Source: Promethearchaeia archaeon (lineage in GTDB: Archaea > Asgardarchaeota > Lokiarchaeia > Sigyniarchaeales > SOKP01). Taken from it: a stretch of DNA of 32,000 nucleotides. Every line of letters begins with the position of its first letter. Position 1 is the stretch's first letter. Below the pieces are notes generated by a model. The model had not been told where the DNA came from and searched no databases. It worked only from the letters and a program-made list of their open reading frames with translations. This document shows positions 1 through 32,000 of this stretch, piece by piece. Location of the stretch: contig JAWOFX010000019.1 of the NCBI GenBank assembly GCA_046497275.1, forward strand, positions 30,001-62,000, given 5' to 3'. The position numbers were made by a program, and so were the translations under genes.

Positions 1-378
1 TAAATAGATTTTCATAGTCCCTCTAAATAGATTCTCTTTCCCTGCTTCAAGAATTTTGTTGGCTTCTTCATGATATATACTATTTTCATCTTTTGCATAT
101 TTCTTCACTTTATCAAATATTTTCTTAACCTCATTCGCTATTATATCGCATGGAATGTTACCATCCGATGGATAAGAGCGAGATCCCCCTTCTAAAAAAT
201 TCTTAAATAACTTTAAATCATCTTTTGGGATATTATACCAAGGATTATTAAAAAGCATTTTAGTAAAAACATAATGGGTATATCCTTCTTTATCCTCAAA
301 ATTTTTTACTGGAGCAACATCTCGCAAATTATCTCCATTTTTTTTCGAATCTGCCCTTATATCCCATATATTACTCAT
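1..378 (-). CDS. Hypothetical protein, partial (N-terminal 126 aa; runs off the window edge)
   Basis: Not in the ORF track. Manual translation from ATG at 378 gives MSNIWDIRADSKKNGDNLRDVAPVKNFEDKEGYTHYVFTKMLFNNPWYNIPK...GGSRSYPSDGNIPCDIIANE...RGTMKIYL with no stop in 126 codons. TTTATAAA at 399-406 is a candidate TATA box. Confidence 0.8.
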   Translation of the reverse strand, partial: MSNIWDIRADSKKNGDNLRDVAPVKNFEDKEGYTHYVFTKMLFNNPWYNIPKDDLKLFKNFLEGGSRSYPSDGNIPCDIIANEVKKIFDKVKKYAKDENSIYHEEANKILEAGKENLFRGTMKIYL

Positions 379-498
379 AGAAATTTAGATCCATTGTGTT
401 TATAAATTTGTTATATAAAAAATATAGCTTAAATAAAGATCGCGTTCAATAATTACATCTTTTCCAAGATTATAAAATAATATAATAAAAAAATTGTA

Positions 499-801
499 TT
501 AATTTATACCAAATATCTCTTTCGCTCTTTCTTCGTTTAATTGGTTAGTTCTTAAATTCCATAACTCTCCATAATAAAATTTCTCCTCGTTTTTCACAAC
601 TATGGGTAAACTTTCTACGCATGCTCCCATATCGCAATAAATATTCTCAAAAACCTCATTTTTCATTAGAGGGTCATTAAAATCTTTTGGGTCTTGATAG
701 TCTAAAACCTTGTAGTCTACATTTTTATCTTTTAACCAATCTAAGAGCATATCGCAAAAATAACACTTTTTTTTAACGACTATTTTAAATTCTGGGCTCA
801 T
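499..801 (-). CDS. Glutaredoxin/NrdH-like thioredoxin-fold protein
   Basis: N-terminal beta strand then CxxC (CYFC), helix LLDWLKDKNVDY, and a likely cis-Pro strand (SLPIVV); 100 aa. Confidence 0.7.
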   Translation of the reverse strand: MSPEFKIVVKKKCYFCDMLLDWLKDKNVDYKVLDYQDPKDFNDPLMKNEVFENIYCDMGACVESLPIVVKNEEKFYYGELWNLRTNQLNEERAKEIFGIN

Positions 802-984
802 AAATGAAAAATATAGAAGTAAATTATTAAATATTGTTTTTATAAAATAACAATTTTTTTTTTAATTAGGAATTAATGATAATCCGGCAAACTATTGTCG
901 TTGTTTTTCATTGAAAATCTTCCCTTCTTAATGTTTTTAGTTTGTTTGAATAATTTATTAATTTCGGATACTTTATATTAACAA

Positions 985-1665
985 ATGAATGAATTCTTTC
1001 AAATCTATACTTATGATCCGGATAATCCTAAAAAGGAAATTTTATCAAAAGTCAGACTATTAACTATAACTGAATTATTTTCAAAATATCCTATTATTGA
1101 ACAACAATTTTTTGACGATCTTGCAAGAAATATTAAACACCACATTCACTATTCCTTTCTGAAAACCTTAAAAAGAATTGTTGGACCAGATGGAGAGGAT
1201 TATAAAATTGAAAATTGGCATTTGATTTGGGCGATGGACATCCAAAATCGGTTTTTCCAACTTCTTTTCCAACGATTAAAATTAAAAAAGAAAATTCAAG
1301 GCATCTTGGTTGCTTTAGCCCCACCTGAATTGGGGAGATTATATAAAAAACACAAATTTGATGCCGTTTTAAAAACTCTTACTCTGTTAAATTCTCCCAA
1401 AAATATCAAATTCTTGAAACTTTTAGGTTCAAAAGGAAAATCACTCGCAGAAGAACAACAATTATTTAAATTAAATCAAGCTGACTTGCAAAAAGTTAAT
1501 ATTAAAAACTATTTGAAAACTATTCCTAATATAGATGGACAATGGTTCCCTCATTTTAGTCCTAAATGCCCAATATGTAATGCGACTATGAAAGAATTGG
1601 ATGAATATCAATTTGGTTTTAAAAAACTTGTATGTCCTCAATGTGGATACCACTTGAACAAATAA
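985..1665 (+). CDS. Hypothetical protein with C-terminal zinc ribbon
   Basis: 226-aa ORF ending in CPIC-x18-CPQCGY; the rest is not recognised. Confidence 0.7.
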   Translation: MNEFFQIYTYDPDNPKKEILSKVRLLTITELFSKYPIIEQQFFDDLARNIKHHIHYSFLKTLKRIVGPDGEDYKIENWHLIWAMDIQNRFFQLLFQRLKLKKKIQGILVALAPPELGRLYKKHKFDAVLKTLTLLNSPKNIKFLKLLGSKGKSLAEEQQLFKLNQADLQKVNIKNYLKTIPNIDGQWFPHFSPKCPICNATMKELDEYQFGFKKLVCPQCGYHLNK

Positions 1666-1763
1666 TTTTAAAGATTTAAAATTCTATTAATAGTGAGATT
1701 TATTTAAAATCTTAATTTTATAATGTATAATTAAAATGTAAAATCAAGAGAGATTTTCATATT

Positions 1764-3308
1764 ATGTATGTCAGTGCTTTAGATTTAGGGACAACGGGTT
1801 GCAGAACCTATGTCTTTGACCTCGCTGGAACAGTTATTGCTTGGGATTATAGTGAATGGCAAAGCTTTTATCCCAAACCCTCATGGGTTGAGCAAAACGC
1901 AGATGAATGGTGGAATTCTATTAAATCAACTATAGACTCAGCTCTGAAAAAGAGTGGTATTGATATTACTGAAATAGTAAGTGTTTCAGTAACCAATCAA
2001 AGGGAAACTATAGTTCCCGTTGATAAAGAGGGAAATCCTCTACATAATGCATTAGTATGGCAAGATAGACGTACAACTAAACAAGTAGAATTTATTAAAA
2101 AGAAAATTGGAGAAGAAAAAATATATAATACCACGGGATTAACTATCGATCCATATTTTTCTGCAACTAAAATTCTTTGGTTTAAAGACAATAAACCCGA
2201 AATTTACAGAAAAACCCACAAATTTCTTCTGGTTTCAGATTTCATTATAAATAAATTGACTGGAAAATTTATAACCGATTTCTCAAATGCATCCCGAACA
2301 ATGCTTTTTGATATTAATAATTTACGATATTCTGAAGAAATAGCTTCTGATTTGGAAATCGATTTAGATAAGATGCCCGATCCTGTGGAAAGTGGAGTAG
2401 ATATTGGTGAAATTATCAATGATGAGACTTCATTTGATGAAAAAACATTAGTAGTAACTGGTGCAGGTGACCAACAAGCGGCTGCTTTAGGTGTTGGAGT
2501 AATTGGACCTGGAGATATAAAATGTACAACCGGTACTGGAAGTTTTATTTTAGCATATTTAAGCGAACCAAAATTTGACTCTGATAAACGTGTTTTATGT
2601 AGCTGCCATGCCATTCCTGGCAGTTGGGTTCAGGAAGCAAGCGTTTTCACTACAGGTGCAGTATTAAGATGGTTTAGGGATGAAATTGGTCATGCTGAAT
2701 GCCAAGAAGCGGAAGAAGAAGGTGCTGATCCCTATGATCTCATGACATCTTTAGCCGAGAAATCCACTCCCGGTGCAAATGGCTTATTATTAATTCCTCA
2801 TTTAGTTGGAGCAGGGGCTCCTCATTGGAATCCTTATGCAAGGGGAATTCTATTTGGACTTTCCTTAGGTCACAAAAGAAGGGATTTATATAGAAGTATT
2901 CTTGAAGGCGTTGCATTTGAAGTTAAAAAAAATATTGAAGTATTCAAACAAGTTGGTATCGAACCTTCAGAATTAAAATTAACTGGTGGTGGATCCCGTT
3001 CTGATTTATGGAATCAAATTATGGCGGATGTCTTGAATGTTTCTTGTGTTCGGAATGCGATTGAAGAAGCAACATCTCTCGGAGCAGCAATTTTAGCAGC
3101 ATCTGGAGCTGGAATATTCCCAGACATTTCGGAAGCAGCTAAGAATCTTTGCAAAGTTGATCAACGATATATTCCAAAAGAAAAAAATAATAAGATTTAC
3201 GAAAAATTATATCGCTTTTCTTATGATTTATATAATACTCTAAAAGGAAGGAATATTTACAAGATTTATAATGATCTTTATGAAGAAATTGAGTTTTCCG
3301 AAGATTAG
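1764..3308 (+). CDS. FGGY-family carbohydrate kinase, glycerol kinase-like (xylulokinase-like C-terminal half)
   Basis: Motifs DLGTTGCR, TNQRET, WQDRRT, DPYFSATK, NASRTMLFDI, GDQQAA, GTGSF, EGVAF, GGGSRSDLWNQIMADV. Confidence 0.85.
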   Translation: MYVSALDLGTTGCRTYVFDLAGTVIAWDYSEWQSFYPKPSWVEQNADEWWNSIKSTIDSALKKSGIDITEIVSVSVTNQRETIVPVDKEGNPLHNALVWQDRRTTKQVEFIKKKIGEEKIYNTTGLTIDPYFSATKILWFKDNKPEIYRKTHKFLLVSDFIINKLTGKFITDFSNASRTMLFDINNLRYSEEIASDLEIDLDKMPDPVESGVDIGEIINDETSFDEKTLVVTGAGDQQAAALGVGVIGPGDIKCTTGTGSFILAYLSEPKFDSDKRVLCSCHAIPGSWVQEASVFTTGAVLRWFRDEIGHAECQEAEEEGADPYDLMTSLAEKSTPGANGLLLIPHLVGAGAPHWNPYARGILFGLSLGHKRRDLYRSILEGVAFEVKKNIEVFKQVGIEPSELKLTGGGSRSDLWNQIMADVLNVSCVRNAIEEATSLGAAILAASGAGIFPDISEAAKNLCKVDQRYIPKEKNNKIYEKLYRFSYDLYNTLKGRNIYKIYNDLYEEIEFSED

Positions 3309-3409
3309 ATTATAATTTCTATATCTTTTCTTTTCCCTTTTTTCAAGATGTTAAAATTTAATATCCTATAATCCATATTTATATTAAATAAAAAAGTGAG
3401 TATAAAACA

Positions 3410-4009
3410 ATGAACGATATAATTAGTGAGTATTCTAATAGAAAAGAAATGGTTGCTACTGGATTTTATATTGCTCTCGTGGTTGCTTGGATCGTTACTA
3501 TTGCTGGAGCAATATATACTATCGCAGATATTCTTAACCCGACTGGTAAATTAGAAGCATTTCTGGATTTCAATATAGGTTATCAAATAGCAATTATTGG
3601 GGGTTTCTTAGCAGGATTATTTTTCTTGTTAATCTTCTTTATTGGATTTTATAAGAGAGGAACTGGTACTATTCTCAAAGTCCTTTATAAAAAGAGAGAG
3701 CTAGAGGAAAAATATAAAAACAGACTGGATATAAAAATTGTCGCTGCAGGATTTCTGGTATGTATAGTAGCTATTATTGTGGGTATTAGTATTGCATTAC
3801 TCTGGGATACTTTTTCAGGGGCAGAAAATCCACTTTTCTCTATCGTAGAAATATTGGAAACTTTTTCCAATGGGTTGTTAGTACTTTTTGCTGGAATTGG
3901 GTTATTCATTGTAATAGGGATAATAGTATTTATTATTTATTTCATAAAAAACGGTTATTATCTCGTGCTAAAGATCTTCGGAATAATAGAAAAAGAAACA
4001 TCACAATAA
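3410..4009 (+). CDS. Hypothetical integral membrane protein (about 4 TM, internal two-fold repeat)
   Basis: Four hydrophobic segments; two similar halves separated by a basic loop (YKKRELEEKYKNR). Confidence 0.7.
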   Translation: MNDIISEYSNRKEMVATGFYIALVVAWIVTIAGAIYTIADILNPTGKLEAFLDFNIGYQIAIIGGFLAGLFFLLIFFIGFYKRGTGTILKVLYKKRELEEKYKNRLDIKIVAAGFLVCIVAIIVGISIALLWDTFSGAENPLFSIVEILETFSNGLLVLFAGIGLFIVIGIIVFIIYFIKNGYYLVLKIFGIIEKETSQ

Positions 4010-4157
4010 ATAATTATTTAAAACTCTTTTCTTTAAACTTTATATTATTAACCAATTTTTTCTTAGATTTTTTTAATAATTCACCTAATAAGTATTAATT
4101 TGTTAAATTAAAAAATCAGCGGGGCAATTCAATTTATATTAGACCTTCTCATTTATT

Positions 4158-4177
4158 GAGATTAAAAATTTAATCTC
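4158..4177. promoter_or_regulatory. Inverted repeat GAGATTAAA-AA-TTTAATCTC upstream of herA (possible operator)
   Basis: Perfect 9-bp arms with a 2-nt spacer, lying between a TTTATA element (about 4133-4138) and the herA start. Confidence 0.35.
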
Positions 4178-4195
4178 TTTCATTAATTGATCATA

Positions 4196-5719
4196 ATGGC
4201 ACAAAAACACATTGGGACAGTATTTAATTATAAAGATTTACCTGATGTTGGTAAATTTCCTTTTATTATTAGTAAACAAACTCAAAAAAATGTAGTTAAA
4301 AAGGGATTGTTTGTTTATACGTATTCCTCTGAAGGTTTTTTAATTGGTATTATTGATAAGATAATTTTGATAAATGAATATTTCTCTGATGCATTAACTA
4401 TTAAAGCCTATAATGAAAATAATAACCCCAATATTTTGAAAGGCCTTTTTCCAAGTGAAGATTTTGAGTTTGCGATAGCTTTAGTAAAATCTCTTGGCAT
4501 TGTAGAATTCAAAGAACAAGAATCTAAGGAAATAATAAGAATACATCGTATGACCTTTCCCGCAACTCCTGGATCCGACGTTTATCTCATAGAGGAACAG
4601 ATTTTGAACGAATTTATTGGATTTGATATAAAGGGAGGGCTACACCTCGGAAATGTGAAAATTACGAACTTTAGAGCAAATGTAAATATGAATAGACTTC
4701 TTAATAAGCATTTTGCCATACTCTCGATATCTGGTGGTGGAAAAAGTTATCTAACTTCAGTTTTAATAGAAGAATTGTTGCTGAAGGATGAAGGAAATCC
4801 AGGAATAATTTTAATTGATGTTCATGGTGAATATTTATATTTAAAAGATATTCCAGAATTAAATGGAAAGGTTAATTTACAAGATACCACATATTTTCAA
4901 ATTGCTACACCTAAGGTATCTCCATGGTCTTTTAAGAAATATCAGCAACAAATTTCTTATGTACAAGTTAGAGAATTATCGAAATTCATTCAGAAATTAA
5001 AAAAAGATGAAGAGAAGAAGGGTAAATATTCAATTAATGATATTATCCAACTCATAGATAATGATTCTGATGGTAATAAAAGCACAAAACAAGCCTTAAT
5101 AGGTTGGTTGTCCCAATTAGAGAGATTAAATTTATTCGGTCCGCAAGAGAATCCACTTATTAAGAATATTATAAAAAAAGGAGAACTCACAATCTTTTCA
5201 TTACAAAAAGAGATAAATATCAAAAAAAAACAAATCATTGTGGATTATATTTGCAATCAGCTTTTTTATTTACGCCGAATGAATAAAATTCCCCCTTTCT
5301 TAGTGATTATTGAAGAGTCTCATCAATTTTGCCCAGAAGCCGCTCATTCCAAAGCAATATCTAAAAATATTATTGAAACAATTGCAAGAGAAGGAAGAAA
5401 ATTTATGGCCTGTTTATGTTTAATCTCTCAAAGGCCAAAAAAATTAAGTACAACTGCGCTGTCTCAAATGAACTCAAAATTGATTTTAAATATTAAAAAC
5501 CCCTACGATTTAAAGCATTTAATGGATAGTTCTGAGGCAATTACGAAAGAATATGCTGATATGATATCGAGTCTTGGTGTGGGGGAAATGCTATTAATGG
5601 GAAATGCTGTTAATTATCCTGTTTTTATTGATGTCAGAAAACGAAAATACAAATCCAAAAATGAAGATGTATCTCTTTCTGAGGTTTGCTTAAATTGGGA
5701 AAAAACCCATTTAGACTAG
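4196..5719 (+). CDS. herA: HerA/FtsK-superfamily ATPase (DUF87 type) with N-terminal HAS-barrel-like region
   Basis: Walker A variant SISGGGKS, DVHGEY, Walker B IIIEESHQF, arginine-finger motif REGRKF, ISQRP. Alternative TTG start at 4187. Confidence 0.85.
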   Translation: MAQKHIGTVFNYKDLPDVGKFPFIISKQTQKNVVKKGLFVYTYSSEGFLIGIIDKIILINEYFSDALTIKAYNENNNPNILKGLFPSEDFEFAIALVKSLGIVEFKEQESKEIIRIHRMTFPATPGSDVYLIEEQILNEFIGFDIKGGLHLGNVKITNFRANVNMNRLLNKHFAILSISGGGKSYLTSVLIEELLLKDEGNPGIILIDVHGEYLYLKDIPELNGKVNLQDTTYFQIATPKVSPWSFKKYQQQISYVQVRELSKFIQKLKKDEEKKGKYSINDIIQLIDNDSDGNKSTKQALIGWLSQLERLNLFGPQENPLIKNIIKKGELTIFSLQKEINIKKKQIIVDYICNQLFYLRRMNKIPPFLVIIEESHQFCPEAAHSKAISKNIIETIAREGRKFMACLCLISQRPKKLSTTALSQMNSKLILNIKNPYDLKHLMDSSEAITKEYADMISSLGVGEMLLMGNAVNYPVFIDVRKRKYKSKNEDVSLSEVCLNWEKTHLD

Positions 5720-5983
5720 TTCCTTTATAATTTTTTTCCTTATTGCTTTGGTATTTCGATTAAGAACAATCATTTTTTTACTTTTCGAAACCCGAAATAC
5801 ACTAATCATGTTAGAGCTCTCCATTTTCATAAAAATTTCTTGTAAAATATCTGAATTAATATATGGATGTTCTTTTTTTAATAACTCTTCAATTCTTCGA
5901 TCGAGAGCTTCTCCTCTTGCCTCTACAAGAATATCCACAATAGAATTTATTACGGGTCGTTTTTGCCATCTATCTATGATCAA
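5711..5983 (-). CDS. Small winged-helix-like protein directly downstream of cdc48
   Basis: 90 aa; three helices then a beta hairpin (MKMESSNMISVFRVSKSKKMIVL). TTG start preceded by AAGGAG. 3' end overlaps the herA stop by 9 nt. Confidence 0.65.
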   Translation of the reverse strand: MIIDRWQKRPVINSIVDILVEARGEALDRRIEELLKKEHPYINSDILQEIFMKMESSNMISVFRVSKSKKMIVLNRNTKAIRKKIIKELV

Positions 5984-6079
5984 TCAACTCCTTTTATTTA
6001 AATTTTTAATAGTCATATAGAAAAAGATATTTGAATACATTATAAAAAGATGATCAGTTGTTAATTAATTTTTTCTTCT

Positions 6080-8320
6080 TTAAACGAATAAGCCTTCTCC
6101 CTTCTTTGTTTCAATTTTTCTACGTTTGAGTTTTTTACCAAATTCCTCATACCACTTGGTTATCTCAGGTGTTATTGTAGGATGGATTTCTCCATGTGAC
6201 TCCTCAAAATGTTCCAGAGATACCTTTCTGGCACGAATATTTTCTCTTAAAGCTTTCATTGCCGCTTCTCTACACCAAGTTTCGATATCTGCTCCCGAAA
6301 ATCCATCAGTCATTTTTACTAGTTTTTTTAATTCAACATTGGTTGAAAGGGGCATTAACTTCGTGAATATTTTTAAGATCTCTAATCGTGCATTTTCATC
6401 CGGTGCGGGGATAAAAAGTATTCGATCTATTCTTCCAGGGCGTATTAATGCGGTGTCCAAAATATCTGGTCTGTTAGTGGCTGCAATAACTACCACATCT
6501 TTCATAACTTCTAATCCATCCAATTCTGTTAGGAATTGAGACAGAACTTTTTCTGTTACCCCTGAATCGGTGGTATATCTGCCTCTACTTGGTGCTATGG
6601 AATCAAATTCATCAAAGAAAATAATGCATGGTGCCGCCATCTTAGCTTTTCGAAATACTTCTCTGATAGCTTTTTCACTCTCTCCCACCCATTTAGAAAG
6701 GAGTTCGGGACCTTTTACAGATATAAAATTCGCCTTACTCTCAGATGCAACAGCTCTAGCTAATAATGTCTTTCCACATCCGGGAGGGCCATATAACAAT
6801 ATTCCTTTAGGTGGATTTATTCCCATTCTTTTGAATATTTTTGGATTTGATAATGGCCAATCCACCGCTTCGATTAGTTTTTGCTTTAATTCTTCCAAAC
6901 CACCAACATCATTCCAATTTACATTAGGAATTTCAACAAAAACCTCTCTAATCCCAGATGGTAAAACTTCTTTCATCGCTTCATCAAAATCTTCTCTTGT
7001 TACTCTGATTTGTTCCAAAAGCTCTGGATCAATGATCTCCGATTCTAAATCGATCTTTGGTAAATAACGTCTTAAAGCAGACATAGCTGCTTCTCTACAC
7101 ACAGCAGATATATCAGCACCCACAAAACCATGAGTAATTTGTGAGAAATCCTTAATTAATTGCTTTTTATCGTCTAAAGGCATATTACGTGTATGAATTT
7201 GGAAAACTTCTTTCCTACCTTTTTCGTTGGGAACCTTAATTTCAATTTCCCTGTCAAATCTACCTGGTCTTCGCAAAGCGGGATCTAAACTATTAGGCCT
7301 GTTCGTTGCACCAATTACGATTACTCTCCCTCTGCTATGTAATCCATCCATCAAAGCTAAAAGTTGGGCAACAACCCTCCTCTCAACTTCTCCAGTTACT
7401 GTCTCTCTTTTCGGGGCAATAGCATCGATTTCATCTATGAATATAATTGAAGGGCTTTTCTCTTCAGCTTCGATAAAGATTTTACGTAATTTTTTCTCTG
7501 ATTCTCCATAGAATTTACTCATAACTTCTGGACCATTAATAGATATAAAATGGGCTTCGCTTTCATTCGCAACTGCCTTTGCAAGTAAGGTTTTACCACA
7601 ACCAGGAGGTCCTCGGAGTAAAACACCTTTCGGAGGATCAATCCCGAGTCTTTTAAATAATGATGGATGCCTTAATGGAAGTTCTACCATCTCTCTTACT
7701 CTCTGGATTTCTCTATCTAATCCTCCTACATCTTCATATGTGATATATATGCCACCTTTTTCTTCCTCTTCCGTGACATGTTCACTTATAGATAAATTAG
7801 TCTCATCTTGCTTTATTATACAAATTCCTTTTGGTCTCAGATTGATTACTTTAAAGGTTATTTCTCTACTAATTCCTATTGATATTAGGATTATATCATC
7901 AATTGTTACTGGGTAATTGTTAAGTTTACGCTTCACAAATGTCTCAAATCGAGGATTACTTCTTATTTTGACACTTGCGGGTGCTAAGACAATATTTTGA
8001 GCCACCGCTGCCTCAACTTTACGGATTGTAACAGTATCATCTATACTCGTTCCTGTATTTTTACGCAATCGTGAATCAATCCTAACAATTCCGAGCCCAT
8101 TATCTTGAGGATAACTGGGCCAACTAATACCAGCTGATTCATTTTTACCTTTTATTGCGATTACATCGCCCGTTTGAATCTCTAACTCTTCCATCGTCTT
8201 GGGATCAATACGAATGATATTTCTTCCTATATCTCTTTTCTTAGCTTTTTGAACTCTAAGCTGCTTTCCCGGTTCCTCCTCTTCTCTCTTTTCCCCATCG
8301 CTACTATCAGAAGCTGTCAT
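6080..8320 (-). CDS. cdc48: Cdc48/VCP/p97 AAA+ ATPase (N-D1-D2)
   Basis: Double-psi N domain; two Walker A GPPGCGKT; Walker B IFIDEID and IFFDEFD; second regions of homology [18 protein letters not shown] and [18 protein letters not shown]. Confidence 0.97.
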
Positions 8321-8334
8321 AAATAATCAGTTAT

Positions 8335-8389
8335 GAAAAATTTTTGTGTATATAATATAGAATATTATTAAAATTAGAAAAATTTTTGT
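8335..8389 (-). promoter_or_regulatory. Putative cdc48 promoter: TATA (TTATATA, 8355..8349) flanked by two 13-nt direct repeats
   Basis: GAAAAATTTTTGT at 8335-8347 and 8377-8389; TATA-like element 29-35 nt upstream of the ATG at 8320. Confidence 0.4.
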
Positions 8390-8488
8390 ATTTTTTCTAT
8401 AATAACGATTTTTATTTTTACCATCCTATTAAAACCTATAAGAAATAAATCTCAATTATTATCTTTTTTAAATCTTTAATTCATTAAA

Positions 8489-9064
8489 TTATCTCATCTT
8501 ACGATTTCCAACATATCCCCCTAAAGTAAAATAACTTAGTTTCTCATAATAAAGAGGGTTCATAAGTCCTTTTTGCTTACATAAATTCTTTAAAAAAAGA
8601 TTTTCATTAATAAATAGAGCTACGACATTTGCTGTTATAATAACGCGATTTTCAGCCTCTTCTGAAATATCTTTTATCCAGATAGTTTTGCATTCCATGT
8701 GTGCGCAACATTCCATAATACTTGGTGGTCTCACTGTTTTAGAATTAATAGGTGTTAAATCGGCATGAATAAATTCATCCATATCAGAAGGGATGGGATC
8801 TGCTGTCCTATTAACCTTTCTCAGTAAATTAATATTCGGAATATTTAATACAAATTCATTTGAAGCTTTAATATTTCTATAAGTATCTCTATTTTTCGAG
8901 GAGCCAATTGATATAACTAATGGATAATATGAAACGGGCATAACCATTCCATAAGGAGCAATATTGTAAACATTATGTTCATCTACTGTTGAGATTAAAT
9001 AAACTGGTGCCGGTATAAAGCAAAGTGCATAATCTTTGGGTTCGATTTCCTTTTTCTTTTCCAT
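8489..9064 (-). CDS. Flavin reductase-like FMN-binding split-barrel protein (DIM6/NTAB family)
   Basis: P-x-PVYLIST, NIAPYG, RDTYRNIKASNEFVLNIP, KTVRPPSIMECCAHMEC. Confidence 0.85.
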   Translation of the reverse strand: MEKKKEIEPKDYALCFIPAPVYLISTVDEHNVYNIAPYGMVMPVSYYPLVISIGSSKNRDTYRNIKASNEFVLNIPNINLLRKVNRTADPIPSDMDEFIHADLTPINSKTVRPPSIMECCAHMECKTIWIKDISEEAENRVIITANVVALFINENLFLKNLCKQKGLMNPLYYEKLSYFTLGGYVGNRKMR

Positions 9065-9132
9065 ATCTATAGCATTATTAATTATGCATATAAGCTTTAT
9101 TATAAAATCTAAAAATAGTATGATTTGGAATT

Positions 9133-9366
9133 CTAATGATGATTGGAATAATATTTTTTTAATTTTATATCTTCGCTTCCATTTGGTAATATGTAATCGG
9201 GTGAGACATATCCTTCTTTTTCAAACCTTCTTTTTCTCACACAATTTTTACCTCCATTCCAACAATAATTTTCAACCCATTTTTTATCAATTAAACCTTG
9301 ATCATAAGCACGTTTTATTGCGGAAGTTTCATCATACCATCTGCAGATATTCTTATCTTTCTTCAT
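9133..9366 (-). CDS. Small Cys-containing hypothetical protein (77 aa)
   Basis: Start revised to ATG 9366 (MKKDKNICRWY...) because the upstream 24 codons are low-complexity AT-rich sequence. Pattern CRWY...W-x-ENYC-x6-C-x-R...PDYILPNGS. Confidence 0.65.
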   Translation of the reverse strand: MKKDKNICRWYDETSAIKRAYDQGLIDKKWVENYCWNGGKNCVRKRRFEKEGYVSPDYILPNGSEDIKLKKYYSNHH

Positions 9367-9473
9367 AGGAAAGTAAATATTCGATACTTTTATAAAATTC
9401 TTAATTATTTTTTTTAAAAAATCTATTTTAAAAATCAAAAATCTTTAAGAAACTCATATTATAGATTATTGAA

Positions 9474-10265
9474 ATGAATGAATTTAGCTTGAGATTTATA
9501 AATGATACTTCTCTAAAGGGGAAAGTAGTTCTTATTACTGGTGCTACTGGAGGTATTGGAGCTGCAATTAGTAAGAGATTTGCAGAATTAGGATCTTTTG
9601 TCTATATGTGTGATATCAAGGAAACGGTTGATTTAGCAAAAAAAATAAATAAAAATTTTGATGACCAAAGAGCGATCCCCGCACAATTTGACATCTCTGA
9701 TAAAAATAGGGTTGAAGAAATGTTTCAGAAAATAGAAAAGGAGAAGAAGAAATTAGATATTCTTATTAACAATGCTGCCATTCATGGAAGTGGTAACTTT
9801 CTGGAGATTTCCTACGAAAGCTTTTTGAGAACCATTATGATTGATCTCTCTGGTGCTATGTATTGTACCCTAAAAGCACTTCCCTATATGAAAAAAAATA
9901 AATGGGGGAGGATAATATTTACTGGAGCTCCTTTATCTTCTTCGGGTATTCCATGTCCTTATCTTGCGGGGAAATCTAGCTTTATTGGATTAGCGAAATA
10001 TATTTCCGAAAAATATAAAGAATATGATATCAGAACATTTACTTTAGTCTTACGACATTGCGATACTCCAATGATTAGAAAAGTCATGGAAGCAAGAGGT
10101 AAAGATATCAATAAAGCTATTAAAGAATTAAATAAAAAGTCTAAAACTGGAAAAATGATAACTCCAAAAGAAGTTGCTGAAATTTATGCTTATTTTTGTC
10201 TCGCTAAATCATCCAAAGTAAATGGTTTAACTCTTCTCTCAGACGGGGGGATAACCTATCTTTAA
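9474..10265 (+). CDS. Short-chain dehydrogenase/reductase (probably NAD-preferring)
   Basis: TGATGGIG Rossmann motif, acidic residue at the end of beta-2 (MCDIK), NNAA, catalytic YxxxK (YLAGK), C-terminal NGLTLLSDGG. Confidence 0.9.
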   Translation: MNEFSLRFINDTSLKGKVVLITGATGGIGAAISKRFAELGSFVYMCDIKETVDLAKKINKNFDDQRAIPAQFDISDKNRVEEMFQKIEKEKKKLDILINNAAIHGSGNFLEISYESFLRTIMIDLSGAMYCTLKALPYMKKNKWGRIIFTGAPLSSSGIPCPYLAGKSSFIGLAKYISEKYKEYDIRTFTLVLRHCDTPMIRKVMEARGKDINKAIKELNKKSKTGKMITPKEVAEIYAYFCLAKSSKVNGLTLLSDGGITYL

Positions 10266-10269
10266 AATA

Positions 10270-10276
10270 GAGGTGA
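10270..10276 (+). promoter_or_regulatory. Shine-Dalgarno GAGGTGA
   Basis: Perfect archaeal anti-SD match 5 nt after the SDR1 stop and 3-6 nt before in-frame ATT codons. Confidence 0.75.
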
Positions 10277-10279
10277 TAA

Positions 10280-10981
10280 ATTATTCAAAAAATTGATTAT
10301 AAAGGTAGAAATTGTATTATTTTCGCTATAAATAGCTTCGTTGGAAAGATAATTGGAAAATTTCTAACTCAGGAGAGAGCAAATTTAGGCTTAATAGATC
10401 TTAAAAAGTATGAGAAGAGACAAATCTCTAAGAATTTAATTAATAATAATAAGGTTATCTATAAAACAGTCGAATCCAGCAATCAATATCAGATAAATGA
10501 AGTAATTGAGAATTTATACAAAGAATTTGGAAATATTGATTATCTGATCTGTTCTTTCTATATAGAAGATATTAGATCTAATATTGAAGATGATGATTTA
10601 TCCTTAAAAACTTGGGAGTGTATATTTCAAGATTGGTTAATCAATTACTTTCTCATTTTAAAAGCTGTTGTTCCATTGATGATTAAAGCCAAAAAGGGAA
10701 AAATAATCTTTATCAATACAACGACTGGATATACAGGCGAAGGGGAGGGAGAAGGAAGGATAGATCTAAATGGATCTATTCATGAAAATGCGTGTTCAAG
10801 TGGAATCACAGGCATGCTAACTTCAATCGCAGCAGATATTATTCCTCAAGGAATATCTGTTAATGGAATCGCTCTCGGAAATGATTATGTGAATGATTCT
10901 GAGAGATTATTATGGGCTATTAATCTCTGGCTCTCGGGAATTGGGGACTATTCTTGTGGACAAATTCTTAGGTTGTATTAA
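10280..10981 (+). CDS. SDR-fold protein with degenerate catalytic and cofactor motifs (pseudo-SDR), 233 aa, probable ATT start
   Basis: The ORF track begins at TTG 10676, but the frame is open back to an in-frame TAA at 10277-10279 (checked codon by codon). The extension reads IIQKIDYKGRNCIIFAINSFVGKIIGKFL...LYKEFGNIDYLICS, an SDR N-terminal half. The C-half has GKIIFINT and SIAADIIPQGISVNGIALG. Confidence 0.8.
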   Translation: MIQKIDYKGRNCIIFAINSFVGKIIGKFLTQERANLGLIDLKKYEKRQISKNLINNNKVIYKTVESSNQYQINEVIENLYKEFGNIDYLICSFYIEDIRSNIEDDDLSLKTWECIFQDWLINYFLILKAVVPLMIKAKKGKIIFINTTTGYTGEGEGEGRIDLNGSIHENACSSGITGMLTSIAADIIPQGISVNGIALGNDYVNDSERLLWAINLWLSGIGDYSCGQILRLY

Positions 10982-11002
10982 TTTTTTTACCGTAAATTAA
11001 TA

Positions 11003-11683
11003 ATGTTTAAACAATTTTTTTCAATGGAGTTATTCTTTAATATGGAATTTTTAAGTAAGGAAGAAAGGATACAAATTTTAAAAGACTGGGATCTATACGA
11101 TTTATCATTAAACATTCAAATAGTCAAAATTTTTGAAAATGTAAGAGATATCCGTTTTGGAAGAATGGGCTCTAGAGACCCCTTAGATGTCTATAAAGCG
11201 AATAAAGGAACATGTTCGGGAAAGAACTTTTTATTGCGAGAATTATATAAAGGAATTGGATTAAAAACAAAGGATATGATTTGCATGCAGCGTTGGAAAG
11301 ATTTAATATGGTTTCCAACTGATAAATATAAATTAGTACAATTTCCTGAAGAATTAAAACAGATGTTAGAAGACCACGAAATTATCGACTTTCATAACTA
11401 TGTCAAAATATTTGTAAATGATATTTGGATCCAAGTTGATGTCACAATTGACAAATCTCTTAAAAAACTCGGTTTTTTTACTACAGAAGATTGGGATGGA
11501 TTATCTGATATGCCACTTTGTTTTTGCGGAACTGATAAAGTTTGGGATTGTGGAGATAATGGACGAAATAAGAAAAAAGAATTAGTTCGTCAACTTCCTG
11601 AGCACATTGAATTAGCGAGAAATCAATTTCTTGAAAAAATGACAAAATGGATTGATAAACTAAGACAAAATAATGAAATATAA
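11003..11683 (+). CDS. Transglutaminase-like (papain-fold) protein
   Basis: Cys-His-Asp triad in the expected order and context: GTCSGKNFLL, DFHNYVKI, WIQVDVT. Alternative start ATG 11042. Confidence 0.65.
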   Translation: MFKQFFSMELFFNMEFLSKEERIQILKDWDLYDLSLNIQIVKIFENVRDIRFGRMGSRDPLDVYKANKGTCSGKNFLLRELYKGIGLKTKDMICMQRWKDLIWFPTDKYKLVQFPEELKQMLEDHEIIDFHNYVKIFVNDIWIQVDVTIDKSLKKLGFFTTEDWDGLSDMPLCFCGTDKVWDCGDNGRNKKKELVRQLPEHIELARNQFLEKMTKWIDKLRQNNEI

Positions 11684-11709
11684 CTCCTATCTATTTCAAA
11701 TCAAGATTC

Positions 11710-12768
11710 TTATTTTTTTGAACCCATAAACTGATCTAAAGAAACTTGCTGGGAAGAATCATCTAATTTCTTTAATCTTTCTAACGCATTTTCAACACGA
11801 GTTTTAGAAAAGTTATGAAATTCAACTAGTAATTCATTTATTTTGTCATATTGAATTTTCTCCCATTTTAAATCCTGATAATCTTCATTCACTCTCGGGT
11901 TTAGAAATATTTCTTTTATTTGCCCAACAAGTTCTAAATTTAAGTCAATTTTCTTTCCAGCCGCTTCAATTTCATTTTTGACCATGTTTTCTATACTTCT
12001 GTATTCTTTTATTAAATTTAAAGCCGTGTGTTGGCCTATTCCCTTAATTCCCGGATAAAAATCTGTGCCAATTAAAATACCCATCTCAATTAATTGCTCC
12101 CTTGAAATCTCATATTTTTCCAACATATTTTTTAGAGAAACATATTCAATATCCAGAGTCACTGTAGTGTTTTTAACCTTTTTACTCCTACTAACTGCAA
12201 AATTTCTTACTAACCGTTTTCCTCCGAATAGAAGAGTATCATAATCTTGAGATGCACAAGCCCAAACATCTCCATTTTGTACCATATAAGCCGATTGAGC
12301 TTCACCTTCCGAAGCTGCTTGTACAACGGGTATACCCATATAATTAATTAATTTTTTACTCTCTTCAATCATATCGGAATCAAGTTTAGAAGTCATTTGG
12401 GCAAATTTCTTAGCTTCTGTAAGATCTCCCTTTTCTTGAGCTTCAATCATTTTTACTTTTGCTTCTTCTTTAACTTGTCGACGTTCTTTAATTGTCTCTG
12501 ATTTAAGTTCTGATGGCTCTCCATCAAATACATATATTGGTTTTATATTATGTTCGATAAAATTAATTGTTCTATAAAATAAACCGGATAAATGGGAAGT
12601 AATATTGCCTTCATAATCTTTTAAAGGTGTTCCATCACGTTGCCTAATAATAGCTAAAAATTGGTATATCGTATTAAAAGCATCTATTGCGATTCGTTTT
12701 TGAAAAAGGTTTTCAAAAGTTATGGATCTTTTAACTTCTTTTACTAATTCATTTATTTTTACTCCCAT
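11710..12768 (-). CDS. fen: Flap endonuclease 1
   Basis: MGV start, IAIDAFN-x2-YQFL-x2-IRQ-x-DGTPL, VFDG, SEGEAQ, SQDYDTLLFG, GTDFYPGIKGIG (helix-hairpin-helix), C-terminal PIP box QVSLDQFM. Confidence 0.97.
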   Translation of the reverse strand: MGVKINELVKEVKRSITFENLFQKRIAIDAFNTIYQFLAIIRQRDGTPLKDYEGNITSHLSGLFYRTINFIEHNIKPIYVFDGEPSELKSETIKERRQVKEEAKVKMIEAQEKGDLTEAKKFAQMTSKLDSDMIEESKKLINYMGIPVVQAASEGEAQSAYMVQNGDVWACASQDYDTLLFGGKRLVRNFAVSRSKKVKNTTVTLDIEYVSLKNMLEKYEISREQLIEMGILIGTDFYPGIKGIGQHTALNLIKEYRSIENMVKNEIEAAGKKIDLNLELVGQIKEIFLNPRVNEDYQDLKWEKIQYDKINELLVEFHNFSKTRVENALERLKKLDDSSQQVSLDQFMGSKK

Positions 12769-12793
12769 AATATATCATATCAATCTTATTCAA

Positions 12794-12801
12794 TATATAA
12801 A
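12794..12801 (-). promoter_or_regulatory. TATA box (TTTATATA) for fen1, implying a near-leaderless transcript
   Basis: Consensus TATA 26-33 nt upstream of the ATG at 12768; no SD visible. Confidence 0.5.
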
Positions 12802-12828
12802 TTTAATAAATACTATTTATTTCCAAAT

Positions 12829-13404
12829 TCAATCCTTTTTACTTTTCTTAGGGCGTCGTTTAAGTTTCGACCCACATCTCTCACATTTTTTCCCTAAGTC
12901 TTCAGACGGGTGGATTTCCCGGCAATAAGGACAATAAATCTCATAATTTCTCTTCTTTTTTATACCATCTTTTGCTATAGGAGAATATCGAAGATTTAAT
13001 TCAGAACAGACATTCTCCATTGAATAATCATTAGTATAAAGAACAACTTTCTTCCCTTTTGTTCTTTCAAGCTCTAAAGTTAATGCAATCAAATTTAAAT
13101 CTGTTTCTGACAAAACATTTAAATCTCCTGTTTTTTGTCCTACTTGTCTTACCTCTTCAATATATTTTTTTTCTGGATTCATCAAAATAAGTTTTCTAGA
13201 GCTTAGAGCGTATTCTATTCTATTTAAAATATTCCTATTTTTTTCAAGATACCTCTCAACTCTAATCTCATCTAAAATTCCTGGAACAGTATATAATTGC
13301 CCATTAATCATATTAAAATCGATTCCTAAAAGAAAAATATTAGTATCTAATACAATGATTTTATCTTCATTATTATTTAAGGCATTACTCTTCTGGGCTG
13401 TCAT
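12829..13404 (-). CDS. nob1: Nob1-family PIN endonuclease with zinc ribbon (pre-rRNA processing)
   Basis: VLDTNIFL, ILDEI, LSETDLNLIAL, TNDYSMENV, then CPYC...CERCG. Confidence 0.9.
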   Translation of the reverse strand: MTAQKSNALNNNEDKIIVLDTNIFLLGIDFNMINGQLYTVPGILDEIRVERYLEKNRNILNRIEYALSSRKLILMNPEKKYIEEVRQVGQKTGDLNVLSETDLNLIALTLELERTKGKKVVLYTNDYSMENVCSELNLRYSPIAKDGIKKKRNYEIYCPYCREIHPSEDLGKKCERCGSKLKRRPKKSKKD

Positions 13405-14299
13405 CTAGAGGAACTCTTAATTGTCCTATTATCTTTTTTTTAAGGCGTTTAAAATAATTTGTATAGAGATTTTTTGAAAGTCTAATAAATTTTGCACGTG
13501 AATTGGCTTTTTTAATTATTATTTTAGTTTTTGGTTGGACTTGTTTAATTATCACTTGTCCATCGATCACGATTCTGGCGTTTAAACGTGGGCGTAATAA
13601 TGTTATTTCTACTTCACTTTCAATTGGAACAACAATAGGTTTTAATCCAGAACGAGCATATGGATTTAAAGAAGTGATTTGCATAATATCAAGTTCAGGG
13701 TATATTATAGAACCTCCAGCGCTTAAATTATATGCTGTGGAACCTGTAGCAGTTGAAATTATTATTCCATCTAAATAGCTTCTATTCAAAAATACTCCAT
13801 TAATTTTCACCGAAACTTGTAATACTTTTGAGTTTTTTGAAGAAACAATCAAGATTTCATTTAAAGCATTGCTAAGTCTAATTGGTTCTGAATTTTTTCT
13901 AATCAAATATGGGGTTATTTTAGATAGACTTTCAATAACATAATTACCTTCTAAGATTTTATCCAAATCATTATACACTTTTCTATTATTGGTCTCGTCC
14001 AAAAATCCAATGGATCCAATATTAACTCCTAAAATAGGAGGGGGATCTCTCTGATTTAATCCATTAACTACTCTAAGAAGTGTTCCATCACCACCAACAC
14101 TAATTAGGAACCTTATATTATCAGCTTTCATTTCCTTTAAATCCATAGCATTATGTGCCAATATTTTTGGAGCTATTCGTGTTTCTAAAACCACATCTTC
14201 TCCTTTTTCTTTCATTAAATAATTGAATAACTCTTTAATTAGGTTTATGGCTTTATCAGAATCCATCCGACAAGCTAAGGCAATTGGTTTTTCCTTCAT
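13385..14299 (-). CDS. nadK: NAD kinase
   Basis: GGDGT, G-x-N-x-G-x-x-GFL, NE motif (LNEI), DGIIISTATGSTAYNLSAGG. Overlaps the nob1 start by 20 nt. Confidence 0.93.
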   Translation of the reverse strand: MKEKPIALACRMDSDKAINLIKELFNYLMKEKGEDVVLETRIAPKILAHNAMDLKEMKADNIRFLISVGGDGTLLRVVNGLNQRDPPPILGVNIGSIGFLDETNNRKVYNDLDKILEGNYVIESLSKITPYLIRKNSEPIRLSNALNEILIVSSKNSKVLQVSVKINGVFLNRSYLDGIIISTATGSTAYNLSAGGSIIYPELDIMQITSLNPYARSGLKPIVVPIESEVEITLLRPRLNARIVIDGQVIIKQVQPKTKIIIKKANSRAKFIRLSKNLYTNYFKRLKKKIIGQLRVPLDDSPEE

Positions 14300-14402
14300 A
14301 AAAAAATTAATGAATTGATGTTTAATTGCTTTTTAAAAATATTTCATTTTAAATAAAAATAAAGATTATGGTTTCATTAAAAAGAATGGGAGGTAAATTT
14401 TT

Positions 14403-14834
14403 TTATTTATTGAGTAAGACGCGGTTTATTAATGTTTTACCAGCCAATTGCCAGTATTCAACTTGAGATTTTGACATTTCAGCTGGATTATTTTTTAGTT
14501 CTTCCAGTTTCTTCCTCATTTCTGGGTCTTTTGGCCATTTCACATCGAAAGATTCATAAGTTTCTAAGTCCATGATATTAATTGTATTTTCCTCTATAAA
14601 ATTAATCTGAGCATTTCCCTTATTGATTTCGGGAACATCTACTAAACTGCCCGATGGAAAGGTCAATGAACGCTTATTATCATCAAATATTCCAACACAT
14701 ACCACTCTCACTTTTGCATGTCCATGTTTACCCGATTTACTTCGCTCAGTACTCTTTATAACACAAGGCTCATTCTCAATCATTATATAATTTCCGTCCT
14801 TTAATTTCTGAATTTCCTCTCTACGGATTGACAT
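14403..14834 (-). CDS. eif5a: Translation factor aIF-5A/eIF-5A
   Basis: Hypusine loop KSGKHGHAKVRV, KOW/SH3 plus OB layout, QIMD-like INIMDLETYE; SD AGGTG upstream. Confidence 0.95.
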   Translation of the reverse strand: MSIRREEIQKLKDGNYIMIENEPCVIKSTERSKSGKHGHAKVRVVCVGIFDDNKRSLTFPSGSLVDVPEINKGNAQINFIEENTINIMDLETYESFDVKWPKDPEMRKKLEELKNNPAEMSKSQVEYWQLAGKTLINRVLLNK

Positions 14835-15207
14835 TTTTTAACACCTATAATAACCTATAAAAATCAAAAATTAGTTTGATGTTTTAAATAATATTATAAA
14901 AGGTTTCCAAAAAAGTTTTGTTTTAGAATTTTTATCTATTCTCTAGAAACAGATCTATTAAAATTTCATTAAAAATTACTCTCTTTACAATTTTAAATAT
15001 TTGATCAATAAATAATAGAGAGATAGCTCTATTTTTGCGATAGATCTAAAAAAAGGTAAATTTTCATTATATTAGACACTATTAGATTATCTACTAAAAT
15101 TTAATAGTTCAATAACCTTATTCCATAATTAAGCTTTTTTGATTTTCTTAATTTATCATATTAGAGATCAAATAAATAAATCTAAATAATAAAAATATTG
15201 TATCAAA

Positions 15208-16578
15208 ATGGTTTTAGAAAACTTAGGACGTAGCCTCGATAATGCGATTCGTAGAATTAGGCGTCTTCCAAAAGTAGATAAGGATGCGATAAATGCATTG
15301 ATTCAAGATTTACAAAGAGCTTTATTGAGTGCAGATGTCAAAGTAGAGCTAGTTTTTGAAATGACTGAAAATATAAAGAAAGAAGCTATGAATACAGATC
15401 TTAGAAAAGCCAGACGAAAGGATTTTGTTATTAAGCTTGTACATGATGAGCTTATAAAAATCCTCGGAGGAAAGCCGGCACCTATCAGAATAAAGCCCGG
15501 AAAGAAAAATGTTATTCTATTGGTTGGGATTCAAGGTTCTGGTAAAACAACTACTGTAGCTAAATTAGCAAGATTCTATAAAACAAAAGGATTCAGAGTG
15601 GCGGCTTTAACGACAGATACTTGGAGACCTGGGGCATATGAACAACTTGATCAACTTACTAATCAAATTGGAGTTAAATGCTTTGGCGATCCTCAAGAAA
15701 AAAATGCATTGAAGATCGCAGTAAAAGAAACTAAAAGAGCTTTAAATCAAGGATATGATCTTCTCATAGTAGATACTGCTGGACGTCATAAGAAAGAGAA
15801 GGAATTGATGGAGGAGATGCAAAAAATACAGAAAGTTCTTAAACCAAATGAGGTGATTTTGGTTATTGATGGCACACTAGGGCAACAAGCTTATTCACAA
15901 GCAGAAGAATTCTCTAAATCTACAGAACTGGGAAGCATTATCATCACAAAATTGGATGGAACTGCAAAAGGTGGAGGAGCACTATCAGCATGTGCGGCTA
16001 CGAATGTACCTATAAGATTTATCGGAACTGGAGAGAAAATTGATGAATTTCAGCTTTTTGATCCAACTAATTTTGTTGGAACGTTATTAGGTGTCCCTAA
16101 TATTGAAGGACTTATTGAAAAAGTTCAAGAGGCTGAAGCGGTACCAGATCCCGAGGCAATGAAACGGATGATGCAAGGAAAATTTACTCTAGATGATCTG
16201 TATAACCAATTAAAAAATCTGAAAAAAGTTGGGCAATTTAAACAAATTCTCTCGATGATGGGGGGTGGAAATATTCCTGATGCTTTAAAAGAAGACGCTG
16301 AAAAAAATATTGAAAAATGGGAAGTTGTGCTAAATTCTATGAGTAAATATGAAAAGGAGAATCCAAAAATCATCAAAAAATCGAGAAAGAGAAGGATAGC
16401 CATTGGCTCTGGAACTGATTATTCTGTGATAAATAGAATGTTAGACCAGTATAACCAAATGAAAAAGATTATGAAACAGGTAACCCAATTACGTAAAGGA
16501 AAAGGTGCGGGGATGCCGGGTATGAATAAGCAAATGCAAAATATGATGAAAAAATTTGGTAAAGATTTTAAAATGTAA
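15208..16578 (+). CDS. srp54: Signal recognition particle 54-kDa protein
   Basis: ALLSADV, GIQGSGKTTT (G1), DTWRPGA, DTAGR (G3), TKLD (G4), GGGALS, FIGTGE, M domain with SRKRRIAIGSG and Met-rich tail. Confidence 0.97.
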   Translation: MVLENLGRSLDNAIRRIRRLPKVDKDAINALIQDLQRALLSADVKVELVFEMTENIKKEAMNTDLRKARRKDFVIKLVHDELIKILGGKPAPIRIKPGKKNVILLVGIQGSGKTTTVAKLARFYKTKGFRVAALTTDTWRPGAYEQLDQLTNQIGVKCFGDPQEKNALKIAVKETKRALNQGYDLLIVDTAGRHKKEKELMEEMQKIQKVLKPNEVILVIDGTLGQQAYSQAEEFSKSTELGSIIITKLDGTAKGGGALSACAATNVPIRFIGTGEKIDEFQLFDPTNFVGTLLGVPNIEGLIEKVQEAEAVPDPEAMKRMMQGKFTLDDLYNQLKNLKKVGQFKQILSMMGGGNIPDALKEDAEKNIEKWEVVLNSMSKYEKENPKIIKKSRKRRIAIGSGTDYSVINRMLDQYNQMKKIMKQVTQLRKGKGAGMPGMNKQMQNMMKKFGKDFKM

Positions 16579-16604
16579 TTAAATCATAAATTTCCCTGAT
16601 AAAA

Positions 16605-17261
16605 TTGGTAAATTTTCTTCTTTTAAGCAAAAGAATTGTAAATTTTGATAAAAATGTTATTGACCAAGGAAATACGCCACCAAAGATTTATAAAATTTGC
16701 TCCTGTATCCGAGATACCTTTTGTCTTTCTTATTCGATAAGAAAAAATAATAATCTGTATCTATATTTTGTTGAAAATCATTATGCTATTAAATTAATTG
16801 GTTCTGAATTGCGCTATCTAGGGTCTGATGAACGATCTCAAGCTTTGTTGTTAAATAAAGCAATTAATTTATTACAAAAAAGGCATGAAGATGATTGGAT
16901 CGCCTCTACACCTGGGATCTTTGTTAAATATTATAGAAATCCAAAAAGATTGTTAGATGAATTAACCCCAGATAAATTTAAAGAAATCGTATGGATTATT
17001 GATTCAAAGGATTCCCAAAAATTTAGAAAAATCTCAACTTTAGATAAATTATACAAACAATCGAAAATAAATAACTCACTATTTATTATTACACTTTTTA
17101 AATTAGAAGAAGATTTTCCATTCTTAATAAAATGGAGAAATTCGACCACGAAAATGAGATTAACCTTCACAAATCAAGAGAAATGGAAAAAACCGCAAGA
17201 TAAAATCTTATATTTTAATTTCTATTTAGATTTATTAGAGGAGAGTGATAATTTACGATGA
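16605..17261 (+). CDS. TrmY-like SPOUT protein (tRNA m1-psi54 methyltransferase homologue) with degenerate SAM-binding region
   Basis: TrmY hallmarks C-x-C-x3-F-x-LS-x2-IR, IGSELRYLGSDERS, DWIASTPGIFV. The expected F-I-I-G-D-H-x-G loop reads FIITLFKL. TTG start. Confidence 0.7.
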   Translation: MVNFLLLSKRIVNFDKNVIDQGNTPPKIYKICSCIRDTFCLSYSIRKNNNLYLYFVENHYAIKLIGSELRYLGSDERSQALLLNKAINLLQKRHEDDWIASTPGIFVKYYRNPKRLLDELTPDKFKEIVWIIDSKDSQKFRKISTLDKLYKQSKINNSLFIITLFKLEEDFPFLIKWRNSTTKMRLTFTNQEKWKKPQDKILYFNFYLDLLEESDNLR

Positions 17262-18652
17262 TTCTATATAATGCGAAAATCTATAATAACAGTCTTTTAA
17301 GAGAGGGTGCAATTCATATTGAAAATGAAATTATTAAAAGTATTCATTTTGATATTTCTGAAAAGCAAATGGAATATCTAATATCTGAGAACGATGATGG
17401 CAAGGAAATTGATTGTCAAAACAAAATAATTTTACCTGGAATCATTGACATTCATGCTCATCTAAGGGATTTAAATCAAAGCTATAAAGAAACATTTTCC
17501 ACAGGAACAAAAGCAGCGGCTATTTCAGGAATTACAACTATATTTGATATGCCTAATACCGATCCTCCTGCGAATACATTTGAAACAGTAAAAGAGTGGA
17601 TGGATAAAGCTAAACAAAATATACACGTAGATGTGGGGTTTATTTCTGGACTACCGAATAGATTAAATGAAGAGGAAATAAAAAAGATTGTAGATTTGGG
17701 AGTGATTGGCTTTAAAATATATCCTCATGATCCTTTAACTGATTTAGATTGGAAAATTTCAGGAAATTTTAGATTACTTTTAAACCTTTCCTCTCGATAC
17801 CAAATTCCTATTTTTATCCATCCAGAATGGCCCCTTTCAAAGGAAGAAAAGGAAGAAATTTTTGAGGATTATATTTTCAGAAAATCTAACCTATTAAAAA
17901 TCCATGATGAGTTAAACCCTTGTAAATCAGAAACTCGTTTTGTAAAATTTGCTATAGAGAATTATCAAGATTTCATAGAAATAAATCATTTAGAACAAAA
18001 AGAATATCCTATAATTCATTTTTGTCATATTAGTTGTAAAGAAAGTTATTCTTTAATTAAATTGGCTTTGAAAGAAAATTCACATCCTCATATTAGTTAC
18101 GAGGTAACCCCACATCATTTATTATTATCAAATGATATTGTTTTAAGTAACCCTGCAATTGCTAAAGTCCTGCCCCCTCTCAGAGATAAAACCCATCCAG
18201 ATTTTCTATTTAAAGAATTTATCTCAGGAAATCTAATACTTATAGGAACTGACCATGCTCCTCATAGTTTAGACGAAAAATCGAGAGAATTTTTTGATGC
18301 TCCCTCGGGATTTCCGAGTTTAGAAACATATCCACTAGTTATTCTTCATAAAGTAAATAAATTTCAAGTATCATTAGAGAATTTTATAAAAGTTGCCTGC
18401 GAAGGCCCCGCAAACATTTTTAATTTAAAGGGTAAAGGATATATTAGAGAAGGATATGATGCAGACCTTCTAATAGTTGATAAAACTTCAGAATATCAAA
18501 TAAATCCGAAAAAGTTTAAATCCAAAGCAAAAATATCTCCATTTGAAAATTATACAACTAACATTCAAATATGGAAAGTTTTTCTTAGAGGAAAAGAAAT
18601 AAAACAAAATAAAAAGCCTTTTGGAAAGATAATTAAAAGAGAAAAATTATAG
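17258..18652 (+). CDS. pyrC: Dihydroorotase (type I cyclic amidohydrolase)
   Basis: DIHAHLRD, MPNT, GFKIY (carbamylated Lys), FIHPE, HFCHIS, EVTPHHL, PPLR, GTDHAPH. ATGA overlap with the upstream gene. Confidence 0.85.
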   Translation: MILYNAKIYNNSLLREGAIHIENEIIKSIHFDISEKQMEYLISENDDGKEIDCQNKIILPGIIDIHAHLRDLNQSYKETFSTGTKAAAISGITTIFDMPNTDPPANTFETVKEWMDKAKQNIHVDVGFISGLPNRLNEEEIKKIVDLGVIGFKIYPHDPLTDLDWKISGNFRLLLNLSSRYQIPIFIHPEWPLSKEEKEEIFEDYIFRKSNLLKIHDELNPCKSETRFVKFAIENYQDFIEINHLEQKEYPIIHFCHISCKESYSLIKLALKENSHPHISYEVTPHHLLLSNDIVLSNPAIAKVLPPLRDKTHPDFLFKEFISGNLILIGTDHAPHSLDEKSREFFDAPSGFPSLETYPLVILHKVNKFQVSLENFIKVACEGPANIFNLKGKGYIREGYDADLLIVDKTSEYQINPKKFKSKAKISPFENYTTNIQIWKVFLRGKEIKQNKKPFGKIIKREKL

Positions 18653-18703
18653 ACTATTACCCAAATAATTATTAAAAAAAAAATAATAAATTTTATACGA
18701 AAC

Positions 18704-19336
18704 ATGTCTGAGGAAATGAATATTACTACTGAAGATGGAAAAAAATTAGTTAAATTTGTAAGGAAAAACATCGAAAATTACTTAGAGACGGGAAAACGAA
18801 TTCCAATTCCAGATGAGTTAAAAAAAAAATTTAATACAAAATGTGGAGCATTCGTTACTCTAAATAAACATAATGTTAGTGGAAATCCATTACGTGGATG
18901 TATTGGATATATAGAGCCAGAATATGACTTATGTGAAGTATTACATAGGGTATCTATCAATTCGGCTTGTGAAGATCCACGTTTTCCTTCAGTAAGTATA
19001 GAAGAGATGGATAATATTGTAATTGAAATTTCAATTTTAACCCCTCCTGATTCGATTCAAGTTGAGAATCCTGAGGATATAATTAAAAATATTGAAGTTG
19101 GAAAAGATGGATTAATTATTGAGAAGGGTATGAGAAGAGGATTATTATTACCCCAAGTTCCAGTCGAACATGGAAGGGATTGGGATGCAAAAACGTTTCT
19201 TGAGCAGACCTGCCAGAAAGCATGGCTGTCTGCTGACTGTTGGAAAGAAGAATCGACCAAGATTTTTAAATTTCAAGCAATACTCTTCGAAGAAACAGAA
19301 CCAAGAGGGGAAATAGTTAGAAAAGCTATACATTAA
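18704..19336 (+). CDS. AMMECR1-domain protein
   Basis: GAFVTL, LRGCIGY, DPRFPSV, EISILT, GLLLPQV, KAWL and F-x-A-x-x-F-x-E. Confidence 0.92.
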   Translation: MSEEMNITTEDGKKLVKFVRKNIENYLETGKRIPIPDELKKKFNTKCGAFVTLNKHNVSGNPLRGCIGYIEPEYDLCEVLHRVSINSACEDPRFPSVSIEEMDNIVIEISILTPPDSIQVENPEDIIKNIEVGKDGLIIEKGMRRGLLLPQVPVEHGRDWDAKTFLEQTCQKAWLSADCWKEESTKIFKFQAILFEETEPRGEIVRKAIH

Positions 19337-19544
19337 TAATTTATTTCCATAAATAGTAATATAAAACTAAATCTTATTGGATTGATATAATTGATTATAT
19401 TTCCAAACAGATAGGTAATTTCACATAATAGTATCCAGAAATCTATTTATATTTAGATTAATTGATACATCATTAATCTTCAAAAAGCTATAAATAATAA
19501 CATATCAATATTCTTTACTATAATCTAAAAAAAATGAGAAAATA

Positions 19545-22337
19545 ATGTCAAAACTGAAAAACAAATCCTCTTTATTATTCACTATATGTACTATCACATT
19601 GATTTTAACCGGGGGAATGCTTTTCTTTTTGTTTCTTACTCCAACTGTAGGACAAACAAATGAACCAAAAGAAGTTTTAGTATTAAGTGGCGGGAAAGAT
19701 CAATCATTTATTCAGAGTTTAAAAATTGATTCAAGTAATTTTAATGTTGAGGTTAATAGGACATATGGGGTTAATCCACTTAATTTAAGTGGATATGACT
19801 TGGTTATAATTTTTGATGCGAATCTGTCATCTCAGCAAATATCCGGTCTTGTCACTTATGTGGAATCTGGAGGAAGTTCAATTATTTTTATGGGACCAAA
19901 ACTACACGCTAATGCAACCCTTTTAAAAAACATGGATCTAATAAATAATGCCAATGATTTGACTCTGAATAGAGAATCAATGCTTTCTTTGGTAAAAAAC
20001 GCAAGTACTCCAATTGGCAGTAAAATAGCATGGAATTCAGCTCCAGATTTGAAACCGAATAATATGACTTATATACCTTTAACAAATATGAACATTTCGA
20101 TGAATAGGATCGTTGATGTCTATAACACTTCTCTTAGTTTAAATAGAGAATCAAATAGGATTCCCTTTATTGCTGAAAAAGAGAAATCTAATGGGTCTAT
20201 TATGTTATTTACAGGTTGGCTTCAGAGAGATCCAAGTAACACTGAAAAGAGTGCAAATATTGAATTCTCTATTTGGCCTTATTTCAATTATCTCCTCTAT
20301 GGAATGGCACAACAGACATTAGATCAAGAAGTTGATACTTATGCTGTTTGGGCTTATTCACCCGTACCACATATTACAGAGCAATTTATTTTACTTCTTA
20401 TAGTTGTTGTCTTAGGATGTTTAGCTATTGCGTTATTTGTTACTGTGAAGAGAAAAAGTGGTGGAAGAATGGATCAGGCAACTATCGAAGCACTTAAAAA
20501 ACGTGCGGAGGAAGAACTTGAGGAAGAAATTACTGAACGAGCGGAACTTGAAAGAAAGATTGAAGAGCGAGGCAGAGAAGATCTAAAAGACGATTGGGAA
20601 ATTATTGGTATACATCGGCAATTAGGTGGCTTTTTGTTCACATTTTTTATAGGTTTAATCCTTGTTATTCCGCAACTTCTTTTAACATCTTATATCTTAC
20701 CCCTGTTGCTTGATTATACCTATGCTCAAGCAAGTGGATGGTATAATTATGCTTATAATCTATTTCAGATAGCATGGCTTCTTTTTGATTTCGGAACTTC
20801 CTATGCTCTTGCGAAATACTTCTCAGAATATAGAGTACATAATCCAGAGAAAGCTATACATTACATTCAAATTTTTGTATGGTGGCAGCTTTTTACTGGA
20901 TTAGTTCAAATTAGTATTTTTGCATTTTTAGGTTCCATAGTGTTTCCATTGACTAATCTGGCTCACATGACTTGGATTTTTGTAATGTTTTCTCTTGTTC
21001 AATATCCAGGGTTCTTTTTGGTGTTTATGTATACTTTTCAAGGACTACAGAGAGCAGATTTACATTTACTTACCTATGTCTCGTGGGAAATCTTTTGGTT
21101 ATTAATAGGTCAAGCAATATTCTGCTATTTAGGAAGATTATGGGGCGCAGCAAATCCAATTTTTGGTGAAGCATTAGGTGCTGGGGTGGGGTATGCCCTC
21201 GCACGCTATTTTGATTATTGGATGACCTTTTTCTTTAGTTTGTATCTTTTCAAGAAACAAGGATATTCCCCAAATACATGTTTTAGAGTCGATTTTACAA
21301 AAGATGAATTCAAAGAAACAATGTCTTATGGTTCAAGGCTGGCTTTCGGTGAATCTTTCGTCCAAATTGGATGGTTTATACAAATTCTTTTAACTTCCGC
21401 ATATATAGCAAATTATTCTCAAGAATTAGGATATTATCAACTCGCGTGGACTGTTGGGATGATGATTCAAATTATCACTCTTTACGGACAATCTTTATTA
21501 GGAGGGTATAGTGAAGCATATTCGCATGAAAAAGAAAACTTGACAAAATTGTATATATATGAAGGTTTTCGCTGGGGCAACTATTTTGGTTATTTCTTAA
21601 TATCTGTACTTTTTGCTGTAGGAAATCTTTTCCTAGTCGGTGCTGCTGGACCTGATATCGGAGGACCTGCTTCAAAGTATTTACCGCTTATTCTAGTATT
21701 CCATGGCTTCGGAATCTATTCTTGGTTAGTCGACGCAGTTTTCCAAGGTACTGGAAGGACTGGTTATGCTGCCGCAGTTTGGATTTTGGAACAAGCAATT
21801 AGAGCTCTATTTATGTGGGTTTTAGTCACTATTTTCTATGATATGAGAATGGTAATCATTGCTTATTGGCCAGCTGTTTTAACTAAGGATATAGTAGCAT
21901 GGATTATCGTAAGATCTAAAATTTCAGATTTCAAGCTCTATCCATTCAAAACTTTCATAACCCCCTTTATCGCTGCGGTAATAAACTTCTTCGTCCTTGG
22001 ATTTTTTGGAAATCTGGTGTTTAATTTAGAATTGGGAGATAAAATCATTAATACAGCATTAATATTTTTAGTGGGTGTCTTTATTTTTATATTCTTCTAT
22101 GCCTTTATAGAGGGTCTTTTGGGAGGATATGATGATAATACCCTCAAAGAATTCGAAAAAGCGTCTACTATGGTCAAAACCCCTTTAATTAGACATTTTG
22201 CCAGAGGAATCTATAAATCTGCCGAATTAGGTGCCAGAATAAGTCCTTTACATAATAAATTTCCAATCGATATATATGAGAGCGGAATGGAAGAGGCATT
22301 CGAACTAACCCTTGAAAAAAGACGATTAAAAATCTAA
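19545..22337 (+). CDS. Large membrane protein: N-terminal anchor, extracellular class-I-GATase-like domain, TM, acidic coil, then Wzx/MurJ (MOP superfamily) flippase-like domain
   Basis: Hydrophobic N-terminus; YDLVII...LVTYVESGGSSIIFMGP flavodoxin-like motif; 9 N-x-S/T sequons; about 12-14 C-terminal TM segments containing FDFGTSYALAKYFSE and a second repeat YSEAYSHEK. Confidence 0.7.
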   Translation: MSKLKNKSSLLFTICTITLILTGGMLFFLFLTPTVGQTNEPKEVLVLSGGKDQSFIQSLKIDSSNFNVEVNRTYGVNPLNLSGYDLVIIFDANLSSQQISGLVTYVESGGSSIIFMGPKLHANATLLKNMDLINNANDLTLNRESMLSLVKNASTPIGSKIAWNSAPDLKPNNMTYIPLTNMNISMNRIVDVYNTSLSLNRESNRIPFIAEKEKSNGSIMLFTGWLQRDPSNTEKSANIEFSIWPYFNYLLYGMAQQTLDQEVDTYAVWAYSPVPHITEQFILLLIVVVLGCLAIALFVTVKRKSGGRMDQATIEALKKRAEEELEEEITERAELERKIEERGREDLKDDWEIIGIHRQLGGFLFTFFIGLILVIPQLLLTSYILPLLLDYTYAQASGWYNYAYNLFQIAWLLFDFGTSYALAKYFSEYRVHNPEKAIHYIQIFVWWQLFTGLVQISIFAFLGSIVFPLTNLAHMTWIFVMFSLVQYPGFFLVFMYTFQGLQRADLHLLTYVSWEIFWLLIGQAIFCYLGRLWGAANPIFGEALGAGVGYALARYFDYWMTFFFSLYLFKKQGYSPNTCFRVDFTKDEFKETMSYGSRLAFGESFVQIGWFIQILLTSAYIANYSQELGYYQLAWTVGMMIQIITLYGQSLLGGYSEAYSHEKENLTKLYIYEGFRWGNYFGYFLISVLFAVGNLFLVGAAGPDIGGPASKYLPLILVFHGFGIYSWLVDAVFQGTGRTGYAAAVWILEQAIRALFMWVLVTIFYDMRMVIIAYWPAVLTKDIVAWIIVRSKISDFKLYPFKTFITPFIAAVINFFVLGFFGNLVFNLELGDKIINTALIFLVGVFIFIFFYAFIEGLLGGYDDNTLKEFEKASTMVKTPLIRHFARGIYKSAELGARISPLHNKFPIDIYESGMEEAFELTLEKRRLKI

Positions 22338-22344
22338 ATTATAC

Positions 22345-22361
22345 TTTTTTTTATTTTATTT
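22345..22361 (+). terminator. Oligo-T archaeal terminator after the flippase-like gene
   Basis: T8-ATTTTATTT, 8 nt after the stop codon. Confidence 0.45.
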
Positions 22362-22580
22362 AATCTAATAGACTTTCCTTAGTTTAATTAAGTTAAAAAA
22401 AGTAATCTTATTATAATTTTTATTATTTCTACCATAGATTAATATAATTTATAAGAAATAAGATTTTATATAGGAATTGGGGCTACTATTTTAGCATTGA
22501 TTAGTGCTGTCGATATGGATTAAAATTATGCTAAAAAATCTTCAAATATTTCTTTTTGTTAAAAAAATAGATAAAAATTA

Positions 22581-22934
22581 TTATTTATAAATTATACAAC
22601 TCATTAATGTAAAATTCCAAGGCGCCTGTGCACCATCATAGATTAAACAGTGAACATCTTCAGAACCTTCAATATCAGTATGTTTCTTAAACACTTGTAG
22701 TGCTAATTCTCCAATCATATCAGTATTTTCCACAACCTTTTCGAAATCTTTCTTGATACCGCCCCAAAATATTTTTTTCTCATCGATGATCTCTTTTAAT
22801 TGAACTAATTCCAGAAGATCTTCTCTTACTAAATTTTCTGTTACGCTGGAAAAATAATCACTAAATTTTTTTGAAACTTCTTCTGGAGTACCTTCATCCA
22901 TATTAAACAGAAACACAATCCCTATTGGATCCAT
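22581..22934 (-). CDS. Hypothetical acidic protein (117 aa)
   Basis: Clean ATG ORF with protein-like composition, isolated between AT-rich spacers. Confidence 0.7.
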   Translation of the reverse strand: MDPIGIVFLFNMDEGTPEEVSKKFSDYFSSVTENLVREDLLELVQLKEIIDEKKIFWGGIKKDFEKVVENTDMIGELALQVFKKHTDIEGSEDVHCLIYDGAQAPWNFTLMSCIIYK

Positions 22935-23165
22935 AATTAAACTCTCTCTATAAAAAAATTAATTTTTATTTAAAATGATTAAAAAAATTCAACTTTTTCT
23001 CATAAATCTTGTTTATCTTCATAACACATTCGATTTATTTAAAGTTTTTATTTATGTAAATTAAAATTAATAGTAAGATATTCTTAAAAATTAAAATTTA
23101 GATTTAGATAAAATATTTATTTCAAAACACTCACAAATTAGAGTTATTAATTTGAGGTAATATCG

Positions 23166-24008
23166 ATGAATTATGAATATAGTCATATTAAAGTTGAATT
23201 TCCTAAGAGTGAAGGAGGAAATATTGAAGAAAATTACGCCGTTATTTCCTTAAATCGTCCAGATAAATTAAATGCAATTACTCTAATAACTTTAAGGGAA
23301 ATTGTAAATGCTTTAGAATCAATGGAATTAAATTCGAATATAAGATGCGTCGTCTTAAGAGGGACTAAAAATTATACTAAAAAACCTTCATTTTCCACTG
23401 GAGCTGATCTGAGTAATCCTTTTGAACCTGGGATAAAACCAAATATTCCCATCCATATGACCTATGCAATTACCTTATTACATACTTGTTTCGATCTAAT
23501 CGAAAAATTTCCCAAACCTTTAATATGTGCTGTTGATGGGTTTGCCTTAGGAGGAGGATGTGAGCTTTCTTTAGTTTGTGATATAATTATCGCAAGTAAG
23601 AGGTCAACTTTTGGGTTTGCAGAAATTTTAAGAGGTATCTTTCCCTCTGGGGGAGGAACACAGAGAATAGTGAGAAATCTCGGTTTCGCAAGGAGTCTAG
23701 AGATGTTATATTTTGGAAAAAGATATTCTGCAGAAGAGATGTTTAAATGGGGATATGTGAGTTTTATTGCTGAGGATGGCGAGGAGTTTGAAAATTTAGT
23801 CCATGAAAAAGCAAAAGAATTAGGAAATTCTACTACTACCTCATTGAGTATTATTAAAAAATGCTTGAGATTTGGAACCCAAGTACCTATATCTATTGGT
23901 TTACAATTTGAACAACTTGGATTTGGTGTTAACTCAGCTGCCTCAGATGTACAAGAAGGTATCAAAGCTTTTTTAAGAAAGAAAAATCCAAAATATGAAG
24001 GATATTGA
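23166..24008 (+). CDS. Enoyl-CoA hydratase/isomerase (crotonase superfamily)
   Basis: LNRPDKLNA, FSTGADL (oxyanion hole 1), ALGGGCELSLVCD (catalytic Glu 1), FGFAEILRGIFPSGGGTQR (Glu 2), EGIKAFLRKK-x-P; SD GAGGT upstream. Confidence 0.92.
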   Translation: MNYEYSHIKVEFPKSEGGNIEENYAVISLNRPDKLNAITLITLREIVNALESMELNSNIRCVVLRGTKNYTKKPSFSTGADLSNPFEPGIKPNIPIHMTYAITLLHTCFDLIEKFPKPLICAVDGFALGGGCELSLVCDIIIASKRSTFGFAEILRGIFPSGGGTQRIVRNLGFARSLEMLYFGKRYSAEEMFKWGYVSFIAEDGEEFENLVHEKAKELGNSTTTSLSIIKKCLRFGTQVPISIGLQFEQLGFGVNSAASDVQEGIKAFLRKKNPKYEGY

Positions 24009-24077
24009 AATCTGAAGAAATTGTCCCATTAAAAAGAATATTTATTTAATAATATTAAGATCAAATAGGTTTGAAGT

Positions 24078-24878
24078 TTAATACCAATCCCATTTTATAT
24101 ATGAATACGGTAGAAACTTTTCAGCCTCCACTTCAGCAACAATTTCCCCTGGAAACATTTCATTTTCTGACTGTAAATACATTCCTCCAAGTATTTTAAC
24201 TATTTCAATTTCCCCCCAAGGATCATGAATAGTAGACTTCAGATTTATTGTTGCCTCACCCATTTGCATAGCTTTAATTTTCGAAGTTGTTTTTTGTTTT
24301 ACTAACCAAGGATTATAATCAAATCCCTCTTTAGTCGGATGTATAAAATGTTTGAAGAGATAATTTGTTGTTCCCTTTCCTCGTTTCGGGATCATTTGAA
24401 TTTCAGATACAATCTTCGGAGTTTCTTCGTCATTGAATTTACCAGTCAGCTTTAATTCTATTTCAATATTTTTCACACCTAATCGTTCAGAATATCCATA
24501 GATTTCATTATTTTTTTTTTTGAAATGAACGTTTGCTATTTTTTTAGGAAAGCCCCAAATTTCACGACCTGCAAATGTTGCTCTATCATCGGTAAGGGGC
24601 ATAGCAAGAAAATAATTGCCCAACTCGCCTTTAAATTGACATCTTAGAATAAGTGCAGCTTCTGTGTAAGGTAATCCATAGGAATGTGAAGGATAATTAG
24701 CAACAAAAGCTAATGCTATTGGACGATCAATTGGTTCCAAAGGAGGTGGAAGCACTCGATTAATAATTTCTTGTTTTGTTTCCCATAATACCCATATCAT
24801 CTCTGCACCTTTAAATAAACTCGTTCTCATCTCTTCCTTTTTCTTTTTGATATCCTCTAGTGATCTTCTAAAACTCAT
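24078..24878 (-). CDS. Acetoacetate decarboxylase-like (ADC superfamily) protein
   Basis: LPPPLEP, PYTEAAL, GREIWGFPKK containing the Schiff-base Lys, LKSTIHDPW. Confidence 0.85.
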   Translation of the reverse strand: MSFRRSLEDIKKKKEEMRTSLFKGAEMIWVLWETKQEIINRVLPPPLEPIDRPIALAFVANYPSHSYGLPYTEAALILRCQFKGELGNYFLAMPLTDDRATFAGREIWGFPKKIANVHFKKKNNEIYGYSERLGVKNIEIELKLTGKFNDEETPKIVSEIQMIPKRGKGTTNYLFKHFIHPTKEGFDYNPWLVKQKTTSKIKAMQMGEATINLKSTIHDPWGEIEIVKILGGMYLQSENEMFPGEIVAEVEAEKFLPYSYIKWDWY

Positions 24879-24957
24879 TTTTTATCATCTTATTTTATTT
24901 ATAATTTACATTTAACTTTCTTTTATTAATAATTTGCATTTTAATAGCATTTCTCCT

Positions 24958-26160
24958 TTAAAGTGCTTGGTTTATCAACTCTAATAAATCTATCATTTTT
25001 AAATTAGAATTTAAATCCTTAATAGCGTCGTTAAGGTTCCTAAAACAAAAAGGACAAATGCTTACCAAATAATCAGCACCTGTTCCCTCTGCTTCTCGTA
25101 TTCTAGACTTTGCTATTTCCATAGATAATTCTGGGAATCCTTTCTTTACTCCTCCTCCTGCTCCGCAACATTTAGCATTATTCTTAATGTTTTTCATTTC
25201 TATTAATGTAGCTATATTTTTTAATATTTCTCGAGGTTCCTCATACAAGCCAATATGCCTTCCTGTATGACATGGATCGTGATAAGTTGTCTTAATACCA
25301 AGATCTTCCAATTTTATATTTTTCTCCTCGATTACCTTTTTAATCAATTCAATACTATGTAAGACCTCAATTCCTAACTCATCCATATAATCAGCATAAT
25401 CTACTTTTAAGGTTCTATAGCAACCAGCACAACTAGTAATTATTATTTTTGCTCCAGCTTTTTTAAATAATTCAAAATTTTTATTTGCTACCATATTAAA
25501 TGCATTTCTATCTCCCGTACGCATGGCAACACTTCCACAACATACTTCATTTTCTCCTAAAACTGCAAAATCTACGCCTAACTTGTTTAAAACTTTCGCT
25601 GTATTTATTGCTACGGTCTTGATTTCTTCAGTCAAAGCAGCAGTACATCCGACATAATATAGAATCTTACACTTTTCCTTAGTTGCGTCCTTTATTTCAA
25701 AATTTAGGTGGTTTAACCATTCGGCTTTTTGGGCATTATTTCTGTTATATGGGTTTAATAATTCAACCATTGCTTTATTCATTTGCATGTGCCCTTCTAA
25801 TGCGCATTTAGCATCTACTAATTCAGCGCGTAATGCTTCATAAAGTGAGGAATTATCCATATCATAGGAACAGACATCAGCACAAGCATTACAAGTAGTA
25901 CATTGATATATTACTTCTGCCATATCTTTACTTAAATCTAATTTTCCTTGCCAAAGAGAACGAATAATCTGCATTTTTCCTCTACTAAAAAAAGGCTCAA
26001 ATCCAGGAGCTTGTTCCCATACCACACATACCCCATCCTTTTTAGGTTCTGCTGTATAATCAATCGCTTCTCTACAATCACCACAGCTAATGCAGGTTAT
26101 AACAATATCTTCTAATTTTGCTAAATGCTTATATTTTTCTTTTGAATTAATCTCACTCAT
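24958..26160 (-). CDS. Fe-S-binding CCG-domain oxidoreductase subunit (GlcF/GlpC/HdrD-like)
   Basis: CISCGDC...C and CTTCNACADVC ferredoxin motifs; two CCG domains (CCGS, SCAGC, YHDPCH, CCGAGGG, CPFC). Start set at ATG 26160 because SD GAGGT (26172..26168) overlaps the upstream TGA. Confidence 0.9.
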   Translation of the reverse strand: MSEINSKEKYKHLAKLEDIVITCISCGDCREAIDYTAEPKKDGVCVVWEQAPGFEPFFSRGKMQIIRSLWQGKLDLSKDMAEVIYQCTTCNACADVCSYDMDNSSLYEALRAELVDAKCALEGHMQMNKAMVELLNPYNRNNAQKAEWLNHLNFEIKDATKEKCKILYYVGCTAALTEEIKTVAINTAKVLNKLGVDFAVLGENEVCCGSVAMRTGDRNAFNMVANKNFELFKKAGAKIIITSCAGCYRTLKVDYADYMDELGIEVLHSIELIKKVIEEKNIKLEDLGIKTTYHDPCHTGRHIGLYEEPREILKNIATLIEMKNIKNNAKCCGAGGGVKKGFPELSMEIAKSRIREAEGTGADYLVSICPFCFRNLNDAIKDLNSNLKMIDLLELINQAL

Positions 26161-26170
26161 TTTTTTTACC

Positions 26171-27706
26171 TCATTCAGCATCTTTAACAATATATTTTGA
26201 TATATTATCTTGAAAATTGTATAAATGGAATTTATTAGGACTTAGAATGAAATTGGGATCAACCGTTCTTTTCATATCTTTAAAAAAGTCTATAAATTCA
26301 GGAGTATATGCATCTGCTTCAACAAGAGATTGTGATATTGCTTCTCCTAACCAATAATGAACTCCTCCATAGCGAACTTGGGCGCGAATTTTTTTATGCC
26401 ATATATTCATCGCTATATCTCTTTGGCTGTCAACATTTTCTGCATTAAAACCTCCAGCAACAACACAATGACCATTAGGTAAAAGATGGATTGATCTCGC
26501 GAAAAGAGAAAAGCTTTGATCGGGAAATTCGTCTTTATGTTTTACATCGAATTGACTACTAAAGTTTCTTTTTTCTGCTATCTTTGATATAGGAAGTTTA
26601 TGACAAGTTGTACAGGAAATCTTAGGAGGAGCTAAAGCAACAAATTTATTGAAATAACTATATGGAAATTTTAATTTAAATGTCCATTTTTCTGAGGATA
26701 CTTCGTTTTCATCAATATAAGTCCATTCAAAAAGACGTGCTCTGTCATTTTTTAGCATTATATTATCAATTTTTTCTATGTAAATTTCCATTATTCTTTC
26801 ATCAAATGCTTCTAAAATAAACATGAATACTGGACCTGTAAGTTTAGCTCTCTTCTTAGGCTTTTTTTCCGCAATTGAAGCGAGAAGTCTAACCACCACA
26901 AGTGGATTAATATATAAATCTTGAATCCCATCACGAACTTCATTCTGCACTCTCAACATCAAGTCTGCTACTATTTCGTAATCATTTTTATTAAGTATAT
27001 AATTTCTTAGAACTCTTATTGGAGGATTTGGGTATAATCTCAAAAATGCTTTTGTTTTTATTCCCATAGTTCCTACATCTCCCATAAATAGTCCAGTAAA
27101 ATCGGGAGAAACTCCATATCGACAAAAAGGGGAAGCATATTTATTTGTTGCTGCACCAGTGGTGATAATTGATCCCTTAGGATTAGGTAATACCACCTCA
27201 ACGCCTAAACAATTGTCCGTGACTAATCCATATTTAGTTGATCCAAATCCCGCCGTACTATTTGAAAGCCCCCCTCCTATTGTTGCGGAGTAGCCACTTC
27301 CAGGACCGACAATTCCAGTCGTTAAATCTCTCTTGAATAATTCTGATAATAATTTTCCCCATGTGATACCGCATTCCACTTCGCAATAAAAATCATTTTC
27401 GTGAATTTCAATAATTTTATTCAAACGCGTTAAGTCTAAAAGTATTCCTCCTTCGGTAACGGACCCCCCTACTAAATCTGCTCCACCCCCTCTAGGCACC
27501 ATATGAATCTTATATCTATTAGCGATTTTTACTATTTCTGAGATTTCTTCTGTATTTTGTGGGCGAACAATCATATCAGCCCATCGATCTGGAAATGCGG
27601 GATCTACATTCCTCGAATAAGCTGCTTTCATGAAATCTTTGTCAGTGATATGATCTAAACCGACTATAGTCTTTATTTCATTAAACGCTTTTTCAATTTT
27701 CGACAT
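26171..27706 (-). CDS. FAD-binding PCMH-type oxidoreductase (GlcD/D-lactate dehydrogenase/VAO superfamily)
   Basis: VRPQNTEEISEIVKIA, PRGGG, VECG, TIGGG-x-S, KYG, FMGDVGTMGIKT, DPNFILSPNK. Confidence 0.9.
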   Translation of the reverse strand: MSKIEKAFNEIKTIVGLDHITDKDFMKAAYSRNVDPAFPDRWADMIVRPQNTEEISEIVKIANRYKIHMVPRGGGADLVGGSVTEGGILLDLTRLNKIIEIHENDFYCEVECGITWGKLLSELFKRDLTTGIVGPGSGYSATIGGGLSNSTAGFGSTKYGLVTDNCLGVEVVLPNPKGSIITTGAATNKYASPFCRYGVSPDFTGLFMGDVGTMGIKTKAFLRLYPNPPIRVLRNYILNKNDYEIVADLMLRVQNEVRDGIQDLYINPLVVVRLLASIAEKKPKKRAKLTGPVFMFILEAFDERIMEIYIEKIDNIMLKNDRARLFEWTYIDENEVSSEKWTFKLKFPYSYFNKFVALAPPKISCTTCHKLPISKIAEKRNFSSQFDVKHKDEFPDQSFSLFARSIHLLPNGHCVVAGGFNAENVDSQRDIAMNIWHKKIRAQVRYGGVHYWLGEAISQSLVEADAYTPEFIDFFKDMKRTVDPNFILSPNKFHLYNFQDNISKYIVKDAE

Positions 27707-27919
27707 TATATATTAAAATTATTTTGATTAGTTAATACATTGAGTTTTTTTTATTTATACTTTAATTTTAGTTCAAGGATACCTCAGGAATAATTATAGA
27801 AAATCGTAAATATTCACTAATCATAATGATCGATTGTAACTAGGTGAATATATTTAAATAGTAAAAAAAGAAATATATTCTATTAAAAAATCGATTTTCT
27901 TAAAAATTTGGTAAATAAA

Positions 27920-29245
27920 ATGACTGAGAGAGAAAAATTATCAAAATTTACTATAATAGTTATTCTTTTGGCAGCTAGCATCGCTTGGATGCATGATGGC
28001 TACAGTTTAGTCCTAATCTCAACACTTTCCACCAGTTTGCAAGACTTTTTTGTTGGTGTAACCACTACTCAAATTGGTTTAGTAATCTCTTTACAATTTG
28101 TTTTTACTGTACCTGGCGCAATATTATTTGGTGAAATAGGTGATAGATTCGGAAGGAAAAAAGCACTTCTCATTTCTATTGCTTGGGATGCTGTTTTTTC
28201 ATCAATGACAGCATTAGTACCAAGGAATATGTTTTGGCTTTTTGCAGTATTAAGATTATTATCTGGTTTAGGTGTAAGCTGGGGGATTTCATTTTCTCTT
28301 ATCTCAGAGTACTTTAGACCCAAAAGAAGGGGCGCTGTTGGAGGTTTGGTACATTCAACTTTTGTTTTTGGTTATATAGGTGCAATTTTAATATCCATGG
28401 TTTTAGGTCCTTATGGTTGGCAATGGTGTTTCCTTACTGCTCTATTTCCTTTCCCATTCCTTTTATTATTCTGGGTTTATCTACCCGAATCGGCTGTTTG
28501 GTCAGAATATGACAGAATCACAAAAGAAAGTGGTCAAAAACAAAAACTCAGAATTAGAGAAATATTTAGCAAAAAATGGCTAAAATTAACAGTTGTATTA
28601 ACAATTCTTTTCTGGCTTGCGGAGACAGGATACCATGCTCTCGTTGATCACGCACCTGAATTTTTCGAATACTTATTTACTATAGCAGGAGCTTCCAATG
28701 CTAAGACTACCGCTTTACTTTTCATGCTTGTTATAATGATGATAGCGGCCGTTGGATTATTCTTTTTTGGCTTTTTAAGTGATTATATTGGAAGGAAAAA
28801 GGCATTTGGCATAGATAATGTTATTGGAATAATTGGGGGTCTACTCTTTGTGATATTTACTTTATTAATCTTCAACCAGACTATTATCCTAATCTCAGCA
28901 ATAATTATTACATTAGGCTTTGGATTACACGGAATATTTGGGGTTTGGTCCTCAGAATTGTATGATACTGAATTGCGCGCATCAGCGAATTCAATAATAT
29001 TTTCTATCGCTCGAGGATTAAGTTTTGGGGCATTATTTGTGGGGCTTATCGCCGATGCATTAAATCCTTATACGACGATAGCAGATAGATTACTAAATCC
29101 AGCAGACTCAATTCAAGCTCTTGGTACTGGTATGACCTTAAGTCTAATAGCAATGGTCGGAGTGTTTATCTCCTTATTATCCGTACCCGAGCCAATAGAC
29201 AAAGAGATTACAGCATTAAGCAAATCTGATATAATAAAGCCATAA
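27920..29245 (+). CDS. Major facilitator superfamily transporter (12 TM; carboxylate/aromatic acid-like)
   Basis: DGY in TM1, motif A twice (GEIGDRFGRKK and SDYIGRKK), SEYFRPKRRG, SELYDTELRAS. Alternative TTG start at 27908. Confidence 0.9.
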   Translation: MTEREKLSKFTIIVILLAASIAWMHDGYSLVLISTLSTSLQDFFVGVTTTQIGLVISLQFVFTVPGAILFGEIGDRFGRKKALLISIAWDAVFSSMTALVPRNMFWLFAVLRLLSGLGVSWGISFSLISEYFRPKRRGAVGGLVHSTFVFGYIGAILISMVLGPYGWQWCFLTALFPFPFLLLFWVYLPESAVWSEYDRITKESGQKQKLRIREIFSKKWLKLTVVLTILFWLAETGYHALVDHAPEFFEYLFTIAGASNAKTTALLFMLVIMMIAAVGLFFFGFLSDYIGRKKAFGIDNVIGIIGGLLFVIFTLLIFNQTIILISAIIITLGFGLHGIFGVWSSELYDTELRASANSIIFSIARGLSFGALFVGLIADALNPYTTIADRLLNPADSIQALGTGMTLSLIAMVGVFISLLSVPEPIDKEITALSKSDIIKP

Positions 29246-29345
29246 AAAAATTAAAGTTATAAATTATTTATCTTTCTTTTTTTATTTCTCTATTAAGAAG
29301 AATGGGTTTGATAGCTTTATTTAGCAAAGAATATAATATTAAATT

Positions 29346-30185
29346 ATGAAAATTTTATATGTGACTGATATCCACGGGGTAAAATGGAAATATGAATCTA
29401 TTTTTGATAAAGCAGTCGCAAATAAAGTTGATATTGTGATTAATGGAGGAGATTTACTTCCTACAAGACCAAGTTTTTTCATCCAAGATGAATTTATTAT
29501 TAATTTATTTGATGATTATTTCAGAGAATTTGAGGAGGCAGGCATTTTTCATTTATTCCAACCAGCAAATGATGATTTAGGTATGCATGATGATTTGCTT
29601 GATATAGTTTCGAAGAAGTATGATTTTAATGAGAATATTGCTCAAACAAAAATCAAAATCAAAGATTATGAATTTATTGGATTTAATTTCGTCACTGATC
29701 TCCCATTTGGATTGAAAGACAGAGCAAGAATGGATACACCTGATTTTGAATTCCCAAAACAAATAGGAAAACCATTAATCTCAACGAAAGAAGGATTAAA
29801 AGAAATTGATGATTGGTTTTCATATGCTCGATCGCTTCCTACGATTGAAGAGGAATTAGAAGAATTAAAAAAACCAGACGATATGAAAAAGACAATTTAT
29901 GTCATGCATATGCCTCCAGCTAAAGTATCATTGGATGTATGTAGTGATGCAAGACGTGTTGGATCCTTCGCTATTTATAATTTTATTAAAAAGAATCAAC
30001 CATTATTAACACTTCATGGTCATATACATGAATCCCCAAAAATGTCAAATAAATGGGTAAATAAAATTGGAAAAACGACTTGTATTCAGCCAGGGCAATC
30101 GAATTACTATCAAAAATTCCTTAACTATGTAATTATTAATTTAAAAAAAATGGATTATAAGCTCTATTCAATAGAAAAGGAATAA
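29346..30185 (+). CDS. Calcineurin-like metallophosphoesterase (Icc-related)
   Basis: TDIHG, GGDL, PANDD (GNH[D/E] variant), HMPP, HGHIHES. Confidence 0.85.
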   Translation: MKILYVTDIHGVKWKYESIFDKAVANKVDIVINGGDLLPTRPSFFIQDEFIINLFDDYFREFEEAGIFHLFQPANDDLGMHDDLLDIVSKKYDFNENIAQTKIKIKDYEFIGFNFVTDLPFGLKDRARMDTPDFEFPKQIGKPLISTKEGLKEIDDWFSYARSLPTIEEELEELKKPDDMKKTIYVMHMPPAKVSLDVCSDARRVGSFAIYNFIKKNQPLLTLHGHIHESPKMSNKWVNKIGKTTCIQPGQSNYYQKFLNYVIINLKKMDYKLYSIEKE

Positions 30186-30267
30186 TCGGTTTTTTTCTAA
30201 AATAAATGAGTAGAATGTACTGAAATAAAATTAGGTTTTTAATTTACGATAATTTATAAAAATTAAG

Positions 30268-30729
30268 ATGGATAAGCACATTTTAGATTATTTTAATGGA
30301 AAATTATATCATAAGGAGACCATAAAGAATTGGCAATTACCTCCATTTTTAGAAGAACAATTAGGACTAGATGAATATGAATATTTCTTCCTTACCACAT
30401 CAACAGAACAAGAAAAACATGGGAATGATCATATTCACATATCACTTTTTCCAACAAAATATGATCTCGTATATTTATTAGAAGTGGAAACATCAACCAT
30501 ACTACCTAAATTACTACATGACTCACTAAATTTAATTAAGCAAGCAGGTAAGGATATTATTACATCAACAGGTTTTTGTAGTAGTGAAAATCTTTGCTAT
30601 TTTGGAATCTTTTTTTCATCAAAGAATGTTGAACAATTTGATAATTTATTGGATCAAATCAAGAAATTAGAAAATGTGCATGATGCTTTAGTATTTCAAT
30701 ATTCTTGTGAAGGATGTAAACAAATTTAG
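30268..30729 (+). CDS. Hypothetical protein with probable C-terminal ACT domain
   Basis: C-half shows a beta-alpha-beta-beta-alpha-beta pattern (LLEVET...LLHDSLNLIKQAGKDIITSTGF...IKKLENVHDA); the N-half resembles an AbrB-type swapped hairpin. Confidence 0.55.
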   Translation: MDKHILDYFNGKLYHKETIKNWQLPPFLEEQLGLDEYEYFFLTTSTEQEKHGNDHIHISLFPTKYDLVYLLEVETSTILPKLLHDSLNLIKQAGKDIITSTGFCSSENLCYFGIFFSSKNVEQFDNLLDQIKKLENVHDALVFQYSCEGCKQI

Positions 30730-30740
30730 AGATTTAAACT

Positions 30741-31154
30741 CTACCAAAATGCTTTTTTGAATTTTTCAATAGTGCCTTCAAGTGAATCTTCTATCTCTTT
30801 CTCAAAACTTTGGAACATTGTAATATCACCTTGCCAACTATCAAGTATATCTGCATAAATCTCAAAGAATTTCTCTGAGATTATCTCAAGTTCTTCAATG
30901 ATCTTTTTCTCTTTTACTTTTTTTGCACAATTTCCAATAAAGAGGAAATTGTTTCGTTTCAAGATCCCAAATCTTTTCTGAGATAATTCAAAACTAGTAA
31001 GTCCTTCCTTAGACAGAATCTCCGCAAAAGAATTAAGAGCACTCATAAGCCCTCCAAAAAGCTGTACATCTAATTCTTCATCATATACCCTGTGGAATAA
31101 CACAACTCCACTATTTCTATCTAAAATCCAGATGTCTTGAAGTACTTTTACCAC
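30741..31154 (-). CDS. Stand-alone longin-like domain protein (eukaryotic signature protein)
   Basis: Longin order beta-beta-alpha-beta-beta-beta-alpha-alpha: DIWIL / VLFHRVY / QLFGGLMSALNSFAE / SFEL / FGIL / FLFIG / IIEELEIISEKFFEIY / WQGDITMFQSFEKEI. GTG start. Confidence 0.7.
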   Translation of the reverse strand: MVKVLQDIWILDRNSGVVLFHRVYDEELDVQLFGGLMSALNSFAEILSKEGLTSFELSQKRFGILKRNNFLFIGNCAKKVKEKKIIEELEIISEKFFEIYADILDSWQGDITMFQSFEKEIEDSLEGTIEKFKKAFW

Positions 31155-31275
31155 TTAAAAACCCTATTTCTTGTTATATTTATTGATAACAATTCTCTCT
31201 ATAAAACACTAAATGAATTCTATTTATTAAATTATGTAAAAAGAATTAGAAAAAAATATATTTATTATAACTTTA

Positions 31276-31992
31276 TTATTTTTCTCGAGAAGGACGAATA
31301 TATCCGGCATAACTTCCTAAAATTCCAACAATTCCAAAAGCCCATGCCGCGAAATAAAATGGAGTGAATCCTGGAGAACCAGTAATGAGCATTATTATCC
31401 TATCCAATAGAAAATTCAAGAATATTAATGAAAAACTAAAAGCCATCACTGCAAGGGAGAGAAATGCGGTTTTATATTCCTTTTCTTGAATTCCTCTATA
31501 TGTTTCAATAGCTCGATACATAAACGGAATATAAACACTTGCCATCAATATGAATACTAATAGAAATGCAATTGCATCCAACAAAGTACTTAATGAATCA
31601 TCACCCGGAATATATATAACCAAAACATAAAAACATGTGATCGCTCCGAAGATCGCTAAAAGAACTCTTTGGGTTTTATTGTATTCTTCTTGAAAAACAT
31701 TGACTTTCAAAATGTAAGAATAAAAGATAGCTATACATACAAAAAATTCACTAATTCTGAATGAATTTATTCTGTAGAAAAAAACTCCCACAATTGTATA
31801 TGCTCCAACCACTTCATCTAATCGCAGAACCACAAATACTTTCGAAAGCCAAGAAAATATGATTGCCAAAAGATATAGAAAAAATATGGTTAATAAATAT
31901 AAAGTTAATTTATTCTTTTTCTCTCTATATCTCATTATTACTAGCACAACCAAAAATAAAGAAATGATTATTACAATTAGTTCATAGATCAT
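31276..31992 (-). CDS. Hypothetical 7-TM membrane protein
   Basis: Seven hydrophobic segments in 238 aa with basic loops after TM1 and TM5; no soluble output domain and no retinal-binding Lys in TM7. Confidence 0.75.
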   Translation of the reverse strand: MIYELIVIIISLFLVVLVIMRYREKKNKLTLYLLTIFFLYLLAIIFSWLSKVFVVLRLDEVVGAYTIVGVFFYRINSFRISEFFVCIAIFYSYILKVNVFQEEYNKTQRVLLAIFGAITCFYVLVIYIPGDDSLSTLLDAIAFLLVFILMASVYIPFMYRAIETYRGIQEKEYKTAFLSLAVMAFSFSLIFLNFLLDRIIMLITGSPGFTPFYFAAWAFGIVGILGSYAGYIRPSREK

Positions 31993-32000
31993 TCCTATAA

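Follow-up and report, generated by a model that had tools for sequence, protein, structure and literature searches.

The locus studied here raises the question of how a gene can be translated when its reading frame offers no conventional start codon at the point where the protein ought to begin. The gene, SDR2, lies on the plus strand of the window, which is the whole 32,000-nucleotide stretch of DNA that was analysed and corresponds to positions 30001 to 62000 of a contig in a 3.85-Mb metagenome-assembled genome (MAG) of 188 contigs (98.9% complete; G+C content of ∼30%). The closest public records were from MAGs of Promethearchaeota and Hodarchaeota (Asgard archaea). The original prediction, made from the letters of the window, was of a full-length gene that initiates at ATT.

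Anatomy of the SDR2 start region

The upstream gene, SDR1 (9474 to 10265, plus strand), was read in a different frame from SDR2, as had been claimed. Its TAA stop codon (10263 to 10265) is located 14 nt upstream of position 10280 and 17 nt ahead of the start codon proposed here for SDR2, and a similarly tight spacing was found at all orthologous loci. The motif GAGGTGA occupies positions 10270 to 10276, and inclusion of the T at 10277 extends it to an 8-nt complement of the 16S rRNA 3' end. As the 3' end of this genome's own 16S rRNA reads ...GGATCACCTCCT, the sequence GAGGTGAT (10270 to 10277) constitutes an 8-nt perfect Shine-Dalgarno (SD) sequence. Three stop codons are present in the SDR2 frame, TAG at 10268 to 10270, TGA at 10274 to 10276 and TAA at 10277 to 10279, the last two being consecutive (10274 to 10279) and shutting the frame immediately 5' of two ATT codons. 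The first ATT (10280 to 10282) lies 3 nt past GGTGA, and the second ATT (10283 to 10285), the proposed start codon, lies 6 nt past it. From this pair, the frame remains open to a TAA at 10979 to 10981. The first ATG, GTG or TTG is the TTG at 10676, 132 codons past 10280, which is followed directly by an ATG at 10679 (TTG ATG, 10676 to 10681); inspection of the sequence ahead of this TTG detected no SD. The start-less stretch was the fifth longest among the 3,938 stop-to-stop open reading frames (ORFs) of at least 100 codons in the genome. The perfect SD, the in-frame TAA, the ATT ATT pair, the 132 codons without a start and the upstream closure of the frame, on which the original prediction had been built, were all present.

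Read from the second ATT, the SDR2 coding sequence (10283 to 10981, plus strand) specifies 232 amino acids plus a stop codon. A Pfam search detected a match to adh_short (PF00106) at residues 21 to 200 (E value of 3.9e-13; 49.7 bits versus a cut-off of 26.6), and the alignments of orthologues to SDR2 begin at residues 3 to 7. By sequence comparison, the extension from 10280 to 10675 is coding and specifies the N-terminal half of the SDR fold, in agreement with the earlier assertion. Standard gene callers accept no start codon other than ATG, GTG or TTG and begin at the TTG ATG pair, giving products of 101 or 100 amino acids. The truncation that had been foreseen on these grounds was found in the protein database, which holds a 100-amino-acid product (P0003) with 100% identity to the SDR2 of the window and a 107-amino-acid product (P0004) for the SDR2 of a sister species. 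Overall, the sequence indicated that SDR2 has no canonical start from the in-frame stop 5' of the gene up to an apparently indispensable N-terminal part of the protein.

Fusion of SDR1 to SDR2 through a frameshift or read-through was considered and rejected. The frame of SDR1 closes at 10265, TAG, TGA and TAA interrupt that of SDR2 within 10268 to 10279, and in all orthologues the two are separate genes, each with its own SD and start.

Strain variation and descent of the ATT codons

The genome is a MAG, and the depth of its probable source run was modest (∼7.4), such that a sequencing or assembly error might have replaced a true ATG. The window from 9300 to 11100 was compared with Logan contigs from four public runs. 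An independent assembly of the probable source run gave letters identical to those of the window. In an independent DNA run from freshwater sediment and in two RNA-library runs of salt-lake origin (two further studies), the site read CTT ATT instead of ATT ATT, and the only differences of these three runs from the window were 10280 A>C and 10308 G>A (Arg10Lys). A G at 10282 or 10285 was detected in none of the four runs and there was no change at 10282 to 10285, showing that the true sequence does not have ATG here. The T residues at 10282 and 10285 were kept in the three other runs, which came from three studies, and ATT ATT was also found in the sister species, in two further samples. The probability of an error at this site was hence considered to be negligible. 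These comparisons also demonstrated that close strains can do without the first ATT and that all of them keep the second.

The contigs from the RNA libraries span positions 10163 to 10690, leaving parts of the compared stretch uncovered, and gave a weak indication of transcription, as carry-over of DNA is possible. Editing of AUU to AUG in the RNA received no support, the contigs from the two RNA-library studies, which may include DNA, being unchanged at 10282 and 10285.

The sister species, with 74% amino acid identity, was represented by a 52-kb metagenome contig (L095), and an independent Logan contig (L104) belonged to the same lineage. Both read GGGGTGA TGA ATT ATT CAA AAA and hence share the in-frame stop, the ATT pair and the GGTGA with the window; their first canonical start appears only at codon 128 to 129. 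Comparison of orthologue starts, which had been put forward as a check on the prediction, therefore detected a stop and ATT ATT, and not ATG, in this species. A FastTree phylogeny built from seven orthologues joined the window gene to L095 as its sister with a support of 0.98 and placed an ATG-bearing congener (L031) outside this pair. A metagenome scan with a single protein had recovered one locus only, while a search with the shorter protein recovered three; among the copies found, L105, on one ENA scaffold, was 5' truncated.

Selection on the two halves of the gene was estimated between the window gene and L095. The 131-codon N-terminal half had a dN of 0.21, a dS of 1.02 and a dN/dS ratio of 0.21, and the C-terminal half had a dN/dS ratio of 0.09. 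These values showed that the N-terminal half has been under purifying selection between the two lineages. An untranslated N-terminal half at 30% G+C would be expected to gather stop codons and to drift towards a dN/dS ratio near 1, which argues that this half was translated throughout the divergence. The ATT start also does not appear to be a recent loss, being shared by two lineages that have no canonical start and are separated by a dS of ∼1.

Orthologues of SDR2 were detected in other Asgard MAGs, in a Thermoplasmata MAG and in many bacteria (Anaerolineae, Deltaproteobacteria, Synergistales and Clostridia). In nearly all of these, the start is an ATG or a GTG that lies a few nucleotides past an AGGAGG-type SD, itself located directly after the stop codon of the SDR1 orthologue. 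An orthologue from the same genus as the window (L002/L031) starts with ATG, and the ATG of another orthologue (L003/L034) occupies the same codon of the alignment as the first ATT of the window. An orthologue from another genus (L004/L032) carries ATT and then ATC at the start site, and its nearest relatives carry ATG. An upstream ATG in the latter genome (G016) is an unlikely start for that gene: it comes from the conserved Asp-Gly codons of SDR1, is in another frame and has no SD, and the same ATG is also present in L033 and L034, which carry their own ATG at the normal site.

The ATG of the same-genus orthologue could mean that the window lineage has lost its start by an ATG-to-ATT mutation, leaving a young pseudogene or a gene from which only the C-terminal piece of 100 to 101 amino acids is made, beginning at the TTG at 10676 or the ATG at 10679. 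The public protein record for SDR2 is the 100-amino-acid form and L105 is a 5'-truncated copy, both of which fit this account. A further point in its favor is that lineage-specific amino acid changes in the N-terminal half were roughly twice as numerous in the window lineage as in the ATG congener, with counts of 20:8, 16:8, 18:9 and 12:9 for four outgroups. A relative-rate test of these changes gave P values of 0.04 to 0.66, with significance for one of the four outgroups only, and the excess hints weakly at some relaxation of constraint. Loss of the start is, however, difficult to reconcile with the ATT ATT of the sister lineage and with an N-terminal half that has remained open at 30% G+C across a dS of ∼1 with a dN/dS ratio of 0.21. 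The C-terminal piece would lack Rossmann strands 1 to 4 and half of the interface predicted for the protein, and the TTG at 10676 has no SD from which it could be made. Furthermore, ∼18 other genes of this genome share the SD-plus-ATT anatomy and have essential domains 5' of their first canonical start (described below). Loss of the start was therefore judged to be very improbable, and a complete SDR2 translated from ATT was favored.

ATT starts in the genome and the family

The genome was scanned for the anatomy observed at SDR2, defined as GGTGA, a codon d nt later, an in-frame stop no more than 12 codons upstream of that codon and, opened by it, an ORF spanning 100 codons or more, with no ATG, GTG or TTG within the next 20 codons. 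At 6 nt past GGTGA, ATT was found 10 times, TTG 7 times, ATG 4 times and GTG, ATA and ACG twice each, while five control 5-mers gave 0 or 1 ATT at any spacing. A wider scan utilized all five 5-mers of GGAGGTGATC with aligned spacings of 5 to 7, counts of unique genes and a reversed-SD control. The real SD gave 49 ATG, 28 TTG, 18 ATT, 4 ATA and 3 GTG starts, compared with 14, 3, 2, 1 and 3, respectively, for the reversed SD. The composition-matched triplets AAT, TTT, TTA and AAA occurred twice each after the real SD (control counts of 1 for AAT, 2 for TTT and 1 for TTA, that for AAA not being listed). ATT was thus the third commonest start after the SD motif and outnumbered GTG about 6-fold. 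A distinct difference in placement was also detected: ATT, TTG and GTG clustered at exactly 6 nt and ATG was spread over 4 to 9 nt, a pattern that would be expected if weak start codons need optimal placement of the SD.

A Pfam scan of ten of the ATT ORFs detected a domain that begins 5' of the first canonical start in six cases. The residues at which the domain and the first canonical start occur were, respectively, 13 and 48 for a thiolase, 6 and 33 for GCHY-1/folE2, 12 and 40 for a helix-turn-helix (HTH) protein, 14 and 27 for an Arf-like GTPase, 67 and 73 for a TPP_enzyme_C protein and 25 and 49 for a UQ_con protein. From their sequences, the other ATT-start genes of this genome appear to be genuine.

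These scans influenced the choice between the two ATT codons. The original prediction had placed the opening of the gene at the ATT pair, beginning with the first; initiation at AUU was supported by the present analysis, but the second ATT (10283) is likely to be the start codon rather than the first. The second ATT is preferred because it lies 6 nt past GGTGA, at the spacing favored in this genome, and is the same in every run and in the sister species, whereas the first is CTT in three runs. Initiation of the same gene by the same mechanism at the first ATT (10280 to 10282) would be consistent with its exact alignment with the ATG of L003/L034 and the ATT of L004/L032, with its position 6 nt past the GAGG core and with the presence of ATT at this position in the sister species. 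Against this placement, CTT stands in place of the first ATT in three runs (one of DNA, independent of the source run, and two of RNA libraries), with the second ATT unchanged, and ATT was rare at 3 nt past GGTGA in the genome scan (n = 2, one being the first-ATT site itself) compared with 6 nt (n = 10). The choice of 10283 over 10280 was made on these spacing statistics and this one polymorphism, and initiation at 10280 was considered unlikely.

A different account of the same region would make the ATT incidental. Ribosomes that terminate on SDR1 could be held by the SD and resume translation without any start-like triplet, and the position of the SDR1 stop, 17 nt upstream, together with the tight spacing of SDR1 and SDR2 at 25 of 25 orthologous loci, would suit such codon-independent re-initiation. 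A codon of no importance would not be expected to show the pattern observed: the ATT is kept in strains and in the sister species while the preceding codon varies, ATT is enriched 6 nt past GGTGA but composition-matched triplets are not, and orthologues have retained ATG or GTG at the start site. Re-initiation independent of the codon was accordingly assigned a very small probability, and the ATT at 10283 was retained as the candidate start.

The archaeal initiation factor aIF1 (SUI1) provided a second case. In the aIF1 gene of this genome, no canonical start precedes the zinc knuckle, and ATT is present at the equivalent site in most genera of this Lokiarchaeia-type family, while the sister families have TTG or ATG. 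A similar situation was found for folE2, which starts with ATT in four genomes (G000, G004, G016 and G018) and with ATA in a fifth (G006), representing three genera; in each genome, the ATT or ATA lies 6 to 7 nt past GGTGA or GGTGG. ATT therefore seems to serve regularly as a start codon in this genome and family, with ∼18 to 30 genes per genome. The scan for SD-plus-ATT openings and the finding that no run carries ATG while the sister species keeps ATT ATT agreed with the noncanonical start that had been predicted. The accompanying view that AUU initiation is rare did not hold for this lineage, in which about 18 to 30 genes, including aIF1 and folE2, use ATT and related genera conserve it.

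An unusual initiator tRNA was considered as the cause of AUU usage and was rejected on the basis of the anticodon arm. Aragorn detected no tRNA-Met with or without intron mode, having found few tRNAs in all, and an Rfam search detected 26 tRNAs. A motif search identified one canonical initiator anticodon arm with CAU, whose stem-loop, GGGCTCATAACCC, is ordinary. We infer from this ordinary arm that AUU would be read by CAU with the third base of the codon mismatched.

The gene anatomy, the conservation, the selection and the genome-wide signal are best explained by SDR2 being a real, full-length gene that is translated from AUU, most likely at 10283 to 10285, with AUU regular in the family and the product probably heteromeric with SDR1. 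We regard this combined reading as likely; the decoding of AUU by Met-tRNAi, the efficiency with which it is used and the heteromer are its inferred components. Pairing of GAGGTGAT with the 16S rRNA 3' end would place the codon 6 nt past GGTGA in the P site, where the ordinary initiator tRNA (anticodon CAU) would decode AUU despite the third-position mismatch. Ribosomes finishing SDR1 17 nt upstream may assist by translational coupling. AUU would thereby act as a regular start in this Lokiarchaeia-type family, dependent on a strong and well-spaced SD, in roughly 20 to 30 genes per genome, among them aIF1, a start-codon proof-reading factor that would itself be started by AUU. The SDR2 product would then associate with SDR1, whose catalytic motifs are intact, by way of the helix interface usual for SDRs.

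The involvement of aIF1 raises a further possibility, which we put forward tentatively. Start-codon selection may be relaxed across the family to the point that AUU serves as a permanent third start codon behind a strong SD at exact spacing, such that a set of AUU-started genes, including SDR2, tracks aIF1 activity, forming an archaeal counterpart of the infC/IF3 feedback. Eukaryotic eIF1 limits its own translation by feedback, a behavior that an AUU-initiated aIF1 would recall. The proposed gene set comprises SDR2 and some 20 to 30 others, including a thiolase, folE2, an HdrA-like protein, CorA, small GTPases and an E2-like enzyme.

Known cases of AUU initiation are few. In Escherichia coli, infC and pcnB are the only confirmed AUU genes, and AUU gives 1 to 2% of the level obtained with AUG (bioRxiv 10.1101/063800). 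SDR2 resembles these genes and ebpA of Enterococcus faecalis in having an AUU behind an SD and in being missed or truncated by annotation (10.1101/063800; PMC4447247). There is also a likeness in function between infC and the AUU-started aIF1 of this family, as both encode a factor that polices start codons. The present genomes differ from E. coli, with its two AUU genes, in apparently having roughly 18 to 30 per genome and in having archaeal machinery (aIF1, aIF1A and aIF2) rather than the IF3 of bacteria. In reviews, the start codons given for archaea are AUG, GUG and UUG, with aIF1 rejecting others (PMC7531240; PMC6237735), and regular AUU starts would bear on this account of archaeal initiation. 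Ribosome profiling of Haloferax detected candidates for near-cognate starts, which were set aside (PMC7261190).

The nearest precedent is a 'rare ATT start codon' inferred for AtubA in a MAG of Kariarchaeaceae (Heimdallarchaeia) (Sci Adv 2026, PMC13394414). As with SDR2, this is an Asgard gene in which the inferred ATT lies upstream of the annotated start and is plausibly spaced from a ribosome-binding site, and the deposited protein lacks its first beta-strand, which illustrates the practical cost of a missed start (PMC13394414). The AtubA case differs in being a methods remark on a single gene from another Asgard class, made without analysis of conservation, selection or genome-wide signal (PMC13394414). 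A literature search of incomplete coverage, aimed at systematic initiation at ATT or AUU among archaea (Asgard and other), yielded the AtubA remark only. In each genome of the present family, the N termini of about twenty proteins other than SDR2 would be cut or missed, several of them from families that attract interest in Asgard research, including small GTPases, the E2-like enzyme and aIF1.

The SDR1-SDR2 pair and its cassette

Reading SDR2 from ATT would restore a complete noncatalytic SDR partner to a three-gene cassette. The first gene of the cassette, SDR1, encodes a classical short-chain dehydrogenase of 263 amino acids (adh_short, E value of 3.2e-39), in which the motifs TGxxGGIG, NNAA and YLAGK are intact and are invariant in 23 orthologues. 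In SDR2, the glycine motif is degenerate, reading FAINSFVG (family consensus, GANSFVG) versus TGxxxGxG. Alignment with PDB 6d9y placed a Glu at the position of the catalytic Tyr and a Ser at that of the Lys (IHENACSS), and this Glu168 was nearly invariant among 25 orthologues. Other motifs of SDR2 were invariant, namely GYTGEGEGEG, ACSS and a C-terminal CGQILRLY. As both the Gly motif and YxxxK are missing, SDR2 would have an SDR fold but would not be a standard active SDR. SDR1 and SDR2 were adjacent in 25 of 25 genome loci, with the motifs of SDR1 invariant and those of SDR2 lost.

A two-chain model of SDR1 and SDR2 obtained a score of 0.80, with 0.00 for the best control, a mark that 58 of 80 solved complexes attained, compared with 2 of 110 mismatched pairs; as SDR dimers are abundant among solved structures, this score may reflect general likeness and not this particular pair. 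Contacts agreed by at least 92% between runs, and the partner pLDDT was at least 86. The predicted interface was the classical SDR helix pair and included SDR2 residues 106 to 134, which are missing from the TTG 10676 product. These models suggested that SDR2 is probably a noncatalytic SDR-fold partner that pairs with the active SDR1 encoded upstream. The earlier idea that an ATT start may keep SDR2 sub-stoichiometric is speculative and fits poorly with the predicted 1:1 heterodimer.

A comparable arrangement exists in anaerobic toluene degradation, where BbsCD is a heteromeric SDR with BbsC as the inactive subunit. In both systems, two SDR genes lie side by side and only one of them retains the catalytic motif, and for SDR1 and SDR2 the predicted association is a dimer through the helix interface. 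BbsD (PDB 7pcs_B) was among the profile matches of SDR2, with an E value of 2.6e-10 that denotes similarity at the family level only. Unlike BbsD, SDR2 has its own invariant GYTGEGEGEG loop, an ACSS motif and a constant third-gene neighbor.

This neighbor, the third cassette gene (11003 to 11683, plus strand), encodes up to 226 amino acids and was a conserved member, with SDR1, SDR2 and the third gene being adjacent in every complete genome locus examined. Searches for its product in Pfam, NCBIfam and PDB sequences gave no match, and a language model pointed to a transglutaminase-like fold, which is taken as a lead only. Besides Asgard archaea, the cassette was found in a Thermoplasmata MAG and in several phyla of bacteria.

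Non-canonical starts in folE2 and aIF1

The folE2 gene (GCHY-1), located on the minus strand at C111:7145-8101 of the genome of the window organism, G000 (locus L063), was found to have a non-canonical start. Comparison of L063 with L096-L099, covering three genera, detected an ATT start in four genomes and an ATA start in one, with GGTGA or GGTGG always positioned 6 to 7 nt before this codon. The non-canonical start of this housekeeping gene is conserved.

An ATT start of aIF1 was retained across most genera of the Lokiarchaeia-type family of the window organism (loci L074-L091 and L092), and TTG or ATG was the aIF1 start in the sister families compared among L074-L091. By analogy with infC, the ATT start could mediate feedback on start-codon stringency. 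In G000, the region of the aIF1 (SUI1) gene upstream of the zinc knuckle (C118:~66900-67204; L092) was devoid of ATG, GTG and TTG.

Other near-cognate openings and the initiator tRNA

A few long ORFs of G000, at C7:1410, C59:8824, C41:2248 and C139:5502, were led by ATA, ATC or ACG, with GGTGA 6 to 7 nt ahead and no canonical start nearby; the product of the ATA-led ORF at C7:1410 is an AMP-binding enzyme. Near-cognate codons besides ATT may also serve as starts in this genome. The sole initiator-type anticodon arm, GGGCTCATAACCC, was located at C34:~11018 (plus strand), and the 3' half belonging to it ends ...CCCGCTACCA. The 35 nt preceding the arm were searched for a 5' acceptor half and nothing obvious was detected; the initiator tRNA gene may be intron bearing or split.

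Variation at the 5' end of SDR2

Two polymorphisms, both within the first ten codons of SDR2, were linked in three runs: 10280 A>C and 10308 G>A, the latter producing an Arg10Lys change towards the family consensus, Lys. These were the only differences seen, as in a 905-base contig of run X2.

In the SDR2 copy of an ENA scaffold (TANS21-1...scaffold_11204; L105:232-759), homology begins only at approximately residue 83, preceded by unrelated G+C-richer sequence, and the upstream SDR1 is absent; the copy is a remnant that has been truncated, or else the scaffold was assembled as a chimera. The SDR2 orthologue of a Lachnospiraceae MAG (L054:~1980-2010) reads AAGGAGGTGGAAAAT ATC, with no ATG nearby, and its start may be ATC or a GTG within the SD.

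The three-gene cassette

The cassette (window 9474-11683) encodes an active SDR, a non-catalytic SDR and a protein of ~215 to 226 aa. At 35 to 77% identity, it was common to Asgard archaea, one MAG of the Thermoplasmata and, among bacteria, Anaerolineae, Deltaproteobacteria/Desulfosarcina, Synergistales and Clostridia (window and L031-L055), a distribution which suggests horizontal spread as a unit. For the third gene, ATG occurs in frame at three candidate start positions, 11003, 11024 and 11042 (window 11003-11045). Its Atlas record starts from the last of these, and alignments of orthologues start anywhere from residue 2 to 24.

Follow-up and report, generated by a model that had tools for sequence, protein, structure and literature searches.

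The window analysed here, a 32,000-nucleotide stretch of DNA from an Asgard archaeon, carries on its forward strand a complete open reading frame, P0001, that encodes a membrane protein built from two modules. On reading the sequence we found this frame exactly where an earlier note, made from the letters alone, had placed a 930-residue protein. The chain runs from an N-terminal anchor through an extracellular domain, a second transmembrane (TM) helix and a charged cytoplasmic linker to a 14-TM MOP transporter with a tail. The gene and its parts are as follows.

19489-19496, + strand: TATA-box-like element TATAAATA, preceded by an A-rich stretch
19545-22337, + strand: open reading frame P0001, complete, 930 aa, TAA stop codon included
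19563-19634, + strand: N-terminal hydrophobic anchor, about residues 7-30, hydropathy peak at 10-28
19650-20372, + strand: extracellular class-I-GATase-fold (ThuA/GIFT-like) domain, residues 36-276, ~240 aa
20031-20045, + strand: WNSAP, invariant ectodomain motif at the predicted docking interface
20274-20291, + strand: WPYFNY, invariant ectodomain motif at the predicted docking interface
20355-20372, + strand: YSPVPH, invariant ectodomain motif at the predicted docking interface
20373-20459, + strand: second TM helix, residues 277-305, leading the chain back to the cytoplasm
20460-20609, + strand: charged cytoplasmic helical linker, residues 306-355
20610-21938, + strand: MOP core, TM1-12, residues 356-798
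21411-21419, + strand: outer-loop motif N623-Y-S, kept in 25 of 30 homologues and at the predicted interface
21939-22124, + strand: TM13-14, residues 799-860, an extra helix pair as in MurJ
22125-22334, + strand: conserved three-helix cytoplasmic tail at the C-terminus, residues 861-930
22345-22362, + strand: T8 tract followed by T-rich sequence, resembling an archaeal terminator

The TATA region and T-tract described earlier are both in place, with the TATAAATA box ~27 nt upstream of the point where RNA-library contigs or adaptors start and the T8 tract beginning 8 nt past the stop codon. A contig of RNA run X4 begins at 19520 and an adaptor junction in run X5 falls at 19519, a 5′ boundary that is a weak hint because the two runs belong to a single study and the data are contigs, not reads. 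Metatranscriptome contigs of two studies cover the open reading frame, and RNA-library contigs cover positions 19520-22318 with zero mismatches, finishing over P0001 at 22297-22318; contigs cannot define the end of an RNA. The RNA runs were picked by the P0001 gene itself, so comparison of depth between genes was left unused, and places with no RNA-contig cover, such as 23024-24027 and 18004-18254, are uninformative. A joint of 22577 to 18670 may mark a deletion variant. An NCBIfam search assigned P0001 to no family, and Rfam and tRNA scans over the window returned nothing. No glycosyltransferase gene lies within 10 kb of P0001 in the window, in agreement with the earlier statement that the gene is not part of a glycosyltransferase cluster.

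Hydropathy analysis identifies hydrophobic segments at residues 10-28 and 281-299 and a polytopic region after them, the same succession of anchor, TM helix and polytopic C-terminal region that had been described. The folds and the docking discussed below are AF2 and ESMFold2 predictions, with the full-length model of P0001 reaching a pLDDT of 83 and a pTM of 0.81. In that model the N-terminal anchor has a pLDDT below 50 and lies outside the predicted interface; it may stay in place as a signal anchor or be cleaved off as a signal peptide. The second TM helix is predicted to lie against TM3 and TM4 of the MOP module. The charged coil reported earlier, KKRAEEELEEEITERAELERKIEER, is present at approximately residues 318-342, within a linker that is modelled as a helix over residues 311-342, with pLDDT below 50 at 334-348. 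The length of the linker varies among homologues (alignment A1), and its end is a conserved W-E-x-I-G-x-H-R-Q-L-G-G-F motif that is common to short paralogues.

The ectodomain is modelled with a pLDDT of 91, and its likeness to class I GATases, proposed from sequence motifs, is confirmed by profile and structure comparison. Its profile matches a single PDB sequence, 3rht_A (E 0.0022), and VIA-align gives Z scores of 20.4 for 2gk3_A, 19.9 for 3rht_A, 17.3 for ThuA, 14.2 for IFT52 and 12.8 for OST48, with scores of 20 against GATase1-like proteins and 10-12 against true amidotransferases. The nearest structures are 3rht from Planctomyces, 2gk3 (STM3548), 3soz and the ThuA structure 1t0b (Z 17-21, rmsd 2.1-2.8 Å), GATase1-like or ThuA-like proteins that, like the ectodomain, have no catalytic cysteine. 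The lack of a catalytic cysteine noted earlier in P0001 proved to be complete, with zero cysteines anywhere in residues 36-276, and the Cys-His-Glu triad is absent: an invariant G117 and then P118 occupy the nucleophile elbow, past the strand at residues 111-115. GATase1-like and ThuA-like proteins are soluble, and those from Salmonella (2gk3, 3soz) are cytoplasmic according to their depositors, whereas the ectodomain of P0001 is tethered to the membrane on both sides and carries docking motifs specific to its family. Its invariant residues sit on the surface predicted to dock with the outer loops of the MOP module and form no obvious pocket, which lends no support to the glycan- or ligand-binding role that the earlier note proposed.

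Pfam matches to the ectodomain are weak. Among 30 family members, ABC_transp_aux (GldG) is matched by nine (best E 0.0017), ThuA and IFT52_GIFT by two each and OST48_N by one (E 0.012), with the matches to ABC_transp_aux, IFT52_GIFT and OST48_N all sub-threshold. DUF7408 (PF24157) is matched at E ≤0.1 by five of the 30; P0091 reaches 29.1 bits against a gathering score of 27, and P0001 has no match. Searching the genome that contains P0001 with OST48_N and DUF7408 produced sub-threshold matches in unrelated frames only, and a search among shorter homologues for a stand-alone close relative of the ectodomain gave only three source-labelled partial entries. All nine N-glycosylation sequons counted previously are present (N71, N80, N93, N123, N152, N173, N183, N194 and N216), compared with 4.2 expected from composition shuffles (p ~0.012). 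The description of the domain as rich in sequons consequently holds for P0001 but not as a family trait, as homologues have 0-8 of them, with only N123 and N173 recurrent (15 of 30 each).

The C-terminal region had been likened to Wzx and MurJ, and the searches bear this out, with the region predicted to adopt a 14-TM MOP fold. PF01943 (Polysacc_synt) matches residues 398-645 of P0001 at 43.3 bits, above its cut-off of 28.2, and is matched at E ≤0.1 by 20 of the 30 family members; at that threshold none of the 30 matches the MatE Pfam. In VIA-align, residues 2-511 of MurJ (7wax) align with residues 358-874 of the model with a Z score of 24.6 and an rmsd of 3.6 Å over 488 residues, WzxE aligns over 361-795 with a Z score of 22.8, and MATE proteins align over 352-798 with Z scores of about 20-21. 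A Foldseek search likewise finds MurJ (E 2.5e-7) and WzxE (TMt 0.74) at a probability of 1.00. The cytoplasmic tail, with helices at 864-876, 880-899 and 910-927 in the model, carries the sequence GGYDD...ISPLHNKF...EA.ELTLEK, a family signature of both the fused and the short (~620-aa) forms in which D863, S900, E917 and A918 are invariant.

Structures of MurJ (7wax, 7wag, 6cc4, 6nc9) share with P0001 the 14-TM MOP fold, including TM13-14, and the cytoplasmic location of the MOP termini, but MurJ is only ~12% identical to P0001 and lacks its TM-ectodomain-TM module, charged linker and 70-aa cytoplasmic tail. The MurJ HMM (PF03023) has no match in P0001 (E ≤1), the 30 family members (E ≤0.1) or the P0001 genome, in a search whose controls matched in 12 genomes. 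To our knowledge, the Asgard host archaea have no peptidoglycan. The Rft-1 HMM (PF04506) has no match in the same genome or the 30 members, with the controls of that genome search matching nowhere, so a divergent relationship may still exist. WzxE (9g9n, 9g95), of the PST family, is like P0001 in Pfam family and fold but lacks an ectodomain and has only 12 TM helices. Glycan clusters are the usual setting of Wzx genes, whereas the P0001 gene lies outside any.

The sister clade of the fused proteins consists of ~620-aa Asgard proteins without the ectodomain. In three of the five cases examined, a separate TM-ectodomain-TM gene adjoins the short MOP gene, and in two of them it overlaps the start of that gene: by 4 nt in G313, where the MOP protein has 635 aa, and by 8 nt in L036, where the N-module protein has 332 aa (hhalign probability 98.7%) and the MOP protein 637 aa. 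In G180, a 354-aa N-module gene (hhalign probability 99.5%) is divergent from its MOP gene, while in L037 the 344-aa neighbour of P0205 is not an N-module and in L035 no N-module adjoins P0214. The ~330-aa gene called 'hypothetical' beside some short forms would correspond to the partner of the short MOP protein.

The split pair from L036 is predicted to bind, with ipSAE values of 0.80, 0.80 and 0.79 in three runs compared with 0.01 for the best control, although its members are two halves of one split gene, a type of pair that, according to the tool's own warning, is prone to pass. In calibration, 58 of 80 solved complexes reached the mark of this tool, as did 2 of 110 mismatched pairs, rates that are approximate here as our own alignments were used. 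The runs share at least 89% of their contacts, with a partner pLDDT of at least 79. We know of no solved complex that combines a MOP transporter with a GATase1-fold cap. The residues at the predicted L036 interface are the invariant columns of both modules, with WNSAP, WPYFNY and YSPVPH facing outer loops that include N623-Y-S, and the equivalents of the second TM helix (283-319) are predicted to touch positions equivalent to MOP residues 446-480. Because the split pair is predicted to bind through invariant motifs of both modules, the ectodomain is predicted to be a docked cap or partner subunit that is non-enzymatic. The coupling of the two modules suggested by the earlier note therefore gains support from natural split forms with adjacent or overlapping genes and from one split pair that is predicted to bind.

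Other exporters have comparable attachments. The N-terminal module resembles GldG of GldAFG-type ABC exporters (ABC_transp_aux), also a TM-GIFT/GATase1-like-TM unit attached to a membrane exporter, but the partner of GldG is an ABC transporter and that of the P0001 module is a MOP transporter. GldG is also larger and has a second domain. Mycobacterium tuberculosis MviN (Rv3910), in which MurJ is fused to a pseudokinase on the cytoplasmic side and a carbohydrate-binding domain on the extracellular side, is an exception to the generalization that flippases are normally stand-alone proteins. Like P0001, MviN is a single chain that unites a MOP flippase with an additional TM helix and an extracytoplasmic domain, but its additions are C-terminal and of unrelated folds, whereas P0001 has an N-terminal addition of GATase1 fold that is encoded by a gene of its own in other genomes.

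P0001 has 98 full-length homologues that are 25-95% identical to it. A search of 1.84 billion representatives gave only 897 matches, which shows a small family with sharp boundaries; the best 150 of these 897 matches are all fused or short forms of the family, and generic PST proteins fail an E value of 1e-3 against the family profile. The hosts are Asgard archaea and Chloroflexota, and the full-length architecture is kept across Asgard lineages and Chloroflexota, so that the fusion claimed for this locus is genuine. Of 90 good Asgard genomes, 39 are carriers, and within one genus the carriers are 11 of 28 species, while five complete genomes from the same family as the host are without the fusion, all of which possess ordinary PF01943 flippases of 420-570 aa. 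A family-wide scan found ~15 genomes with the fusion and a flippase, ~14 with the fusion only and ~20 with neither. The idea that the fusion and stand-alone PF01943 flippases exclude each other was dropped, there being no complementarity across genomes. The P0001 family is an accessory rather than a core function, common to Asgard archaea and Chloroflexota. In the literature on Asgard or Lokiarchaeota flippases, and on flippases with GATase1-like domains, we found no account of this architecture. It can be called undescribed in the sense that no paper found describes it, but its proteins are already in databases under generic flippase names.

No neighbour is conserved among the 18 Asgard and 13 Chloroflexota loci compared, and no Asgard or Chloroflexota relative examined has a conserved glycosyltransferase or polymerase context. 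Synteny with the window is limited to the genus (L021), with lineage-level synteny only elsewhere. Recurrent neighbours in Chloroflexota have no tie to glycan assembly: they encode NUDIX proteins, an ABC ATPase, HlyD and a response regulator. The L036 split pair, the only split operon that is well resolved, is flanked by genes for a GH4 glycosidase and a Gfo/Idh/MocA oxidoreductase, a setting that hints at soluble-sugar chemistry.

On balance, we lean towards P0001 being a single-chain, two-module machine that combines a Wzx/MurJ-like lipid-linked-glycan flippase with a non-catalytic outer cap. In this machine the C-terminal 14-TM module would most likely work by alternating access, carrying a polyprenyl-phosphate-linked glycan from the inner leaflet to the outer one, and the N-terminal TM-GATase1-fold-TM module would serve as a non-catalytic partner subunit that caps the outer face of the transporter. 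The second TM helix of the N-terminal module would pack on TM3 and TM4, and WNSAP, WPYFNY and YSPVPH would grip outer loops of both lobes (TM1-2, TM3-4, TM5-6, TM7-8 with N623-Y-S, and TM9-10). We infer that the cargo is a lipid-linked glycan, and the cap may receive, retain or gate the flipped head group, or pass it to a downstream enzyme. The machine may, as the earlier note proposed, serve surface glycosylation or lipid-carrier recycling. We know of no archaeal lipid-linked-glycan flippase that has been demonstrated biochemically. According to the model, an outer cap bridging both lobes would hinder outward opening unless one of its contacts were transient.

The lack of conserved glycan-assembly neighbours counts against a flippase, as do MATE Z scores of ~21 that approach the 24.6 of MurJ. 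P0001 could instead be a MATE-like exporter or importer of a soluble compound, for instance a metabolite derived from a sugar, with the ectodomain acting as a substrate-binding or regulatory lid. MATE structures align almost as well as flippases do over residues 352-798, glycan-assembly genes are absent near every locus examined, and the L036 pair sits between a glycosidase and an oxidoreductase of the Gfo/Idh/MocA type that ThuA-like domains frequently accompany (atlas rows). The L036 context is, however, one example, and the only Pfam family matched by the MOP part is PF01943 and not MatE. The top structural matches are MurJ and WzxE, and TM13-14, the pair that provides the lipid-tail groove in MurJ, is present and aligned. 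We consider a MATE-like transporter unlikely.

The genome that contains P0001 is 98.9% complete and encodes STT3, yet P0001 is its only PF01943 match and it has no match to PF13440, MurJ or Rft-1. P0001 could on these grounds be the dedicated flippase for N-glycosylation by the Asgard AglB (STT3), with its GIFT-like ectodomain a counterpart or forerunner of OST48/Wbp1. The GIFT domains of OST48 and Wbp1 (6s7o_G, 6c26_B) do resemble the ectodomain in fold (Z 12.8 and 12.3; Foldseek E ~1e-6) and are lumenal or extracellular, non-catalytic and located beside a machine that handles lipid-linked oligosaccharides, and one homologue weakly matches OST48_N, as described above. They are nevertheless clearly more distant from the ectodomain than the bacterial GATase1-like proteins with Z scores of 20. 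The patchy distribution of the family among Asgard genomes and within one genus, and its absence from five complete genomes of the same family, also argue against a dedicated role, as does the 100%-complete genome G083, which has neither the P0001 family nor any PF01943 match. Five Chloroflexota carriers have weak partial STT3-like matches, with one marginally over the cut-off (27 compared with 24.5 bits), and no Rft-1 match was found in the P0001 genome or the 30 members. We therefore regard the dedicated AglB flippase as improbable. Its stronger form is an ancient dedicated machine in which a GIFT ectodomain at the flippase exit physically receives the flipped lipid-linked oligosaccharide; in Asgard archaea this would be the prokaryotic forerunner of the eukaryotic arrangement, where a GIFT domain of OST48/Wbp1 handles the oligosaccharide next to STT3. 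This form appears highly improbable. The origin of the eukaryotic flippase step has been recorded as unclear (PMC4973528), and the forerunner, if true, would link the origin of the ER flippase step with that of an OST accessory subunit.

An ectodomain that acts on the exported product as an amidase, peptidase or glycan-modifying hydrolase would fit the class-I-GATase fold and the presence of related domains in the carbohydrate-active enzymes Agd3, PelA, NDST1 and GH42. The GATase-like domain of these enzymes is not known to be their catalytic domain. Residues 36-276 of P0001 are cysteine-free with Gly-Pro at the nucleophile-elbow position, and the invariant residues map to the predicted interface between the modules, making an enzymatic ectodomain very improbable; D91 is among the conserved residues that lie elsewhere. 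Finally, two-gene split forms in some relatives might suggest that two genes were joined in error during assembly or gene calling, but the chance of this is negligible given unbroken frames of ~900-940 aa in dozens of independent genomes, closed contigs included, an RNA contig (record 5, 20176-21007) that crosses the module junctions without a mismatch, and a MOP tree in which the fused clade separates from the short clade.

Annotators should be aware that a distinct two-module family lies behind the label 'oligosaccharide flippase family protein'. In this family a well-conserved MOP transporter occurs with an extracellular partner, either fused or as a separate protein, which makes it a convenient system for study. 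It allows one to ask what role a GATase1/GIFT-type ectodomain plays next to a membrane machine that handles glycans, how alternating access is possible with an outer cap in place, and which accessory glycoconjugate is common to the surfaces of Asgard archaea and Chloroflexota.

The open frame at 19545..22337 (+) is uninterrupted over 930 codons and encodes P0001, in a window whose gene content is archaeal (including FEN1, CDC48, SRP54, aIF5A and AMMECR1) with a GC content of ~30%; proteins nearly identical to those encoded carry database names from Lokiarchaeia/Promethearchaeota. As the earlier note described, P0001 has an N-terminal anchor and a later TM helix (residues 10-28 and 281-299 are hydrophobic), nine N-x-S/T sequons between both helices (N71, N80, N93, N123, N152, N173, N183, N194, and N216), a charged run past the second helix (KKRAEEELEEEITERAELERKIEER), and a long polytopic stretch toward the C terminus. 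The absence of a glycosyltransferase cluster also held, with no glycosyltransferase gene found in the window within 10 kb of the flippase ORF. Two other ORFs in the window have no Pfam match:
11003-11683 (+), ORF of 226 aa beside FEN1
22581-22934 (-), ORF of 117 aa convergent with the flippase gene
The 117-aa ORF is covered by RNA-library contigs in all four runs (about 22481-23011), has a counterpart with 72% identity in a same-genus genome, and is probably a real, expressed small gene.

The C-terminal part of P0001 matches PF01943 above the Pfam cut-off, with no match to the MurJ and Rft-1 HMMs. A full-length AlphaFold2 model was calculated with 30 homologues (pLDDT 83.4, pTM 0.81), and for the C-terminal part Foldseek returned the MOP-fold proteins MurJ, WzxE, and MATE proteins. 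In VIA-align, the whole length of MurJ (7wax, residues 2-511) aligns with model residues 358-874 (Z 24.6, rmsd 3.6 Å, 488 residues aligned), whereas the 12-TM WzxE and MATE proteins align with residues about 352-798. Therefore, the 12 to 14 TM helices proposed earlier resolve to a predicted 14, including the additional TM13-14 of MurJ, and both HMM and modeled fold place the gene in the MOP/PST family. Past TM13-14, the model has three conserved cytoplasmic helices (864-927), and its conformation is nearest to inward-occluded and inward-facing conformers. The predicted chain runs from a cytoplasmic N terminus through a TM helix, the external ectodomain, a second TM helix, a cytoplasmic linker, and 14 TM helices to a cytoplasmic C terminus. 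In MOP transporters both termini are cytoplasmic, and the topology of P0001 agrees with this rule.

Modeled separately, residues 36-280 (pLDDT 91) adopt a class-I-GATase fold according to both Foldseek and VIA-align. The closest relatives are the function-unassigned proteins 2gk3 (Z 20.4), 3rht (Z 19.9), and ThuA 1t0b (Z 17.3), followed by IFT52-GIFT (Z 14.2), OST48 (Z 12.8), and true amidotransferases (Z 10-12); only 3rht was found by the ectodomain sequence profile (E 0.0022). Sub-threshold Pfam matches among homologues are to ABC_transp_aux/GldG, DUF7408, ThuA, IFT52_GIFT, DUF4350, and OST48_N. The TM-GIFT-TM topology of GldG-type accessory subunits and the fold of OST48 both resemble the N-module (the TM-ectodomain-TM part), but the N-module falls below the threshold of either model. 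The earlier reading of a GATase-like domain that lacks the catalytic cysteine was borne out: the ectodomain contains no cysteine and its nucleophile elbow is an invariant Gly117-Pro, which rules out an amidotransferase. At L005, the locus of the fused Thorarchaeota-like homologue P0079, a 999-aa protein (3699-6698) with IFT52_GIFT, DUF4350, and ABC_transp_aux matches is encoded two genes upstream, as a second GIFT-type membrane protein nearby. The description of the ectodomain as sequon-rich is true of P0001, with nine sequons where composition shuffles predict 4.2 (p about 0.012), but not of its homologues, which have 0-8 and share recurrently only N123 and N173 (15/30 each).

P0001 is matched by 98 proteins of similar length, nearly all over the full length and with 25-95% identity, labeled Loki-, Thor-, Odin-, Hel-, Hermod-, and Hodarchaeota. 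The full-length profile retrieved 897 of 1.84 billion cluster representatives at E ≤1e-3 and 250 at E ≤1e-30, which separates the family sharply from ordinary PST flippases. In bacteria, its members are ~850 aa long and come from Chloroflexota (MAGs of Anaerolineae and Chloroflexia), and an ESM Atlas cluster of 896 members gives the same picture. The N-module occurs in 99/301 genomes of the phylum (39/90 good ones), is patchy inside genera (e.g. 11/28), and is truly absent from five complete genomes of the same family; the fused gene is an accessory gene. It is the sole PF01943 match in the source genome, where searches for PF13440, MurJ, and Rft-1 gave no match. Across the family, the fusion and ordinary flippases do not complement each other in distribution, and both are missing from some complete genomes. 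The source genome's STT3/AglB match (G000:C68:17506-18696) lies within an open frame that, at 1219 aa, is unusually long. The architecture had been called undescribed: literature searches for a flippase-GATase1-like architecture or Asgard flippases found no paper describing the fusion, but database entries exist under the generic names 'oligosaccharide flippase family protein' and 'lipopolysaccharide biosynthesis protein'.

In the search of cluster representatives, Asgard proteins of ~600-660 aa matched the profile only from position ~300 on, covering linker, MOP module, and tail. With 22-27% identity, these short forms, named 'hypothetical protein' in Loki- and Hodarchaeota, show both the shared W..IG.HR.LGGF motif and the signature of the C-terminal tail. 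A separate TM-ectodomain-TM gene adjoins the short-form gene in 3/5 surroundings examined, with none adjacent at L035 and L037:
L033 (genome G313), N-module gene with a 4-nt overlap between its stop and the start of the MOP gene
L036, N-module gene of 332 aa with an 8-nt overlap onto the start of the MOP gene, probability 98.7% in hhalign against the N-module profile
L032 (genome G180), N-module gene of 354 aa divergent from the MOP gene, probability 99.5%
In a quick maximum-likelihood tree built on the MOP module, two clades separate (SH-aLRT 99). The short clade holds 42 short forms, and three fused forms branch off at its base; the fused clade comprises one subclade from Asgard archaea and another that is arginine-rich and presumably from Chloroflexota. 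The tree requires at least four changes between fused and short states; because the root is midpoint only, we claim no direction. The pairing of ectodomain and transporter is conserved, fused or split, and the persistence of adjacency through fusion and fission is an argument for joint function of the two modules.

At L036, a same-strand run (2555-8517; gaps -8 to 129 nt) comprises a GH4 glycosidase, the N-module, the MOP gene, a 95-aa ORF, and a Gfo/Idh/MocA oxidoreductase, the sole context examined that hints at sugar chemistry. At L038 (4773-5339; G259:C1, about 4861772-4862338), a 188-aa frame in a one-contig genome joins the last third of the N-module (profile positions 214-296) directly to the C-terminal MOP tail (554-615), and resembles what an internal deletion would leave of a fused gene. 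At L039 (3017-5023; G162:C15), a 668-aa protein carries the N-module within its C-terminal half, at residues 289-642, after about 290 further residues, with no MOP gene in the 3 kb downstream; this genome also has two full fused copies.

Folded alongside controls, the L036 split pair reached ipSAE values of 0.80, 0.80, and 0.79 against 0.01 for the best control, with at least 89% contact agreement between runs and partner pLDDT of at least 79, although halves of a split gene are a class that the tool warns tends to pass. In its calibration, which is only rough here because own alignments were used, 58/80 solved complexes and 2/110 mismatched pairs reach the mark. No solved complex of such a pair is known to us. 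The predicted interface comprises, in P0001 numbering:
N-module: A162-W-N-S-A-P-D168; I243-W-P-Y-x-N248; Y271-S-P-V-P275; second TM helix
Transporter: TM1-2 loop 392-399
Transporter: TM3 and TM3-4 loop 446-477
Transporter: TM5-6 loop P538-L544
Transporter: TM7-8 loop 618-627, including N623-Y-S
Transporter: TM9-10 loop 699-711
These residues essentially coincide with invariant or near-invariant alignment columns in both modules. The strongest conservation of the ectodomain would thus reflect docking rather than a catalytic or ligand pocket, and the domain is best described as a non-catalytic cap predicted to dock on the transporter. N623-Y-S, found in 25/30 homologues, has the form of a sequon but probably serves the interface rather than glycosylation. 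Loops from each of the two lobes take part in the predicted contacts, in agreement with the model being inward-facing; outward opening would therefore have to loosen part of the contact, and a gating role for the cap is possible.

Upstream of the flippase ORF, a 208-nt AT-rich spacer contains a TATA box (TATAAATA, 19489-19496), and a T8 tract begins 8 nt past the stop codon. Salt-lake metatranscriptome contigs from two studies cover 19520-22318 with zero mismatches; an adaptor junction falls at 19519, ~27 nt past the TATA box, and the first base of one contig is 19520. Of the proposed monocistronic unit, the TATA box and T tract are present, while the start points are compatible with an independent transcript but offer a weak hint, since they come from contigs of one study with possible DNA carry-over. 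At two points, immediately before 17958 (three runs) and immediately before 22346 (two runs from two studies), RNA-library contigs end loosely in foreign sequence, and a single contig of run X6 links 22577 with 18670. Structure may vary between co-occurring strains precisely around the AMMECR1 and flippase genes, and some strains may lack them, which would be in keeping with the patchy distribution. At 18616-18667, in the spacer separating the amidohydrolase gene from AMMECR1, 47-50 nt are missing from contigs of two runs, with 14 other letters in their place in one; this is probably a strain indel.

Family membership, the MurJ-like TM13-14, and best structural matches to MurJ and WzxE suggest that the most likely cargo is a polyprenyl-phosphate-linked glycan; the cap would receive or gate the flipped head group. 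The protein may instead export a soluble substrate, given the Z of about 21 for MATE proteins and the GH4 and Gfo/Idh/MocA neighbors in the L036 operon. A specific role in AglB N-glycosylation is disfavored by the patchy distribution, by the Chloroflexota carriers searched, in which STT3-like matches are only weak and partial, and by an ectodomain that resembles bacterial GATase1-like proteins more closely than OST48. Mycobacterial MviN is a precedent for a flippase with an extracytoplasmic domain, but its folds and their order differ from those of P0001.
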